From a virus (Duplodnaviria > Heunggongvirae > Uroviricota > Caudoviricetes), in the IMG/VR virus record IMGVR_UViG_2675903278_000002: a stretch of DNA of 64,000 nt; one strand, written 5' to 3'. The notes under the pieces are model-generated. The model did no database searches. It saw only the letters and a program-made list of their open reading frames with translations, and was not told where the DNA came from. Made by a program: the position numbers and the translations under genes. Positions 1 through 64,000 of this stretch are shown in pieces. The number at the start of each line of letters is the position of its first letter. Within the stretch, counting starts at the first letter, position 1.

Positions 1-2256
1 CGCGTCGTAATGTATGGCGTAGAAGGCATTCGTGGTGTAAGCGCATCCGCTGTAGCAATGGGAGCTGCGGCCAGCATTTTTGATGGGATTACCACCAGCC
101 AGTTGCATGAGGCTTTGGTTAAATCTGCCGCTGATTTGATCTCACCAGAAGCACCAAATTACTCACAGGTGGCTGCCCGCCTGAACATTTTTAAAATCCG
201 CAAAGATGCCTTCGGTCGTTACGACTATCCGAACTTCTACCAACACATTGTCAAGAACGTTAACAAGGGCGTTTATGACAAGGATTTGCTGACACATTAT
301 TCGTTTGAAGAGATCGAAGAACTCGGCAATTACATTAAGCCGAAACGTGACGATCTTTTTGGCTATGCAGCTACGGTGCAGTTGCAAAGCAAATACCTCG
401 TTCAAAACCGTGTTACTGGTGAGATTCATGAGGGGCCGCAACATATCTATATGCTGGTAGGCATGTGTCTGTTCCAGAATTGGGAAGACGACTGCGCTGG
501 CAAAACACGTATGGAGATGGTCAAAGGTTTCTATGACGTTACAAGTACGTTCAAACTGTCTCTGCCCACACCAATCATGGCCGGCGTCCGTACTCCAACC
601 CGTCAGTTCTCCAGTTGTGTGCTGATTGAGTCTGGCGATAGTCTGAAAGGGATTAGTGCAGCTTCAGCCGCAATTATCGACTACGTTTCACGTCGTGCTG
701 GAATTGGTATTGGTTTTGGCCGTATCCGTGCGCTGGGCAGCGAGATCCGCAATGGTGAAGCCACCCATACCGGAGTTATTCCATTCCTGAAGCATTTCCA
801 GACGGCTGTTAAATCTTGTTCGCAAGGTGGTGTTCGTGGTGGCGCAGCAACAGCGTTTTACCCGATCTGGCATCTTGAAGTTGAAAGTCTGCTGGTGGTG
901 AAAAATAACCGTGGTATTGATGAAAACCGCGTTCGCCATCTTGATTACGGCGTCATGAGTAACCGTCTAATGTACCGTCGACTCGTCAGAAGCGAGAACA
1001 TCACTCTGTTCAGCCCGCATGATGTGCCTGATATGTACGAAGCCTTCTTCACAGACCAGGAGCTGTTTGAAAAGCTGTACCATAAATACGAAGCCGATGA
1101 TTCAATTCGCAAGAAGTCAGTACCTGCCATTGAGCTGTTCTCATCTCTGATGCAGGAACGAGCGTCCACGGGCCGAATTTATATTGCGAACGTCGATCAT
1201 ATTAACGAGCATGGCGCTTTCATTCCTGCTCTTGCACCTGTTCGCCAGTCAAACCTGTGCATGGAGATCACTCTACCCACTCGTCCACTGGCATTTACCG
1301 ACGACCCGAACGGTGAGATCGCGCTATGCACTTTATCCGCTTTTAACCTCGGAGCCATCCGTTCACTGGAGTCTCTTAAAGAGGTGGCGTTCTATGCCGT
1401 TGCTGCACTGGATTCGTTACTGGATTATCAAGACTATCCGATGGAGGCAGCCGAAGTGCCTGCCAAAGCTCGTCGTAGCTTGGGAATTGGTGTAACCAAC
1501 TTTGCTTATTACCTGGCAAAGAATGGCGTTCGTTATTCTGATACCGCTGGCAATAAACTGGTGCATGAAACGTTCGAAGCTATCCAGTATTACCTTCTTG
1601 ATGCCAGCTGCCGACTTGCTGAAGCAAAAGGTGAGTGTGACTGGTTTGAGCAGACCAAGTACGCAATTGGTCAGTTGCCGATCGACCATTACCGTTCTTC
1701 ATTAGACGAAAGTGGCGAAACCAACTTTGAGTTAAAGATGCCGTGGGAAGAACTGCGTGAACGTATTGCAAAATACGGCCTTCGCAACTCCACACTGACG
1801 GCACAAATGCCATGCGAGACTTCCAGCCAGATCACTAATTCCACCAACGGCATCGAACCGCCTCGTGGACCGGTGTCGGTGAAATCTTCTAAGGACGGCA
1901 TCGTTAAGATGGTCGTGCCTGAGTTTGAAAAACTGAAGGAACAGTATGAATACCTGTGGGATATGCCGGACAACCGCGGCTATCTGACAAAGGTGGCGAT
2001 CATCCAGAAGTTCTTTGACCAGGCTATTTCAGCCAATACCAACTATGACCCTTCTCGCTTTGAAGGCGATAAAGTCCCAATGATGACGCTACTGTCAGAT
2101 TTGCTTCTCGCCTACAAGATGGGAGTTAAAACGCTTTACTACCACAACACCAGAGATGGGGCAGGAAAGCGTGATGACGACGAACCGCAGAATCCACTGA
2201 CGCAAGCTGTAGCCGTCGAGCCAGAAGATGAGTGCGACGGAGCCTGCAAAATCTGA
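1..2256 (+). CDS. nrdA: Class Ia ribonucleoside-diphosphate reductase alpha subunit, 5'-partial (N-terminal ATP-cone region lies upstream of window)
   Basis: Frame is open from base 1. Collinear with E. coli NrdA as I know it (PTPIMAGVRTPTRQFSSCVL, CSQGGVRGGAAT, SNLCMEI, PCETSSQ, C-terminal CDGACKI tail). Confidence 0.95.
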   Translation, partial: RVVMYGVEGIRGVSASAVAMGAAASIFDGITTSQLHEALVKSAADLISPEAPNYSQVAARLNIFKIRKDAFGRYDYPNFYQHIVKNVNKGVYDKDLLTHYSFEEIEELGNYIKPKRDDLFGYAATVQLQSKYLVQNRVTGEIHEGPQHIYMLVGMCLFQNWEDDCAGKTRMEMVKGFYDVTSTFKLSLPTPIMAGVRTPTRQFSSCVLIESGDSLKGISAASAAIIDYVSRRAGIGIGFGRIRALGSEIRNGEATHTGVIPFLKHFQTAVKSCSQGGVRGGAATAFYPIWHLEVESLLVVKNNRGIDENRVRHLDYGVMSNRLMYRRLVRSENITLFSPHDVPDMYEAFFTDQELFEKLYHKYEADDSIRKKSVPAIELFSSLMQERASTGRIYIANVDHINEHGAFIPALAPVRQSNLCMEITLPTRPLAFTDDPNGEIALCTLSAFNLGAIRSLESLKEVAFYAVAALDSLLDYQDYPMEAAEVPAKARRSLGIGVTNFAYYLAKNGVRYSDTAGNKLVHETFEAIQYYLLDASCRLAEAKGECDWFEQTKYAIGQLPIDHYRSSLDESGETNFELKMPWEELRERIAKYGLRNSTLTAQMPCETSSQITNSTNGIEPPRGPVSVKSSKDGIVKMVVPEFEKLKEQYEYLWDMPDNRGYLTKVAIIQKFFDQAISANTNYDPSRFEGDKVPMMTLLSDLLLAYKMGVKTLYYHNTRDGAGKRDDDEPQNPLTQAVAVEPEDECDGACKI

Positions 2257-2261
2257 CATAT

Positions 2262-2290
2262 GGTGGGGGATATCCCCACCTTCTCTTTGA
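2262..2290 (+). terminator. Hairpin after nrdA (weak terminator or RNA stabiliser)
   Basis: GGTGGGG-gatat-CCCCACC followed by U-rich ttctctttgattt. Confidence 0.4.
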
Positions 2291-2318
2291 TTTGTAAGCC
2301 TTGTTTAAACACATAAGA

Positions 2319-2331
2319 TAACAACTTGTTT
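2319..2331. promoter_or_regulatory. Box A palindrome copy (consensus GAAAACAAnnTGTTT)
   Basis: tAACAACTTGTTT, 32 nt upstream of the nrdB ATG. Direct repeat CTTGTTTAAAC at 2300-2310 and 2325-2335. Confidence 0.55.
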
Positions 2332-2362
2332 AAACGCACCAAAAAAGAAAAAGGAAAAACAC

Positions 2363-3505
2363 ATGTCATATTCAACGTTCCGTTTGGGTGCTAATGATGC
2401 AACCAAAGAGCCTATGTTCCTCGGACAATCTGTCAACGTGGCACGTTACGATCAGCAAAAATACCGTGATTTTGAAAAGTTGATTGAACGTCAATTGTCT
2501 TTCTTCTGGCGGCCGGAAGAAGTTGATATTTCGAGCGATCGTATCGACTTCAACACGAAGCTGCGGGACCACGAACGTCACATTTTTCTGAGCAATCTCC
2601 GTTATCAAACGTTACTCGATTCAGTTCAGGGACGTAGTCCAAATGCAACGCTGCTGCCGCTTATCTCTATTCCTGAACTGGAAACGTGGGTTGAAACGTG
2701 GTCTTTCTCTGAGACTATCCATAGCCGCAGCTACACCCACATTATTCGTGGCATGGTGGACGATCCGAGCATTGTTTTTGACGGTATTGTTACGGATGAA
2801 GAAATCATCAACCGAGCGATCAGTATCTCTGCTGAATATGACAGGCTTTATGGGATGACCTGCGAGCGCCAGTCGTTAGGTGAGAAGGAATTTGAGCGTC
2901 TGTACGTAAATGAATATGGCTGGGAGCCATACCCTTTGCACCGTCAGCTTTTCCGCACGTTGGTGTCCATTAATGCGCTTGAGGCGATCCGTTTCTATGT
3001 AAGTTTTGCATGTACGTTTGCCTTTGGCGAACGGAAGTTGCTTGAGGGTAACACCAAAATTATGCGCTTTATTGCCCGTGATGAAGCTCTGCATTGCGAA
3101 GGAACTGAACGCATGATCCGCTTCATGCGTACCGGTCGCGAAGGTTTATTGTGGAAAGAGATTGCTGCTGATGAAGAAAACGTCATTTACGACACCATGA
3201 AATCAGTCGCCGAACAAGAAATGAACTGGGCAGACTATCTCTTCAAAGACGGTTCGATGATTGGTTTAAACGCGGATATTCTCAAAACCTATGTAAAATA
3301 CCGCACCAATCTGGCTATGAATCGTCTTGGCCTGAAGGCTTTATTTCCAGAGGTTACCACCGATCCGCTGGTCTGGATGAACAAGTGGTTGTTAACCGAC
3401 ACACTGCAAATTGCACCACAAGAGGCAGAGCAAAGCACATATCTGGTAGGTCAGATCGATTCTACCGTGGATAAGGCTTCTCTAAGCCAGTTTGCAGACC
3501 TGTAA
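2363..3505 (+). CDS. nrdB: Class Ia ribonucleotide reductase beta subunit
   Basis: Collinear with E. coli NrdB ([41 protein letters not shown]). Shares the leader GGAAAAACACATG. Confidence 0.95.
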
Positions 3506-3582
3506 ACCGATACAAAGCATTATGTGGCCTGGCAACGCTGGGCCACAATGGATCACAAGAATTAAGAAGGAACAAAACTAGC

Positions 3583-4452
3583 ATGAACTTTACCAAACTG
3601 ACTGACCACCTGAAACTTGCCACCGATCGACTCATTGGATTTAAGCCAGAACCATATGAGTTGCATGAAGGCCATGGTGTAGCCACTGAAAGTATTTACA
3701 AGATGGTCGATCAGTTTCATGAACTCTTCCAGCATCCGAGACGCGTTATGCCGACACCAGAGCTGCTTCGTCTCCGTGCAAGCCTGATTCATGAAGAAGC
3801 TGTAGTGGAAGGTATTCCAGCCGCAATGAATGGGGATATTGAGCAACTGCTGGATGCAATGGCCGACTTTTTATACGTTGGTGTTGGTACGATGGTCGCC
3901 ATCAAAGGTGGTATTTCTACCGGCATGACCTATTACACGCAGGAACAGAGCATTGATCGCTTTATGCAGACAATTTTTGTGCCCGGTAACACTGTTTTCG
4001 ATGATATGGCAATGCCATTTCAGGAAGCTCGTGAGGCGTCATGTATGCTCGAAGAGCTGGCAGATAAACTTGAGAACAAGACTGTTAAGGATTCTGAGCT
4101 GATTCAGGAACTGCGCCGTGTCATGAACAAAATCTATGTGGCGTGCATGATGACCTATCGACTGGCTGATTTCCTCGGTATCAATGTAGTCGAGCTGGTT
4201 GGCGAAATTCATCGGTCTAACATGACAAAATTATGGCCTGCTGATGTTGAGGAACGTCGCCAGGCTGTGGCCAACTGCAAATACGACTCTTCAGATCTGG
4301 GATTCCGCCATGCTGATGGCACCGATAAGATGATCGGTTTTCGAATTTCCGATGGAAAGATTCTGAAGTCTCCAACCTATAGTGATGTCGATTTATCCTC
4401 CTTTGTTGAGCAAGCTAAAGCCTCAGCAATGTACGGAATGATCAAAAAATAA
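3583..4452 (+). CDS. MazG-like all-alpha NTP pyrophosphohydrolase (tandem-domain)
   Basis: EExxE...D metal-binding pattern (LIHEEAVVEG...EQLLDAMADFLYV) and C-terminal EIHRSNMTKL typical of the MazG/HisE-like family. SD GAAGGA lies upstream. Confidence 0.5.
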   Translation: MNFTKLTDHLKLATDRLIGFKPEPYELHEGHGVATESIYKMVDQFHELFQHPRRVMPTPELLRLRASLIHEEAVVEGIPAAMNGDIEQLLDAMADFLYVGVGTMVAIKGGISTGMTYYTQEQSIDRFMQTIFVPGNTVFDDMAMPFQEAREASCMLEELADKLENKTVKDSELIQELRRVMNKIYVACMMTYRLADFLGINVVELVGEIHRSNMTKLWPADVEERRQAVANCKYDSSDLGFRHADGTDKMIGFRISDGKILKSPTYSDVDLSSFVEQAKASAMYGMIKK

Positions 4453-4454
4453 TT

Positions 4455-4471
4455 GTAGGTAGTTATCTATC
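4455..4471. promoter_or_regulatory. Box B palindrome-family copy (degenerate)
   Basis: GTAGGTAGTTATCTATC, 3 nt after the stop codon. Same core as the copy at 45037. Confidence 0.45.
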
Positions 4472-4515
4472 TGTGTATATTGCGTTGGCGCGTTAAATTT
4501 CTGAAACAACTATTC

Positions 4516-4548
4516 GTTTTTGGTGGCCTATGGCCACCATTTTTTTAT
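4516..4548 (+). terminator. Rho-independent terminator
   Basis: TGGTGGCC-tat-GGCCACCA followed by TTTTTTT. Confidence 0.8.
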
Positions 4549-4591
4549 CTGTCTGGTCTTGTTCTCTCAATAAATGTAAACTCACGCAATG

Positions 4592-4609
4592 AATAAGTGG
4601 TTACTTATC
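4592..4609. promoter_or_regulatory. Box B palindrome copy
   Basis: AATAAGTggTTACTTATC, 15 nt upstream of the thyA GTG start. Confidence 0.55.
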
Positions 4610-4623
4610 TTTGTGAGGTTTTT

Positions 4624-5727
4624 GTGTCACTCCTTTTGAATCGTGAGCATACGAACGGTCAGGTAACAAACGCATCGTATGCAAAAGTTATTGAGACGGT
4701 GCTTAAAAGCGGCGTGCAGGCTGATGATCGCACAGGCACTGGTACTTTAAGCACCTGCTACGTTCCCTCTTACTACATGCTTACTGGTGGGACTGTGCCG
4801 CTTATTTCTGGAAAGGCGGTAAATCTTAAGCCACTGCTTGTCGAACTTGAGTGGTATCTGAAAGGCACGGGCAACATCCAATTTCTCAAGGATAACGGCG
4901 TTAAGATTTGGGATGCATGGGCCGATGAGAATGGCGATTTGGGGCCGGTTTACGGTAAGCAGTGGCGTCGATGGGAAGATACCCGCATCGTGAGCCATAG
5001 TGAATATCTGAGCAAGATCGCTACTTTCCGTGAACGCGGGTACAAAGTCGAGGGATACCTGGGTATCAGTGAAGATCGCGTAGTGCTGTCCCGTGAAATC
5101 GATCAGCTACAGCGTATTGTCGATACACTGCGCACGAACCCTACCGATCGTCGCATCATGCTTAACGCATGGAACGTAGGCGAGCTTGAGGATATGAAAC
5201 TGCCACCTTGCCACTTTGTCTTCTCTTTGTGGAGTCGTGAGCTGGATTTTGAAACCCGTTTAACGATGGCAACTGACATTGGTCTTCAACACAGTCGCCT
5301 CGGTTATGAGTCTATCTACACCAAGATGCTATACGATCTGGAGATGGACGGCAGTGTTACTGAAACTGAACTGGATGAACTTGGAATCCCCAAACGCATC
5401 CTCAACTCCTGCCTCGTACAGCGTAGCGTAGACACTTTTGTTGGTATGCCATTCAATATTGCTGGCTATGGCATTCTCACTCATTTTCTCGCGAAGATTA
5501 CGGGTCACATGGCCGGTGCATTTGTGCATTTTGGCTTTGACGTGCATTTATACAATAACCACATGGAAAGTGTGTGTGAGCTAATGAAACGACAGGCTCC
5601 AGAGCATTCAGATCCGGTCGTTATTTTCCCTCATGAATGGTCTGAGCTGGATGATTTCAAATGGGACGATATTCTGATTCTTGGCTATGACCCTCTACCG
5701 TGGATCAAGGTTCCAGTGGCGGTGTGA
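4624..5727 (+). CDS. thyA: Thymidylate synthase homologue with two large insertions
   Basis: Motifs DRTGTGT, WADENGDLGPVYGKQWR, LPPCH, QRSVD, PFNIAGY and DVHLYNNH are present. I moved the start to GTG 4624, which has GAGG 5 nt upstream (the track starts at 4597, inside Box B). Confidence 0.85.
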   Translation: MSLLLNREHTNGQVTNASYAKVIETVLKSGVQADDRTGTGTLSTCYVPSYYMLTGGTVPLISGKAVNLKPLLVELEWYLKGTGNIQFLKDNGVKIWDAWADENGDLGPVYGKQWRRWEDTRIVSHSEYLSKIATFRERGYKVEGYLGISEDRVVLSREIDQLQRIVDTLRTNPTDRRIMLNAWNVGELEDMKLPPCHFVFSLWSRELDFETRLTMATDIGLQHSRLGYESIYTKMLYDLEMDGSVTETELDELGIPKRILNSCLVQRSVDTFVGMPFNIAGYGILTHFLAKITGHMAGAFVHFGFDVHLYNNHMESVCELMKRQAPEHSDPVVIFPHEWSELDDFKWDDILILGYDPLPWIKVPVAV

Positions 5728-5728
5728 T

Positions 5729-6142
5729 ATGGCAAGAGGTATGTATGTCTTATGCGAAATTGAAGGTGTGCTGGCAAATGCCAGCCATCGTAAATCAGTA
5801 TCTGACGCGGATGCAGGCCAGCTCATTGCCGGTGATGAACTCATTTTCCCCACCAGCCGTATGTTGCGTGGTTTTGCTCGCTCAGGGGCTGAAGTGGTGC
5901 TTATCAGTAGCCGCTCTGAAACTCTTGAAGCGCCAACTAAACGATGGCTGAAAGATTTTGGCGTTGATTATGACTGGCTTCATCTCGTACCGAATGGCAC
6001 CAGTTATGAGAAGCATATTAAGCGCACATTAGCGGAGCATAAAGGCGATCTGCTTATCGCTGCGCTGGTGCACGATCCTCGACTCCGTGCCGCTTTAGCC
6101 GACTCTCACCATCGACCGGTCATCTATGAGGTGAGCAAATGA
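5729..6142 (+). CDS. Hypothetical protein (possibly HAD-like fold, non-canonical motif I)
   Basis: ATG lies 2 nt after the thyA stop, and the stop overlaps the folA start (ATGA). MYVLCEIEGVLAN sits where HAD motif I would be but lacks DxD. Confidence 0.45.
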   Translation: MARGMYVLCEIEGVLANASHRKSVSDADAGQLIAGDELIFPTSRMLRGFARSGAEVVLISSRSETLEAPTKRWLKDFGVDYDWLHLVPNGTSYEKHIKRTLAEHKGDLLIAALVHDPRLRAALADSHHRPVIYEVSK

Positions 6143-6615
6143 AGATGATCGCTGCTGTTGGCCGTAACTATGAGATCGGCATAGCGAATGAACTCCCCTG
6201 GCGTTGTTCTACCGATCTGAAGCTATTTAAGAGACTCACCAAAAACGCCACTGTCGTTATGGGGCGTAAAACGATGGAAAGTCTCAAACGCCCTCTTCCA
6301 GAGCGTCATAACCTCGTTTTGACGCGCTCTCATGGCTTTGTACCAAATGGATTCTACCCTGCTGGTGTGGATGATGTGTTGCGATTACCAGAGCCTGTGT
6401 GGGTGATTGGCGGGGAACAAATTTACTCGCTATTCATGCCGCATGTTGAAGAGATTTGGCTCTCCCACATCGGCGTTGATGTGCCAAACGCCGATGCATT
6501 CTTCCCGGCAAGCATGATGCGTAATTTAGGCTTTGTGCCTGTTGAAACAGCTTATACCCAACGAGCCAGCGAGGAAGAGCCTGGCTTTTCGCAGATCGTA
6601 TACAGAAGGTCGTAA
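6139..6615 (+). CDS. folA: Dihydrofolate reductase
   Basis: 158 aa. Motifs IAAVGRNYEIG..LPW, VVMGRKT.ES...PLP.R.N.VLT and VIGG..IY are collinear with E. coli FolA. Confidence 0.9.
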   Translation: MKMIAAVGRNYEIGIANELPWRCSTDLKLFKRLTKNATVVMGRKTMESLKRPLPERHNLVLTRSHGFVPNGFYPAGVDDVLRLPEPVWVIGGEQIYSLFMPHVEEIWLSHIGVDVPNADAFFPASMMRNLGFVPVETAYTQRASEEEPGFSQIVYRRS

Positions 6616-7259
6616 TGGATTACCGGATTGGGATCACTGGTGCTCAGGGCAGTGGGAAAACAACCCTGGCTAAATATATCGACAAACATTACGGAATCCC
6701 TTACGTGGATGCTGGTGTCGGAAGTTTGATGAGCCGCCTCGGTGTTCGAGTAGGTGATTCTATGCCTCTATATGAGCGGCTTCAGATTCAAATGGAAATA
6801 GCAAAGCATATAGAGCTACTTACGCGTGGTGTTGAAGGCTTTGTTATCGATCGCACACCTGCTGATGTTATGGCCTACACGTTGGATTTGGTCGGCCATA
6901 CAAATGAAGATCGGTGTATTGAGTTAGCCCTCGATATCGAAAAGTTTTGCCACAAAACTGCTATTTCAAACTTTAACGCCATTGCTGGCTTACGCCCGGG
7001 AGTCGCTCTCTCAGAGCGAGATTACTTGCGATCACAACGAGCATCATTAGACCGTCTGTATGTCGCTCGTATTGATGCGTTGATGTGCGGGGAACTGACA
7101 AAAATTCACCTGCATCCGCAAAGGGGAGATCTGCAAACCTTCGTCGTTTCCAACCGATATCGCACGGTTGAAGCAAGAGCCAGATCAGTGATGAGAATGC
7201 TAGATAACGCTGTAGAAAAGATAGAAAACCGGTTCTGTGGCCGAGTGACCGTTCATTAG
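6615..7259 (+). CDS. P-loop NTPase, nucleotide-kinase-like
   Basis: Walker A GITGAQGSGKTT at the N-terminus. TAATG coupling to folA. The module context suggests a (d)NMP kinase. Confidence 0.45.
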   Translation: MDYRIGITGAQGSGKTTLAKYIDKHYGIPYVDAGVGSLMSRLGVRVGDSMPLYERLQIQMEIAKHIELLTRGVEGFVIDRTPADVMAYTLDLVGHTNEDRCIELALDIEKFCHKTAISNFNAIAGLRPGVALSERDYLRSQRASLDRLYVARIDALMCGELTKIHLHPQRGDLQTFVVSNRYRTVEARARSVMRMLDNAVEKIENRFCGRVTVH

Positions 7260-7320
7260 AAATTGTTCGCCTCTTCGACATTGCGACAATAAAACTCTCA
7301 AAATGGGTTAAGGATAAAAA

Positions 7321-7740
7321 ATGTTTAGTGAAATGTTGCTTGAAGATGAACTGGATCGGAAAACAACAGAGGCTTTGATTCGTGTAGCGGACGAACATTC
7401 CCGGTCGCTTATGAGCGATCGAGAGGCTCGTCTGGCTATTCGTGCCATATTCGAAACTGCGCAGGGGCTTGTTGGTACACAAGTGGGTGAAGCCATTAAC
7501 ATCGCCATGTCTCAGTTCAGTGAAGGCAGTAAAAAGCCTCTGTTTCCTATGCATTTGATGCTGGCTGGTGGCTCGGTGCTTTATATCTCTGTTTGTCTGG
7601 ATAGCAACCAAATCAATATTCTCAACACTGTGTCAGGTAAGTGGAAAGATCCGATTGTCTGTGAAACCAGTGAAGAAACTTTGAAAAAAGCGGCTCAATT
7701 TGTACGTAGCGCACTACTTAAGGGCGCTAAGAAGTTGTAA
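7321..7740 (+). CDS. Hypothetical protein
   Basis: 139-aa ORF with SD AAGGA upstream. No recognisable motif. Confidence 0.5.
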   Translation: MFSEMLLEDELDRKTTEALIRVADEHSRSLMSDREARLAIRAIFETAQGLVGTQVGEAINIAMSQFSEGSKKPLFPMHLMLAGGSVLYISVCLDSNQINILNTVSGKWKDPIVCETSEETLKKAAQFVRSALLKGAKKL

Positions 7741-7749
7741 GGAGTTCTG

Positions 7750-8307
7750 ATGACAACGATTGTTGCAGGCATCGATATCGAGTCTACGGGACTGGATTTC
7801 CTTGCTGGTCATAAAATTATTGAAATCGCAATTACCCGCTATGAACTGGAGACACAGAGACATATTGATAGTCTGGAGATGCGTTTTAACCCTCGCAGAA
7901 ACATAGATCCGAAAGCTCAAGCCGTTCATGGCATTTCATTGGAACAGCTCGCAGCTGAACCTTTGTTGTCAAATCATGCCAGCGAAATTGGCGCTTATAT
8001 GGGGGCATGTAGTGTGTGGGTTGCTCATAACGGCGAAGCATTTGATATACCATTTATTCGACACGAGTTTTCAGGGTATGGAGTAAGACTGCCAGAAGTT
8101 CCTGTTATAGATACTATGTTATCGGGATTGTGGGCCACAGAAGACGGTAAACGTCCCCGCCTTGAAGAGTTGGCCTTCTCTCTTGGCTTTATATACGATC
8201 ATGCCAAAGCACATAGTGCCTTATATGACACAAACTTAATGATGCAATGCTTCTTTAAGGCACGTAATAAGTACGGATTTTTTAAATTACCCTCTGAAAT
8301 TGTGTAA
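7750..8307 (+). CDS. DnaQ/DEDDh-type 3'-5' exonuclease
   Basis: Exo I GIDIESTGLD, Exo II VAHNGEAFDIPFI, Exo III HSALYDT. Confidence 0.8.
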   Translation: MTTIVAGIDIESTGLDFLAGHKIIEIAITRYELETQRHIDSLEMRFNPRRNIDPKAQAVHGISLEQLAAEPLLSNHASEIGAYMGACSVWVAHNGEAFDIPFIRHEFSGYGVRLPEVPVIDTMLSGLWATEDGKRPRLEELAFSLGFIYDHAKAHSALYDTNLMMQCFFKARNKYGFFKLPSEIV

Positions 8308-8312
8308 AACAA

Positions 8313-8349
8313 AAGCCTACTTTAAAAAGTTTAAAGTAGGCTTTCTTTT
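8313..8349 (+). terminator. Rho-independent terminator
   Basis: 13-bp stem AAGCCTACTTTAA/TTAAAGTAGGCTT followed by tctttt. Confidence 0.7.
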
Positions 8350-8465
8350 AAAGAACAGTCGCCTTTCAATCATTTCCTGCCTGTATTTAATACTTTTCCG
8401 CCTGATAGGTTTAGTCAAAATGTAGCCATCGAAACGCAAATGTAACCAAACAGAAGGAGACTTAC

Positions 8466-9275
8466 ATGAGTTCGGTTGAAAATGTAATGACAAATGATGA
8501 TCTGGACGAGCTGACAGCCATGTTGCAATCACTTGATGAACCAGTAAAAAAAGCTGCACAGGTTGAAAATACTGATGATATTGACGATCTGCTGCTCGGC
8601 CTAGATGCTGGCGTAGCCATGAGTTCTGATGATGTTGCCGAAGAACTGTTCAATGAAGAAAAAGCAGGTGATTTCAGCTCTGCTTTAAATGAGTTGGAGT
8701 TAGCGCATGAGCCTATAAACGTAATTAACGCTGAAAGTGTTGAAGCTGCCGAAAACGAGCCAGAACAATTGGGATTTATTGAGGTTGAAGAGTGTGTTGA
8801 GGTTAATGATGAATTAAAAGTTCAACAGTCAAATGATAGCAATACAAATAAAAAAGCTCGTGCTGCAAGAGGTCCTCGTTTTACTTTAAGTGATAAAGAT
8901 GATTCGTTTTTCAATAAAGCGGGCTTAGAAAAAGATATTTTCTTAGACGCTTACGATAACGCGCCTGTCAAAGCAAAGGATAAGATATTAAACCTTCTTA
9001 ATTGGTTTAGCGGAGGTCCAGATATTAGTGTTTACACGGTAATTTCCATGAGACACCTTCTCACAGAAAAGAAGGCTACAAGTAATAGTATTAAGATTGC
9101 TTTAATGAGCAATCCAGAAAAACCGTATCCGCTTAACACTGCGTCAACTCAGGCTGGGCAAATGATGGCTGTATTTCCAGCGACAGGAATTGCCGTTAGA
9201 GGCGGTGGAAATCTAACATTGAACGAAGAATCACCGATCGTTAAGAAGTTTGTCGCGGAGTACACTATTGGATGA
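8466..9275 (+). CDS. Hypothetical protein with strongly acidic N-terminal half
   Basis: SD AAGGAG upstream. The first ~125 aa are D/E-rich (ENTDDIDDLLLGLD, SSDDVAEELFNEE). Confidence 0.55.
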   Translation: MSSVENVMTNDDLDELTAMLQSLDEPVKKAAQVENTDDIDDLLLGLDAGVAMSSDDVAEELFNEEKAGDFSSALNELELAHEPINVINAESVEAAENEPEQLGFIEVEECVEVNDELKVQQSNDSNTNKKARAARGPRFTLSDKDDSFFNKAGLEKDIFLDAYDNAPVKAKDKILNLLNWFSGGPDISVYTVISMRHLLTEKKATSNSIKIALMSNPEKPYPLNTASTQAGQMMAVFPATGIAVRGGGNLTLNEESPIVKKFVAEYTIG

Positions 9276-9350
9276 CGTTCCCCTACTGAAAATAAAGCCC
9301 ATAGAGAGCTTTATAGTGCTGGGTAAGCCAATCACATACCCAGCACCACA

Positions 9351-9398
9351 AAAACGCGCCAGAGAGCTTCTCGTTTGCATTTCTGGCGCGTTTTATTT
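9351..9398 (+). terminator. Probable terminator
   Basis: CGCGCCAGA...TCTGGCGCG (9-bp stem, 18-nt loop) followed by TTTTATTT. Confidence 0.5.
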
Positions 9399-9427
9399 GA
9401 TTGCCAGACATAAAATCAAATGCAAAA

Positions 9428-9448
9428 ATAGGTATTTACTTACCTATC
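9428..9448. promoter_or_regulatory. Box B palindrome copy
   Basis: ATAGGTAtttacTTACCTATC, 11 nt upstream of the methylase ATG. Confidence 0.55.
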
Positions 9449-9458
9449 GAGAAAGAAG

Positions 9459-10052
9459 ATGATTGCAGCCGAAAAAATCAAACAGCGAAAGCGCGACAAC
9501 TCTCTTCGTGACCTCTGGAGAACACCTGACTGGCTGTTTTCTGCCATTCAACGTTATCTTGGAGTGACATTTGATGTTGACGTTGCCTGCAACAAGGACA
9601 ATGCAAAGCTGCCTAATTTCATAGGCGTTGAGCGTGATGCTTTGAAATCTGAATGGGGACAGCCAGGTACAATTGCCTTCCTCAATCCACCCTACTCCAA
9701 AATCTCCCCCTGGATTGATGCGGCTATACGTGAGCAGGCTCGCGGAGTTACAACAGTGATGCTAATTCCTCAATCCCTAGATACAAAGTGGTATGAGCGT
9801 GCAACAGAGTGTGCGAATGAGACGATTATTCTGTCTGGTGGCCGCGTAGCGTTTGTCGAGCCTGACGTCAATCTGGGTCAGGTAGAAGTAAACATCAACC
9901 CAGGTGGCAGTATGCTCGTTGTTTTTCGAGGATTCTGTCAGGACGCTGGGCACTCTATAAGCAAGATCCCTTTGGACGTCATGAAAAGTCTGGGAGGGTA
10001 TGATCCTGCGAATGTGATCAGGAAAAAAAGACCATCAAAGAAGGCTGCTTAG
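9459..10052 (+). CDS. Phage-type DNA N6-adenine methyltransferase (Dam-like)
   Basis: WRTPDWLF near the N-terminus and LNPPYS catalytic motif. The size and layout match the phage Dam family. Confidence 0.8.
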   Translation: MIAAEKIKQRKRDNSLRDLWRTPDWLFSAIQRYLGVTFDVDVACNKDNAKLPNFIGVERDALKSEWGQPGTIAFLNPPYSKISPWIDAAIREQARGVTTVMLIPQSLDTKWYERATECANETIILSGGRVAFVEPDVNLGQVEVNINPGGSMLVVFRGFCQDAGHSISKIPLDVMKSLGGYDPANVIRKKRPSKKAA

Positions 10053-10073
10053 TTTGTTCTGGCGTCTGTAATT

Positions 10074-10157
10074 AGCCTGCTTCTGTATATATAAATAACT
10101 ACATATTAATTATTAATATACGGAAGCAGGCTGTTTTGTATCAGAGACTCCAGACCT
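10074..10157. repeat. Long AT-rich hairpin element, copy A (second copy at 39559-39637)
   Basis: AGCCTGCTTCtGTATATATAAATAA...TTATTAATATACgGAAGCAGGCT followed by gttttgt. The downstream CCAGACCT is also conserved. Confidence 0.65.
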
Positions 10158-10237
10158 GAACATCACTACAGAATCCACTAGAACCCCTTCCCAGACGCTT
10201 TAAAATCGATTTTATGAATCACTTTAAGGAAACTAAC

Positions 10238-10468
10238 ATGTCATACCCGACTAATGTCGTTGCGCTCGTAGAGAGCGATTTTCTGGCCCAGGCCCGTGAA
10301 ATGATGAAAGATCGCGAGCAGGCTTTCAACTTGTACGAATGGGCAATTAAGTGCTTGCATCTTGGGGAGCATCGCGAACTTGTTGAACAGCTTTTAGGTG
10401 AGTTGATTAACGAGGTGTTTGCCTTGAATGTTCAACTACATGGTCGAGAAAATAATCAATCGAAATGA
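10238..10468 (+). CDS. Hypothetical protein
   Basis: ATG 10238 has AAGGA 7 nt upstream. The track start at 10214 remains possible. Confidence 0.45.
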   Translation: MSYPTNVVALVESDFLAQAREMMKDREQAFNLYEWAIKCLHLGEHRELVEQLLGELINEVFALNVQLHGRENNQSK

Positions 10469-10479
10469 TAGATAAGTAC

Positions 10480-10985
10480 AAACTATTCATAAAGTGAATT
10501 GTAAGTGCTAAGATCTGATAGTTTCCAGTCGTAGACTGGAGACTCGACCTGATGGGTGGGGGTAAGCGTCACTGGCGTCAGGTTTAAAAAAGCTCACTAC
10601 CAGCGTAGAACCGGTGCCGTTTAGGTGTCGGGGAAGGGGGAACCAAAGTGAGCGGAGACAAGGGTCACTTTATGATTGTCGAGTCTGGGGTGTTTCGAGA
10701 GGTTGAATCCAGTACTCCCCTTCATAAAGTGTGGGAAGATCTCGGTTCTGGGGTGCTGTCATCCATAACTTCCCAAGTCTAAGCTGGCAGTAGACTTAGG
10801 CCATAACTTTTCAGGTTATGAAACGACCAGGTTGGTGAGGGATTTTTATACTCACCTCCCTGGGAGAGTATTACCTGAAAAGACAACCTCTCACTTCGTT
10901 CGAGGTGAACTTCACTCACTTCGTTCGTTCAGTTCAGGTTTATAAAAACCTGTTCTGGGAAGTAATTTGTTTATTTTAATAATTA
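10480..10985. other. ORF-free, hairpin-dense region (candidate structured ncRNA or origin)
   Basis: No ORF of 60 aa or more in any frame. Long-range pairing AGACTCGAC (10540) with GTCGAGTCT (10678). At least 7 local hairpins. Direct repeats TTCATAAAGTG..AAGATCT x2 and TCACTTCGTTCG x2. Confidence 0.3.
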
Positions 10986-10988
10986 TTA

Positions 10989-11013
10989 ACACGCACGCGT
11001 GTGCGCACGCGCG
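10989..11013. other. 25-nt perfectly alternating purine-pyrimidine tract
   Basis: acacgcacgcgtgtgcgcacgcgcg, which has Z-DNA-forming sequence composition. Confidence 0.6.
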
Positions 11014-11052
11014 AGGAAAAAAATCGGCGCGGCGCTTGATTCAGGAGTTTAT

Positions 11053-11646
11053 ATGACGACGAAGACACCAGCCCGATCGCAAGAAAAAACTCGCAAAAAA
11101 GCCAAAAACAAAAATTCTCCCCGCACCAATTCCACAACGCCTGTCGTAGAGTTCAATCCCCAGCTTAAAACCGTGAAAATCTTCAGTGATGGCTCTTGCC
11201 TTAAAAATCCGGGTGGCCCGGGCGGTTACGGTATAGTTCTCCAGTATCGTGGTGAGGAACGCGAGTTCTCAGATGGTTTTCATAGCACCACCAATAACCG
11301 CATGGAGATGATGGGGGCACTTATCGGGCTGGAGCGTTTGAAATATCCATGCAACGTTATTTTGCACTCTGATAGCCAGTATCTGAAAAACGGCATGACA
11401 CAGTGGATGAAATGGTGGAAACGCAATGGATGGGTGACTTCTGACAAAAAACCGGTAAAGAATGTTGATCTGTGGAAGCGTCTGGATGAGGCTGCAAGTC
11501 GACATAATGTTCGCTGGAAGTGGGTTAAAGGTCACGCCGGGCATCGTGAAAATGAAATATGTGATCGACTCGCGAAGATCGCAGCTTTTTCCGCAGCAGA
11601 TATGCCTCACAAGAAAGATATTGGTTTTGTTTACAACAAGCAGTAA
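11053..11646 (+). CDS. rnhA: Ribonuclease HI with ~40-aa basic N-terminal extension
   Basis: Motifs [35 protein letters not shown] and [13 protein letters not shown] are collinear with E. coli RnhA. ATG 11053 has AGGAG upstream. Confidence 0.9.
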
Positions 11647-11663
11647 GTAAGTGTTTACCTATC
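11643..11663. promoter_or_regulatory. Box B palindrome-family copy
   Basis: GTAAGTAAGTGTTTACCTATC, which includes the rnhA stop TAA. Confidence 0.5.
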
Positions 11664-11791
11664 ATTTTAAATCATGTATCTTATCAGCGTCAGGATGACA
11701 ATGTGTCGGTAAGACACAGTTCCAGGATGGAACGAGAAAGGCGGCTGGCAATCGCCAGCCGCAACTCTTTCTGACACTGGATGGAGTCCAC

Positions 11792-12286
11792 ATGGCACGT
11801 CAAACCTATTTCACTTCTGCAACTAAACGTCCTCGTTCACTACGTCAAATTTTGGCCGAATTATTTAGCGGTCGTGTTCTGTCACGTCTTGATGAACTAG
11901 AGACTGCCGTTCGGTTGCTGAATGAACGTTTAGATAAGCAAGCGTCAGTTGTTGCGAACGTGGGGGCGATTGTTACCTCTGGTTCTTCACGCGAAGCGAA
12001 AAGTACACGGCCTTTAGTGAAGGAGAAAAACAACAAGGACAGTTCGAATGGAAAATTTTCAAAGAAAGAGGCTGAAACCAATGGCCTACGTTCTCATTAT
12101 AGTTTCACTGGCGACGATAGCCGTTCCAGCCGGCCAGAGCCTTTTGATGCCGGGTTCATCCATCACCACACCTCCGTCGACGACAATTACCACCACTCCA
12201 GTAGAGCGTCCTGTCACTCTGGATGGGATGACGGTGGATGCGATACCTCAAGTTCATCCAGTTACTCAGGATCATGCTGTGACTAA
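11792..12286 (+). CDS. Hypothetical protein (C-terminal half doubtful)
   Basis: 164-aa ORF. The last ~70 codons overlap the 12081 ORF in another frame and translate to low-complexity H/S/C/D sequence. Confidence 0.35.
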   Translation: MARQTYFTSATKRPRSLRQILAELFSGRVLSRLDELETAVRLLNERLDKQASVVANVGAIVTSGSSREAKSTRPLVKEKNNKDSSNGKFSKKEAETNGLRSHYSFTGDDSRSSRPEPFDAGFIHHHTSVDDNYHHSSRASCHSGWDDGGCDTSSSSSYSGSCCD

Positions 12287-12299
12287 GGCGGTTGTATGA
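12081..12299 (+). CDS. Small protein with N-terminal hydrophobic segment
   Basis: MAYVLIIVSLATIAVPAG... with AGAGG upstream. The stop overlaps the next start (ATGA), which supports this frame. Confidence 0.4.
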   Translation: MAYVLIIVSLATIAVPAGQSLLMPGSSITTPPSTTITTTPVERPVTLDGMTVDAIPQVHPVTQDHAVTKAVV

Positions 12300-12484
12300 A
12301 CTGGTTTTCAAATCACTTTGGAAAAATTTGGCTGGCAATTCTTGCCCTCATGGCCGCCGGTTGGGTATCGAACATTATAAAACTTGTTTGCTCTGGCGAT
12401 CTCCAGTTTCAGGCTGGTATGACCTTGGCTCGTGTTGTTGGGATTTTTGTTTTTCCAGTTGGTTCGGTACTTGGTTATTTCTGA
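12296..12484 (+). CDS. Small two-TM membrane protein
   Basis: 62 aa. Hydrophobic segments IWLAILALMAAGWV and VVGIFVFPVGSVLGYF. Confidence 0.5.
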   Translation: MNWFSNHFGKIWLAILALMAAGWVSNIIKLVCSGDLQFQAGMTLARVVGIFVFPVGSVLGYF

Positions 12485-12537
12485 CGGCTGTTAGTGCATA
12501 TGCATTGACCATCTCTGCGTAAGCAATTTATGTAATT

Positions 12538-12554
12538 AGAAAACAACTTGTTTT
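12538..12554. promoter_or_regulatory. Box A palindrome copy
   Basis: AGAAAACAACTTGTTTT, 23 nt upstream of the TerB-like ATG. Confidence 0.6.
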
Positions 12555-12577
12555 GACAAATAATAAAAGGAAAACAC

Positions 12578-13003
12578 ATGTTAGGTTTCTTCAAAAAGAA
12601 AACTCGTAAAGCTGTTATCGAAGTCAAAAAAATGGAGAACCGTGATGCGGTTGAGGCCACCGTGTGGGGCGCGTACATGATCTCCTATGCCGACGGCACA
12701 TGTGACGCAAAAGAAATTGCCATTCTTGAGAAGACAATTGCAGCTCTGCCTGCGTTTTCTCCGTTTGCTGGTGAAATTGCCCAAATGAGCGCCAATATCC
12801 GTGCTCGTTACGAAGCGTCCCCTCGTTCTGCTAATGCACAGGCTATTCGTGAGCTGTCTGATATTGCGGGTACTCCAGAGGCGGTCGATGTTCTGTGTCT
12901 GTGCCTTGATATTGCCGACCAAGACGGTATTGGCGAACAAGAAGAGCTGGCCCTGAAAAAGATCGCACAGGCGCTTCAGTTGTCACTGGATGCTTATCTC
13001 TAA
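12578..13003 (+). CDS. TerB-domain (tellurite-resistance TerB-like) protein
   Basis: DG..D..E...L pattern repeated (ADGTCDAKEIAILEK; DQDGIGEQEELALKKIAQAL), typical of TerB. Confidence 0.7.
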   Translation: MLGFFKKKTRKAVIEVKKMENRDAVEATVWGAYMISYADGTCDAKEIAILEKTIAALPAFSPFAGEIAQMSANIRARYEASPRSANAQAIRELSDIAGTPEAVDVLCLCLDIADQDGIGEQEELALKKIAQALQLSLDAYL

Positions 13004-13161
13004 TGCTTGAGAGATTCCGGCTTGTGACCGTCATTGCTCTTCTGGTGATGGCGGTGTTGGTGGATTTTACGGGAAAGATGATGTCTGTCATTTCTGATGG
13101 CGTCCTCATTGGTCTGGCGATCTACTTCGCTTATCCGCTAGTCCGTAAAGCAACGTGTTAA
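13003..13161 (+). CDS. 52-aa two-TM microprotein (not in ORF track)
   Basis: TAATG overlap with the TerB stop. I translated it by hand as MLERFRLVTVIALLVMAVLVDFTGKMMSVISDGVLIGLAIYFAYPLVRKATC. A terminator follows. Confidence 0.45.
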   Translation: MLERFRLVTVIALLVMAVLVDFTGKMMSVISDGVLIGLAIYFAYPLVRKATC

Positions 13162-13163
13162 TG

Positions 13164-13192
13164 ACAAGGGCCAAATGGCCCTTGTGTTTCGT
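13164..13192 (+). terminator. Rho-independent terminator
   Basis: ACAAGGGCC-aaat-GGCCCTTGT followed by gtttcgtt. Confidence 0.7.
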
Positions 13193-13267
13193 TGACCGAA
13201 ATAGAGAGTTTGCACCTTTACGTTTAGCTTGCTCCCCTTTTATGCCACATCACAATAAAGCCAATAA

Positions 13268-13282
13268 GAAAACAACTTGTTT
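13268..13282. promoter_or_regulatory. Box A palindrome copy
   Basis: GAAAACAACTTGTTT, 18 nt upstream of ATG 13301. Confidence 0.6.
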
Positions 13283-13300
13283 AAGCATTAGGAAAAACAC

Positions 13301-13870
13301 ATGTGCAAGAAATGCAAAGCGATAGCTGATGAACAAAACGCCTTATTCGAAGAAATGGATGCTAATGAACTGGTCAAAATGTTAGCCATTCTTCGAGGAA
13401 TAGAAGACGTTTCCATATTTGAGAGAGTGGTTACAGCACTTAATTTTGAGTCCACCTTTGAAGAGCCAACTCAGGTTGTAGCTTTAGCACATCATTTCGG
13501 TGTTCATTATCTTGCTGAAAAAGAGCGCGCTGATAAGTTGCAGGCGACTTTGGATATGGTGAGCGAGACTCAACGAACTGATGACACTAACAAGAGTGAG
13601 GCGATTATTGCCAGCAAAGATCGTGAAATTGCTGGGCTTAAATCCTCTCTAACGATGTTGATGTCTGCGTTCAATCTTATGTCTTCTCAGGCGGGTTATA
13701 AAATGCCATCACTAAACAGCGATGATCCGATGGCCGTTCGTCAGCTTTTGGGAGCAATGGCCGACCAACTCGACGACACAAAGAGTCGGCTTGAAGACAT
13801 GATGCGTGAGTTAAGCCATCGACATAACCTCGCAACACAGCCACACAAAGCCTTTCAAAGCTCTAATTGA
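13301..13870 (+). CDS. Hypothetical protein
   Basis: 189-aa ORF with the shared leader GGAAAAACACATG. Confidence 0.55.
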   Translation: MCKKCKAIADEQNALFEEMDANELVKMLAILRGIEDVSIFERVVTALNFESTFEEPTQVVALAHHFGVHYLAEKERADKLQATLDMVSETQRTDDTNKSEAIIASKDREIAGLKSSLTMLMSAFNLMSSQAGYKMPSLNSDDPMAVRQLLGAMADQLDDTKSRLEDMMRELSHRHNLATQPHKAFQSSN

Positions 13871-13925
13871 TCTGATATGGCCGCATGATCGGCCATATTG
13901 TGTTGATAAAAAACAAGGATGAAAA

Positions 13926-14207
13926 ATGGCATACGGTACAGGGATTTACAACAATAAAGGAATTAACGTTACTGGCTTCCTTACTCCTATTTTTTTTCTT
14001 GATCGATTTACTGCGTCATCAGGCTCTAAGACGTACTCCAATCCGCCACCGGGTAAATCGCTACATGCCGTGTGGTCATTGATGCCTCTTAACAACGACA
14101 ACTACATTAATTTACCTGTTCCAACAGTTACTATTAATGGAAATACGGTTAGTTGGTCAAATTTATATACGGGGCTTGGTTCTTACATATACACATACTG
14201 GGGATAA
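13926..14207 (+). CDS. Hypothetical protein (AT-rich cassette)
   Basis: 93-aa ORF with SD AAGGA upstream. Confidence 0.45.
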   Translation: MAYGTGIYNNKGINVTGFLTPIFFLDRFTASSGSKTYSNPPPGKSLHAVWSLMPLNNDNYINLPVPTVTINGNTVSWSNLYTGLGSYIYTYWG

Positions 14208-14209
14208 TT

Positions 14210-14824
14210 ATGTTCGGGATGTCAATTACTCAATCAGATGGAAGTTTGTGGATGAGTCCAGAATTTACTCCGCAAAATCTGATTAATAAAGGGACAATGT
14301 CTACATCTAAAGGTTCTGTTTTTCAAACATCAATCCCATCAAACAAATCATGCTTTTTCTTCATAAAAAGCAGTAATAAGGCGAACATGATGTTTATTCA
14401 TGAGCATAGTAACGGATACAATGCTCTCAGATTGCATCAGGTAAATGGTAGCCCCGGAACAATAACAGTTTATGCTTTTTCTGATATGGTGTTACCACAT
14501 TCTGGCTATGGCATTGCCATGTATAACAGCGCAGGCGCAATGGTGTATCACGGTGAGATGATGCCCCTTGATGCGAAACTTATCACTATTTCTGACCCTC
14601 AATTTACAATAGATATGGGGTATCCATGTGCGGTAATGCCTGCTATGGTTGGGGTATATAACTATAGACGAACCGATTACGACAGACCTGTCTATGTAAC
14701 AATGACAGGTGCAACTGGAAACCAAGTATATAACGGTCAATGGTATTCCGGTAATGTCACATGGGATATTAAGAAGATTTATACAAACAAAATTCTGGTG
14801 ATAAATACCTCCAAGTATGATTAG
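14210..14824 (+). CDS. Hypothetical protein (AT-rich cassette)
   Basis: ATG lies 2 nt after the upstream stop. 204 aa. Confidence 0.5.
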   Translation: MFGMSITQSDGSLWMSPEFTPQNLINKGTMSTSKGSVFQTSIPSNKSCFFFIKSSNKANMMFIHEHSNGYNALRLHQVNGSPGTITVYAFSDMVLPHSGYGIAMYNSAGAMVYHGEMMPLDAKLITISDPQFTIDMGYPCAVMPAMVGVYNYRRTDYDRPVYVTMTGATGNQVYNGQWYSGNVTWDIKKIYTNKILVINTSKYD

Positions 14825-14887
14825 CCAATGCCTTTATTTGAAGGATTGCCTGTTTATTTCTATTTAGTACCTTTTCATTTTTGAAAT

Positions 14888-14927
14888 AATTGCACCATTA
14901 AACAAATCACTTCTTAATGGTGCAATT
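14888..14927. promoter_or_regulatory. Perfect 14-bp inverted repeat abutting a start codon
   Basis: AATTGCACCATTAA-n12-TTAATGGTGCAATT, immediately followed by ATG 14928. Confidence 0.5.
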
Positions 14928-16613
14928 ATGAATACAGCCCTTTCCATCATCGACGATGCCAACTCAAACACTGCTATCGACTATCGGCAGGAAATGAACG
15001 TCATCCACGAAATTGTGGCCGAGTGCGAGAAAGAGATCGCCTTCATGTATCAGGTACACGACTTCGTTTATGGCGACGAACGCCACAACATGATTAATCG
15101 CCTGCTGAGACTAAACCATCGACCAGATGAAGATCGCTCGCGTTTAAATCGAGGTTGGTTGGATAAAGTCGATCTGGAATGGGTGAAACAGAATATTTGG
15201 GCCGAGTACTGGAGGAAGGTCACGGACATGACTAACGTTTTGCTGATCATGCCAGCTTCCCGTCGAGATGAGTGGCGCGAGCAGTTTATAGAGGGCAAAC
15301 AGGAAGTCATCAAAACTGACAGAACCGGCTACCAGATGAAGGTTAAAGAGTTCGTTGGTGTACCGGAGTTCAAAGCAGAAACGGTCATACCCACGATGCT
15401 TAATTTGCTGAATGACAGGCACAAATATCTCTCTGAGCGCGTGTATGGCTTGTTTAAGGCGCTGAGTCCTGCGCACAAGACAAATAAGACAAACGGTTTC
15501 AGCGAACGTCTGATAATCGCTGACTGCATTTCTGATTTCTGGCGGGACAGCGTTAGTGTGAACTATCGCAAAGAGGACTATATCGACGATCTGCGTGTCT
15601 TGCTTCATTTCTTCGCGCACAAAGAATTTATTACCATCAACCGCACTGCTGAGGTGCTATCAGCTGCGTATCGGGCAAACGACTGCCAGACCGGTGACTG
15701 GATGAACGTCGATGGAAATCTAATGCGCGTGAAGATGTTCAAGAACGGCAACGTTCACTTTGAAATACATCCTGACGTGGCCTGGAAGTTGAATGAGGTG
15801 CTGGCTTACAGTATGCCTGCTGCAATCCCCGCGCCATGTCGCACCGCGCCAAAAACACGGGCACCAAAGCAGTTCGGGTTAATCCAGAAGACGATCTCCG
15901 TGCCGGTTCGCACTGCGCTTCGTGACGGGCGATTAAGCAAAGACAAAGGCGTATGGTACTTCTCTGATTCAGCTCTCCAGAAGTCGCAGGTGGAAGAGCT
16001 TGAGCGCACACTGAGCTTCATTGGCGGCGTGCAGGAGAAAAAGCACTGGCAGTTCCCGTATGAGATCGGCCATACGCTAAATACGATTGTGGCTACCGGA
16101 TTAATACCGGATACAAAATCACACCAGTTCTACCCTACCCCACGCTTGATTGCTGAGTACGTTGCCAGAGCCACTGAATTGAAGTCTGGTGAGAAGCTGC
16201 TGGAGCCTCAAGCCGGACGTGGGGATCTTCTGGCCTATATCAACGCCGATCTGGAAGATGTTACCTGCATAGAAATCGCACCTCTCTTCGCTGATATCCT
16301 GCGCGGAAAAGGGTATACGAACACGATTTGCTGCGACTTCATAAAGTGGTCTGAGGACAACGTAGGTTATCAGTTCGACAAAATCGTTATGAACCCGCCG
16401 TACTCGCTTGGTCGTCATAGAGAGCACACGCTGGCTGCGCTGGGGCATCTGAAAGTCGGCGGGCGTCTTGTAGCAGTATTGCCGGGCACTGCGCCAATAC
16501 TGGACTGGATGACGATGGATAATTACGTTTATGCCAGAGGGAAGTCGTTTACCAACGAGTTTGAAGACACAGGGATCACAGTCAGCGTATACGTTTTCAA
16601 ACGCGTTAAATGA
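14928..16613 (+). CDS. Two-domain protein: N-terminal domain of unknown function plus C-terminal SAM-dependent amino-methyltransferase (N6-A/N4-C type)
   Basis: Motif I LEPQAGRGDL and motif IV MNPPY in the last ~170 aa. Confidence 0.75.
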   Translation: MNTALSIIDDANSNTAIDYRQEMNVIHEIVAECEKEIAFMYQVHDFVYGDERHNMINRLLRLNHRPDEDRSRLNRGWLDKVDLEWVKQNIWAEYWRKVTDMTNVLLIMPASRRDEWREQFIEGKQEVIKTDRTGYQMKVKEFVGVPEFKAETVIPTMLNLLNDRHKYLSERVYGLFKALSPAHKTNKTNGFSERLIIADCISDFWRDSVSVNYRKEDYIDDLRVLLHFFAHKEFITINRTAEVLSAAYRANDCQTGDWMNVDGNLMRVKMFKNGNVHFEIHPDVAWKLNEVLAYSMPAAIPAPCRTAPKTRAPKQFGLIQKTISVPVRTALRDGRLSKDKGVWYFSDSALQKSQVEELERTLSFIGGVQEKKHWQFPYEIGHTLNTIVATGLIPDTKSHQFYPTPRLIAEYVARATELKSGEKLLEPQAGRGDLLAYINADLEDVTCIEIAPLFADILRGKGYTNTICCDFIKWSEDNVGYQFDKIVMNPPYSLGRHREHTLAALGHLKVGGRLVAVLPGTAPILDWMTMDNYVYARGKSFTNEFEDTGITVSVYVFKRVK

Positions 16614-16633
16614 TAGGTAAATACTTACCTAAT
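16613..16633. promoter_or_regulatory. Box B palindrome copy
   Basis: ATAGGTAAatacTTACCTAAT, starting within the methylase stop (TGATAGG). Confidence 0.55.
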
Positions 16634-16674
16634 TTGTGTAAGAATGTAGTTACTAAACGATAAGAGAAAAACAC

Positions 16675-17379
16675 ATGAACAACCTCCAGTTAGAGCATTT
16701 TAACGTCACAGGCCATTCTGATTTTCCTTTCAAGTTTACATTGAAAGGTTATGCAGAGGATGCGGTAGGCCAGATCATTATTGATAAAGGCATCGTTAAG
16801 TTTGAGGGGGATTTTGATGAATCCGCGAAAACATTCATAGACTTCGTTGCCAAACGTTGGAGCGAGCAATGGAAAAACCTGGAAAAGCGCGCCAATGAGT
16901 TTGATCGGTTCATGGATGCAATGGATACAGCAAAAGAGGCTCTTGATGCCGGGACTCCGTTAGATCTGGAGTCACTTTTCAACGGCGAAGTGGCCTCTGC
17001 GATGTTCGCCACCATGTTCGCGGGTGAGTTCGTCCGCAGCGGTGCCAAAAACTACCTTGAGCTGGATTACAACGTCCCTGCAATTGGCGATTTCGTCGTT
17101 ACCATCCAACGCAAAGAAGGTAAGACGCCAGGTGAACGCGTCGCAGAACTTGAGGCTGTTGTGGATCAGCGTAACGGAGAGTGTGACCGTTTGATCAACG
17201 AGCTTCATGCACTTCGGGAAGAAAGAATATGCGCGGGTAGCAATACACGTAATGCAGCGGATATCTACTTCCAGTTAGTTGAGGAATGCCAGATTCCACC
17301 AGGCGGCTCTCTTGTCGATTACGTCAGACATTTAATGACGGAAGTTAACTCCAGCCATAAAGATGGTGAGGTGCGCTGA
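16675..17379 (+). CDS. Hypothetical protein
   Basis: 234 aa. Shared leader GAGAAAAACACATG. Confidence 0.55.
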   Translation: MNNLQLEHFNVTGHSDFPFKFTLKGYAEDAVGQIIIDKGIVKFEGDFDESAKTFIDFVAKRWSEQWKNLEKRANEFDRFMDAMDTAKEALDAGTPLDLESLFNGEVASAMFATMFAGEFVRSGAKNYLELDYNVPAIGDFVVTIQRKEGKTPGERVAELEAVVDQRNGECDRLINELHALREERICAGSNTRNAADIYFQLVEECQIPPGGSLVDYVRHLMTEVNSSHKDGEVR

Positions 17380-17759
17380 TGTTTGGCATTGACGCACAGC
17401 GTATAGCCGCTTTTGCAAAAAGCCCTCTTGATAATCCCTTGTCTCGTAGTGAGCAAATGGAGCTGGCAAGGCTTTTTCTTCACATTCAAAAACAGGCAGA
17501 CGTTTTCAATAACATGCCTGATCAACCTATTCTGGATGGTCACATCCAGATGGTCATTAACAGTCATGAGAAAGGCTGGGCTGCAATCGTCCCCTGCACA
17601 ATTACATACAAGTTGGCGAAAGAGGTTCAAGAGTTTCGAAAAGTCAGCGTCGAATCAGAGTCTACCAAAGCCGCAATAAACACTCTTATTCGCATGGGGT
17701 TCACATGGGACGGTGGAGCTTACTGGCAAGCGCCTCAACCCATTTTATACGGCAATTAG
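17379..17759 (+). CDS. Hypothetical protein
   Basis: ATGA overlap with the upstream gene. Confidence 0.5.
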   Translation: MFGIDAQRIAAFAKSPLDNPLSRSEQMELARLFLHIQKQADVFNNMPDQPILDGHIQMVINSHEKGWAAIVPCTITYKLAKEVQEFRKVSVESESTKAAINTLIRMGFTWDGGAYWQAPQPILYGN

Positions 17760-17897
17760 GCGCTACAAATCCTTCTGCATGAATAAATAAAGGCCATAAC
17801 TTATGGCCTTAAATAAATTGTTTTCTACATTTTCTTATTTGTGAAAATAAACCAGCACTTGGTAGTGCTTATGTAACAGCAAAGAAGAGAAAAACAC

Positions 17898-18353
17898 ATG
17901 AGTAACAAAATCGAAAATCCCGTAGTTCTCATTCACAAGCGCGAGAACCACGACTCCTATGCGGTGGCGATCACCAATGGGAGTCACGATTTTTACGATG
18001 GCCTGCTAATGGCCTCAGTGTCGCCTGATGAGGCAGACAACTCTTTTGCCGTCTTCGCTATGGTTGGTTACTACATGGCTGCTGAAATTGAGAAGTTGCG
18101 GGCGCAGAGAGACGCATTAGCGGCGGAGAATGCAGCCCTGAAAGAATCTGAGCGAGCATTCGATGCGATGTGTGCCGAGGAACACGGAGATAATTGGGTT
18201 AGCGAATTAACGGAGACTCCAGCCACCGATGCTTTTCTGGCTGAAGTACGTGCGCAGGGCGTGGAGATGTTTGCTGAGTGCGCATACACACTTGAACATC
18301 ATGATCACGCAGTAGCTTTTGCCGCTGAGCTTCGTACAGGAAATAAACAGTGA
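17898..18353 (+). CDS. Ead/Ea22-like protein
   Basis: Coiled-coil KLRAQRDALAAENAALKE plus ETPATDAFLAEVRAQGVE, which I recall from lambdoid Ea22-like proteins. Shared leader GAGAAAAACACATG. Confidence 0.5.
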   Translation: MSNKIENPVVLIHKRENHDSYAVAITNGSHDFYDGLLMASVSPDEADNSFAVFAMVGYYMAAEIEKLRAQRDALAAENAALKESERAFDAMCAEEHGDNWVSELTETPATDAFLAEVRAQGVEMFAECAYTLEHHDHAVAFAAELRTGNKQ

Positions 18354-18916
18354 ATGAGATTTACTACCTGACGTTACGTGAACGTTATTCACCAAAACCA
18401 GCGCCTAAATGCTCTGTTTGTGGCGAGGAAATGTCAATACAGCGCATATCTGGAGCACATGTTGTTTATGCCTGTTCCGGTGAGAGTGATGACGGATATT
18501 TTAAGATAGGGCGTACTTTTGCAGATGAACATTATGAAAAATCACGCGTAACAGTAGTTGATGATAGTGATCCCGATGTGATTGCACTGCTGGACGAACT
18601 GGATAAAAGACAGCAACACATCCGACGTCTTGAGCAGGAGAACGTAGAGATGGCCCTAACGCTTGAGAAACTGCGTGTTGAGCTGGAGACCGTTAAACAG
18701 CGGGAAAAGGATCTGTTTATGGAAAATGTTCGACTTAAGTCAGGTATAGCAGGTCTGATACACCTCGGTATTCGATATGCGAATGTCGAAGTCATGAAAA
18801 TAGCTGGAGATGCCCAGCTTTCTACTCCCTGTACTGACAGCATCATAAACAGTATTGCATCAGGCGTTTTCACCAAAGAGGGTCAGCATTATGAGAACAG
18901 TAGAAGTTCGCGCTGA
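18350..18916 (+). CDS. Ead/Ea22-like protein (Cys-pair plus coiled coil)
   Basis: GTGA overlap with the upstream gene. CSVCGEEM...YAC, followed by a leucine-rich coiled coil. Confidence 0.45.
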   Translation: MNEIYYLTLRERYSPKPAPKCSVCGEEMSIQRISGAHVVYACSGESDDGYFKIGRTFADEHYEKSRVTVVDDSDPDVIALLDELDKRQQHIRRLEQENVEMALTLEKLRVELETVKQREKDLFMENVRLKSGIAGLIHLGIRYANVEVMKIAGDAQLSTPCTDSIINSIASGVFTKEGQHYENSRSSR

Positions 18917-19076
18917 AGATGTAACCCCAGGTGATGTGGTCATAACATCTAAAGGCAAACGATGTGCGGTTAAATCTTTCTGGATGGAAGGTGACAAAGT
19001 GACTCTGTTCGGTACGGATGGTTCCGAAACGGATTATGACTACGACGAATTGCTTGTTGTTGAGAGAGCTGCCTAA
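18891..19076 (+). CDS. Small hypothetical protein
   Basis: ATG 18891 has GAGGG 8 nt upstream. 61 aa. Confidence 0.4.
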   Translation: MRTVEVRAEDVTPGDVVITSKGKRCAVKSFWMEGDKVTLFGTDGSETDYDYDELLVVERAA

Positions 19077-19834
19077 TGACCACCTTAACCAAAGAACAGT
19101 TAATCTCCCATGCACGCGAAAGCGTTAGTTATCTGGAAGACTTGAAAGGACGTGTTAGTAAAGAAGGTGCGGACTGCAAAGTTGTTATTGAGATGGTTGC
19201 ACGAGATCTAAAACTGGCACGAATTGCACTGGCCTCGCTTGAGGCAAAACCAATAGGTGCATTCCACATTGCAGAACAGCAAGTTGACGGCACAAGTGAC
19301 TACCTCAAGGATGGAGAATGGCCTATTGATAATGGGACAATTGAAGTATACGCCGCCCCTCCAGTGCCAGTAGTACCGGAAGAAAAACCAATGCCTAACG
19401 CTCTAAGCATGCTTGAAAGAGAGATCACACAACTGATTGGTGATGCGCAGGAAGCCACTGTTACTGGCTATGAGTTAATCGCTGAAGCTTGGCGTTTGAT
19501 GGATGGACAAGACCCTAAAACCAGCGATTGGCATAGCAAGGCTTCGAAGTATTTAAATTCCAATATTGTAGAAAAAGTTGATGATGACCGTATTGAGGCT
19601 GTTAAGGCCGTTTTGCGTAGACTGGCTGGCAACCATCCGGATTTTCCGGATAGTTCCCAACAATCGCCCAAGAAAAGCGTAAAAACCACTCTGGAAAGAG
19701 GCTATCTTGAGGCCGCATTAAAGATTAAGCCGGGCCATACGCTAGGCGTCATTGATGCCATGTTGGTTCATGAAATGGCGAAGGCTTTATTGCCGCTGGT
19801 GGCTGATAAAATTCCGAATAAGGCCGATATCTGA
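19076..19834 (+). CDS. Hypothetical protein
   Basis: TAATG coupling to the upstream gene. 252 aa. Confidence 0.5.
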   Translation: MTTLTKEQLISHARESVSYLEDLKGRVSKEGADCKVVIEMVARDLKLARIALASLEAKPIGAFHIAEQQVDGTSDYLKDGEWPIDNGTIEVYAAPPVPVVPEEKPMPNALSMLEREITQLIGDAQEATVTGYELIAEAWRLMDGQDPKTSDWHSKASKYLNSNIVEKVDDDRIEAVKAVLRRLAGNHPDFPDSSQQSPKKSVKTTLERGYLEAALKIKPGHTLGVIDAMLVHEMAKALLPLVADKIPNKADI

Positions 19835-19845
19835 TCACCATGCTA

Positions 19846-19876
19846 AAATCCCCTCAATTCACAGAGGGGATTTTTG
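19846..19876 (+). terminator. Rho-independent terminator
   Basis: 10-bp stem AAATCCCCTC/GAGGGGATTT followed by TTTTT. Confidence 0.8.
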
Positions 19877-19879
19877 TAT

Positions 19880-20146
19880 ATGTTGCATAGAGTTTTATGG
19901 AAAAGCGTTATTGTCGGCGCGATACTGGCTATATCTGGGTGTGCAATGGTGCAATACAACGACGGTGAAAAGGTAAGCATACAGTCAGATGGTTGGTATG
20001 GCCTGGATAGCCTGCAAAAAACCGCAGATAAAGCCTGTCAGCAATATGGGAAGTCTAAAGCAGTATATCAGCATAGCGCGAACGCTAACCCTAATCTTGC
20101 GCCCGGTTCGGGTGTTCAGAATACCATCTGGAAATGTGAGCCTTAA
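19880..20146 (+). CDS. Small lipoprotein
   Basis: Signal peptide with lipobox [12 protein letters not shown]. 88 aa from ATG 19880. Confidence 0.6.
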
Positions 20147-20148
20147 AT

Positions 20149-20400
20149 ATGAGCGACTGGAATATTGCAGCTAAAAGTCAGGAAGAACGGGATAAGGTTA
20201 ACGTTGATCTGGCTGCCAGCGGTGTGGCGTACAAAGAGCGATTGAACATACCTGTCATAGCTGAACAGGTAGCCCGCGAGCAACCAGAGAACCTGCGCAC
20301 CTATTTCATGGAACGGTTACGGCACTACCGGCAGTTAAGCCTCCAGTTGCCAAAAGGAAGCCATCCGGTGTATCAGAACGAGGATGCACCAAGAAAATAA
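20149..20400 (+). CDS. Hypothetical protein
   Basis: 83-aa ORF starting 2 nt after the upstream stop. Confidence 0.5.
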
Positions 20401-20407
20401 CGGCAAG

Positions 20408-20776
20408 ATGGGGAAGACATTAAACATGCTTAACTATCACGACAACACGCGTTCTATGCAGACAATCCGCACCAATACAGCGGTGGTCGATAGCTTTCCT
20501 GTACATACTCAAGGCCGTGAAGATACCGTGGAAGTGCGACGCATGTTGTGTCGCCGGTCACCAGGCCACCAGCACTTCATCGTAACGTTTAAAAGCGATG
20601 TAGAGCGCGCCGAGAAAATCTCTAACTCCACATCTCTGGTTAGTCCGTTGGCGGAGGTTATTGTGCGCAACAATAAGGCGCGCTTTGTCCTTGAGGAGCA
20701 TCATTCTGATTTTAATGAAAAAATTGAGTCAAGCATTTTGCAATATATGAATGGCAAGTTCACGCCACCAATGTGA
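20408..20776 (+). CDS. Hypothetical protein
   Basis: The start is uncertain (20384, 20408 or 20426). Confidence 0.4.
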   Translation: MGKTLNMLNYHDNTRSMQTIRTNTAVVDSFPVHTQGREDTVEVRRMLCRRSPGHQHFIVTFKSDVERAEKISNSTSLVSPLAEVIVRNNKARFVLEEHHSDFNEKIESSILQYMNGKFTPPM

Positions 20777-20837
20777 TTAGCCCCCAGCGTGGCGCGCCTG
20801 CAAACCCCGCTTTCACAAACTATGCCTTTTCAATGTA

Positions 20838-20857
20838 TACTGTATGAATAAACAGTA
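20838..20857. promoter_or_regulatory. LexA (SOS) box
   Basis: TACTGTATGAATAAACAGTA matches CTGT-N8-ACAG and overlaps a TATACT -10-like hexamer. Confidence 0.85.
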
Positions 20858-20875
20858 TCATTGAGGTAAAACGCT

Positions 20876-21265
20876 ATGGGCTTCCCTTCTCCTGCGGCGG
20901 ATTATGCAGAGAGCCGTATTTCTCTTGATCAGCAACTAATCAGACATCCTTCAGCGACCTACTTCATGCGGGCAGCTGATAGTCATCATCGTGAGGGAAT
21001 ATTACAGGGTGCATTGCTGGTGGTCGATTCCTCACTTACCCCGGTTGATGGTTCTCTGCTTGTATGCGCTCTGGATGGGGAATATCGCGTAAAAAGATAC
21101 CGGAAGTACCCACGTCAGCATCTGGAGGATTTAAGAACCGGTAAGAAGGAAGCATTGCCAAAGGATGACGATGGATGCACGGGCAGCAATGCCGTGTTTG
21201 GTGTGATCACTCACATTATCAACGACGCAAGAAGTGGCGAGTTTGATGATTGTCCCGTGATGTAG
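20876..21265 (+). CDS. umuD: UmuD'-like protein (pre-truncated UmuD homologue, P1 HumD-like)
   Basis: Begins MGFPSPAADY..., which matches E. coli UmuD from its Cys24/Gly25 cleavage site onward. HPSATYF is conserved, and the Ser (ADS) and Lys (VKR) positions are retained. Confidence 0.85.
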   Translation: MGFPSPAADYAESRISLDQQLIRHPSATYFMRAADSHHREGILQGALLVVDSSLTPVDGSLLVCALDGEYRVKRYRKYPRQHLEDLRTGKKEALPKDDDGCTGSNAVFGVITHIINDARSGEFDDCPVM

Positions 21266-21276
21266 GAGAACTGATT

Positions 21277-21301
21277 AGGCGGTGCATTGCACCGCCTTTT
21301 T
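21277..21301 (+). terminator. Rho-independent terminator
   Basis: GGCGGTGC-att-GCACCGCC followed by TTTTT. It ends 1 nt before the mrp stop codon. Confidence 0.8.
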
Positions 21302-21302
21302 A

Positions 21303-22403
21303 TCACACTGCGCGGAATGCGATTTCGCCAGGTATTACTTCACCTTGCCAATACATTTGGGCAGCAACGCGATCTGCGAGGTCACGATAAATAGCCGTAA
21401 ATTCGCTATCTGGACGACTAATAACGGTTGGTGTTCCGTTATCCAGATCTTCACGAAGAGAGATATGAAGTGGCATTTGGCCTAACAACTGCGTGTTGTA
21501 TTTCTCGGCCAGTTTCTGTGCGCCACCGGTGCCAAAAATTGGCTCGTGATGACCGCAGTTACTGCAAATATGCACACTCATGTTTTCGACGATACCCAGT
21601 ACCGGCACTTCGACTTTTTCGAACATCACAATGCCTTTCTTCGCATCGATCAGCGCGATGTCTTGCGGCGTAGTTACCACAACCGCACCAGTTACAGGAA
21701 TGTTCTGCGCCAGCGTCAACTGAATATCACCAGTGCCCGGCGGCATATCGAGAACGAGATAGTCCAGATCAGGCCATAGAGTTTCCTGCAACATCTGCAT
21801 CAGCGCCTTGCTGGCCATCGGTCCACGCCACACCATTGCATTGTCGTCGGTGACCAGATAACCAATAGAGTTGGTTGCCAGGCCATGAGACATGATAGGT
21901 GCCATGTGAGTACCGTCCGGTGAGGTTGGACGTTGGTTTTCCGCGCCCAGCATGGTTGGAATTGATGGACCATAGATATCGGCATCCAAAATACCAACTT
22001 TCGCACCTTCAGCAGCCAACGCCAGTGCCAGATTTACCGCCGTGGAGGATTTACCTACGCCGCCCTTGCCTGAGCTGACGGCGATAATGTTCTTAACGCC
22101 ATTAATGCCTGGTTGGTTTTTGACGCGCTTAAGCGTGGCAATGTTGTACGACAGCTTCCAGTCAATAGCCTTTGCGCCAGTGATACGGAGCAGATCACCA
22201 CTACATTGCTCTTTCAGGTCTTCAAAAGGCTTATTCCACACGAAAGGCATGATTAGTTCGACATGCAGTGTGTCATCCATCAACGCAACATGGTGTAACG
22301 CTTTAAGCGTAGTCAGGTTGTGTTTCAGGGTTGGGTGCTGAAAATTAGCCAGCGTACCGGCTACCATTGCTCTCAGGGCATCCGGCGATTTGGACTCGCT
22401 CAT
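21303..22403 (-). CDS. mrp: Fe-S cluster carrier ATPase Mrp/ApbC (host-type)
   Basis: 366 aa. Nearly collinear and identical to E. coli Mrp as I recall it (AVSSGKGGVGKSS, CSNCGHHEPIFG). Confidence 0.95.
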   Translation of the reverse strand: MSESKSPDALRAMVAGTLANFQHPTLKHNLTTLKALHHVALMDDTLHVELIMPFVWNKPFEDLKEQCSGDLLRITGAKAIDWKLSYNIATLKRVKNQPGINGVKNIIAVSSGKGGVGKSSTAVNLALALAAEGAKVGILDADIYGPSIPTMLGAENQRPTSPDGTHMAPIMSHGLATNSIGYLVTDDNAMVWRGPMASKALMQMLQETLWPDLDYLVLDMPPGTGDIQLTLAQNIPVTGAVVVTTPQDIALIDAKKGIVMFEKVEVPVLGIVENMSVHICSNCGHHEPIFGTGGAQKLAEKYNTQLLGQMPLHISLREDLDNGTPTVISRPDSEFTAIYRDLADRVAAQMYWQGEVIPGEIAFRAV

Positions 22404-22560
22404 CCCGTCTCCTTTATTTTAATTTGCGCAATTGTCGCCTTGTAGTGTACTCCAGCTACGACATTTAATCATTTATGAGAAATGCTGTTATCACATGGCA
22501 GACATAAGGCCATTTTGTTACTATCAAGCCCCTTTTCACTACAAAGAAGTAATGCCTACT

Positions 22561-24594
22561 ATGACCCAAGTCGCGAAGAAAATTCTGGTGACGTGCGCGC
22601 TGCCGTACGCTAACGGCTCAATCCACCTCGGCCATATGCTGGAGCACATCCAGGCTGATGTCTGGGTTCGTTACCAGCGAATGCGCGGCCACGAGGTTAA
22701 TTTCATCTGTGCCGACGATGCCCACGGTACGCCGATCATGCTGAAAGCACAGCAGCTTGGTATCACACCGGAGCAGATGATTGGCGAAATGAGTCAGGAA
22801 CACCAGACTGATTTCGCAGGCTTTAACATCAGCTATGACAACTATCACTCGACGCACAGCGAAGAGAACCGTCAGTTGTCTGAGCTTATCTATACTCGCC
22901 TGAAAGAGAACGGTTTTATTAAAAACCGCACTATCTCTCAGTTGTACGACCCGGAAAAAGGCATGTTCCTGCCGGATCGTTTTGTAAAAGGCACCTGCCC
23001 GAAATGTAAAGCGCCAGATCAATACGGCGATAACTGTGAAGTCTGCGGCGCAACATATAGCCCGACTGAATTGATCGAGCCGAAATCGGTGGTTTCTGGC
23101 GCTACCCCGGTAATGCGTGATTCCGAACACTTCTTCTTTGATCTGCCTTCTTTCAGCGAAATGTTGCAGGCATGGACCCGCAGCGGCGCGTTGCAGGAGC
23201 AGGTGGCGAACAAAATGCAGGAATGGTTTGAATCCGGCCTGCAACAGTGGGATATCTCCCGAGATGCGCCTTACTTCGGTTTTGAAATTCCGAACGCGCC
23301 GGGCAAATATTTCTACGTCTGGCTGGACGCGCCGATTGGCTACATGGGTTCCTTCAAGAATCTGTGCGACAAGCGCGGCGATACCACCAGCTTCGATGAA
23401 TACTGGAAGAAAGACTCCACCGCCGAGCTGTACCACTTCATCGGTAAAGATATTGTTTACTTCCACAGCCTGTTCTGGCCTGCCATGCTGGAAGGCAGCA
23501 ACTTCCGCAAGCCGACCAACCTGTTTGTTCACGGCTATGTGACGGTGAACGGCGCGAAGATGTCCAAGTCTCGCGGCACCTTTATTAAAGCCAGCACCTG
23601 GCTGAATCATTTTGACGCCGACAGCCTGCGTTACTACTACACTGCGAAACTCTCTTCGCGCATTGATGATATCGATCTCAACCTGGAGGATTTCGTTCAG
23701 CGCGTGAATGCCGATATCGTGAACAAAGTGGTTAACCTGGCCTCCCGTAATGCAGGCTTTATCAACAAGCGTTTTGACGGCGTGCTGGCAAGCGAACTGG
23801 CTGACCCGCAACTGTACAAAACCTTTACTGATGCCGCTGAAGTGATTGGCGAAGCATGGGAAAGCCGCGAATTTGGTAAAGCTATCCGTGAAATCATGGC
23901 ATTGGCTGACCTGGCTAACCGCTATGTCGATGAACAGGCTCCGTGGGTGGTGGCGAAGCAGGAAGGACGCGATGCCGATCTGCAGGCGATTTGCTCTATG
24001 GGCATTAACCTGTTCCGCGTGCTGATGACGTACCTGAAGCCGGTACTGCCGAAACTGACTGAACGTGCAGAAGCATTCCTGAATACAGAACTGACCTGGG
24101 ATGGTATCCAGCAACCGCTGCTGGGCCATAAAGTAAATCCGTTCAAGGCACTGTATAACCGCATCGATATGAAGCAGGTTGAAGCACTGGTGGAAGCATC
24201 CAAAGAAGAAGTGAAAGCCACAGCCGCACCGGTAACTGGCCCACTGGCTGACGACCCGATTCAGGAAACTATCACCTTTGACGACTTCGCCAAAGTTGAC
24301 CTGCGCGTGGCGCTGATTGAAAACGCAGAGTTTGTAGAAGGTTCTGACAAACTGCTTCGCCTGACGCTGGATCTCGGTGGTGAAAAGCGTAATGTCTTCT
24401 CAGGCATCCGTTCCGCTTATCCAGATCCACAGGCACTGATTGGTCGTCACACCATTATGGTGGCTAACCTGGCACCACGTAAAATGCGCTTCGGTATCTC
24501 TGAAGGCATGGTGATGGCTGCTGGCCCCGGCGGGAAAGATATCTTCCTGTTAAGCCCGGATGCTGGTGCTAAACCTGGCCACCAGGTTAAGTAA
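22561..24594 (+). CDS. metG: Methionyl-tRNA synthetase (host-type, full length)
   Basis: 677 aa from ATG 22561 ([25 protein letters not shown]..., KMSKS). Only scattered substitutions relative to E. coli K-12 MetG as I recall it. The track ORF start at 22432 is upstream read-in. Confidence 0.97.
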
Positions 24595-24613
24595 TTAAAC
24601 AACCTCTCTTCGC

Positions 24614-24641
24614 AATGCCCGGCAACACGCCGGGCATTTTC
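24614..24641 (+). terminator. Rho-independent terminator of metG
   Basis: ATGCCCGGC-aacac-GCCGGGCAT followed by TTTT. Confidence 0.85.
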
Positions 24642-24677
24642 ATATAGACACAATCCCTTCTGATTTACACAGTACCT

Positions 24678-24692
24678 AAAACAATTTGTTTT
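24678..24692. promoter_or_regulatory. Box A palindrome copy
   Basis: AAAACAATTTGTTTT. The extended context AACAATTTGTTTTCTGCCTT is shared with the copy at 29301. Confidence 0.6.
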
Positions 24693-24727
24693 CTGCCTTT
24701 TGTTGATGGAGATAATAAACCACATAA

Positions 24728-24743
24728 GAAAACAACTTGTTTT
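24728..24743. promoter_or_regulatory. Box A palindrome copy
   Basis: GAAAACAACTTGTTTT, 12 nt upstream of ATG 24756. Confidence 0.6.
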
Positions 24744-24755
24744 GGAGTGGTTGAA

Positions 24756-25055
24756 ATGTTGAACATTACCCAAGCCTACCAGGTGGCATTGATCAGCTCA
24801 TCTCATACATCAGAGGAAGATGCTCGCCGATTCATGATCGCAAGCAATGAGCTGGATTGGGTTTCACAAATTGAGTACGGTTGCATTGTCCACGCCGGGT
24901 TACAGGACGATGACTGGAAAGATGAGTTGCGTCGATATGGTATATCCGAGGGCGCGATTGCGAACATTCAGAAAGTACTTGATGTAGGCTTTGACTCTGT
25001 ACATTTTGATTGTGGTGCACCGGTCGTTGAAGGGCTAGAGTGCTGGCAATGGTAA
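24756..25055 (+). CDS. Hypothetical protein
   Basis: ATG 24756 has GGAG 8 nt upstream. 99 aa. Confidence 0.5.
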   Translation: MLNITQAYQVALISSSHTSEEDARRFMIASNELDWVSQIEYGCIVHAGLQDDDWKDELRRYGISEGAIANIQKVLDVGFDSVHFDCGAPVVEGLECWQW

Positions 25056-25091
25056 TCCGGCAATCGCTTCATACTAGACAACGGAGAATTT

Positions 25092-25277
25092 ATGCTTAAA
25101 GAAGACTCATATCTACTAAAGGCGCTTGAAATGCGTGGCGTTGAACCTACAGTGAAAAACGCTCACGATATCTACCTTCAGTTTTCACCGGAGCTGAAAC
25201 GGTTCATAAATCAATACGGGGTTAATGACTCAAGTGTTAAAGCAATGATAGATGATGAATTAGACCATCTCATCTAA
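25092..25277 (+). CDS. Small hypothetical protein
   Basis: 61 aa. SD GGAGA upstream. Confidence 0.45.
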   Translation: MLKEDSYLLKALEMRGVEPTVKNAHDIYLQFSPELKRFINQYGVNDSSVKAMIDDELDHLI

Positions 25278-25429
25278 TCGTTTCCTATGATAATGGTTTT
25301 CACTTTGAGATTGTTATTTTTCATAGCTAAAGCTGATGTTTGTGGAAGGTGGATTGATAAACGGATGCGTATTTAGGTTATACAAGTGAGAAAATTGATA
25401 ATATATAAACGCGATTTTTATGTGATGGA

Positions 25430-25999
25430 ATGGATGTGATGGAAACCCAGAACCAACAAACAAAACCTCTGAATAACATTTATGCGTGGATTCTAGCGTT
25501 CATGCCTTTCTTCTTTGGAGTATCGCCGGAAGAGTATACCAATTACGCTATTATAATTGGGGGTGTAACTACCATCGGTTTGTTAGTAGCTGACAGAATG
25601 GCTCTATCGGAGTCTGGCTGTGAACCACCTTCAATTCTATGGGGGGTATTCCTCCTGCCTGTCTATCTCTGGAAGCGCGCGACTATTACAAAAGGCAGCA
25701 GAGTGCCATTTATCATAATCGTTGCGTCGCTGGCTTGGATTATCTTCATCGGCATCCCACACAAGGACGAGGTTGCTCTTGAAGAAGCAGCCTGCCCTCT
25801 CGTGACAACTATTCTGAAAGAGAATAACGGTTCGACTGCACCAAAATGTATGAAGGTGACAATAGAGGACAAGGTGACGGATAAGTTCTATAGAGCAACG
25901 GCTACACTAGACAATGGTAATGACATTAACATTACTCTGGAACTTACCGGCGACAGGAACTTCTACGTCCGTGTTCCAAATGTTTATCTGAACAACTAA
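25430..25999 (+). CDS. Membrane protein (about 4 TM segments plus soluble C-terminal domain)
   Basis: Hydrophobic segments IYAWILAFMPFFF, AIIIGGVTTIGLLV, ILWGVFLLPVYLW and FIIIVASLAWIIFIGI. Lies in AT-rich surroundings. Confidence 0.5.
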   Translation: MDVMETQNQQTKPLNNIYAWILAFMPFFFGVSPEEYTNYAIIIGGVTTIGLLVADRMALSESGCEPPSILWGVFLLPVYLWKRATITKGSRVPFIIIVASLAWIIFIGIPHKDEVALEEAACPLVTTILKENNGSTAPKCMKVTIEDKVTDKFYRATATLDNGNDINITLELTGDRNFYVRVPNVYLNN

Positions 26000-26099
26000 C
26001 GGTTGCAACTTATTGATAATGGCGGTCACAATTTGATTCTTTTCTATAAGAACCCGTTGATCGCCACTACTCCCCTCCCATACCAGCAATCACATCATT

Positions 26100-26870
26100 A
26101 AATATCAATAGGTTATGGTTGTTTATACAAATAAGAAAACAACTAAATAACAGATCAACGAAACGTCAACGCTTTCACCCGATTTGGTCTAAAAAATTGA
26201 CGTTTTCACACATCACTTCTTATACCCGTAACTCTACGCAGCAGACATCGCCACAGCGTCCAATTTTCACCACAGACGACCCAACACACTACCAACAAAA
26301 ACACACGCTCAAAATCGCTCCCGTTGCGTTACACAACCATATAAACAACTTATTTTCAGGCATAACAAAACAACTAAATAACACACATGCCATTTCCAAA
26401 AACAACCAACCTCTTTATGGCAGGCTACCGAAAAGACCCACCTCTTCTCCCCAGGCTACCGGACAACCAACCTAACTTTCACAGGCAATCCGAAAACATT
26501 CATACGCGCGATACCCACGACACGCCATTACCCAAACAGCGAAGAAACACCAGAATCACTGAACCCCCAACGAAGCCTGTAACCGCAAGGCTTCTCTCAA
26601 TCCCAAAAGACACGAAACAGAACAATCACGGGAAACGCCATTACCCAACACACGAATAACTACAAAAGCCCTTCACGCACTCCAGACAAACAACTCAAAC
26701 ACAATAACGAAAGGAATCGCCCACCTGCCATTACTCCATACACGGAGAAGAACAATCACCAAAACGACGAGAACACCCCATAGAAGAACCACCGCAAAAC
26801 GAACGAAACCACATACACCGACAGAGAGAACAACACACCCAATTCACCAACAGAATTAGTCGCCGTATAG
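26100..26870 (+). other. A+C-skewed, G/T-poor non-coding tract
   Basis: By hand count, about 100 G in 780 nt, and 70-80% A+C in the lines I counted. Track ORFs here translate to low-complexity T/P/Q/N/H sequence. Confidence 0.6.
26421..26510 (+). repeat. Three tandem ~30-bp repeats (CAGGCTACCGnAnAAnCCnACCT...)
   Basis: Units start at 26421, 26452 and 26482. A related triplet lies at 30416-30500. Confidence 0.6.
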
Positions 26871-26981
26871 AACGTTCTGGAAGGAGTGAGTGTTAACGTC
26901 CATAGAGAGGTTGAGACAGATAAAACACGAATAAAACACAACATGTATAGCGAAGAAGCCAGGTATGTATAAGTGGGGAGA

Positions 26982-27007
26982 GAAGGAGGGGTGTCGCCTC
27001 CTTTTTC
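26982..27007 (+). terminator. Rho-independent terminator closing the A+C-rich tract
   Basis: AAGGAGG-ggtgtcg-CCTCCTT followed by TTT. Confidence 0.6.
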
Positions 27008-27069
27008 GTATTTATTCAACTCCTGATTTTACCCCCCGTAACACCCCTACGGTCAGCCTTCGGTCCATA

Positions 27070-27205
27070 CAGGGAAAAGGCTGCATCCCGCTACAGAAAC
27101 GGCTGGGTTGCCTTCGGGGAACGGCTGGAGGTTTTCAGGGAAACGGTCGAGTTGCCTGTGTGGATTTCGGGAAAAGGCTCGATGCCGGTTCAGGAACGGT
27201 GGCGT
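27070..27205 (+). repeat. Iteron-like array: six direct repeats (G/C)GGAAA(A/C)GGCT
   Basis: The GG anchor of each repeat falls at 27079, 27101, 27123, 27145, 27176 and 27198, giving spacings of 22, 22, 22, 31 and 22 bp. Confidence 0.7.
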
Positions 27206-27342
27206 ACCGGTATAGCGTGAGGGAGAGTTGCGGCTGTCCACCTGTAATGTGCGGGAAGAAGAGAGGCGCTCACGTGCAGGCGAACTTACTTACCGCTGGA
27301 TTCCCTCTGAATGCCCAGCTACAGCGTAATTGTGCCAGACAG

Positions 27343-27489
27343 TCAGCGGGTCACAATCGATTTCAGTAGGTTTTCGGGGAGAAGAAAATTCTGCCCACCA
27401 GCCCTGCGGCGCGCGTAGAGCAGAATATCGTAAATACTGGTTCCGTGTCGTTCCCGGATACTCACTACCCAGCCTGGCTTTCCCGACAT
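27343..27489 (-). CDS. Possible 48-aa basic protein
   Basis: Internal ATG has AAAGGA 4 nt upstream and gives MSGKPGWVVSIRERHGTSIYDILLYARRRAGGQ... It is divergent from the 27583 gene. The track start at 27546 lies inside Box A. Confidence 0.3.
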   Translation of the reverse strand: MSGKPGWVVSIRERHGTSIYDILLYARRRAGGQNFLLPENLLKSIVTR

Positions 27490-27536
27490 AAAATCCTTTT
27501 CCGCCTTTGTCTTATTGCGATAATAACACCAACAAG

Positions 27537-27551
27537 TAAACAACATGTTTA
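27537..27551. promoter_or_regulatory. Box A palindrome copy
   Basis: TAAACAACATGTTTA, preceded by GATAATAACACCAACAAG (a shared -10-like context). Confidence 0.6.
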
Positions 27552-27582
27552 GACGTTATATAAACGAAGTGAGGATGAAGAG

Positions 27583-27801
27583 ATGATTAAGATGCCTGTG
27601 ACGGTTGAGGTGTGGGGCGTGGATTCCCTGGCTGAGTGTCTGGATGCAGTGGGGCCGGAGTTGTACCGCAAGTTGTGGTCGTTCGTCCCGGCAGAAGGGG
27701 AATCGCCCAAAGGGAAGGATATCTGGCACCTGCTGAGTGAAGATGAAAAGCGGGAGCTGGTGGACGCGGTACACAGCGAGTTCCCGGGCGACGAAGATTA
27801 A
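27583..27801 (+). CDS. Small acidic hypothetical protein (cassette 1)
   Basis: 72 aa. GAGGA lies 7 nt upstream. Confidence 0.5.
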   Translation: MIKMPVTVEVWGVDSLAECLDAVGPELYRKLWSFVPAEGESPKGKDIWHLLSEDEKRELVDAVHSEFPGDED

Positions 27802-27806
27802 GAGTG

Positions 27807-27830
27807 AGGCCACCAGCACGGTGGCTTTTG
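27807..27830 (+). terminator. Rho-independent terminator
   Basis: GCCACC-agcac-GGTGGC followed by TTTT. Confidence 0.7.
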
Positions 27831-27912
27831 TCGCTATTAACCTCCGGGCAGCGCAGCACCGTAACGATATACTTTGTGGCCGTTTTCTTACTGGTATTGT
27901 TTACGCAATTCA

Positions 27913-27927
27913 GAAAACAACATGTTT
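27913..27927. promoter_or_regulatory. Box A palindrome copy
   Basis: GAAAACAACATGTTT, 12 nt upstream of ATG 27940. The ~65-bp upstream context is duplicated at 28352-28411. Confidence 0.6.
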
Positions 27928-27939
27928 AAGGATTGCGTT

Positions 27940-28269
27940 ATGTTTGCAAATATCGACATCAACCAAATCAAGAAAATGACTCAAAAAGAGTTTGACCAGT
28001 TTTATGAGTTAGAAGGTTGGTCTTCCACTCTGATCAATTCGCGGTGGGTGCTTGAGCTGATGACTCGTGATGACGCACCTGCTTTGATGATTTGCGACAT
28101 GGGTGAAGATGCTGACTTTATGGATATGAGCGAATTTTGTGTGGACACATACAACCGCAGCCAGAAGTACTACTTCACATGCGATAGCGAAAATGACGTG
28201 ATTTCTAAGGTCTATCTTCACCTCGTCCAGCATTGGGACGTTCAGGAGTTTCTTGAAGTATTCGAGTAA
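27940..28269 (+). CDS. Small acidic hypothetical protein (cassette 2)
   Basis: ATG 27940 has AAGGA 7 nt upstream. 109 aa. Confidence 0.5.
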   Translation: MFANIDINQIKKMTQKEFDQFYELEGWSSTLINSRWVLELMTRDDAPALMICDMGEDADFMDMSEFCVDTYNRSQKYYFTCDSENDVISKVYLHLVQHWDVQEFLEVFE

Positions 28270-28278
28270 CCCCAACCA

Positions 28279-28304
28279 AAGCCAGCATTGCTGGCTTAAT
28301 TTCT
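28279..28304 (+). terminator. Hairpin terminator (weak U-tract)
   Basis: AAGCCAGC-att-GCTGGCTT followed by aatttctc. Confidence 0.5.
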
Positions 28305-28396
28305 CTATAGCCGCAGGGAAGAACCTGCATATCGCTCATGCACCTGATCAATATGCTTTGTAGCCGTTTTCTTACTGGTATTATTTACGCCATTGA

Positions 28397-28411
28397 GAAA
28401 ACAAGTTGTTT
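28397..28411. promoter_or_regulatory. Box A palindrome copy
   Basis: GAAAACAAGTTGTTT, 11 nt upstream of ATG 28423. Confidence 0.6.
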
Positions 28412-28422
28412 ACGGAGTTGTG

Positions 28423-28734
28423 ATGAAAAAATCATTGGTTCTTGGTCTGGACAAAGACCAGAAGAGAAAAGAGAAGCCTGCGCTGGTTGCTCAATTAACT
28501 TTGCTGGACATCGTTGCCAATGGAACCTCTATTCGTCTGTTCCGTGAAACAGCGGTGTCTTTCGATAAAAACACCTTTACTCGTTATGTAATGAATGTTC
28601 GTCGCCAGCGTGGAAAAGGCTGGGTGGCATTTCAAAGAATGTGGCCGGAACATCAGCTCGAACTGGCTTTGATGGAAGTTAACCGCGTGGCCCAGCAAGA
28701 GATTCAGAGAGCATCAGTGATGGCAATAGCCTGA
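28423..28734 (+). CDS. Small basic hypothetical protein (cassette 3)
   Basis: ATG 28423 has GGAG 5 nt upstream. 103 aa. Confidence 0.5.
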   Translation: MKKSLVLGLDKDQKRKEKPALVAQLTLLDIVANGTSIRLFRETAVSFDKNTFTRYVMNVRRQRGKGWVAFQRMWPEHQLELALMEVNRVAQQEIQRASVMAIA

Positions 28735-28768
28735 TAATGTGCAAGTGGTAATTAGTCGACAGTACGAC

Positions 28769-28797
28769 AGCCCCGCCATCCTTACGGGGCTTTTTTG
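28769..28797 (+). terminator. Rho-independent terminator
   Basis: GCCCCG...CGGGGC followed by TTTTTT. Confidence 0.85.
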
Positions 28798-28801
28798 TAT
28801 T

Positions 28802-28817
28802 GTAAGTACATACTTAT
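28802..28817. promoter_or_regulatory. Box B palindrome copy
   Basis: GTAAGTACATACTTAT. This is the only cassette in the array that carries Box B instead of Box A. Confidence 0.55.
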
Positions 28818-28860
28818 GATCATAGAATATAAAAATAACCAAAACACTACGGAGAGTGAA

Positions 28861-29256
28861 ATGACCGTTAAACGCGAAAAACTGACAGTTGATGTTTACT
28901 ATGCCTCTGAAACCGCCGAAGGTAAGAATGTGGCAAAAATCACCGTTGTTACGTACAACACCGAAACTGGTGCCGAAGTCCAGGCCAGTACGATCGTGCG
29001 TAAAGGTGATGCCTCCGACGGCGAGTACGCGACTCAATACCAGTCCATTCTCGATGCAACTGACCCGCTGCTGCTGAAAATCGAGAACTACTTCCGCCAG
29101 GTTGATGAAGAGGTGTTTGAAACCATGATGAATATGGTTAACACCGTATTCGCCTCCAACCTGAATACCAACACTACCTGGATTGGTCAGTACGGCCTGC
29201 GCATTACCTCTGGCATTCCTGCCGACACCTTAATCCCTGAAAGCGTATTCGCTTAA
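28861..29256 (+). CDS. Hypothetical protein (cassette 4)
   Basis: ATG 28861 has GGAG 6 nt upstream. 131 aa. Confidence 0.5.
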   Translation: MTVKREKLTVDVYYASETAEGKNVAKITVVTYNTETGAEVQASTIVRKGDASDGEYATQYQSILDATDPLLLKIENYFRQVDEEVFETMMNMVNTVFASNLNTNTTWIGQYGLRITSGIPADTLIPESVFA

Positions 29257-29264
29257 TCCTCTTT

Positions 29265-29292
29265 AAATGGCGCGTAAACCGCGCCATTTTCT
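29265..29292 (+). terminator. Rho-independent terminator
   Basis: AATGGCGCG-taaac-CGCGCCATT followed by TTTC. Confidence 0.8.
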
Positions 29293-29300
29293 TATGCCCG

Positions 29301-29315
29301 ATAACAATTTGTTTT
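29301..29315. promoter_or_regulatory. Box A palindrome copy
   Basis: ATAACAATTTGTTTT. Confidence 0.55.
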
Positions 29316-29373
29316 CTGCCTTATCTGATTTGTGAAAATGATTTCACTGAAGCAACTTAATAAGGAAACCATC

Positions 29374-29748
29374 ATGGGACTTGATATCTATATCGAGACA
29401 CAGCCTAAAAACGATCTGAATAACGAGGCATCCAGAAAGCAGGTTGCTTACTTCCGTAAGTTCAATGCGCTCGTTGGGTGGATGGAGCGCAACGTAGGTG
29501 AAGTCGAAAATTGTGAGCTTTTAGAATTAACGATGAATGACATTTGTTTTCTGAAGGCTCATTTGATGCACATAAACGAAAGTAATTGCGAAGAGTACTT
29601 GCCTACCCGGGAAGGTTTTTTCTTCGGCAGTCAGGAGTACGATGAAGGTTACTGGCATGATGTGGGGCAGTTGAAAGAGCTTGTGGAAGATCTGATTAAG
29701 AACCACGACTTTCACAATAACAGACTGACCTTCTGCGCCTGGTGGTAA
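29374..29748 (+). CDS. Hypothetical protein (cassette 5)
   Basis: ATG 29374 has AAGGA 7 nt upstream. Begins MGLDIYIETQ... 124 aa. Confidence 0.5.
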   Translation: MGLDIYIETQPKNDLNNEASRKQVAYFRKFNALVGWMERNVGEVENCELLELTMNDICFLKAHLMHINESNCEEYLPTREGFFFGSQEYDEGYWHDVGQLKELVEDLIKNHDFHNNRLTFCAWW

Positions 29749-29750
29749 AT

Positions 29751-29894
29751 ATGGGCGATTTCAAGAAACGCCTGAAGGAAAGAGCCGAGATGGTCAGAAA
29801 GCAAAACGCCTCTTCTGTCATCAGATACGCAAGGCAGTTTAGTCGCAACAACAAATCAGTTGAGGAAAAGATCCTTAGCGTAATCGGTCGATAA
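29751..29894 (+). CDS. 47-aa basic microprotein (not in ORF track)
   Basis: ATG lies 2 nt after the upstream stop. I translated it by hand as MGDFKKRLKERAEMVRKQNASSVIRYARQFSRNNKSVEEKILSVIGR. Confidence 0.4.
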   Translation: MGDFKKRLKERAEMVRKQNASSVIRYARQFSRNNKSVEEKILSVIGR

Positions 29895-29901
29895 TTATTA
29901 A

Positions 29902-29921
29902 GGCCACCAGCATTGGTGGTC
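29902..29921 (+). terminator. Conserved GGCCACCA/TGGTGG hairpin (no U-tract)
   Basis: The context ATTAAGGCCACCAgcatTGGTGGtCTTAAATGAC is nearly identical to that at 30367-30400. Confidence 0.45.
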
Positions 29922-30049
29922 TTAAATGACTTTTAATAACCGAAGGTTAGTTTGAAACCTGGCTATCAACTTCCAGAACCTTTCTTGTGTATTCAGCCTG
30001 TATTAACTTCTTTTATGCCTTATCTACACTGCGATAATTACACCAACAA

Positions 30050-30064
30050 GAAAACAACATGTTT
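30050..30064. promoter_or_regulatory. Box A palindrome copy
   Basis: GAAAACAACATGTTT, preceded by GATAATTACACCAACAAG. Confidence 0.6.
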
Positions 30065-30083
30065 ACGCAGTGAGGATATGCTC

Positions 30084-30365
30084 ATGACTGATTTCACCAT
30101 TACCCCTAAAGCACAAAATGTATTTCTTGAATCATGGCTGGACTTGCCGGAAACAGAACAGCAAGAAATGGATCATGTGGATTATGACGAGCAGGTAAGC
30201 ACGCGATTCTTCCACTTTGAGGGATGCGTTTACGACATTGCTGACTTCATGCGAGATGACCGCTTCCCTGAATGGCACGCCAGTTATCCACTAAACGCCT
30301 TTGCCATGCTGATGATCCGTGTGGATGATTCAGGGGATACCATCGACATCGGTCTGCTCCACTAA
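30084..30365 (+). CDS. Small acidic hypothetical protein (cassette 6)
   Basis: ATG 30084 has GAGGA 7 nt upstream. 93 aa. Confidence 0.5.
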   Translation: MTDFTITPKAQNVFLESWLDLPETEQQEMDHVDYDEQVSTRFFHFEGCVYDIADFMRDDRFPEWHASYPLNAFAMLMIRVDDSGDTIDIGLLH

Positions 30366-30370
30366 AGATT

Positions 30371-30394
30371 AAGGCCACCAATGCTGGTGGCCTT
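30371..30394 (+). terminator. Conserved hairpin (perfect 10-bp stem, no U-tract)
   Basis: AAGGCCACCA-atgc-TGGTGGCCTT. Confidence 0.45.
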
Positions 30395-30415
30395 AAATGA
30401 CCATCCTGTTTCCCG

Positions 30416-30500
30416 CAGGCTAAAAACACCAACCTCTTACCTCCAGGCAACCGACAAACCCACCTGTTCCCGTCCGGCTACCGCAACTTTCCACTTTGAC
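30416..30500 (+). repeat. Three tandem ~29-bp repeats related to those at 26421-26510
   Basis: CAGGCTAAAAACACCAACCT.., CAGGCAACCGACAAACCCACCT.., CCGGCTACCGCAACTTTCCAC. Units start at 30416, 30444 and 30474. Confidence 0.55.
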
Positions 30501-30534
30501 GCCTTATTCGTACAACGATAATTAACACCAACAA

Positions 30535-30549
30535 GAAAACAATTTGTTA
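30535..30549. promoter_or_regulatory. Box A palindrome copy
   Basis: GAAAACAATTTGTTA, preceded by TTGACG-n15-GATAAT (sigma70-like). Confidence 0.6.
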
Positions 30550-30569
30550 TTTACGATAAGGAATTAATC

Positions 30570-31052
30570 ATGAATTTTATCGCTACTGTAAACGCACCCG
30601 CACATGGCAATATCGCTGTAACGTTCTCTGACATTGAAAAACGAGTACTTGGTGCATGGCGCGACAATGAGACGGTAGAACTGTCAGCACAAGAAAAATG
30701 CATTATTGCACGCGACATCATTGGCAATCGTCGTTACTCGCGGGTATTTGAGAAAGCGTATGTGGTAAATTCTGGGTTCGGAACGTTCGTCTTTCCGGTG
30801 CGCTCCGGGCGATTCTGCCAGTCCAAGCTGATTGAGTTCGCTACGCAGATTTCTGTCTGGATTAAAACTCAATCGTCGTTCAAATTTTCCGACGATGAAG
30901 CAGTATCGCAGGGGATGCGGATCGCCAACAATGCGATTAAATGCAAAAACATTACGTATACCGCTGGCGTTGATACATGGAAACTGTTTTGCGCTAACTT
31001 TATGCTGAATGTATACGCAAGCAACCGCATCCACATCCTTGATGGCGTGTAA
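30570..31052 (+). CDS. Hypothetical protein (cassette 7)
   Basis: 160 aa. SD AAGGA upstream. Confidence 0.5.
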   Translation: MNFIATVNAPAHGNIAVTFSDIEKRVLGAWRDNETVELSAQEKCIIARDIIGNRRYSRVFEKAYVVNSGFGTFVFPVRSGRFCQSKLIEFATQISVWIKTQSSFKFSDDEAVSQGMRIANNAIKCKNITYTAGVDTWKLFCANFMLNVYASNRIHILDGV

Positions 31053-31058
31053 CTGAGA

Positions 31059-31084
31059 AGAGGGCCAGAAACGGCCCTTTCTCT
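31059..31084 (+). terminator. Rho-independent terminator
   Basis: AGGGCC-agaaac-GGCCCT followed by TTCTC. The loop contains the iteron core CAGAAACGGC. Confidence 0.6.
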
Positions 31085-31099
31085 ATAGCCACCAGCTGC

Positions 31100-31180
31100 C
31101 GCAGGGAAATTTTCAGAAACGGCGAGGAACGTATTCATAAGCCGACGGGAAACGGCCAGGATTTTTTCGGGAAACGGCTG
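31100..31180 (+). repeat. Second iteron-like set (GGGAAACGGC family)
   Basis: GCAGGGAAAT, CAGAAACGGCG, CGGGAAACGGCC and CGGGAAACGGCTG. The last two are 22 bp apart. Confidence 0.55.
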
Positions 31181-31279
31181 CATTCGCCTTTATGTAGAAA
31201 AAAACATCGGGAAGCTGGTGGAATCCAACCAGCGGTTGTCGGACAGGCGAGCGGGGAAAATTATGATGACTTTCGTCGC

Positions 31280-31590
31280 CTGAGACATCCAGATTTCTTT
31301 CGTAGCATAATCACATACGTGATTAAGTGGTGTGATTATGTGAAAAATCACGCGCACATAATACGCGAGCGGATACGGAACAAAACAAAATGCCGATCCG
31401 CGCCGACAAATAAACGCGGATCACATAGCAAGAATAAAAGCCAATGATTAGCCATACGTTATAGCGCAATATAACGCATTTTAAGCGCGTTAATGTGCTA
31501 AGTAATGGGTATGTACTGGTAAGGATATAAAAGCGCGTCTATGGCGTTATTTTGGCGCTTATTTTTATGTTGTTGGAGTGAGTTAAAGAC
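31280..31590. other. ORF-free AT-rich region with nested inverted repeats
   Basis: CATAATCACA (31306) pairs with TGTGATTATG (31331), enclosing AATCAC-atac-GTGATT. GATCCGCG (31395) pairs with CGCGGATC (31415). Confidence 0.45.
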
Positions 31591-31593
31591 AAT

Positions 31594-31664
31594 AAAAAAC
31601 GCGCCATCATTGGCGCGCTATGGTGGGAGTATTGGAAACGAAAAAAGCGCCCATAGTGGGCGCT
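31594..31664 (-). terminator. Tandem rho-independent terminators for the minus-strand module
   Basis: Read on the minus strand: AGCGCCCA-cta-TGGGCGCT+TTTTTT, then CGCGCCA-atga-TGGCGCG+TTTTTT. Confidence 0.8.
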
Positions 31665-31669
31665 CGATT

Positions 31670-31900
31670 TTATTTGTGTAAACTGATTTTAAATCCCATT
31701 TCTACAAACGCTTTTAACATTAAAAATATATCAGCGTCGTTGATTCCAATATCCGAACGCTCAATATCATTTAATAAATCAATTTTACGCGTTGTTTCAT
31801 CGATAAACTCGACTGAGCGCCCAGCGTAACCAGCGATCCCAGCGATGCGATTAACAAAATATTCATTGCGCACGTTAACGCCAGCGATAAGAACAAACAT
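31670..31900 (-). CDS. Hypothetical protein
   Basis: 76-aa ORF, AT-rich. Confidence 0.45.
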   Translation of the reverse strand: MFVLIAGVNVRNEYFVNRIAGIAGYAGRSVEFIDETTRKIDLLNDIERSDIGINDADIFLMLKAFVEMGFKISLHK

Positions 31901-31921
31901 GATAAAGCTCCTTAAAAAAAA

Positions 31922-32125
31922 TTAAATAGAATTTTGAAGTTTTCCGATTAATGCGCTTAAACGTAAGTATTCACGTTTGCGCTTGCAATCTCGCTTGCTG
32001 TTGAGCAAATCAGAAAACGTAAAATTTAATTGGTCGCGTTGCGCGATCAAATCATCGATTAATTCCAGTTTATAAGCGCGATACTTTGCGCGATATTCCG
32101 CGCGGATCTTGTCATAGCTGACCAT
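31922..32125 (-). CDS. Hypothetical coiled-coil protein
   Basis: Start moved to ATG 32125, which has AAGGAG 8 nt upstream. The track start at 32170 would read through a hairpin. Confidence 0.45.
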   Translation of the reverse strand: MVSYDKIRAEYRAKYRAYKLELIDDLIAQRDQLNFTFSDLLNSKRDCKRKREYLRLSALIGKLQNSI

Positions 32126-32173
32126 TTTTAAAGCTCCTTTAAAGCGCCCACTATGGGCGCTTGATTCCATTAA

Positions 32174-32824
32174 TTACGCTTTGAAAGCATCAGCTAAATA
32201 ATTGTAGAAATCATTTTTAATGAAGCGATATTGCTGAGTACCAGCTTTCGCGCTCCCAGCTCCTTTGACTTTTTCAACAAGTCCAAGACGTTCGCAAAGA
32301 TTGATCAACTGGTTGGCTTGAGTATAGCCAGCGTCCAATTTAATTTCGCACGCTTTTTTCGCTTCATTCATTAAATCGAAAACAGCGCCATTGGTGAACG
32401 TGTCGATCTCGTCGTTAATCATATCGATTAATGCGAATACACGAGATCCGGACATATCAGCGACGGAATAAACACACTTTCCAGCTTTAATGGATTTAAC
32501 CAGATAAACCAGTTTTTCCAGAGAATAACTATTAGTCATTGCATCACGGAAAAATACTTCTGGCGCTTGTTTGCTTGCTTTGATCGCATAGTAGAAAACA
32601 GAGCACAATTTTTCGTCTTCTACAGCGTTTACAACGTTGTTGATGAAGTAAGCAAGTTTAGTGGTTGCAGCTTGCATATTTGCTTTGTCTGCTTTGGTGT
32701 GCGTGCCATTTTTATAATGTTCGTTATATGTTTGAGTTGCCAGATCTGCTTTTTCGCGCAGTTCATCGGATACAATGGAAGCAGCTTCAATGATGGATTT
32801 TTTAGAAATGATAATGTTAGCCAT
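32174..32824 (-). CDS. Hypothetical protein, 216 aa
   Basis: SD AAGGAAAAA upstream. No motif recognised. Confidence 0.55.
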   Translation of the reverse strand: MANIIISKKSIIEAASIVSDELREKADLATQTYNEHYKNGTHTKADKANMQAATTKLAYFINNVVNAVEDEKLCSVFYYAIKASKQAPEVFFRDAMTNSYSLEKLVYLVKSIKAGKCVYSVADMSGSRVFALIDMINDEIDTFTNGAVFDLMNEAKKACEIKLDAGYTQANQLINLCERLGLVEKVKGAGSAKAGTQQYRFIKNDFYNYLADAFKA

Positions 32825-32889
32825 GATAATTTTTCCTTATGTAAATTTAAAATTTATTGTCGTTAGCGTCTTCGCTTTCGACGAGTTCA

Positions 32890-32917
32890 ATTATCGATAT
32901 GCGAAAAAAGATTGCAA
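32890..32917 (-). promoter_or_regulatory. Sigma70-like promoter for the 32824 gene
   Basis: On the minus strand: TTGCAA-n16-GATAAT. Confidence 0.5.
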
Positions 32918-33065
32918 GTGTTTTTTTTAAATTTTTTGCAGGGATGAAAGTCCTAGAAATAAAAGCGAGATCGTCGAAGGTGTTCCCTAAATAAATAATT
33001 GATTGCGGCTTTAGACCTTATATATATTTAGGTTATTTGATTTGTAGATATAAAGAAGTGATGTG

Positions 33066-33097
33066 AAAAATAATAACCGGACTTAGCCGGTTATTAA
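33066..33097 (-). terminator. Rho-independent terminator
   Basis: On the minus strand: TAATAACCGG-ctaagt-CCGGTTATTA followed by TTTTT. Confidence 0.8.
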
Positions 33098-33107
33098 CCT
33101 TATAGAT

Positions 33108-33416
33108 TTATTGAACAGACTCTACAGCCTTACGATTGGTGTCAAATAGCGCATCAACGAACTGTGCCGATGACTCGCTAGATTCGCAATCCAACATTGC
33201 CCGTTCTTCATTTGCCACTTTCTTACACAGTTCCACATTCTCACCTATCGCTTTTCCTGCTTTTACGGCTGCCGAAAATTGATACATGCAAACTGATACA
33301 TTCTGAGACGTTGAGCACACGTCATTCATCAGCGACTGAATGACAGGCTTATAGTCCATTGCATTTGCCGCAACTGAGCAAAGTAAAAATAATGGTGGTA
33401 ACAATATCGATTTCAT
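33108..33416 (-). CDS. Secreted Cys-containing small protein
   Basis: Signal peptide MKSILLPPLFLLCSVAANA. 102 aa. Confidence 0.55.
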   Translation of the reverse strand: MKSILLPPLFLLCSVAANAMDYKPVIQSLMNDVCSTSQNVSVCMYQFSAAVKAGKAIGENVELCKKVANEERAMLDCESSESSAQFVDALFDTNRKAVESVQ

Positions 33417-33419
33417 AAC

Positions 33420-33944
33420 TCAAAAAGGCAAAATTCGTTCAACCCAATCGAACAAAACAACTATTTTTCTACCGTTCTCGACACGTAGTGTAACCTGACA
33501 AGCATCTGCGCCTGCTGACACCCCCTCAATTTCACGGCCATCCGCCATGTACACCCTTATAGATTTGTTTGCTTTGTAGGCTTGGTTGCAAATTGCAAAA
33601 AAATCGCGGCGTGATGGCCGATTATCGACATAATCAGGGTGAACTGTTAGTCGACCTTTGAAATCGTGAGCGATACTGTCAACCACACCTGATTCAATTG
33701 TACTAATGCGTTCAAGTGGGAGCCTTATACGATTTTCTTTGTCAAAAGGGGCTGGGCAAAGGTCAACTTTGTTACGAGATGGCATGAGGCCATAAACGTA
33801 CATGCAAAACGCCTGGCCATCTTCGAGAGTGACCCTTACAGGAATTTGTTCTCTGCGCCAGAACATCAGTAGTTTTTCAACGTTAGTGTAATCTCGCGGC
33901 CAGAGTTCAGCTTGGATACCGTAGGTAATATCTTTGGTTGTCAT
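33420..33944 (-). CDS. Hypothetical protein (two beta-rich halves, possibly Sm-like)
   Basis: Start uncertain (33944 or 34022). Segments VRVTLEDGQAFCMYVYG and IRVYMADGREIEGV...VTLRVENGRKIVVLFDWVERI. Confidence 0.45.
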   Translation of the reverse strand: MTTKDITYGIQAELWPRDYTNVEKLLMFWRREQIPVRVTLEDGQAFCMYVYGLMPSRNKVDLCPAPFDKENRIRLPLERISTIESGVVDSIAHDFKGRLTVHPDYVDNRPSRRDFFAICNQAYKANKSIRVYMADGREIEGVSAGADACQVTLRVENGRKIVVLFDWVERILPF

Positions 33945-33948
33945 ATCA

Positions 33949-34413
33949 TCACAGAGTTGTTGGCAGAATGTCGATGTCACCAGAATTGCTGGTAAACACC
34001 CTGAACGCTTTTGTGTCTCCATTCTTCAGAGTCGTTTCTCGCTCTTGACGAGCGGGGTTTAGAGCACATAAACCTGCACCTTCAAGAGATGCACCCACAA
34101 TTAATTCTCCGGCATTTAAATGGAAAGTCGCTTTTTCGCCTGTAGCCAGTTTTGCGACAGTTTCGCCGTTGATGAAAATGGAAGCATCACATCCAGCTCC
34201 TACAAAACCTGTGTCTCTCATTACCACCAACGTAGCTGGCGCTGCGCTTTGATACTTGAACACTTTGGCCTGCGGTGCTGGTTTGGCGTCATGGATTGAT
34301 ATTGGGTGTGATTGGCACGCGGCAAGCATCAACACTGGTAACGTTAGTAGAGGGAGAAGCGAGTATTTCATGATAGTTTTAGAACAGAAAGTGAACAGTA
34401 TGGGAGACTTCAT
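33949..34413 (-). CDS. Lipoprotein
   Basis: Lipobox LPVLMLAA-C. GGGAGA SD lies before ATG 34413. Confidence 0.6.
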   Translation of the reverse strand: MKSPILFTFCSKTIMKYSLLPLLTLPVLMLAACQSHPISIHDAKPAPQAKVFKYQSAAPATLVVMRDTGFVGAGCDASIFINGETVAKLATGEKATFHLNAGELIVGASLEGAGLCALNPARQERETTLKNGDTKAFRVFTSNSGDIDILPTTL

Positions 34414-34439
34414 CTTTGTCTCCCTAATTGATAGCGTGA

Positions 34440-34718
34440 TTATTTTAATCTGCTTAATAGCGTTTCGAGATCTTCCTTTGTCATATTAGAGTTCTCATAG
34501 ATACGCATGATTTTCTCACGAGTCTTAGCGGAAGCCCCGACAGAAGATATAACCTTGTCAAAGTCGGCCATTGTCAATTGTTCCAGAATGGTATTTATGA
34601 CTTCAGCCTTAGACATTTTGATATTTTTTTCTTTTAGTTTCACTTGAAACTTTCCAAGTTTGTCATTGGCCTTATCAGACAATGCTACCTGACAGTAAGT
34701 TGTTTTCTTTTCACTCAT
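34440..34718 (-). CDS. Hypothetical protein
   Basis: 92 aa. Starts 2 nt after the helicase stop. Confidence 0.5.
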   Translation of the reverse strand: MSEKKTTYCQVALSDKANDKLGKFQVKLKEKNIKMSKAEVINTILEQLTMADFDKVISSVGASAKTREKIMRIYENSNMTKEDLETLLSRLK

Positions 34719-34720
34719 AA

Positions 34721-36280
34721 CTAATCTCGTTTCAGAACTCCAAAATCGAATGCTCCATCAATAGGCAATACACCTTCTGCAAAGCCAGGTGTGGTGTCGA
34801 TGATGTGTTTTCGCTCATAAGAGTGAGACAACAGGTATTTGTTGCTAATGTCAATGAAATCAGTGATAAAACACACGTTTGCCTGATTTTTTTTGGCTCG
34901 TAAGCCACGACCGACACGCTGCCTCATTTCAACTTCTGCTTTTCCACCACCAGCCAGAATGACCGCACCAACGCTTGGCACATCAACACCGACATCCAGA
35001 ATAGTCGAGCCTATTAAAACATCTATTTCGCCAGACGCTAAACTGTTCAGCTTTGCTTGCCTTGTCGCCTGGTTCGATTCCCCATAGATGAAGTCAACTT
35101 TAAGACCTGACTCCTTCATCATCTCCATCAGGATTTGCCCGTGGCGTTTAAGACGAACCAGAGTCATGCAATTGAGAGAATGTTGCTTATAGAGCAATGC
35201 TTCGCGCACAATGGCCTCGTTACGTCCCAAATTATACACGATCCCCAACTGATAAGCCTTTTGGTAGGCTGTGCTCATACCTACTCTAAAATTAAGGTGT
35301 TTGTTGGCAAGTTCCGCCTTGATTCTGACCTCGTCTGGCTTGTAAGCAACTTTATGATAAAGGAAGTACGGTTTTGCCAGAATGCCTCGATCAATCAGGT
35401 ACTTTTCTGTGACTTTAATTTCAATTCGACCGGCCACAGCCATCAGACGCATGTTGGCTTCTGTAGAATCCTTCATGAACGGCGTGGCCGTAAGCGCCAG
35501 ACGATAGTCTGCGTTCACACATAATCTGGCAATGTCATAGAAATTAGAGCCTGAAGACTCATGCGCTTCTTCCAGAATAAGCAGAGACACACTTGAAAGG
35601 AAGCGTTTCACCAACTCCCGACGTTTGAGGTGGTAGCTTTTCTTATCTGGTGTTGCATCGCGTGGTGGTTCTTCGAGGAAACTTGCAAGAGTTTGAACTG
35701 TAGCGACGTTGATATGTCGTGATACCTGGAACTCACCCGAGCCAATGACTCCAACCTTTTGGTCTTTTAACCACGGTTCGCCATTTTCGGCGCGGTAGTC
35801 GATGGATCTCTGGAAGTTTTCGGCCATTTGAAACATCAGAACAGAGCGGGTTGTTAAAAATAATGTCATTCGACCGATACGTGCAGCTGCTTTGCAGGCA
35901 ACGTTAGATTTCCCGCCACCAGTAGCGATCTGCGCAATCATCATTCCCTCTCGAACCAGTGTTTCCACAGTCTGATCCTGATACGCATAATCAGGATTGT
36001 ATGGGAATGGGTTAACCGCCGGATTTGGTTTACCAAGCGCCGGGGCTTTGTCTTTGCGGATATGAACACATTTGATGCCCGCCTTGTTCAAGTTCGCCGC
36101 TACAGGCTTGGCAAAGCCAGCAGGGAACGAGTTTTTACTCCAGTTGAACATCGTGCTTGTGCCCTTCCAGTCGCCAGTCTCGACTTCGTAGCTCAACATT
36201 TGCTGCACCAGTTGCTTTACCTTGTCATCTGCGCCAGAAATAAGCGCATTTACTGCGTTAGATACAATCCGAACAGTCAT
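34721..36280 (-). CDS. Superfamily-2 DEAD/DEAH-type helicase
   Basis: Motif I IATGGGKS, motif II LLILEEAHE, motif III LTATP, motif VI QRVGRGLR. Confidence 0.8.
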   Translation of the reverse strand: MTVRIVSNAVNALISGADDKVKQLVQQMLSYEVETGDWKGTSTMFNWSKNSFPAGFAKPVAANLNKAGIKCVHIRKDKAPALGKPNPAVNPFPYNPDYAYQDQTVETLVREGMMIAQIATGGGKSNVACKAAARIGRMTLFLTTRSVLMFQMAENFQRSIDYRAENGEPWLKDQKVGVIGSGEFQVSRHINVATVQTLASFLEEPPRDATPDKKSYHLKRRELVKRFLSSVSLLILEEAHESSGSNFYDIARLCVNADYRLALTATPFMKDSTEANMRLMAVAGRIEIKVTEKYLIDRGILAKPYFLYHKVAYKPDEVRIKAELANKHLNFRVGMSTAYQKAYQLGIVYNLGRNEAIVREALLYKQHSLNCMTLVRLKRHGQILMEMMKESGLKVDFIYGESNQATRQAKLNSLASGEIDVLIGSTILDVGVDVPSVGAVILAGGGKAEVEMRQRVGRGLRAKKNQANVCFITDFIDISNKYLLSHSYERKHIIDTTPGFAEGVLPIDGAFDFGVLKRD

Positions 36281-36325
36281 AAACCTCTTTCCTTAGTGCC
36301 TTTTGTATGTTATTTGGCTATTATA

Positions 36326-36345
36326 ATAAGTAAGTGATTACTTAG
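36326..36345. promoter_or_regulatory. Box B palindrome copy in the divergent helicase/ParB-like intergenic region
   Basis: ATAAGTAAgtgaTTACTTAG. Confidence 0.55.
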
Positions 36346-36362
36346 TGGATTGTAGCAATAAA

Positions 36363-37043
36363 ATGGATGTAAAAATCACGATTTTGCAGGTTGATGTTGC
36401 CAACCTTCGCCCGAATACCTGGAACACCAATTCGGTTGGTGCGCAGAATTTTGAAAAACTGAAAGGTTCTATCGAAAAATTGGGCTTTTTTAAGCCAATT
36501 TTGGCTCGTGAACTTGAAGATGGATTTTTTGAAATCCTCGGCGGTGAACATCGCTGGCGTGCTGCTATTGAGCAAGGAATTTCAACGGTTCCGGTGCTTT
36601 CTGTGGGCAAAATTAGCGATGTCGTAGCTAAACAGATGTCACTGGTGGACAACGAGCGATACGGTGAAGACGACCAAATCGCATTGCAACGCTTCATTGA
36701 AGAAATTCAGTCAGAACTTGACTATCAACTGTCTGAAATCGCCCCGTATGACGACGAAATCTCGATGGTTTTAGCAAAAGAGGCGGCAATCGACCTTGAA
36801 GCACTGGAGGCGTTGTCTCGTGGTAGTGATGAGCCTGTCGATACCGACAAACGAGAGAAAACCGAACGTGTGGGTGCGGAACATCAGACCATGCGCTTCA
36901 AAGTAACTTTCGATGCGTCAGATCGTGTTGCAGAAACCATAAAAAACATCATCAAAGAGCAGGCTATTAACACCGGTAATGAAATGGAGAACGCTGGTGA
37001 GGCTCTGGTGTGGCTGGTCGACTACTACAAGGAGCGTATGTAA
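36363..37043 (+). CDS. ParB/Srx-fold (ParB N-terminal domain) protein 1
   Basis: PILARELEDGFFEILGGEHRWRAA carries the GxxHR ParB box. The start is either ATG 36363 or GTG 36345. Confidence 0.7.
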   Translation: MDVKITILQVDVANLRPNTWNTNSVGAQNFEKLKGSIEKLGFFKPILARELEDGFFEILGGEHRWRAAIEQGISTVPVLSVGKISDVVAKQMSLVDNERYGEDDQIALQRFIEEIQSELDYQLSEIAPYDDEISMVLAKEAAIDLEALEALSRGSDEPVDTDKREKTERVGAEHQTMRFKVTFDASDRVAETIKNIIKEQAINTGNEMENAGEALVWLVDYYKERM

Positions 37044-37711
37044 TGACCAAAAAGTTTGAAATCGTATATCGCGACCCGGCAGATCTTATTCCCTATGAGA
37101 TGAATGCCAAAAAGCATGATGAACAGCAGATCAGAGATTTGGCCGCAGCCATTAAAAAGCGCGGATTTGACCAGCCAATTACGGTCGATAAGAACGACGT
37201 AATTATTACTGGCCACGGCCGCCGTGAGGCTGCAATTTTTGCTGGACTTGAGCGCGTACCGGTTATTGTTCGTGATGATCTGAGTGATGACGAGGTTCGT
37301 GCGAAGCGCCTTGAAGATAACCGACTTGCCAGCATTGATTACGATGCAATTAAGCTACAGAAAGAGCTTGAGTCGCTTGTTCTGGACGATATTGAGGTTT
37401 TCGGCTTTGAAGAGCGTGAGTTGAATGTTCTCGTTGGCAGTATGACAGAAGAAATGGACACCGACTCGCTAGTTATCGATCTTGGCGAAGAAACTAAACG
37501 ACAGAAGGATGAACACACCGAGATCAGTCGTGAAGTTGCAGCGGAAGAAGTACGTGTTGTCGACGTATTGGGCTTTAAAACGCTCCCTGCTGGCTCTGCC
37601 ATTGTTGTTGGTGATTTGCTTGCCCATATGGAAGAAATGACGGGAGAAAGCGGGGTAGACGCATTTGTGGCATATGCGGAGAAGATCTCTTCCGGGGAGA
37701 TGGCTGCATGA
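37043..37711 (+). CDS. ParB-like nuclease-domain protein 2
   Basis: TAATG coupling with AAGGAG upstream. Motifs QPITVDKNDVIITGHGRREAA and VPVIV. Confidence 0.7.
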   Translation: MTKKFEIVYRDPADLIPYEMNAKKHDEQQIRDLAAAIKKRGFDQPITVDKNDVIITGHGRREAAIFAGLERVPVIVRDDLSDDEVRAKRLEDNRLASIDYDAIKLQKELESLVLDDIEVFGFEERELNVLVGSMTEEMDTDSLVIDLGEETKRQKDEHTEISREVAAEEVRVVDVLGFKTLPAGSAIVVGDLLAHMEEMTGESGVDAFVAYAEKISSGEMAA

Positions 37712-38373
37712 GCAAATACATCATCAACGTATCGTTTCAGACACGCGTAAATAAAACCACGCGCACGTTGGAAATCGCTGAGTCGTTCGGGCTTGGCCTG
37801 GACGAAAAAGAGTGGACGCTTTACGACAATCTGGAGCTGGAAGTGAAGCAGGGCGATGTGGTGTACATCACCGGCCAATCCGGTTCCGGCAAATCCGTTG
37901 TGCTGCGCGAGTTGCAACGACAGATGAAGGATGAAGGGCTGTCTGTAGCCTCCATCGATGATTTTACCTTCGATAATGAGGTTAACGTCATCGATCAGTT
38001 GGGCAAAACGACCAGTGATGCGCTTGGGTTGTTATCTATGGCTGGTCTGAACGATGCATATCTGTTTGTTCGCAAGCCTTCTGAAATGTCAGACGGCCAG
38101 AAATATCGTCTCAAGATTGCCAAACTGATTGAGTCAGGCGCTAAAGTATGGGCTGCTGACGAGTTCGGCGCTGTTCTCGACCGTGTAACCGCTCAGGTTG
38201 TGGCGTCTAACCTCCAGCGTGCCGCTCGAAAGGTTGGTGCGACGGTAATGGTGGCGACGACTCACGAAGACCTGAAGAACGCGCTGCGCCCTGATATGCA
38301 GATCACCAAGCACTACAAAGAACGCGTGAAGGTGGAATATCACAATGGTAGTCATGATGAGGTCCATTCATGA
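37708..38373 (+). CDS. Soluble ABC-type ATPase
   Basis: Walker A GQSGSGKS, signature MSDGQKYR, Walker B VWAADEF, H-loop TTHE. ATGA overlap with the upstream gene. Confidence 0.75.
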   Translation: MSKYIINVSFQTRVNKTTRTLEIAESFGLGLDEKEWTLYDNLELEVKQGDVVYITGQSGSGKSVVLRELQRQMKDEGLSVASIDDFTFDNEVNVIDQLGKTTSDALGLLSMAGLNDAYLFVRKPSEMSDGQKYRLKIAKLIESGAKVWAADEFGAVLDRVTAQVVASNLQRAARKVGATVMVATTHEDLKNALRPDMQITKHYKERVKVEYHNGSHDEVHS

Positions 38374-39260
38374 CGGACATCATCATTAAACGCTACCGCC
38401 CTGAAGAGTTTCCGCGTCATCTGGACTTTCTGGAGCGAATGACTGTTACAAAGGGAACTGTAGAGGACTGGCACGCTCTTAAGTCGCTTCACTACAAAAC
38501 AGACGGCAAACCTTTCGCGCCAACTTACTATCGCTGCGAACTTGATGACCGTCTGGTGGGCGTCGTGGTTATGGCTTACCCGAAACTACTGTTGGCACCT
38601 CGCCACCGCATGTTTCCTAAGTTGAAACCAACCACTAATACCACCGTGGCTAACCAGTACTGGGGTCGGTACGTGAATAACAACTTTGCGGTGATCAGTC
38701 GCTCAGTTGTGGATACTCAGTATCGTGGCGTAGGCGTCTCTTATAGAATGATTAACCTGGTTAGCAGGATGCATGACCGGCCAATCATTGAGATCCAGTC
38801 CTCGATGAGCAAATACAATCCCTTCGCCATGAAAGCAGGGTTTAAGTTCATCCGCCCTGAGCGACCGAAGAGCTATGAAAGTGCACTGCGTGTGTTCCAG
38901 CGCCATTTCCGCTCCGACCCGGGTGATAACGAGGCGATCGTCAAAGAGTTGTTCGCTATGAGCGAGTCTCGTCGTCGCCGTGCGCTGCGCGATTTGGTGG
39001 CGGACTACCATAAGAACAGTTCCCTGGCAAAAGCTGGGCGGAATCGTGGCACGACGATTCAGGACATTGCCGACAGTCTGGTGGACGAGGCCAGCATTGT
39101 GAAGCTGCTCAAGGACATTCACAACCTGAGCTTTACGTCTCCGTTGTATGGTGTGTACCGAAACCCTGACTTTGGCCGTCGACTGCCTGACACGCTGCCA
39201 CTGCTGGCATTCGACAAACAACCTTTGGATAAACCGTTAGAAATTGCTTTACCGGCATAA
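38370..39260 (+). CDS. Hypothetical protein with GNAT-like acetyltransferase core
   Basis: ATGA overlap with the upstream gene. VDTQYRGVGVSYRMI resembles GNAT motif A (Q/RxxGxG/A). Confidence 0.45.
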   Translation: MTDIIIKRYRPEEFPRHLDFLERMTVTKGTVEDWHALKSLHYKTDGKPFAPTYYRCELDDRLVGVVVMAYPKLLLAPRHRMFPKLKPTTNTTVANQYWGRYVNNNFAVISRSVVDTQYRGVGVSYRMINLVSRMHDRPIIEIQSSMSKYNPFAMKAGFKFIRPERPKSYESALRVFQRHFRSDPGDNEAIVKELFAMSESRRRRALRDLVADYHKNSSLAKAGRNRGTTIQDIADSLVDEASIVKLLKDIHNLSFTSPLYGVYRNPDFGRRLPDTLPLLAFDKQPLDKPLEIALPA

Positions 39261-39269
39261 GGATTTGCC

Positions 39270-39536
39270 ATGACGTTAACCGACAAACAAAAGGACATCA
39301 TCAAAACGCTCAATCTCGGTTATGAGCGAGGTCATCTACTTGACCTGGACGAATTGCTTGAAGTTTTGCCGTACAAGACAACCAAGCAAAGTATCCAGTT
39401 CTCAATTCGCGCTCTGATAAAAAAGGGGCTGGTGGAGAAAGGGCATACGCGCCAACGCAGTGACAATCGCTATCACCGCCGGACTCTTGGGTTAACCACT
39501 TTAGGTCGAGCCAAAGCGAAGTTACTGGTGATGTAA
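39270..39536 (+). CDS. Small winged-helix (MarR-like) DNA-binding protein
   Basis: 88 aa, with TKQSIQFSIRALIKKGLVEK. Confidence 0.5.
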   Translation: MTLTDKQKDIIKTLNLGYERGHLLDLDELLEVLPYKTTKQSIQFSIRALIKKGLVEKGHTRQRSDNRYHRRTLGLTTLGRAKAKLLVM

Positions 39537-39558
39537 TCGGTCTGGGAGCTTATTTAAA

Positions 39559-39637
39559 GACCTGCATCTGTATATATAAATAATAAGTAACTTATTAAAT
39601 ATATACGGAAGCAGGCTTCGTAAGACATGCCAGACCT
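39559..39637. repeat. Long AT-rich hairpin element, copy B
   Basis: GACCTGCATCTGTATATATAAATAATAAGT-a-ACTTATTAAATATATACGGAAGCAGGCT, plus the conserved CCAGACCT. The centre contains a Box B-like AATAAGTAACTTATT. Confidence 0.65.
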
Positions 39638-39651
39638 AATTAAACACCCCA

Positions 39652-39666
39652 GAAAACAAGTTGGTT
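39652..39666. promoter_or_regulatory. Box A palindrome copy (degenerate)
   Basis: GAAAACAAGTTGGTT. Confidence 0.5.
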
Positions 39667-39676
39667 AGCAGATGCA

Positions 39677-39692
39677 GTAAACAAGTTGTTTT
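39677..39692. promoter_or_regulatory. Box A palindrome copy
   Basis: GTAAACAAGTTGTTTT, 39 nt upstream of the terS ATG. Confidence 0.6.
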
Positions 39693-39721
39693 AGAGCGCA
39701 TGGACGCGCTCTGTGTGTTTT
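39693..39721 (+). terminator. Leader hairpin upstream of the packaging operon (terminator-like)
   Basis: AGAGCGC-atggac-GCGCTCT followed by gtgtgTTTT. The U-tract is not contiguous with the stem. Confidence 0.4.
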
Positions 39722-39731
39722 AGAGGGATCT

Positions 39732-40364
39732 ATGACGGTCGAAAAAGACGAGGTAAAAACTCGCCTGACACCAGCGGAGTGGGCCGAAGCTGAAGCCAAA
39801 TGGACGTCAGGCGAATATACACTCTCAAAGCTGGAGGAAGAGTACGGCATTCGTCGTGAAACACTCTCCAGACATTTCAAAAAGCGAGGATTAGAGAAAG
39901 GCGCGGACTCTGTTGGGAAGATGGTTCGTGAGTCTCTTAAATCTGACGCAGAGCTTCGCGCTAAAGCCCGTGCGGAAAAGATAGAAGAACGTCGTACACG
40001 TTATGACGGCTGGGCGTATGCGTTGGGGCAGATGGTGATGGTCGAAGTCACTACGGCCAAACGTGAGGGTAAGCCTTTAGGGGCGATTGAGGATTCTCTC
40101 AAGAGCTTACAGAGAGCCAGTAATACCCTTGCAAAATGCTTTGAAGTTTCGTCCAAAGCATTGGGCATGGATCATGCGGAAAATGACGAGGAAGAAATTC
40201 CGAACCTGGTATTTGGTGAGCTTACGCCTTCCCAGGTGGCGAAATTACGTCAGGAAGACGACGAGCCTGAAATCATCGATGACGAATTGCTTGAGACGTT
40301 GGAAGAAGAAGCTCTAAGCGAATTTGATGCGACAGATGATGGAAGTGAAGGGGAGGACGAATAA
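39732..40364 (+). CDS. Terminase small subunit (putative)
   Basis: Lies immediately upstream of, and is ATGA/TAATG-coupled to, the large subunit. N-terminal HTH-like LSKLEEEYGIRRETLSRHFKKRG and an acidic C-terminus. Confidence 0.65.
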   Translation: MTVEKDEVKTRLTPAEWAEAEAKWTSGEYTLSKLEEEYGIRRETLSRHFKKRGLEKGADSVGKMVRESLKSDAELRAKARAEKIEERRTRYDGWAYALGQMVMVEVTTAKREGKPLGAIEDSLKSLQRASNTLAKCFEVSSKALGMDHAENDEEEIPNLVFGELTPSQVAKLRQEDDEPEIIDDELLETLEEEALSEFDATDDGSEGEDE

Positions 40365-41620
40365 TGGCAATCCCGTCCTCGCTCAGTCTTGTGCAACTGC
40401 ATTCTGGACAGATGAAAGTCTTCCAGTCTCCGCATCGATTTAAAGTTGTTTGTGCTGGTCGACGCTGGGGAAAATCCCGGTTGTCGATCTCCACTATTAT
40501 TCGTGCGGCGGCAAAGGAAAAAAAGCAAAGAGTCTGGTATGTCGCTCCTACTTACCAGATGGCTCGCCAGATTTTGTGGGACGATCTACAGGAAGTTCTG
40601 CCTCGTAAGTGGGTTAGGAAAAAGAACGACACCACGATGACAATCGTGTTGAAGAACGGTTCGGAGATCGCCCTCAAAGGTGCTGATAAGCCTGACACTC
40701 TGCGCGGCGTAGCGTTGCATTTTGTAGTGCTTGATGAATTTCAGGATATGAAGGCTGACACCTGGTACAAGGTGTTACGACCTACTCTTTCATCGACACG
40801 CGGCGGTGCACTGATCATTGGTACGCCAAAAGGCTTCTCGGAATTTCACAAACTGTGGACTATAGGCCAGAACGTAGAGCTGCAAACAAAGGGACAGTGG
40901 AAGAGCTGGCAGTTTGTAACTGCCGATTCTCCGTTTGTACCTACGGCGGAAATTGAAGCTGCTAAGAACGATATGGACCCGAAATCGTTCGCTCAGGAGT
41001 ACCTGGCGAGCTTTGAGAACATGTCCGGGCGCGTTTACTACCCGTTCGATCGTAACGTGCATGTAAAACCGCTTCAGTTCAACCCTCGGTTGCCTATATG
41101 GGTAGGGCAGGACTTCAACATTGACCCGATGTCTTCAGTAATTTTGCAACCTCAGCCAAATGGTGAGCTATGGGCAATTGATGAATTGGTGCTCTTTTCC
41201 TCTAACACGGCAGAGGTTTGTGATGAGCTTGAGAGACGCTTCTGGCGCTGGAAATCACAGATAACGGTATTTCCAGATCCGGCAGGTGCTTATCGCCAAC
41301 ATGCTCGCGGGGAGTCTGACGTCGACATATTCAAAGAGAAGGGATTCTTACGTGTCGATTATTCGAAAAAGCACCCGCCAATTGCGGATCGTGTTAATGC
41401 TGTTAACCGAATGCTGATGACCGCATCTGGAGATATCCGGCTGTATATCGATCCGAAGTGCAAGCATTTGATTGATTCACTGGAAAAAGTCATCTACAAG
41501 CCTGGAACACGAGATATGGATAAGACAGGTGGCATTGAGCATAGTGCAGACGCATTGGGCTATCCAGTACATCGTAGGTATCCAGTCAAAAACCGTGTTA
41601 TTCTTGGTGGTTCTCGATAG
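40364..41620 (+). CDS. Terminase large subunit
   Basis: Walker A-like VCAGRRWGKS, Walker B HFVVLDEFQD, and a C-terminal nuclease-type DPAG region. Confidence 0.85.
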   Translation: MAIPSSLSLVQLHSGQMKVFQSPHRFKVVCAGRRWGKSRLSISTIIRAAAKEKKQRVWYVAPTYQMARQILWDDLQEVLPRKWVRKKNDTTMTIVLKNGSEIALKGADKPDTLRGVALHFVVLDEFQDMKADTWYKVLRPTLSSTRGGALIIGTPKGFSEFHKLWTIGQNVELQTKGQWKSWQFVTADSPFVPTAEIEAAKNDMDPKSFAQEYLASFENMSGRVYYPFDRNVHVKPLQFNPRLPIWVGQDFNIDPMSSVILQPQPNGELWAIDELVLFSSNTAEVCDELERRFWRWKSQITVFPDPAGAYRQHARGESDVDIFKEKGFLRVDYSKKHPPIADRVNAVNRMLMTASGDIRLYIDPKCKHLIDSLEKVIYKPGTRDMDKTGGIEHSADALGYPVHRRYPVKNRVILGGSR

Positions 41621-41638
41621 GTAAGTAATTATCTAAGG
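41617..41638. promoter_or_regulatory. Box B palindrome-family copy
   Basis: ATAGGTAAGTAATTATCTAAGG. Its TAG is the terL stop codon, and it lies 9 nt before the portal ATG. Confidence 0.55.
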
Positions 41639-41646
41639 TTATTCAA

Positions 41647-43221
41647 ATGGAATTGAACGACAAACAAATTAAGGATCTGGTGGCGCGACGCCACCCGGAA
41701 TACGAAAAGAAAAAAGAACATTGGGACTTCCTCGCCAGCACTTACGCTGGCGGGCGTGGTTGGTTTACAGACAATATCTTTCGTTACTTTAAAGAGGGAG
41801 ATCAGGAGTTTAAGGAGCGAGTTGAACGTGCTTATCGCTTCAACCACACTCGTGAGGTGGTAAACCTCATCAACAAATATCTCTTTAAAGAAGACATTCA
41901 TAGAAATATCGAAGAGGCACCAGAGCAGATCCGCAATTTCTGGAAACGTGCGACTCGCCAGAATGCCTCTATTGACTCATTTATGGCCGCTATTGATTTG
42001 CAGTCGTCTATTTACGGTCGCATATGGGTTGTTGTCGATAGCACGATGAGTGGTGATGTTGAGTCAGTAGCTGACGAGAAAAAGAAAGATGCTCGCGCCT
42101 ACGCCTACTGGATTTCACCTCAGCAAATGCTGGATGTGGCATGGGACGACGACGGGAATATGTTGTGGGCGTTAATTGTGGAAGTCGCTCGTGATGACGC
42201 AGATCCTTTTACTTCTACAGGTCAGGAATACCAACGTTATCGTCTGTGGACACAAAACGAGTGGTATCTGTTCCGTGAGGAAGTGAAGAAGGGCGCTGGT
42301 GGAGCAGGTCGCCGTCAGGCAAAAGTTATTTTAGAGGATAGCGGTGAGCATAATCTCGGCGTAGTTCCTGTGTTTCCTGTTGATTGTATTGGAGAAAGTG
42401 AATCACCGTATTTCAGCCCATCGTTGATCGATGATATCGCTTATCTTGATCGTGCGGTTGCAAACTATCTGTCAAACCTTGATGCCATTATTCAGGATCA
42501 GACATTTAGCCAGTTGGCTATACCGGTACAGTCGCTTTTACCTGGTGATGAAAACCACACTAAAGTGCTTGAAATGGGCACAAAGCGAGTATTCACCTAC
42601 GATTCTGAAGGTGGAAACCAGCCGTTTTATCTGTCACCAGACCCGAAACAAGCTCAGATGATCATCACTACGATTAAGACGGTGATTAACGAAATCTACC
42701 ATTCAGTTGGTGTAGCTGGTGAGCGAACGAAGCAGGACAACGCACAGGGAATCGATAATTCATCTGGTGCCGCAAAAATGTATGACTTCCAGCGTGTAAA
42801 TAGCTTGCTTGTCACAAAAGCAGAGCGTCTGGAAAGGGCTGAACGCCAAATCATGCTACTGGTTGCGAAATGGATGGGGGTAGATCTGGACGAAGACCAC
42901 TCTTTAATTGCGTATCCAGAAAGTTTCGATATTCGTGGCCTTACTGATGAATTTTCTGTTGCCGAGAAACTGTCATTACTTCAGGCACCGGACTCTGTAC
43001 GTCGTCACCAGATGGAAATGCTTATTGAGAAGATTTTCCCGAACATTACTGAGGCGATGAAAAAGGAATTTGATAAAGATCTCTTGAATTTTCCTCCAAA
43101 AAATGATCTAAATACCCTTGAAAATAAGTCAGTACTTACTTATGATCGTGGTGCAGCCCAAGAAAGCGGGCAAGATCAACCCCGAGGGAATGGGGACTCA
43201 TCTACTCAAGAGAACGAGTGA
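41647..43221 (+). CDS. Portal protein
   Basis: 524 aa, directly downstream of the large terminase. The call rests on size and synteny. Confidence 0.75.
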   Translation: MELNDKQIKDLVARRHPEYEKKKEHWDFLASTYAGGRGWFTDNIFRYFKEGDQEFKERVERAYRFNHTREVVNLINKYLFKEDIHRNIEEAPEQIRNFWKRATRQNASIDSFMAAIDLQSSIYGRIWVVVDSTMSGDVESVADEKKKDARAYAYWISPQQMLDVAWDDDGNMLWALIVEVARDDADPFTSTGQEYQRYRLWTQNEWYLFREEVKKGAGGAGRRQAKVILEDSGEHNLGVVPVFPVDCIGESESPYFSPSLIDDIAYLDRAVANYLSNLDAIIQDQTFSQLAIPVQSLLPGDENHTKVLEMGTKRVFTYDSEGGNQPFYLSPDPKQAQMIITTIKTVINEIYHSVGVAGERTKQDNAQGIDNSSGAAKMYDFQRVNSLLVTKAERLERAERQIMLLVAKWMGVDLDEDHSLIAYPESFDIRGLTDEFSVAEKLSLLQAPDSVRRHQMEMLIEKIFPNITEAMKKEFDKDLLNFPPKNDLNTLENKSVLTYDRGAAQESGQDQPRGNGDSSTQENE

Positions 43222-43229
43222 TAAGTAAC
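43218..43229. promoter_or_regulatory. Box B half-site
   Basis: GTGATAAGTAAC, containing the portal stop TGA. Confidence 0.35.
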
Positions 43230-43242
43230 AAAAGGAATTTTT

Positions 43243-44130
43243 ATGAATCTGTGGCAAATGCTTTTGGCCCGTCGTGGTCTGATGGATGTCGCTGAAGCGC
43301 ATGAGCGTGGAGGCGCTGGCGGTGTAGCTGCTGATAATGAGCAGAGTACACAAGATCCTGACAAACAGGGTGAACAAAAAGAGCAGCCGAAGGGCGATGA
43401 CGAATACGCTGGCATGACTCAGGAAGAGTTACTGGCCGAACTTCGTAAAACCAAGAAAGCTGGTGCTGAACTGCTGAAGGAGAACATGAAGCGCAAAGAG
43501 AAAGAGCGCACATTGGCCGATCAGCTTGCTCAGTACGGTGATATCGATCCGGCTCGTGCTCGCCAGCTTTTAGAAGCTGAACAGGCCGCAGAAAACGCAC
43601 GTCGTGAGGCGGAGCAAGCTGAACTGGAGCGTCGTGGTGAGTTCGATGCTGTTAAAAAACAGATGATCGAAGCACACCAGGCAGAGCTGGCACAGCGTGA
43701 CGAACGTTATGCAGCACTGGAAAGTGAAAACGCATCACTGAAATCTCAATTAGTCGAGATGACCGTGGGCGCTTCCTTCAGTAACTCTCTCTTCCTACGT
43801 GACAAAGTTCTGATGACCCCGGCAAAAGCCCGCGTGATCTACGGTTCTCATTTTGAAGTGGGTGAAGACGGTAGCGTAGTGGGTTATGACAAACCGGCAG
43901 GTCACAAAGAACGAGCTGTTCTGGTTGACGGTGAAGGTAAGCCGTTGCCGTTTGAATCCGCGATTGAACGCATTGTGCGGGCAGATCCGGAAGCTGACGC
44001 ATTGATGCGTAGCGAAGCCAAGCAGGGTGTAGGCTCACATTCCAAATCGACCTACACAATATCCCAACCGAAGAACAAGTCGACTATGGATAAGTTGGCC
44101 TCCGGTCTGGGGAAAATTGGACTTAAGTAA
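43243..44130 (+). CDS. Scaffolding protein (putative)
   Basis: Lies between the portal and capsid genes. E/A/K/Q/R-rich coiled coil. Confidence 0.65.
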   Translation: MNLWQMLLARRGLMDVAEAHERGGAGGVAADNEQSTQDPDKQGEQKEQPKGDDEYAGMTQEELLAELRKTKKAGAELLKENMKRKEKERTLADQLAQYGDIDPARARQLLEAEQAAENARREAEQAELERRGEFDAVKKQMIEAHQAELAQRDERYAALESENASLKSQLVEMTVGASFSNSLFLRDKVLMTPAKARVIYGSHFEVGEDGSVVGYDKPAGHKERAVLVDGEGKPLPFESAIERIVRADPEADALMRSEAKQGVGSHSKSTYTISQPKNKSTMDKLASGLGKIGLK

Positions 44131-44155
44131 CATCTAAATCAAAGGGAATTGATAG

Positions 44156-45031
44156 ATGCCATTACTGCGTGAAGAAGCTGAAAAGCTGTCTAACAACGAA
44201 CTTGAACAGGGTGTGATCGAAACTATCATCGATCGCGATGACCTGTTTGCCATCCTGCCTTTTATGAAAATTAATTCAAAGGCATATCTGTACAACCGTG
44301 AAAAAACGCTGAGTGAAGCTACCTTCATCGACGTTAACGACACCATCCCTGAAGGTGCAGCAACCTTCGAAGAATGCGTTGCGAAACTGCGTATTCTGGC
44401 TGGTGACGTAGACGTTGATAAATTCCTGGCGACCACTATGGCCGACACCAACAACCAGTTGGCTATTCAGGTTCGTCAGAAAGTTAAAGGTCTGGCTCGT
44501 GCGTTCCGTCGCAACCTGATTTTGGGTGACTCCAGCTCCAACAACAAGGCGTTTGACGGCATTCCACGCCTGATGCACGCAGATCAGAAGATCGATATCG
44601 CCGGTGCATCTATGACTTTCTCTATGTTCGACGAACTGGTCGATGCGGTGAAAGATCTTGGTGCTGACTGCATCATGATGCGTTCAGAGCACCTGCGTGC
44701 TTACCGTGCGCTGCTGCGTACAGTAAACGTAGGTCCGTCTGAAATCATGATGGAGAACTTCGGTCGTCCGATGCTGTGTCATAACGGCGTTCCGTTCATC
44801 ATCAACGACTTCATCCCGACCGATTCTGGCAAAGCAAGCATCTACTGCCTGCATCTGTCAGAAGAGAACGGCGTTACTGGTCTGTATGGCGGCGACAACG
44901 CAGGTATCGTTGTTGAAAACATTGGTACTGTACAGAACAAAGACGCAGTACGTACCCGTGTGAAGTGGTACTGCTCTCTGGCGAATAAGCACGATAAGGC
45001 TATCGCTGCACTGACCAATGTAAAAATTTAA
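44156..45031 (+). CDS. Major capsid protein (HK97-fold type)
   Basis: 291 aa, between the scaffold gene and a strong terminator. The call rests on position and composition. Confidence 0.8.
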   Translation: MPLLREEAEKLSNNELEQGVIETIIDRDDLFAILPFMKINSKAYLYNREKTLSEATFIDVNDTIPEGAATFEECVAKLRILAGDVDVDKFLATTMADTNNQLAIQVRQKVKGLARAFRRNLILGDSSSNNKAFDGIPRLMHADQKIDIAGASMTFSMFDELVDAVKDLGADCIMMRSEHLRAYRALLRTVNVGPSEIMMENFGRPMLCHNGVPFIINDFIPTDSGKASIYCLHLSEENGVTGLYGGDNAGIVVENIGTVQNKDAVRTRVKWYCSLANKHDKAIAALTNVKI

Positions 45032-45036
45032 TCAGT

Positions 45037-45060
45037 GTAGTAGATAAGTAGTTATCTATG
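45037..45060. promoter_or_regulatory. Box B palindrome-family copy
   Basis: GTAGTAGATAAGTAGTTATCTATG. Confidence 0.5.
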
Positions 45061-45062
45061 TT

Positions 45063-45092
45063 AAAGGGTGGGCTATACGCCCACCCTTTTTG
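45063..45092 (+). terminator. Rho-independent terminator after the capsid gene
   Basis: GGGTGGGC-tatac-GCCCACCC followed by TTTTT. Confidence 0.9.
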
Positions 45093-45104
45093 TAGGAGCG
45101 AGAA

Positions 45105-46025
45105 ATGCCAGAACAAAAGATGAAGATTACGGAAGAGGCATTTTCGGATTTTACGGGGCATATGTGCCGTGCCGGATTTACCAATTCTATCTCCGATCAA
45201 CCTTTAACTGAGCGGCAACAAAGTCAGCTATCTGCTTGTTTGCAGGCGGTTCCCCTCTCCCAATCCGTAAACATAACCCCGGCTTCACCGTCAGTTTTGG
45301 TTGGGAAAACTGTTCAACTTAGTGCAGGTATTAGTATGGGTAAGAGTGCCAGTTCATTCACCTGGAAGTCAGCCAATGACCAAATTGCAACCGTTAACGG
45401 CACTGGATTAGTAACTGGCGTAGCACCAGGCAAAGTAAAAATTACTGCAACTGATCAGGAAACCCAGCTTTCCGCTTCAGTGGAAGTCACCGTAAATCCG
45501 GTAGCCGTTCAATCCGTAACGGTAACGCCAGAATCAACGTCTGTTGAGAAAGGGAAATCAGTCAGTCTGAAAGCGAATGTTCAGCCGTCAAATGCGACGA
45601 ATAAGGCTGTTACCTGGTCTTCCAAAAATGAAGATAAGGCAACGGTAGACCAGAGCGGGAACGTTACTGGTGTAGAAGTTGGCACTGCGACGATTGAGAT
45701 CGTTTCCCAAGATGGCAGCAAAAAGGCAACTGCAACGGTGGAAGTAACTGCGCCTGTTGTGGCTGTTACCGGCGTCGAAATCGACCCAAATAGCACAACC
45801 GTTGAGGCAAACAAAACTGTTCAGCTGACCGCAAATGTCGAGCCGGCAGGAGCAACAAATAAAACCGTTACTTGGGAATCCAAAAATACCGAGTTTGCAA
45901 CGGTGGATAGCGAAACCGGTGTTGTAACTGGCGTTGCGGCTGGTACTGCCACAATCGAGGTTACTACCCAAGATGGTAGCCACAAAGCGACAGCGACCGT
46001 AGAAGTCACTGCTGCACAGGAATAA
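45105..46025 (+). CDS. Ig-like (Big_2-type) triple-domain protein, probable capsid decoration
   Basis: Three repeats of the pattern V.V.P.S..V..GK.V.L.A.V.P..ATNK.V.W.S.N...ATVD..G.VTGV..G.A.I. Confidence 0.7.
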   Translation: MPEQKMKITEEAFSDFTGHMCRAGFTNSISDQPLTERQQSQLSACLQAVPLSQSVNITPASPSVLVGKTVQLSAGISMGKSASSFTWKSANDQIATVNGTGLVTGVAPGKVKITATDQETQLSASVEVTVNPVAVQSVTVTPESTSVEKGKSVSLKANVQPSNATNKAVTWSSKNEDKATVDQSGNVTGVEVGTATIEIVSQDGSKKATATVEVTAPVVAVTGVEIDPNSTTVEANKTVQLTANVEPAGATNKTVTWESKNTEFATVDSETGVVTGVAAGTATIEVTTQDGSHKATATVEVTAAQE

Positions 46026-46069
46026 TCAATATTGGGCGGCGAAAGCCGCCCATGTAGAGAGAATGCGTT

Positions 46070-46504
46070 ATGAAACCAGCAAAAATTGTTTTATTAGAAC
46101 CGCAATTTTCCGGTTATTCGGGAATGTTGTGCGGCGTTCAGTTCGAGAACGGGGTGTCCGTAGCGGAGTTGCCTTTTATCGATCAGCAAAGGATTTGTGC
46201 CTCAATGCGAGCATCAACAGTCGAGGGCAAAAATGTTTCTCCGTCTGCCGCATACAGTGATCGTGGCGAGTTGACCGCAGACCTGATTACCGAGCCAGCA
46301 GCACCTGACATTGTGCCAATGAAACGTGGGACACCAGATGAACCGGCCAAACAGATCCAGACTTTCACACGAGAAGAGTTGGAGTCAATTGCAGACAATG
46401 AAGGCATTGCCGGTCTACGTGTGATTGGTAATCAGGTTGGTGTCAAAGCGAAAGGAATTGTCGAGATGATTGAAGGCATCCTGAAAGCACAAGGCGGTGA
46501 GTAA
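46070..46504 (+). CDS. Hypothetical head-module protein
   Basis: 144 aa. Has a C-terminal HeH/Rho-N-like segment FTREELESIADNEGIAGLRV. Confidence 0.5.
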   Translation: MKPAKIVLLEPQFSGYSGMLCGVQFENGVSVAELPFIDQQRICASMRASTVEGKNVSPSAAYSDRGELTADLITEPAAPDIVPMKRGTPDEPAKQIQTFTREELESIADNEGIAGLRVIGNQVGVKAKGIVEMIEGILKAQGGE

Positions 46505-47337
46505 TGGCGCAGATCGACTCGTATCGTAGCGGTGAAGCTGTTTCCCTTTCATTTGCCTTCAACGTGCTGGATATCGAATCTGCTACCTACACAGTAAAGG
46601 ACAGCACCGGGGCTATTCTCGTTGATGGCGAGCCGCTAGAAATTACCAGCGGTCAAATGTCGATTCCGGTTGTCGTGTCGGCTGAATATAACCAGCTCTC
46701 TGAGAAAGAACGCGATCTGCGGTACGTCATTGTGAAGGCTGTTGCATCGGGTCTGACGCATGAAGAGCGGCAAATGTATGTTCTGCTGAATAGTTTTGAA
46801 CTGTCGATACCAGAACAGTCGTTTGCAACTGTCGCTGATGCTCAAATGCAAGCGATCGATATGCTGAATGGGGACACTTTGCTGTCGGATGGTGAAGGCT
46901 TAATGCGCAAGCGTCTCATTGAGGCTACCAGACGAATTAAAACTTTACCGTTCTCAATCCGCAAAATTCTACGTATCGACTTTGACCGATACGATCGCCC
47001 TCAAAATATGCTGAATGTGTATGACATTCCGTGGGGAGCAGATGGAGCGTACCGGCATGATTTAGTCGATTGGGAAAAGATGACGCAGGAGAAGTTTGAA
47101 GAGTTCCCTGACTACTTCAAAGAAGCGTTGATGCTTGCCGTTGTCAACGAAGCGTGTGAGATCGCAAATGGCAATGATGTTGCCGCAGCACGAGAGGATG
47201 GCATTTTGTCAGAGTCAATCGGTGAAACAACCAACATGTACCGTACCGGTAAAGCTGCAAACGTGCATGTGGCTCGCAGTACCTGGCGCTTGCTGGTCAG
47301 TTACATCAACAACCGTATGATTGTTCGCCGTGCGTAA
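46504..47337 (+). CDS. Hypothetical head-completion/connector protein
   Basis: TAATG coupling. The call rests on synteny only. Confidence 0.45.
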   Translation: MAQIDSYRSGEAVSLSFAFNVLDIESATYTVKDSTGAILVDGEPLEITSGQMSIPVVVSAEYNQLSEKERDLRYVIVKAVASGLTHEERQMYVLLNSFELSIPEQSFATVADAQMQAIDMLNGDTLLSDGEGLMRKRLIEATRRIKTLPFSIRKILRIDFDRYDRPQNMLNVYDIPWGADGAYRHDLVDWEKMTQEKFEEFPDYFKEALMLAVVNEACEIANGNDVAAAREDGILSESIGETTNMYRTGKAANVHVARSTWRLLVSYINNRMIVRRA

Positions 47338-47416
47338 CGCCAGTCGCATTATTTACTTTTGGTCGAAAGGGTTTTTGGCCAGTAATGAGAGCGACCGACA
47401 ACAACAGAGAGAGAGC

Positions 47417-47761
47417 ATGAATATTTCGTGGCAAACAGAAATTGCGATCTACCGCTTTGGCGCAAAGAACGTTTACGGCGAGGCGCAATTACAATTCGTC
47501 AGGAAGACGAATGTCGGCGTGGTTAAGTTCGAACAGAGTAATGAGAAATCGTCAGTTCGTGCTGATAGCTCTGGTAGTCGTGGTAAGGCGAGTCTGGAGC
47601 TGTTTGATGCTGTGTTAGTTGTCCCTTTAGAAGCGGCTGTACAACTTGATGATGTGCTGATCCTTGAAGGTCAAAAATTAAAGGTGTCCAGTGTTCATCG
47701 CCGCTGGGGGCTACGAGGAAGACCTGGGCATCTTGAAGTAGGGGCGAATATATGGGTCTGA
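47417..47761 (+). CDS. Hypothetical head-tail joining protein
   Basis: ATG 47417 follows a purine-rich AGAGAGAGAG stretch. The call rests on synteny only. Confidence 0.45.
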   Translation: MNISWQTEIAIYRFGAKNVYGEAQLQFVRKTNVGVVKFEQSNEKSSVRADSSGSRGKASLELFDAVLVVPLEAAVQLDDVLILEGQKLKVSSVHRRWGLRGRPGHLEVGANIWV

Positions 47762-48225
47762 AATACGATGCGCATCAGTTCAAACGTGCGGGGAATCGAC
47801 TCAACAACAGCCAGAAAGCATTTAAGCGATATCTTATCCGGGACATGGAAAAGCTGGCGCGTTTGGTTGAGCGTCTCAGCCGTGCAATGGCCCCGCTGGA
47901 AACCGGATCTCTGGAGACAGCCATCTTTGCCAGGGTGATTAAAGAAGGTTATTCAGGGCTGCGTATTGAGCTTTCTGTGTCTGGAGCAAAACCACGTCAG
48001 GGGCATCCGGGCGTAGAAGTAGGTGACTATGCTAAGTACATGGAGCTGGGTAAATACCGACTCGGTTATCTTTCTCGAATGAAGAACGTGACAAACCCAC
48101 CAATTGCCGGTGTTAAACCCCGTGTTGGGCCACACTTTCTGGAAAGAGCGGTGGAAATTAGCGAGAAGCAGTTCTCAGAAGCGATTCTTGAGGCTGCCAG
48201 AAAAGCCGGATTTACGAGAGGTTAA
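47752..48225 (+). CDS. HK97 gp10-like tail-completion protein
   Basis: GDYAKYMELG...GPHFLERAV resembles the gp10-family motif (YA.YVEFG...PFLRPA). Confidence 0.6.
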   Translation: MGLKYDAHQFKRAGNRLNNSQKAFKRYLIRDMEKLARLVERLSRAMAPLETGSLETAIFARVIKEGYSGLRIELSVSGAKPRQGHPGVEVGDYAKYMELGKYRLGYLSRMKNVTNPPIAGVKPRVGPHFLERAVEISEKQFSEAILEAARKAGFTRG

Positions 48226-48226
48226 T

Positions 48227-48610
48227 GTGTTTATTGAAGCGTTTGCAAGTTTGATGCAGAAGGCAAAGATTGGCACGGTCGGGACTGACATTTTCTGTCA
48301 CTACTTGCCTGCCAATGTGAAATCTGGCGTCCTGCTTATTAACCCAAATACCGGCATCAGCATCGATCATGAGCTACAGGGCTTTTATCACGAATCATTC
48401 ACAATCATTGTGCGTGGTTCGTCAATTACTACGACGGTTGAGAAAGCCCATAAAATCATTGAGATGTTTCCAGTAGAGGAAACGGAATCTGGTGGTGTTT
48501 ATTTTCGACTTGTACGACCGATGGCGATGCCAATCATTTATCCCAAAAATGATGGGGCATTAATAGAAGCAGGCATTCCTGTTGAATTTGCTGGCTATTT
48601 ATTGAATTAA
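48227..48610 (+). CDS. Tail terminator-like protein (gpU position)
   Basis: GTG 48227 has GAGAGG 6 nt upstream. 127 aa, immediately before the tube gene. Confidence 0.5.
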   Translation: MFIEAFASLMQKAKIGTVGTDIFCHYLPANVKSGVLLINPNTGISIDHELQGFYHESFTIIVRGSSITTTVEKAHKIIEMFPVEETESGGVYFRLVRPMAMPIIYPKNDGALIEAGIPVEFAGYLLN

Positions 48611-48617
48611 CTCAATT

Positions 48618-48636
48618 GGTAAGTATATACTTACTA
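48618..48636. promoter_or_regulatory. Box B palindrome copy (perfect)
   Basis: GG-TAAGTATATACTTA-CTA, a perfect 14-bp palindrome. Confidence 0.6.
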
Positions 48637-48684
48637 TTAGCGCAATGAATGCGTAGAATTAACGGAAAAAGGAGTTTTCCATCA

Positions 48685-49431
48685 ATGTCTAATACCCATG
48701 TAAAAAACATCAAACTTGGTGCCTGTAAGGTGTCGTTTGGTGGTGTGGATTTGGGTTACACCAAAGGTGGTGTTCAGGTTGAAGTAGCCACTGAAACGCT
48801 GAAAGTCACCGTCGATCAGTTGGGGCAGACCGTAATTTCCGAATTAGTTCAGGGGCGCAACATTACCATCACCGCGCCTCTGGCTGAGTCTGTACTCCAA
48901 AACATGGTTGACCTGATGCCTGGTTCTACTCTGAGCGAAGATGACAACTCTGTCACGATCACATCTGCACAGGGCGTTAACCTGATTGATGTGGCGAAGG
49001 AGCTGGTTCTGACTCCGCAGGACACCACCGACTATGTGTTGACCATCCCGAAAGCGGCAACCGCGGGCAACTTCACTATGACCTACCAGTCTGATGATGT
49101 TCGTGTGTTCTCTGTTCAGTTCAGCGCATACCCGGATGATGAAGGCGTTCTGGGCAAAATGAGCGGTCCTAAACCGGTAAAAACTGTGTCGATCTCACCG
49201 GAATCTCCAACCGTAAAAGCTGGAGAAACTGTGCAACTGACAGCCGAAATCACTCCAGCTGATGCCGCAGACAAAACCGGTGTTTGGGAATCCGAAGACC
49301 AGGAAAAGGCCACGGTAGATCAAACGGGTCTGGTACGTGGTGTGGCGCAGGGTTCTACAAATATCTCCTTCACCAGCAATAGCGGTGGTAAGAAGGCAAC
49401 TAAGTCAGTAACGATTAACCCCGCAGATTAA
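48685..49431 (+). CDS. Major tail tube protein with C-terminal Ig-like (Big_2) domain
   Basis: AAGGAG upstream (the track start at 48649 remains possible). The C-terminus ISPESPTVKAGETVQLTAEITPADAADKTGVWESEDQEKATVDQTGLVRGV is Big_2-like. A terminator follows. Confidence 0.75.
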   Translation: MSNTHVKNIKLGACKVSFGGVDLGYTKGGVQVEVATETLKVTVDQLGQTVISELVQGRNITITAPLAESVLQNMVDLMPGSTLSEDDNSVTITSAQGVNLIDVAKELVLTPQDTTDYVLTIPKAATAGNFTMTYQSDDVRVFSVQFSAYPDDEGVLGKMSGPKPVKTVSISPESPTVKAGETVQLTAEITPADAADKTGVWESEDQEKATVDQTGLVRGVAQGSTNISFTSNSGGKKATKSVTINPAD

Positions 49432-49444
49432 TCAGTAATTAAGC

Positions 49445-49470
49445 AGAGGCTCAGGATGGGCCTCTCTTTT
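49445..49470 (+). terminator. Rho-independent terminator after the tube gene
   Basis: AGAGGC-n9-GCCTCT followed by CTTTT. Confidence 0.7.
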
Positions 49471-49486
49471 AAAAGGATTTTAACCA

Positions 49487-49804
49487 ATGACCAAATTACT
49501 CGATCTCGATTCCATTCTGCCTCCGAAGAAAAGCATCAAATTTGGCGGTCAGGAATATCCCATCGTTGAAATGACGGTAGGTCTGTTCGTTTCCATCAAG
49601 CAGATGGAAGGCAAAGATCTCATGAACATGTCTCCTGTTGAGCAAGTGACAGCTTATGCAGATCTGGTTCGTAAGGTTATCCCTTCAGTACCTGACGAAG
49701 TTCTTGAAAAACTGACTGTTCCGCAACTCCAGCAGATCTTCACCTTCGCTATGGAAGTGATTGATGAAGAAAACGAAAAAGCGGCTGGCGAAGGGGCAAA
49801 GTAA
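49487..49804 (+). CDS. Tail assembly chaperone (gpG-like)
   Basis: 105 aa with an acidic C-terminus. Lies between the tube and tape-measure genes. Confidence 0.7.
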   Translation: MTKLLDLDSILPPKKSIKFGGQEYPIVEMTVGLFVSIKQMEGKDLMNMSPVEQVTAYADLVRKVIPSVPDEVLEKLTVPQLQQIFTFAMEVIDEENEKAAGEGAK

Positions 49805-50154
49805 TTTCCCGCGATGAATCCGGGACAAGGACCGTCTCAATAGATCTCGGATTCTATTTCAGTCGTGTAGTTGCTCACTACGCCGTGTCGCCATTAGAGC
49901 TACTGAACGTTCCTCTCACGATGTTCTGGATGCTCAGTCGCAATATAGACCGTCTGCGTGCGGAAGAGGATGTCCGCAACTTACAAGTCGCTCGTGCGTC
50001 CCAGGCGGATGGCGAGGCTGTGAAGGCGTTCATGGAGGGTTTGCAACTCAGGATTGGAAGACCAGTCGTAACAGATAAAGTCTACGATCCAAGCCAGGAT
50101 AAGGCAGACCCTGACGCCAAAGAGCAACTGATGCAAATATTTGGCAGAGGATGA
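49768..50154 (+). CDS. -1 frame extension (gpT-like part of a G-T fusion chaperone)
   Basis: This frame is -1 relative to the G frame and is open from 49768. The two frames overlap over 49768-49804. The ORF ends 8 nt before the tape-measure ATG. Confidence 0.55.
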   Translation, partial: RKRKSGWRRGKVISRDESGTRTVSIDLGFYFSRVVAHYAVSPLELLNVPLTMFWMLSRNIDRLRAEEDVRNLQVARASQADGEAVKAFMEGLQLRIGRPVVTDKVYDPSQDKADPDAKEQLMQIFGRG

Positions 50155-50161
50155 CAAGGGA

Positions 50162-53100
50162 ATGTCACAAAACGTAGAGTTTATCCTGTCGCTGGAAGAC
50201 AAACAGTTTACAGCGTCAATCGATCGTGCGGGGAAACTGCTTACTCGATTTGGTGAGCAGGTAACAAAGCCTGCTCAAAAAATCCAAACCTTTGAACGCT
50301 CTTTGGGTTCGGTCGCCCGTATCATTGGCGTTCTGGAAAGCAAGCTCGATTCTACGGCAGATAAACTACAGGATGTAGCTGCCGGTTTTGAGCTTGCTTC
50401 AGATGCTACGCGTAAAATGCGTGGCAACATCACCAGCCTCAATTCTGGTCTTAAAGCCCTGATTGAGCGCGTCGATACGACAACTTCTTCAGTAGATAAA
50501 CTCACCGCGTCATTACGTAAAGTGCAATCAGAGCTAAATGATTTCTCTGATTGGGCGACCTATGCAAGCAAAAGCGCAAGCCGCTTTGGTACGGAGGTCA
50601 AAGAAGCCTCTGCGTCCGTGAGTGGCATGAATACGCGCCTTAATACCACGACGAAGCGACTCAGTAATTGGGGTGTCACAACGAGTCAGGCTGCCGAGGG
50701 ACTGAAAAAGGTTCGTGAGCAGATGGACGAAGTTATCGGACGTCAGCAACTGATTAGCAAGCCGGTACGCGTTCGTACATCTGGAAGTGGCGATGGTGGT
50801 AGCGGGCGGCGTAGCGGCGCTTCTGGCCATAGCGGTAAAAGTAACGAAGGAGGTATGTTCTCTGGCCTTCGTGGCAACATTTTCCTGCTTGGCGAGATCG
50901 GAGATGCAGCCAGAACGGTTACTGACATCATGTTTGGGTGGCAGAAGCCTATTGTTGAAGCTGCGGCCGAAATGGAACGTATGCGGGTGATGCTTCGAGG
51001 GTTGAATAAGGAGAAGTCCAACCCGGGCCAGGCTGCCGCTGATGATATGAAGTACATCGTAGACATGGCGCAAAATGCGCCGTTCGCGATGCAGGCGTTA
51101 ACAGATTCCTTCGTGAAGTTTCGTTCTGCTGGCTTAGATCCAACCGATGGTTCTCTGAAGGCGCTGGTGGACTCCGTTGCTCGTTTTGGTGGTGATAGTG
51201 AGCTGTTGAAACGTGCGGCTGTGGCCGTTCAGCAGATGTCCGGTAAGGGCGTTGTGTCAATGGAAGAGCTACGTCAGCAATTAGGTGAAGCCGTTCCTAA
51301 CGCGATGCAGGCAATGGCAGACGCCGCAGGCATCACTATGGGGGAACTGACTAAAGCCGTTGCCAGCGGTACGGTTGAGGCAAAACAGGCGTTGTCTCTG
51401 ATGTTTGTTGGTCTGCGTGCGGAGAATGAGAACGCAGCGAAAGACATGATGCAAACCTACACAGGTGCGCTGGCGCAACTTCAGACGTCATTCACGTTAT
51501 TTGCTGATCGGGTTGGTCAGGCCGGATATCTGGATTCTCTATCGAAGGGGATGAAAGAACTGGCTTCAATCATGAATAGCGCCGAAGGGATTTCGTTTGC
51601 CAATTCTTTAGGCTCGGGGTTAACGACGGCAATCGATGGGTTGCGTCAGCTTGCTCAATGGTTAGCAAAGAACCAAGAGCTGGTAATTAATCTCGGTAAG
51701 GTCGTGGCCGCGATGGTTGCGTTCAAACTGATGCGAGCAGGGATCATGGGGGTAGTTGGCGCAGGCAGCCAGATGGTTAGCACCTTTGCCACGATGGCGA
51801 CCGCCATACAGACCCCATTTAACCTCGGCGCTACAGCAGTAACCCGATTCAATCGTGCGGCACGTATGGGGCTGGCTCCGATCCCCTCTCTTATTTTCGC
51901 CATCCGTGGGGCGATTACGGGGCTTAAAGGCGCTTTTGCTGGATTAACGGCGTTCATTGCGGCAAACCCTATAGGGGCAGCATTTACAGTCGCCACTGTA
52001 GCTGTTGCTGGCCTAATCACGTACATGACCATGCTCCGCAGCGAAACTTCAAAGGTCGTTGACGAGATTAGGAAAATACCAGAGGCGATGACGGCGGCCA
52101 AACGTGCACAAATGGCCGACCGCGCAGAAAAGCTCGAAAAGCAGATTCTTGCTGATCAACGAGCATTAAAAACTGGTGAGGGTGTTAATTACGTATCTAA
52201 CTCTGCCGGTGTTATTACTCACAAAGAGTCGAAGGCTGACATCGAAGCACGCCTGAAAAAAAATCAGGAAGAGTATCAAAAGATAACCGGCACGATAGCT
52301 CTTGGTGACGGCGCTGTAGCAAAGCGTTTGGCTAAAGAGGCTGCCGAATCTCAGATTGAGAAAATTCGAGCGGAAAACCAGATTTTCGCGGCAACATTCG
52401 TGAAAGCCCGGCAAGAGGCTCTGGATAAGATCCAGAAAATCAATGATGACGGTTCACTTTCAGATGACGAAAAGAACAAGCTATTGGCACCGTTACGTGA
52501 AACGGTAAACAAAAGCTATCTGGAGCCTGCGCAAAAACTGGTTGATTCACTTTCTTCTCGTAAGAATGCGACCGAGAAGCAAATTGCGACTCTTAATGAT
52601 CAGCTTGAAAAAGCCAAAAAGGATGGAAATACCGAGCAGATCCAGAAACTGCAAGGCAGTATTCGTGGTTATCAGGAGCATTTGGAAGCCGTTGCTCAGG
52701 AGCTGACTCAGGCAGAGTTCGAGAGAGATAACGCGGCCAAAACTGGTAAGGGCGTAATGTCAAACCAGGGGACTGTTCTTGGGTTAGGTACAACTGATAA
52801 AGCTGCTCAGAAGGCGTTGGCGCAATATATGCGAAACCAGATGGATTCTGCGACTTATCAGCGTACTTTGCCTGACGGCACTCCGATGATGGACTTCGAA
52901 GGTAAGCCGATTATTGGGCCTAAACAACTCAAGACGCAGCTTAATTTGCAGAAAGCATCCAGTGCCAGCTCTCTGGAGAAAATGAGCGATGAAGAGCGTG
53001 CCGCAGCCATTGCCGCACTTACTAAAGCTCGTGAACAGGATGCAGCAGCTGCCGAGAAAGCAGCCCAACGATCAGCTAACGCCTCGCAGCGTGCGGCCAA

Positions 53101-54733
53101 GAAGGAACAGGCAGCGCAACAGAAACTGGCAGCCGGATACCAGAAGGCTCTGGACAAAGCTGATCAGCTTATGGGGCAAATGGGTGAAAGCTCTAAGGCT
53201 ACGGTATCGTTTGATCAGTCTCTTCGCGATACAACGAAATCGCTGACAGATTTGGCTAATGCGGTACCTAACGAGTTCATCACTCAAGAGATGATCGACA
53301 AGGCGAAAAAACGTCTTGAAGACCTCAAAAATGCGACACCTGAATATCGCGAGATGTTTAATCGCCGCAATGTTGAGCAGATGATCTCCACTTGGGCACC
53401 GGAGGCGGATTCCATTATTAGTGCTGGCTATACGCCGTCTCGCGAAGAGAAAGTTGCTGATTTCGAAGACACCTACAACCGCAATCTCAAAGCGTTGATA
53501 GAACTTCGTGATAAGGCGTCTGATCCTAAAGTTGTGGCGCTTTATACAAAGAAAATCAATCAACTGATTGCTGCTGGCAATACCGCGCTTATTAAAGAGA
53601 CGGGGACTGCGACGCAGAAGTTGGCACTGGAATACGAAAATCTGGCAGAGCAGATCGAAAGCACCTGGACTGATTTGTTTAGTGGCTTAACTGATGTCCT
53701 GACTGATTTCGTTATTAACGGGAAGATGAGCTTCTCCAGCCTATCTCAGTCCATTTTGAAAGATATCACCAATATGGTCGTGAAGTCGCAGATCACGCTG
53801 CCTCTAATGAACATGTTGGGGATGGGAACCACCGCAGCTGGTAGTTCACAGAGTGGTAATTTGCTCACCGGGGTTGCTTCCGCAGTTGCCAATCAAGGTG
53901 TGCGCATAAGCAACACTGTTAATGGCGACAAGTCGGTAGGAGAAGCCACGAAGGAGACGTCCAGTTCGGTAACTGGATTGGGGCAAACGACACAGCAGAC
54001 CACCAGCGCAATTGGCACAGCAACAAATGCGATTGGTAGCTGGGTATCAGGGCTATTTAATAGCACCGAAGCCAAAGATGCTGAGACAAAAGCAGTGAAG
54101 GACTCCATCTTCTCGATGCAGAACCTCAGCTCTGTTACCGGCGCTCTGTCTGCCGCGTTTGCAATGCTTGGAGCTAATGCTTCCGGCTCTGGTAATAAGT
54201 GGTTGAATTTCGGCGCGACAGTTGCATCTGGTTTGGTTTCAGTATGGGCTGGTGGTGGATTCGATGGATTGATGTCCGGTTCTTCTGGCTCAACTTCCGG
54301 GTTCAACAATCTGACCAGTTCTGCTGCCGATGGCACGAATGGTATTCCTGCAATTCCGAAGTTTGCAAATGGTGGCATATTCGGAAAAGACGGCGTGATC
54401 CCGCTCCGGGCATACCAGAAAGGCGGTATCGCCAACTCACCTCAATTGGCGTTGTTTGGGGAAGGCGATATGAATGAGGCGTATGTTCCATTGCCTGATG
54501 GTCGAACAATCCCTGTAACGCTCAGTACCGATGGTATGAGTGGAGGAGGAAATGTTCTTTCTCCGGTATCAATTGAGATCAACGTCCATAGTGACGGTAG
54601 CACAACTGAATCCGGCGATACAGAAAGCATATGGAACAATGCCGCTCAACGGATGAAAGCAATCGCGCTTGAGACTATCGCTCAAGAGAAACGCCCTGGC
54701 GGATCACTCAACCCAAACACTCAACGTAACTAA
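50162..54733 (+). CDS. Tail tape measure protein
   Basis: 1523 aa from ATG 50162. Long helical A/Q/K/E-rich sequence with central hydrophobic segments. Synteny supports the call. Confidence 0.9.
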   Translation: MSQNVEFILSLEDKQFTASIDRAGKLLTRFGEQVTKPAQKIQTFERSLGSVARIIGVLESKLDSTADKLQDVAAGFELASDATRKMRGNITSLNSGLKALIERVDTTTSSVDKLTASLRKVQSELNDFSDWATYASKSASRFGTEVKEASASVSGMNTRLNTTTKRLSNWGVTTSQAAEGLKKVREQMDEVIGRQQLISKPVRVRTSGSGDGGSGRRSGASGHSGKSNEGGMFSGLRGNIFLLGEIGDAARTVTDIMFGWQKPIVEAAAEMERMRVMLRGLNKEKSNPGQAAADDMKYIVDMAQNAPFAMQALTDSFVKFRSAGLDPTDGSLKALVDSVARFGGDSELLKRAAVAVQQMSGKGVVSMEELRQQLGEAVPNAMQAMADAAGITMGELTKAVASGTVEAKQALSLMFVGLRAENENAAKDMMQTYTGALAQLQTSFTLFADRVGQAGYLDSLSKGMKELASIMNSAEGISFANSLGSGLTTAIDGLRQLAQWLAKNQELVINLGKVVAAMVAFKLMRAGIMGVVGAGSQMVSTFATMATAIQTPFNLGATAVTRFNRAARMGLAPIPSLIFAIRGAITGLKGAFAGLTAFIAANPIGAAFTVATVAVAGLITYMTMLRSETSKVVDEIRKIPEAMTAAKRAQMADRAEKLEKQILADQRALKTGEGVNYVSNSAGVITHKESKADIEARLKKNQEEYQKITGTIALGDGAVAKRLAKEAAESQIEKIRAENQIFAATFVKARQEALDKIQKINDDGSLSDDEKNKLLAPLRETVNKSYLEPAQKLVDSLSSRKNATEKQIATLNDQLEKAKKDGNTEQIQKLQGSIRGYQEHLEAVAQELTQAEFERDNAAKTGKGVMSNQGTVLGLGTTDKAAQKALAQYMRNQMDSATYQRTLPDGTPMMDFEGKPIIGPKQLKTQLNLQKASSASSLEKMSDEERAAAIAALTKAREQDAAAAEKAAQRSANASQRAAKKEQAAQQKLAAGYQKALDKADQLMGQMGESSKATVSFDQSLRDTTKSLTDLANAVPNEFITQEMIDKAKKRLEDLKNATPEYREMFNRRNVEQMISTWAPEADSIISAGYTPSREEKVADFEDTYNRNLKALIELRDKASDPKVVALYTKKINQLIAAGNTALIKETGTATQKLALEYENLAEQIESTWTDLFSGLTDVLTDFVINGKMSFSSLSQSILKDITNMVVKSQITLPLMNMLGMGTTAAGSSQSGNLLTGVASAVANQGVRISNTVNGDKSVGEATKETSSSVTGLGQTTQQTTSAIGTATNAIGSWVSGLFNSTEAKDAETKAVKDSIFSMQNLSSVTGALSAAFAMLGANASGSGNKWLNFGATVASGLVSVWAGGGFDGLMSGSSGSTSGFNNLTSSAADGTNGIPAIPKFANGGIFGKDGVIPLRAYQKGGIANSPQLALFGEGDMNEAYVPLPDGRTIPVTLSTDGMSGGGNVLSPVSIEINVHSDGSTTESGDTESIWNNAAQRMKAIALETIAQEKRPGGSLNPNTQRN

Positions 54734-54775
54734 CTATCGACTGCCCCGACCGGGGCAGTCTCACAAGGATGTGAG

Positions 54776-55111
54776 ATGGAAAGACAAACGTTTAATTGGT
54801 ATCCAGATTACGAATCTGAAAAGAGCGTAAAACCGAATGTAACGGTACTTAATTTTGGTGATGACTACGAGCAGCGACAGGCTCAAGGTCTTAATCGTAT
54901 TAAAGAAGAATGGTCGTTAACCTTTACCAGATCATACAACGAAATTAATGCAATCGATGACTTCCTGACTGAGCGAGCAGGCGTTGAGTCGTTCTATTGG
55001 GTTAATCCAAGAGGAAAACGGATTGTAGTTGTATGTGACAGTCATACGGTCAAGCGATATCAGGGGTACTGTGTCTTAACTGCTACATTCAGACAAGTAT
55101 TTGAGGCTTAA
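54776..55111 (+). CDS. Minor tail protein, lambda gpM-like
   Basis: 111 aa. Alignable to gpM (..V.FGD.Y.QR...GLN......W.L.F......E...I..FL...G...F.W.P). Confidence 0.8.
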   Translation: MERQTFNWYPDYESEKSVKPNVTVLNFGDDYEQRQAQGLNRIKEEWSLTFTRSYNEINAIDDFLTERAGVESFYWVNPRGKRIVVVCDSHTVKRYQGYCVLTATFRQVFEA

Positions 55112-55117
55112 GTATCT

Positions 55118-55143
55118 GGATAAGTAAGTACTAATTTACTATC
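55118..55143. promoter_or_regulatory. Box B palindrome-family copy
   Basis: GGATAAGTAAGTACTAATTTACTATC. Confidence 0.5.
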
Positions 55144-55193
55144 ATTGTGGCGCTGACAGGATGTTAGCGCCTACTTATTTCAAGGATGAAACA

Positions 55194-55892
55194 ATGGGAA
55201 TTAAAGCTGATATTCAGAGCTTATCTCCCTCTGCACTCATTGAGTTGTTCGTACTGGATATGTCGAACACAACTTCAGGGGGGAAGTTATTCTTCCACGC
55301 CGGAACAAACGAACTGATGCAACCTGTCGTCTGGCAAGGAGTGACATACGAGCCGTGGCCAATCAAAGCATCAGGCTTTGACAAAACTGGCCAGGGAACG
55401 TTGCCACGTCCAAAAATTCAGGTATCGAACTTTGCCGGAACCGTCTCTGCGGAAGTTCAGGCGAACGACGATCTTGTTGGCTGCCGCATTATTCGCAAGA
55501 TGACGCTGGCTCGCTTCCTCGATGCCGTTAATTTTAAAGACGGCAACCCAACAGCAGATCCAAACCAACATTTCCCGGATGAAATGTGGTTTATCGAACA
55601 GAAAACTCTCGAAACTCATCAGGTTGTCGAGTTTGAATTGTCCAGTGTGTTCGATTTGATGGGGGTGCAACTGCCGTATCGTCAGATCATTAAAAACACC
55701 TGCCCGTGGAAATACCGAGGGCCAGAATGCGGCTATACCGGTCCATATTTCGACAAAAATAACCAGCAGACGTCTATGTCTGGTGCTGATTACTGCACAA
55801 AACGTTATGACGCCTGTAATGCGCGTCGGAATTATTTTGCCAACGGAGTGATCCATTTTGGCGGGTTTATTGGAGCTACGCGATATGGGTAA
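55194..55892 (+). CDS. Minor tail protein, lambda gpL-like
   Basis: 232 aa from ATG 55194, the same length as gpL. ARFLDAVNF and C.W.YRG.ECGY.GP (Fe-S Cys cluster) are conserved. Confidence 0.85.
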   Translation: MGIKADIQSLSPSALIELFVLDMSNTTSGGKLFFHAGTNELMQPVVWQGVTYEPWPIKASGFDKTGQGTLPRPKIQVSNFAGTVSAEVQANDDLVGCRIIRKMTLARFLDAVNFKDGNPTADPNQHFPDEMWFIEQKTLETHQVVEFELSSVFDLMGVQLPYRQIIKNTCPWKYRGPECGYTGPYFDKNNQQTSMSGADYCTKRYDACNARRNYFANGVIHFGGFIGATRYG

Positions 55893-56682
55893 TAAAGCAA
55901 TCCCTGAGCTTGGCTCTGATGTTATGCAGCAAATCTATCTCTGCGCCATAAATCGCTACCCTAATGAAGCGTGTGGCTTTCTGGTGAGAACTAATGGCGA
56001 CAAATATCGCTTTATGGAAGCGCGAAATGTTTCGGAGAACCCGCAGAACACTTTTGTAATGCACGTTGACGACATTATGGCGGCAGAGGATGCAGGTGAC
56101 GTAATCGCAATCTGGCATTCACATACTGATGAATCAGCAGAAGCATCTGATGCCGATCGTGCAGGCTGTGAAGCGACGGAAGTTCCGTGGATGATTCTGG
56201 CTATTCGCAAGAATGTTGAGGGAGATGCCCCTTTCCATTTTAGCGAGATGAATGTGATCACACCTGATGGTTTCGAAATGCCATACCTGGGTAGACCGTA
56301 TGTATTTGGCGTATTCGATTGCTGGATGTTGTGTCGGGACTATTTGAAGCGTGAGTTTAACGTCGAGCTTAACCCGAACGCACACCTGCATATTCCATCG
56401 TGGTACACCGGCGATAACGACATTCTCGACCAGAACTACCGAAACGAGGGATTGGTACGGCTTGCGCCTGGAACAGAGCCTCAACGTGGGGACGTCTTCT
56501 TTATTCAATACGGGAAAATGCCAGATCACTGCGCGGTTTATATCGGCGATGGAATGATTCTTCATCACCAGATCGACCGTCTTAGTTGTCGTGCTTATTA
56601 CGGCGGAATGTATCAGAAACATACGACGCATCACTTGCGTCACAGAGACTTGCTCAAGGGAGATGAGACGTGTCTGAGTTAG
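55885..56682 (+). CDS. Tail tip assembly protein, lambda gpK-like (MPN/JAMM plus NlpC/P60)
   Basis: EACGFLV...WHSHT..S...S..D matches JAMM, and FDCWMLCRDY...H matches NlpC/P60. Confidence 0.85.
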   Translation: MGNKAIPELGSDVMQQIYLCAINRYPNEACGFLVRTNGDKYRFMEARNVSENPQNTFVMHVDDIMAAEDAGDVIAIWHSHTDESAEASDADRAGCEATEVPWMILAIRKNVEGDAPFHFSEMNVITPDGFEMPYLGRPYVFGVFDCWMLCRDYLKREFNVELNPNAHLHIPSWYTGDNDILDQNYRNEGLVRLAPGTEPQRGDVFFIQYGKMPDHCAVYIGDGMILHHQIDRLSCRAYYGGMYQKHTTHHLRHRDLLKGDETCLS

Positions 56683-57263
56683 TTCATGTGCAGCTTGGCG
56701 GCCCTATGGCCAAACATTTTGGCCGCCACTGGCATCTAAAGGTGCGCAATACAAAACAGGCTCTGGATTTAATTGAGGCCAACAAGCCTGGGTTTAAAGC
56801 ATGGATGAAGCGCAATATCAAAACCTATGACCGTTACCACATCCAGATCACCAATAAACAGGGCCACAAGTGGTCTGTTGACGAAAGTGAATATCAGATG
56901 ATGGGGCAGTCTGACAACATTGCCAAAATCCGCATTACACCTGTTCCGCGAGGAAGCGGTGGATCTGCTTTTGGGTGGTTTCAGACGGTAGTAGGGGCCG
57001 CTTTGTTGGTTGTATCGGCGGTAGTGATGCCTGCTTTAGCACCTCTCGGTTTGTCACTGATGATGGGCGGCATATCACAAATCATATCGCCGCAAGCCAC
57101 TAACGAAAGTGTGAGACAGGCAGATAACTCGAACTCTTATTATTTCGACGGCCCTCAAAATACAGAAAACCAGGGCAACCCAGTACAACTTATCTATGGC
57201 GAGGAAATTCTGGTTGGCTCACAGGTTGTGAGTTCTTCAATCACGATTGACCAGCTAATGTAA
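56670..57263 (+). CDS. Tail assembly protein, lambda gpI-like
   Basis: GTG start overlapping the K-like gene. Gly-rich hydrophobic core, with QLIYGEEILVGSQVVS matching gpI VLYGEMRVGSRVVS. Confidence 0.8.
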   Translation: MSELVHVQLGGPMAKHFGRHWHLKVRNTKQALDLIEANKPGFKAWMKRNIKTYDRYHIQITNKQGHKWSVDESEYQMMGQSDNIAKIRITPVPRGSGGSAFGWFQTVVGAALLVVSAVVMPALAPLGLSLMMGGISQIISPQATNESVRQADNSNSYYFDGPQNTENQGNPVQLIYGEEILVGSQVVSSSITIDQLM

Positions 57264-57280
57264 ACAAGGATTTTTTGAAC

Positions 57281-60200
57281 ATGGAACAGTTCAAGAAGAA
57301 AAAGCTACCGCTGTTTATTGCCGGTGCGGGTGGTAAAAAAAGCAGCAAAAGCTCCAGCCGTACACCGGTTGAAGCCGACGATACCGTAAATTCTCGTGCA
57401 ATGGCCGCTATCCTCGATCTTCTTGGGGAAGGGGTAATTGGCGGCTTAGTAAATGGCGCAAGATCTATTTTTATCGACGATCTGCCGATTGTAAATGAAG
57501 ACGGTTCCTCCAACTTCAGCGGAATCACATGGGATTTTCGCGACGGTTCACAAGACCAGACTCCAATGTCTGGCTTTGATTTCGTTGAAACGCCTAAATC
57601 CGTCAATATCCAGTTAAAAAAAACACATTATGTAACGGTTTCAATCGATAACGATGAAGCTGATCGGGTTCGTGTCATCATGAAGTTTCCTTCTTTGCGA
57701 AGCATAGATAAAAAAACTGGTGACACGAACGGTACGACTGTTGAGTACAAGTTCCAGATAGCAAATGGCGACTCAACATTTGTAGATGTGGTCGCTGAAG
57801 GTGAAAAAAGCGTTGGCATTAAGCTAACAGCAAAGAAGACCGGCGTTTATTACCGTAGCTATGAGCTGAAGCTGCCTAAGCCTGGACGAGCATACAAGGT
57901 TCGTGTGGTCCGTATTACCGATGATAACAGTAGCCAGTATCTCTATAACGATACATGGGTGGATTCAATCGGGGAAATTGTCGATACACCGATGAACTAT
58001 CCAAACTCTGTTTTGGTTGGATTGAAGGTAAACTCTGAGCAATTCGGCAGCACCATGCCATCTCGCTCTTATCTGGTGCGTGGCCTAAAAATTCGAGTAC
58101 CTTCAAACTATAACGAGTCCAGTAACACTTACGCTGGGGTATGGGATGGCACTTTTAAGCTGTTGTCTTCTTCGAACCCCGCGTGGATTCTCTTTGATTT
58201 GCTGACCAATGCTCGATATGGCCTTGGTCAGTATGTGTCGGAATCTATGATTGACCTTGGCCAGTTGTACCAGATTGGTCGATATTGTGACGAAGAGGTC
58301 GATGATGGCTTTGGTGGCAAAGAGAAACGCTTTGCAATCAATACGCAGATCACCAGTCGACAGGACGCATACCGGCTAATTCAGGATATTGCCGGAGCAT
58401 TCCGCGGCATGGTGTTTTGGGCTGGTGGGATGGTTAACATCATGCAGGATAGCCCATCAGATCCGGTAATGATGTTTACCAACTCTAACGTCAAAGATGG
58501 ATTGTTTACCTATAAAGGTTCTGCGCGTAAAGATCGCCCATCCGTTGCGCTCGTAACCTACAACAACAAGGAGGACGGTTATAAGCAAAACATCGAGTAC
58601 GTCGAAGATCAGGACGCAATGCGCCGTTATGGTGAGCGTAAAACAGAAGTCGTAGCATTTGGCTGTACAAGCCGAGGGCAGGCTCACCGAGTTGGTTTGT
58701 GGCTTTTATATACCGCCAGAATGGAGTCGGATGTAATTACATTTACTGCCGGCTTAGACGCGTCATTTCTGATGCCTGGTGAAACCGTTCTGATTCAGAA
58801 CAAATATCGCGCAGGCAAACGTAACTCAGGTCGAATTGTGGCGTTTACCAAAAACAGCGTCACACTCGATGCGCCTGTGTCGTTAGCCAAAGGCGGCTGC
58901 TTTATTCGAATACTGAATCAGGAAGGCAAAATCGTTGAACGCGATGTTCTTGAAACTGGCGAAAATATAACAAAAGTTACGTTTTCAAAAGCCCTGTCTT
59001 CGGCTGAAACGCCTGTTTTGAACGGCGTCTGGACTATTACAGAACCAGACCTCGAACCTATGCGCGTTCGCATCGTTAACATCGCGCAGGGGGAAACGCC
59101 GGGTAGCTTTGACATCACCGCTGTTGAGAACAATCCGTCTAAATATGAGGCAATCGACAATGGTGCAACGCTGATCCCGCAGAATACGACGGTATTGGAC
59201 CCAACTTACTCCAAGCCATCTAATTTGCAAATCACTGAAGGGACTTATCTCTCAAGCCCGGGCAACCTGTCAGTAAAACTGACTGCAACATGGGAAGGGA
59301 AATCTCCAGAGTATTGGATCAGTTGGCGACGTTCTGATGAAAACAATGTATCGAACTGGCAATCGGCGCGTGTAACCGAAGAGCAATACGAAATCGTTAA
59401 TGTCGCGGAGAATGGACGCTACGACTTCCAGCTGTATGCGGTTTCATTCAACGGTAAAAAAACAGAGATTATCAGTGCCGTTTATCAGGTGTTGGGCACA
59501 ATGACACCGCCGGATTCCCCAACGTCATTAACGGCCGTTGGAGACTATCGTAATGTGATACTGAATTGGGTTAATCCAGATTCGGTAGACCTTGATCACA
59601 TTAATGTTTACGCATCCCAGACCAACAATCTGGATACGGCGAAACTGATCGCAGAGTCTGCAAGCACCACCTTTACACATGCTGGTCTTGGGGATAGCGA
59701 AACGTGGTATTACTGGGTTCGAGCATCGAACAAGCGAGGTATGTTAAGTCCTCCGAACTCAAACTTGGGTACAGAGGCGACAACTCGCGATGTACTGTCG
59801 TTCCTGACTGGCAAAATTACATCTTCCGAGCTTGGTCAGGCTCTGCTTGAGGACATCAACAGCAAAGCCTCTCAAGAAGCAGTTGACGAGTTAAATGAGC
59901 ATATCAACCAGAGCGTCGAATCTTTGGAGGGGGCGGTAAACGACGTTAAGGAAGATATAGCTGAATTAGATCAGCAGTTCAGCGATAACCTCGCGGATTT
60001 TGAAATAAAATTCAACGAGCGTAGCGATGCTTTGGAGAACGCACAAACCGAGCTTAAAGGTGAGGTTTCGGCAACGATCGACAAGGTCAATGAAGCGTTT
60101 GAAAAAATTGATGCTACTGATGCTGCAATTGTTGAAATCGAAAACACCGTATCTGAACACGATAAAGCTCTCGCTAATACAGTCGAGGCAATAAAGGCTG

Positions 60201-62008
60201 CAAGAGATGAAGCGGCGGCTCTTATTGCTAAGGAAAGCGAGGCTCGTGTTGAAGGCGATGCTGCAAACGCTAAACAACTGGAAGTGTTGCAGTCAACGGT
60301 AGAGGAAAGCTCCGCTGCCGTTGAAGAAATGAAAAAGACGGTTGCAGAGGTCGATCGTGCCAGTGCAGAACTGACTACGAACATTGAGGCGTTAGCCAAA
60401 ACAAATATTGACCTGGCTCTTCGTCAAGATGAAGACCAGCACAAGCAGATGGTCAATAACGCGAAGATCGCAACAACACAGAAAACCTTTGCTGATGATA
60501 TGTCTGCAATGGCCACGAAGGTTGAGGAAATTCGCGTAGAAATTGGCGAAGACATTAAGGCCAGTATTCTGGAAGAGTCCACCGCTCGTGCCGATGGCGA
60601 TGAAGCGTTGGCAAAGCGTGTCACTCAGCTGCAATCTAAGTTTGAAGGAGATATCAGCGCGGCGATTAGTACAGAGCAGGAGGCTCGTACATCTGCCGAT
60701 GAAGCTCTGACGACACAGATCACTCAGCTTGAGTCGAAAGTAAGCAACGATATCGTCGCAGCTATTAAGGAAGAGCAAGAAGCCCGAGCAACGGAAGATT
60801 CGGCTCTGGCAAGCCAGATCACCCAACTTCAGGCAAAGGTTGATGATGATATTTCTGCTGCAATACGTAGTGAGCAGGAGGCCCGAGCAAGCGGGGACTC
60901 TGCGTTAGCCAAACAAATAAACCAGCTTCAGTCAAAGGTTGACGGTGATATATCCGCTGCCATCACTCAGGAGCAGGAGGCCAGAGCAAGTGCTGACCAG
61001 GCGCTCTCACGAGAAATTAACAGCCTGCGAGCACAAACCGGAACTGATATTGCCGCAGCGGTTGCTGTAGAGACAAAAGCAAGGACTGATGCCGATAGTG
61101 CATTGTCTACCCAGATTACGTCTCTTACAGCAAAAGCTAATGATCTCGAGGCGTCTCTTGCCAGAGAAACAACGGCTCGTGCAGATGGTGATACCGCTTT
61201 AACAAAAGAGGTTTCAAGTTTAAAAGCACAGACAGCGAAAGATATTAGTGCGGCCGTTGCAGTTGAAACGCAGGCTCGAACTGATGCTGACTCGGCGTTG
61301 TCGTCTCAGATCACCAAGCTGACCTCTCAATACAAAGAGGATATTAAAGCGGCTGTAGCAACCGAAACGAAAACGCGTACAGAGCAAGATGCTGCATTGG
61401 CGACTCAAATCACAAACTTAGAGTCTCAAACGGCAGCCAACATTTCCGCGGCGGTAACAACTGAAACGACAGCGAGAACGCAGGCAGATAATGCTCTGAG
61501 TGGGCGAATCGATACTCTGAAAGCAGAGGTGGATGGAAATACCGCGACAATTCAACAGCAGGCAACAGCTATTGCTGATACCAACAAAAAAGTATCAACC
61601 GCGTGGACGTTGAAAATGGAGACTTCAACGAGCGGAGGGCAGAAGTATGTTGCCGGTATTGCGCTTGGTATTGACACCACTGGGCTATCTCAGTTTTTGG
61701 TTCAGGCGGACAGGTTTGGTTTGGTCAACTCTGTTAACGGGAAGATCACAACGCCATTTGTTATCGAAAACAGTATCGCCTATATGAATGGAGCGTATAT
61801 CAAGGATGGCACAATCACCAATGCAAAAGTAGGCGATCTGCAATCTACCAATTTTGTTAGCGGTAGATCTGGATGGCGGTTCGGCAAAAATGGAACGCTT
61901 GAGATCAACGGTAATAGCGGCGGCAATGGGCGATTGGTTATAAATGGTCAGCGGATTGACGTTTATGACGATAACAACGTCCTACGAGTAAGAATTGGCC
62001 GTCTGTGA
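57281..62008 (+). CDS. Central tail fibre / host-specificity protein, lambda gpJ-like, with inserted coiled-coil repeat array
   Basis: The N-terminal ~850 aa is J-like, with an FN3-type segment. The C-terminus KYVAGIALGIDTTG...FLVQADRFGL is J-like. The start is ATG 57281 or TTG 57275. Confidence 0.9.
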   Translation: MEQFKKKKLPLFIAGAGGKKSSKSSSRTPVEADDTVNSRAMAAILDLLGEGVIGGLVNGARSIFIDDLPIVNEDGSSNFSGITWDFRDGSQDQTPMSGFDFVETPKSVNIQLKKTHYVTVSIDNDEADRVRVIMKFPSLRSIDKKTGDTNGTTVEYKFQIANGDSTFVDVVAEGEKSVGIKLTAKKTGVYYRSYELKLPKPGRAYKVRVVRITDDNSSQYLYNDTWVDSIGEIVDTPMNYPNSVLVGLKVNSEQFGSTMPSRSYLVRGLKIRVPSNYNESSNTYAGVWDGTFKLLSSSNPAWILFDLLTNARYGLGQYVSESMIDLGQLYQIGRYCDEEVDDGFGGKEKRFAINTQITSRQDAYRLIQDIAGAFRGMVFWAGGMVNIMQDSPSDPVMMFTNSNVKDGLFTYKGSARKDRPSVALVTYNNKEDGYKQNIEYVEDQDAMRRYGERKTEVVAFGCTSRGQAHRVGLWLLYTARMESDVITFTAGLDASFLMPGETVLIQNKYRAGKRNSGRIVAFTKNSVTLDAPVSLAKGGCFIRILNQEGKIVERDVLETGENITKVTFSKALSSAETPVLNGVWTITEPDLEPMRVRIVNIAQGETPGSFDITAVENNPSKYEAIDNGATLIPQNTTVLDPTYSKPSNLQITEGTYLSSPGNLSVKLTATWEGKSPEYWISWRRSDENNVSNWQSARVTEEQYEIVNVAENGRYDFQLYAVSFNGKKTEIISAVYQVLGTMTPPDSPTSLTAVGDYRNVILNWVNPDSVDLDHINVYASQTNNLDTAKLIAESASTTFTHAGLGDSETWYYWVRASNKRGMLSPPNSNLGTEATTRDVLSFLTGKITSSELGQALLEDINSKASQEAVDELNEHINQSVESLEGAVNDVKEDIAELDQQFSDNLADFEIKFNERSDALENAQTELKGEVSATIDKVNEAFEKIDATDAAIVEIENTVSEHDKALANTVEAIKAARDEAAALIAKESEARVEGDAANAKQLEVLQSTVEESSAAVEEMKKTVAEVDRASAELTTNIEALAKTNIDLALRQDEDQHKQMVNNAKIATTQKTFADDMSAMATKVEEIRVEIGEDIKASILEESTARADGDEALAKRVTQLQSKFEGDISAAISTEQEARTSADEALTTQITQLESKVSNDIVAAIKEEQEARATEDSALASQITQLQAKVDDDISAAIRSEQEARASGDSALAKQINQLQSKVDGDISAAITQEQEARASADQALSREINSLRAQTGTDIAAAVAVETKARTDADSALSTQITSLTAKANDLEASLARETTARADGDTALTKEVSSLKAQTAKDISAAVAVETQARTDADSALSSQITKLTSQYKEDIKAAVATETKTRTEQDAALATQITNLESQTAANISAAVTTETTARTQADNALSGRIDTLKAEVDGNTATIQQQATAIADTNKKVSTAWTLKMETSTSGGQKYVAGIALGIDTTGLSQFLVQADRFGLVNSVNGKITTPFVIENSIAYMNGAYIKDGTITNAKVGDLQSTNFVSGRSGWRFGKNGTLEINGNSGGNGRLVINGQRIDVYDDNNVLRVRIGRL
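60584..61570 (+). repeat. Ten tandem 99-bp (33-aa) repeats inside the J-like gene
   Basis: Unit starts at 60584, 60683, 60782, 60881, 60980, 61079, 61175, 61274, 61373 and 61472. Unit consensus AR..(G/A)D.AL..QI..L.SKV..DISAAI..EQE. Confidence 0.85.
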
Positions 62009-62038
62009 TGGTGGAAAAAAAATTTTATATCGGTAAAA

Positions 62039-62059
62039 ATAGGTAAGTATTTACTTAAT
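62039..62059. promoter_or_regulatory. Box B palindrome copy
   Basis: ATAGGTAAGTATTTACTTAAT, followed by the hairpin GGCGGG-n9-CCCGCC and AAGGAG. Confidence 0.55.
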
Positions 62060-62101
62060 GGCGGGCAAGGATAACCCGCCAAATCAAGGAGCATATTCAA
62101 C

Positions 62102-64000
62102 ATGTGGTACAGGGAAGGTACTATCACATTTACACAGGGTAGCAATACTCTGGTTGGGGCAGGGACAGCCTGGAACGTAACAGCTAATGGTGTGTTGCCG
62201 GGGATGATCGTCATTGGCCCCGACAATAAGCTGTATGAGATCAAGCGCGTAATAAGCGATACGAATATTGTTCTCTCAGAACCTTATACCGGCGAAACTC
62301 AGTCTGAGGTTCCGTGCCGAATCATTACGACCTATGAAGGCGACTTAACACAGTTTAGCGCGCGCTTTACAGCACTAATGTCGCGTATGTCGGCTGATTC
62401 CAAGTCTATGCGCAGTTGGTTGACTGCTCTGGATGAGGTGACAATCGAGCGTGAAGACGGTACAGAAGTAACCGTTAAGCCGCTAATGCAGATCGTCAAC
62501 GAGCACAACGAAAACGTTGAGTGGTATAAAAATAACACTGACGCGATTGATGCTGCTGGCGACAAAGCTCGTGAGGCGGCGGCCAGTGCTGCCGCAGCAG
62601 CAGAAAGCGCCAATACCGCTGGAGAAAAAGCCTCTCAAGCGTCTCAAAGTGCATCCGCTGCGGCATCCTCACAAAGTGCCGCAAGTGCGAGTGCAACTGC
62701 TGCGAAAAAATCTGAAACGAATGCCGCAGCGTCACAACAATCAGCAGCCACTTCTGCATCCACCGCGACCACGAAAGCGTCAGAAGCTGCCACCTCAGCC
62801 CGGGATGCGGCGGCCTCAAAAGAGGCAGCGAAATCATCAGAAACGAACGCATCCTTGAGCGCCAGTAGCGCAGCTTCCTCGGCAACGGCGGCAGGAAATT
62901 CCGCGAAGGCGGCAAAAACGTCCGAGACGAACGCCAGGTCTTCTGAGACGGCAGCGGGACAGAGCGCCTCAGCTGCGGCAGGCTCAAAAACAGCGGCTGC
63001 GTCGTCTGCCAGTGCCGCGTCAACAAGTGCCGGGCAGGCCTCAGCCAGTGCCACCGCCGCCGGAAAATCGGCAGAAAGTGCCGCATCGTCTGCTTCAACA
63101 GCCACAACGAAGGCTGGCGAAGCCACTGAACAGGCCAGCGCAGCAGCGAGGTCTGCTTCCGCAGCGAAGACATCCGAAACGAACGCGAAAGCGTCGGAAA
63201 CCAGCGCAGAATCATCAAAAACGGCTGCCGCATCGTCCGCCAGTTCGGCGGCGTCATCGGCATCATCTGCGTCTGCTTCAAAAGATGAGGCGACCAGACA
63301 GGCGTCAGCAGCGAAGGGCAGTGCCACGACGGCATCCACGAAAGCAACAGAGGCGGCAGGCAGTGCGACGGCAGCATCTCAGAGCAAAACTACTGCTGAA
63401 TCCGCTGCGACCCGTGCGGAAGCTGCTGCTGATCGTGCTGAAGAGATTGCCGGTGCAGTTGCGATGGAAGACGCAAGCCTTACAACTAAAGGTGTTGTGA
63501 AACTTAGCAGTGCTGTTGATAGCACCAGTGAATCGCTGGCCGCAACGCCAAAAGCAGTTAAAGCAGCCAATGACAATGCGAATAGCAGGGTGCCATCTAA
63601 CCGAAAAGTTAACGGAAAAGCATTGACTGCGGATATAACATTAACGCCGAAAGATATTGGTACTTTAAATTCAGTAACGATGTCTTTCTCTGGCGGGGCT
63701 GGGTGGTTCAAACTGGCTACGGTTACCATGCCACAAGCGAGTTCCATCGTTTACATCGCATTGATTGGTGGCGCTGGTTACAACGTCGGTTCCCCACATC
63801 AGGCAGGCATTTCAGAACTGGTTCTACGAGCAGGCAATGGAAACCCCAAAGGAATTACCGGGGCTTTGTGGAAGCGTACAGCCGTCGGATTAACGAATTT
63901 CGCCTGGATCAACACATCCGGCGATACATATGATATTTACGTTGAGATTGGCAATTATGCGACGAGTGTAAATATCCATTGGGATTGTACTGCAAATGCG
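62102..64000 (+). CDS. Side tail fibre protein, 3'-partial (runs off the window; absent from the ORF track)
   Basis: My hand translation from ATG 62102 is open for 633 codons to base 64000. It begins MWYREGTITFTQGSNTLVG..., has a long Ala/Ser/Thr-rich helical region, and then SLAATPKAVKAANDNANSRVPSNRKVNGKAL, a motif common in lambda Stf/P2 H-type fibres. Confidence 0.85.
   Translation, partial: MWYREGTITFTQGSNTLVGAGTAWNVTANGVLPGMIVIGPDNKLYEIKRVISDTNIVLSEPYTGETQSEVPCRIITTYEGDLTQFSARFTALMSRMSADSKSMRSWLTALDEVTIEREDGTEVTVKPLMQIVNEHNENVEWYKNNTDAIDAAGDKAREAAASAAAAAESANTAGEKASQASQSASAAASSQSAASASATAAKKSETNAAASQQSAATSASTATTKASEAATSARDAAASKEAAKSSETNASLSASSAASSATAAGNSAKAAKTSETNARSSETAAGQSASAAAGSKTAAASSASAASTSAGQASASATAAGKSAESAASSASTATTKAGEATEQASAAARSASAAKTSETNAKASETSAESSKTAAASSASSAASSASSASASKDEATRQASAAKGSATTASTKATEAAGSATAASQSKTTAESAATRAEAAADRAEEIAGAVAMEDASLTTKGVVKLSSAVDSTSESLAATPKAVKAANDNANSRVPSNRKVNGKALTADITLTPKDIGTLNSVTMSFSGGAGWFKLATVTMPQASSIVYIALIGGAGYNVGSPHQAGISELVLRAGNGNPKGITGALWKRTAVGLTNFAWINTSGDTYDIYVEIGNYATSVNIHWDCTANA

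What the first reader, a model, noticed from the sequence alone, without database searches (positions are those of the whole stretch)
39559..39731. Complex leader of the packaging/late operon: long hairpin, two Box A copies and a terminator-like hairpin
Within 175 nt upstream of the small terminase gene lie four elements. These are hairpin copy B (39559-39617, with a Box B-like centre), conserved CCAGACCT, two Box A copies 25 bp apart (39652 and 39677), and the stem AGAGCGC-atggac-GCGCTCT followed by gtgtgTTTT. No terminator separates this leader from the ~24 kb of structural genes other than short attenuator-type hairpins. The arrangement resembles antitermination-controlled late operons (lambda Q/tR' logic). 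It could alternatively hold the pac site.
Basis: partly seen in the sequence, partly recalled or inferred. Interest (0 to 1): 0.55.

Follow-up and report, generated by a model that had tools for sequence, protein, structure and literature searches.

The report
Control region before phage packaging genes
The 195-base gap in front of the DNA-packaging genes of this SSU5-type phage-plasmid is built from elements that recur across the genome: one of three copies of a large palindrome, two copies of a regulator-binding palindrome, and a conserved RNA stem-loop, and it is not a lambda-style Box A/Box B antitermination site.

Summary
All four described features are present at the stated coordinates and exceed chance. 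The window is an SSU5-type phage-plasmid, 99% identical to E. coli phage Cyrano/pLF82.

1. The long hairpin (39561-39615) is the core of a ~100-bp dyad element with outer boxes GGTCTGG/CCAGACC. It occurs three times per genome at conserved positions. Distant relatives keep the architecture but have entirely different arm and box sequences. Every relative down to 50% TerS identity has a long inverted repeat at this spot.

2. The "Box A copies" are two sites of a palindromic operator, (AGA)AAACAAnTTGTTT(TCT). There are about 20 sites per genome against 0.2 expected, and most lie just upstream of start codons. They do not match NusB/S10 boxA.

3. The GC stem-loop is conserved with compensatory changes and is an RNA-level leader element. 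Its U-tract is absent in relatives at about 60% identity.

Best reading: this is an internal control point at the head of the virion operon, combining operator control, a leader stem-loop/attenuator and a sequence-specifically recognised palindrome whose role is unresolved (pac site, centromere-like site, or RNA processing site). The SSU5 GenBank record starts inside the palindrome, which hints at packaging, but this could be an assembly artefact. Interest is moderate.

The parts
39270..39536 (+). 88-aa winged-helix-type protein gene (phrog_900). It is the last gene of the upstream operon and lies immediately upstream of the palindrome in every relative examined.
   Evidence: Only a weak, sub-threshold match to Lrs14/Sta1 wHTH regulators. 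The recognition helix TKQSxQFSxRxL is conserved even where the palindrome arms differ.
39539..39545 (.). Outer-left box GGTCTGG of the dyad element.
   Evidence: (I2).
39561..39615 (.). Long palindrome 'copy B': conserved arms CCTGCaTCTGTATATAT / ATATATACGGAAGCAGG around an AT-rich centre. The SSU5 and Cyrano linear records start at 39598/39599.
39630..39636 (.). Outer-right box CCAGACC of the dyad element.
39651..39669 (.). Operator site 1: AGAAAACAAGTTGGTTAGC. The left half is perfect and the right half degenerate. It is preceded by TAATTAAACACC, which resembles the -10/start region of the genome's other operator-bearing promoters, but the -10 here is degenerate (CCTAAT).
39676..39694 (.). 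Operator site 2: AGTAAACAAGTTGTTTTAG, with a perfect 13-bp core at 39679-39691.
   Evidence: The Klebsiella clade retains a single fused site.
39692..39721 (+). Leader RNA stem-loop (stem 39693-39699 / 39706-39712, loop AUGGAC) followed by UGUGUUUU. Acts as an attenuator or 5'-UTR structure.
39722..39734 (+). Shine-Dalgarno sequence AGAGGGA and the ATG of the terS-like gene. This stretch is invariant in 39 unique close relatives.
39732..40364 (+). Small-terminase-like DNA-binding protein: N-terminal HTH, long helical hairpin and acidic C-terminal tail. Its stop codon overlaps the TerL start.
40364..41620 (+). Large terminase subunit (Terminase_6N/Terminase_3 type).
10056..10156 (.). Dyad element 'copy A', located after the Dam-type methylase gene: GTTCTGG, hairpin 10076-10130, CCAGACC.

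Best explanation
The 195-bp gap is an internal control point. It lies between an upstream operon (two ParB_N proteins, two ABC-type ATPases, a small wHTH protein) and the packaging/virion operon of an SSU5-type phage-plasmid. It is assembled from three parts.

(1) Operator sites. Two adjacent sites of the phage's genome-wide palindromic operator AGAAAACAAnTTGTTTTCT. At the genome's well-formed sigma-70-like promoters this operator sits about +5 to +23 after a GATAAT hexamer. I infer that a single phage DNA-binding regulator, most likely a repressor, shuts the virion operon together with the early, replication and partition promoters.

(2) Leader stem-loop. A conserved + strand RNA stem-loop about 10 nt upstream of the ribosome-binding site. 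In this clade it is followed by a U-rich tract and can act as an intrinsic attenuator. Its more widely conserved role is probably as a 5'-UTR structure affecting stability, processing or translation.

(3) Dyad element. One of three copies of a ~100-bp dyad-symmetric element (outer boxes, conserved arms, AT-rich core). Its sequence is held constant among the three loci and changes in concert in distant relatives, which implies recognition by a sequence-specific factor. At this locus I think its most likely job is packaging initiation (a pac-type site for a headful terminase). That is inference at about 0.3 probability.

Transcription probably reads in from the upstream operon rather than starting only here.

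Shown: the anatomy, copy numbers, conservation and covariation. Inferred: repressor action, attenuation and the role of the palindrome.
For: Operator family:
- 15 sites in the window and 20 in SSU5 at <=1 mismatch, against about 0.2 expected.
- Most lie 13-70 nt upstream of the start codons of nrdB, parA, helicase, ant, many small early ORFs and terS. A second class lies about 50 bp upstream of another operator site.
- No sites occur inside the 24-kb virion operon.
- There is a shared upstream context, GATAAT-TAAACC-AAGA.

Stem-loop:
- Preserved in 39 unique close relatives.
- One G-C to A-U double change; single changes are G.U-compatible only on the + strand.
- Relatives at 61-63% TerS identity carry different, fully compensated stems (GGCGCA/TGCGCC and GGCGTC/GATGCC) at the same place, with a conserved GGA loop.

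Palindrome:
- Three copies at conserved positions in Cyrano and SSU5, found in 74, 68 and 78 loci of the three sets.
- Arm positions are near-invariant while the flanks vary.
- Outer boxes are enriched at +-42-58 nt from the centres.
- Distant relatives have the same architecture with other arm and box sequences at the terS and methylase positions.
- A long inverted repeat sits between the wHTH gene and terS in all relatives down to 50% TerS identity.

Packaging hint:
- The SSU5 record ends map inside the palindrome.
- The closest TerL relatives are headful-type enzymes (P74-26, T4 gp17, PBSX family). Headful packaging tolerates more than one initiation site.

Read-through: only 35-50 nt separate the palindrome from the start codon in three distant relatives.
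Against: - No transcript ends, protein binding data or virion termini are available, so every functional step is inferred.
- At terS the -10-like hexamer is degenerate (CCTAAT here, GGTTTT in SSU5) and there is no -35. The sites may therefore act as roadblocks rather than as a promoter operator, or could bind an activator.
- The operator also precedes parA, which must be expressed in the plasmid state. That is awkward for a lysogeny repressor.
- The U-tract is not conserved beyond this clade, so termination is not the conserved function of the stem-loop.
- For the pac reading: three copies per genome, with copies B and C often identical throughout.
- The TerS and wHTH recognition helices stay constant while the arms diverge.
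- The SSU5 record break falls one base before the perfect inverted-repeat arm, and at the point where SSU5 copies B and C diverge. A 454 assembler could break a circular contig there.
Confidence: 0.45

Rival explanations
1. Lambda-type antitermination leader. Late transcripts start upstream, and the hairpin and 'Box A' repeats act as nut- or qut-like signals. The GC hairpin with its U-tract is a tR'-like terminator that a phage antiterminator overrides.
For: - A conserved terminator-like stem-loop lies directly upstream of terS.
- The 24-kb operon has no strong internal terminators.
- Transcription probably reads in from upstream.
Against: - The repeats do not match boxA. The only hit has 3 mismatches, is on the minus strand, and occurs at chance frequency.
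- The repeats are DNA palindromes present about 20 times per genome, mostly just upstream of start codons.
- One copy is dispensable in the Klebsiella clade.
- The long hairpin is a 25-bp AT-rich stem upstream of the repeats, present at three loci. It is not a short boxB downstream of boxA.
- The U-tract is absent in relatives that keep the stem-loop.
- There is no Rfam match.
- No N- or Q-like protein was seen in the annotated relatives, though I did not search for one exhaustively.
Confidence: 0.1
2. The palindrome is a dispersed plasmid-partition centromere, like the four IR sites of phage-plasmid N15. It would be bound by the centromere-binding partner of the type Ib ParA. The copy next to terS might also couple partition complexes to late-gene control.
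For: - Three dispersed dyad-symmetric copies. One lies just downstream of the par operon region in Cyrano and SSU5.
- Arms and boxes evolve in concert.
- The small RHH-like protein after parA is 98% identical between SSU5 and Cyrano, matching the invariance of the arms.
- N15 uses four separate IR centromere sites (PMC7205306). From my own recollection, Ravin, Rech and Lane 2008 reported that the N15 Sop system facilitates late expression.
Against: - Variable cargo genes separate the RHH gene from copy C, and the left flank of copy C is unrelated between genomes.
- Known RHH centromere-binding proteins bind arrays of short repeats rather than a 100-bp dyad.
- The one position conserved in all relatives is the one upstream of terS, which partition does not explain.
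- pMT1, which uses a P1-type par system, keeps copy B.
Confidence: 0.2
3. The palindrome acts as RNA. It would be an operon-end hairpin serving as a terminator, an RNase III processing site or a 3' stabiliser between transcription units, with the outer boxes forming a lower stem, as in the intercistronic RNase III sites of T7.
For: - Copies A and B lie in short intergenic gaps after a + strand gene, and so does copy C in Cyrano and SSU5. The distant-relative hairpins at the terS position start close to the end of the wHTH gene.
- Copies A and C are followed by CTTTT-type runs, and copy B of one relative by T8AT6.
- The stem is very stable.
- GGUCUGG and CCAGACC can pair.
- Wobble-type mismatches on the + strand outnumber those on the minus strand in copies B and C (41 vs 4).
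Against: - Arm sequence, not just pairing, is conserved among paralogous copies and across genera.
- Position 9 varies independently on the two arms, and C.A mismatches are the commonest state in copy A.
- Copy B here lacks a U-tract.
- The wobble bias rests on very few independent events.
Confidence: 0.25
4. Copy B is a cos site with precise cohesive ends, arranged like lambda: cosN in the palindrome, the repeats as cosB-like TerS-binding sites, then the small terminase gene.
For: - The SSU5 linear record starts 133 nt before terS, inside the right half of the palindrome. The junction is contiguous in plasmid relatives.
- The geometry resembles lambda cosN-cosB-Nu1 (my own knowledge).
Against: - TerL belongs to the T4/PBSX/P74-26 group rather than to the lambda GpA or HK97 groups.
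- Three copies per genome would cut the chromosome into about 30-48 kb pieces.
- The 'cosB' repeats are a genome-wide operator.
- No terminal overhang duplication or gap is visible in the SSU5 record.
- The Cyrano record start probably follows SSU5 (my inference); its paper reports no end mapping.
- Other virus-named records start elsewhere.
Confidence: 0.1

Closest known systems
Dispersed operator networks of plasmid-type elements: phage P1 C1 repressor operators, and the 12 KorB OB sites (13-bp palindrome TTTAGCSGCTAAA) of plasmid RK2
   Same: A short conserved operator repeated many times around the replicon, at or near promoters of replication, partition and other operons. The 6-N-6 palindrome has the same format as OB.
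   Different: The sequence is unrelated. The binding protein is unknown. P1 operators are asymmetric. Here the operator also sits in front of the virion operon itself. This comparison rests on my own knowledge of P1 and RK2 and was not tested.
Phage packaging sites just upstream of the small terminase gene: SPP1 pac (pacL-pacC-pacR) and lambda cos (cosQ-cosN-cosB-Nu1)
   Same: The position directly upstream of terS, the dyad symmetry, the bendable AT-rich DNA, and the repeats between the site and the terS start.
   Different: The element is present three times per genome. The repeats belong to a transcription-type operator family. No ends have been mapped. TerL is not of the lambda or HK97 cos type.
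N15 dispersed centromeres IR1-IR4 (SopB sites)
   Same: The host element is a phage-plasmid. Several identical palindromes are scattered among phage genes, including near late-gene control regions.
   Different: N15 sites are 16-bp palindromes bound by a type Ia ParB (PMC7205306). Here the element is about 100 bp, the par system is type Ib with an RHH-like partner, and no binding has been shown.
Lambda late leader (pR'-qut-tR') and nut sites (boxA/boxB)
   Same: A terminator-like stem-loop in the leader of a very long late operon.
   Different: There is no boxA or boxB match, no identified Q or N protein, the leader is much shorter, and the U-tract is not conserved among relatives.
T7 intercistronic RNase III sites
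   Same: Several related long hairpins placed between transcription units, with a possible lower stem, internal loop and upper stem.
   Different: Cleavage is untested. Arm sequence conservation and independent variation of paired positions point to recognition of DNA half-sites.

Membership tests
Lambda-type nut site (boxA + boxB) | boxA consensus (CGCTCTTA / TGCTCTTTAACAA) on the transcribed strand | tested here: not met
   the only match in the region (39686-39698) has 3 mismatches and lies on the minus strand. The window holds 34 such matches against 24 expected. The repeats at 39652/39677 read AAACAAGTTG.
Lambda-type nut site (boxA + boxB) | boxB: a short GC-stem hairpin with a purine-rich pentaloop a few nt downstream of boxA | tested here: not met
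   the hairpin is a 25-bp, mostly A-U stem of 55 nt. It lies upstream of the repeats and is one of three genomic copies.
Lambda Q / tR' late control | An intrinsic terminator in the late leader | tested here: inconclusive
   The stem plus UGUGUUUU is present and conserved in close relatives. Relatives at 61-63% TerS identity keep the stem-loop without a U-tract.
Lambda Q / tR' late control | A Q-type antiterminator gene and a Q-binding element at a constitutive late promoter | not tested
   None is annotated in Cyrano or SSU5. I made no dedicated search of all ORFs, and no promoter has been mapped.
Global operator family (P1 C1 / KorB OB type) | Many copies of one conserved short sequence at promoter-proximal positions around the replicon | tested here: met
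   15 sites in the window and 20 in SSU5, against about 0.2 expected. Most lie upstream of start codons, with a shared -10-like context.
Global operator family (P1 C1 / KorB OB type) | Binding by a specific regulator, with an effect on transcription | not testable with these tools
   Needs EMSA or ChIP and reporter assays.
cos / pac packaging site | Virion DNA ends, or a headful series start, map to the site | tested here: inconclusive
   The SSU5 record ends map at window 39597/39598. The break also coincides with the inverted-repeat boundary and with the point where copies B and C diverge. The Cyrano start probably follows SSU5 (inference; its paper reports no end mapping). No read data were available.
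cos / pac packaging site | A single site per genome (required for cos, not for headful pac) | tested here: not met
   Three copies per genome.
Plasmid partition centromere (parS) | Repeated or palindromic site linked to the par operon | tested here: inconclusive
   One of the three copies lies downstream of the parA-RHH operon region, but cargo genes intervene and the left flank is variable.
Plasmid partition centromere (parS) | Binding by the centromere-binding protein, plasmid stabilisation and incompatibility | not testable with these tools
   Needs genetics and biochemistry.
Small terminase subunit (for ORF 39732-40364) | Encoded directly upstream of TerL, with an N-terminal DNA-binding domain, an oligomerisation helix or helices and a C-terminal TerL-binding tail | tested here: met
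   Its stop codon overlaps the TerL start. The AF2 model shows a 3-helix HTH, a long helical hairpin and an acidic tail. There is no sequence-family or significant fold match, so the assignment rests on architecture and synteny.

The most novel reading that the evidence does not exclude
The three-copy, ~100-bp dyad element (outer boxes, conserved arms, AT-rich core) would be a previously undescribed cis-acting system of the large SSU5 phage-plasmid family, bound by a dedicated factor. It would link two life styles of the element: for example, dispersed centromere or replication sites of the plasmid that double as packaging-initiation or late-operon control sites of the phage.
Probability: 0.25. 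Interest if true: 0.65.

Novelty: new variant of a known kind. Interest (0 to 1): 0.4.

Why it matters
SSU5-type phage-plasmids are common in Escherichia, Klebsiella, Salmonella, Enterobacter and Yersinia. This intergenic region matched 798 plasmid records, and literature in the held library reports members carrying CTX-M-15.

I found nothing in the held literature on how they control late genes, where packaging starts, or what their centromere is.

This work gives three concrete, testable cis elements:
- a genome-wide operator that defines a regulon of about 20 sites;
- a conserved leader stem-loop in front of the terminase genes;
- a three-copy dyad element whose arms change in concert between lineages.

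If the dyad element proves to be the packaging or partition site, it would be useful for typing these elements, predicting transduction and engineering them. If it is only an RNA processing hairpin, the region is ordinary.

Tried and rejected
- **T4-type late promoter.** TATAAATA occurs only twice in the window, both inside hairpins A and B, and nowhere before other late genes. No gp55-like factor is annotated. Rejected.
- **Rfam.** No family reaches threshold; only chance miRNA-like hits to the hairpin.
- **Cumulative GC skew of SSU5.** It rises monotonically because nearly all genes are on one strand, so it says nothing about origins.
- **Co-variation of candidate binders with the arms.** The TerS HTH and the wHTH recognition helix are conserved where the arms are entirely different. 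Neither is an obvious arm reader.
- **The two ParB_N proteins.** They have an arginine patch but no recognisable HTH, so they are unlikely to be site-specific on their own.
- **pMT1 as a natural test of the centromere idea.** It keeps only copy B, but the regions holding copies A and C are deleted outright. Not discriminating.
- **Contig ends in IMG/VR loci.** None coincides with a hairpin.
- **Literature.** Ten searches and several look-ups found nothing on SSU5 termini, pac/cos, centromere or late control. The SSU5 genome announcement and Gilcrease and Casjens 2018 are not held.
- **Fold search of the TerS-like model.** Only weak HTH matches, including the phage protein 2AO9.

Full report
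**What the window is.** The region 38300-41700 is 97.7-99.2% identical to Escherichia phage CMS-2020a and PhiR41_1, and the part held in the Cyrano record is 99.7% identical. It is about 80% identical to Salmonella phage SSU5 and to Klebsiella phage-plasmids. The 351-bp stretch around the finding matches 798 plasmid records from Klebsiella, Escherichia, Enterobacter, Yersinia (pMT1), Salmonella and others. Cyrano is plasmid pLF82 of E. coli LF82 (PMC9928086). The window is therefore part of an SSU5-type phage-plasmid.

**Gene context.** The finding lies in the 195-bp gap between an 88-aa ORF (39270-39536, phrog_900) and ORF 39732-40364.
- ORF 39732-40364 (phrog_867, 'DNA binding domain') overlaps the start of a large terminase (40364-41620). 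That TerL is of the Terminase_6N/Terminase_3 type, and the portal gene follows.
- The 210-aa protein has no Pfam, NCBIfam or PDB sequence match.
- An alignment of 25 homologues and an AlphaFold model (mean pLDDT 76) show an N-terminal three-helix HTH, a long helical hairpin and an acidic tail. I accept it as the small terminase on architecture and synteny. The fold search gave only weak HTH hits.
- Upstream lie two ParB_N-domain proteins, two ABC-type ATPases and the 88-aa winged-helix-like protein. The three genes nearest terS (the 296-aa ATPase, the 88-aa gene, terS-like gene) keep this order, followed by TerL, in relatives down to 50% TerS identity.

**Check of the observation.** Every feature is present and non-random; details are in the observation check. 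Terminator-like matches in the virion operon are no more frequent than in shuffles.

**The 'Box A' repeats.** The core AAACAAnTTGTTT is a palindrome.
- It occurs 15 times in the window and 20 times in SSU5 at one mismatch or fewer, against about 0.2 expected.
- Aligning the sites shows two things. First, the palindrome extends to 19 bp (AGAAAACAAnTTGTTTTCT). Second, most sites lie 13-70 nt upstream of start codons, preceded by a -10-like hexamer and a short conserved stretch, for example GATAAT-TAAACC-AACAAGA-AAACAA.
- Some sites leave only 13-18 nt to the ATG. The transcript start must therefore lie upstream of the palindrome. With GATAAT as the -10, the operator covers about +5 to +23. That is an inference, and it points to a repressor.
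- Genes preceded by the motif include nrdB, parA, the replicative helicase, ant, a methylase and many small ORFs, as well as terS. None lies within the virion operon.
- A second class of sites lies about 50 bp upstream of another operator site.
- The boxA consensus is not matched.
- In the Klebsiella clade exactly one 25-bp unit is missing, leaving a single fused site. The pair is therefore not essential.
- At terS the -10-like hexamer is degenerate (CCTAAT here, GGTTTT in SSU5) and there is no -35. A promoter here is not established.

**The GC stem-loop.**
- In 39 unique close relatives (40 sequences with the window), the stem, the U-rich tail and the ribosome-binding site are preserved.
- On 12 distinct sequences, one pair shows a G-C to A-U double change. 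Four pairs show single changes that remain G.U pairs on the + strand but would be A.C on the minus strand. 86% of cells are paired, against 27-60% when the partner is slid.
- Two relatives at 63% and 61% TerS identity have a stem-loop at the same place with different, fully compensated stems (ACGGCGCA-UGGA-UGCGCCGU and GGCGUC-AGGAA-GAUGCC). They keep a GGA-containing loop but have no U-tract.
- This is therefore a + strand RNA structure. Termination is plausible in this clade but is not its conserved function.
- Relatives at 58% identity and below lack both the stem-loop and the operator.

**The long hairpin.**
- *Copies and positions.* It has a second copy in the window (10076-10130, after a Dam-type methylase gene). 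A third lies in the rest of the Cyrano genome (record 31159-31211), after the parA operon and before the helicase-primase module. SSU5 has three copies at the same relative positions. pMT1, which has lost the other two regions, keeps only the terS copy.
- *Frequency.* Scans of IMG/VR with the neighbouring proteins recovered the element in 74 of 75, 68 of 80 and 78 of 80 loci.
- *Conservation.* The arms CCTGCTTCYGTATATA are near-invariant across all three loci and all genera, while the flanks vary. Boxes GKTCTGG and CCAGAMC sit 42-58 nt from the centre on either side. Copies B and C are often identical throughout. The left flank of copy C is unrelated sequence in different genomes.
- *Distant relatives.* Two distant genomes (IMG/VR 2751185775_000001 and 2597490185_000004) have the same architecture with other arms (GCCGTGYTCCCATA, GCCTTGCTCCCATA) and other outer boxes (CCGCAGT/ACTGCGG). 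One of them carries the element both after the methylase gene and upstream of the terS-like gene; for the other only the methylase copy was recovered complete.
- *Universal position.* Six further relatives (63-50% TerS identity) all carry a long inverted repeat between the 88-aa gene and terS, again with different sequences. In three of the distant relatives (L368, L369, L354) only 35-50 nt remain before the start codon. That leaves no room for a promoter, so read-through from upstream is likely there.
- *Pairing statistics.* Within the arms, position 9 varies independently on the two sides, and C.A is the commonest state in copy A. This fits two protein half-sites better than an obligatory hairpin. 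However, + strand wobble mismatches dominate in copies B and C, and copies A and C are followed by T-runs. An RNA role is therefore not excluded.

**Packaging.**
- The linear SSU5 record starts at window 39598 and ends at 39597. Cyrano starts one base later. The Cyrano paper reports no end mapping and aligned the genome with SSU5; I infer its record was oriented to match, so SSU5 is the only independent datum.
- The break lies one base before the perfect 17-nt right arm. It is also exactly where SSU5 copies B and C stop being alike. A 454 assembler could open a circular contig at such a point.
- The junction sequence is contiguous in plasmids, with no missing or duplicated overhang.
- The nearest TerL relatives are Thermus phage P74-26, T4 gp17 and, weakly, the PBSX family. 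From my own knowledge these are headful packagers. This argues against a lambda-like cos site, but it would allow several pac sites.
- I could find no published end mapping (ten searches).

**Synthesis.**
- The lambda-type reading fails its two testable defining features. The terminator feature is only clade-specific.
- What can be said with fair confidence: the virion operon is preceded by operator sites of a genome-wide regulon and by a conserved leader RNA stem-loop.
- The long hairpin is one copy of a family-wide, sequence-specifically maintained dyad element, and its position before terS is its most conserved location.
- The role of that element is open. My estimates are: packaging initiation about 0.3 (including about 0.1 for precise cos), RNA processing or termination about 0.25, centromere-like about 0.2, and the rest other roles such as a replication origin.

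The experiments listed under next steps would separate these quickly.

Noticed in passing
window 10470-11000: A stretch of about 530 bp with no ORF of 80 aa or more on either strand, downstream of hairpin copy A and an 84-aa ORF. It has short direct repeats (cacttcgttcg twice), an AT-rich block and an alternating CACG/CGCG run. It could be an origin or a small-RNA region.
   Followed up: no
window 33420-34022 (- strand): A 200-aa protein with a full-length match to 'Repressor of phase-1 flagellin' (FljA family, PF03614, E 2.5e-84). It lies in the only minus-strand gene block of the window.
   Followed up: no
L006:5976-6335 (Cyrano CYRAN_29) and SSU5_034: The gene after the type Ib parA is annotated in Cyrano as a RelE/ParE toxin. 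It is 98% identical to the SSU5 protein and, from its sequence pattern and a weak sub-threshold match to the aCcr1 regulator family, looks to me like a ribbon-helix-helix partition partner. The annotation is probably wrong.
   Followed up: partly
Relatives L037, L046, L047, L049, L052, L064 (Klebsiella-type), aligned to window 39654-39678: Exactly one 25-bp operator unit is missing. What remains is a single site that joins the left context of site 1 to the perfect core of site 2.
   Followed up: yes
Left flank of hairpin copy C (loci L169-L248, about 40 nt upstream of the element): Unrelated sequences abut the element in different genomes, while the element and its right flank are conserved. 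The element marks the edge of a cargo hot spot.
   Followed up: partly
window 36345-39260: Two ParB_N-domain proteins with an arginine patch but no recognisable HTH, followed by two ABC-type ATPases. The 296-aa ATPase sits next to the packaging genes in every relative examined. The function is unknown and it does not look like a transporter.
   Followed up: partly
window 39575-39582 and 10090-10097: The octamer TATAAATA (the T4 late-promoter sequence) occurs only twice in 64 kb, both times inside the long hairpins. Distant relatives also have TATAAATACTAT next to the right arm upstream of terS.
   Followed up: partly
window 39650-39692: Because the operator is a palindrome, the two copies can pair with each other in RNA, forming a stem directly abutting the GC stem-loop. 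The Klebsiella deletion argues that this pairing is not required.
   Followed up: partly
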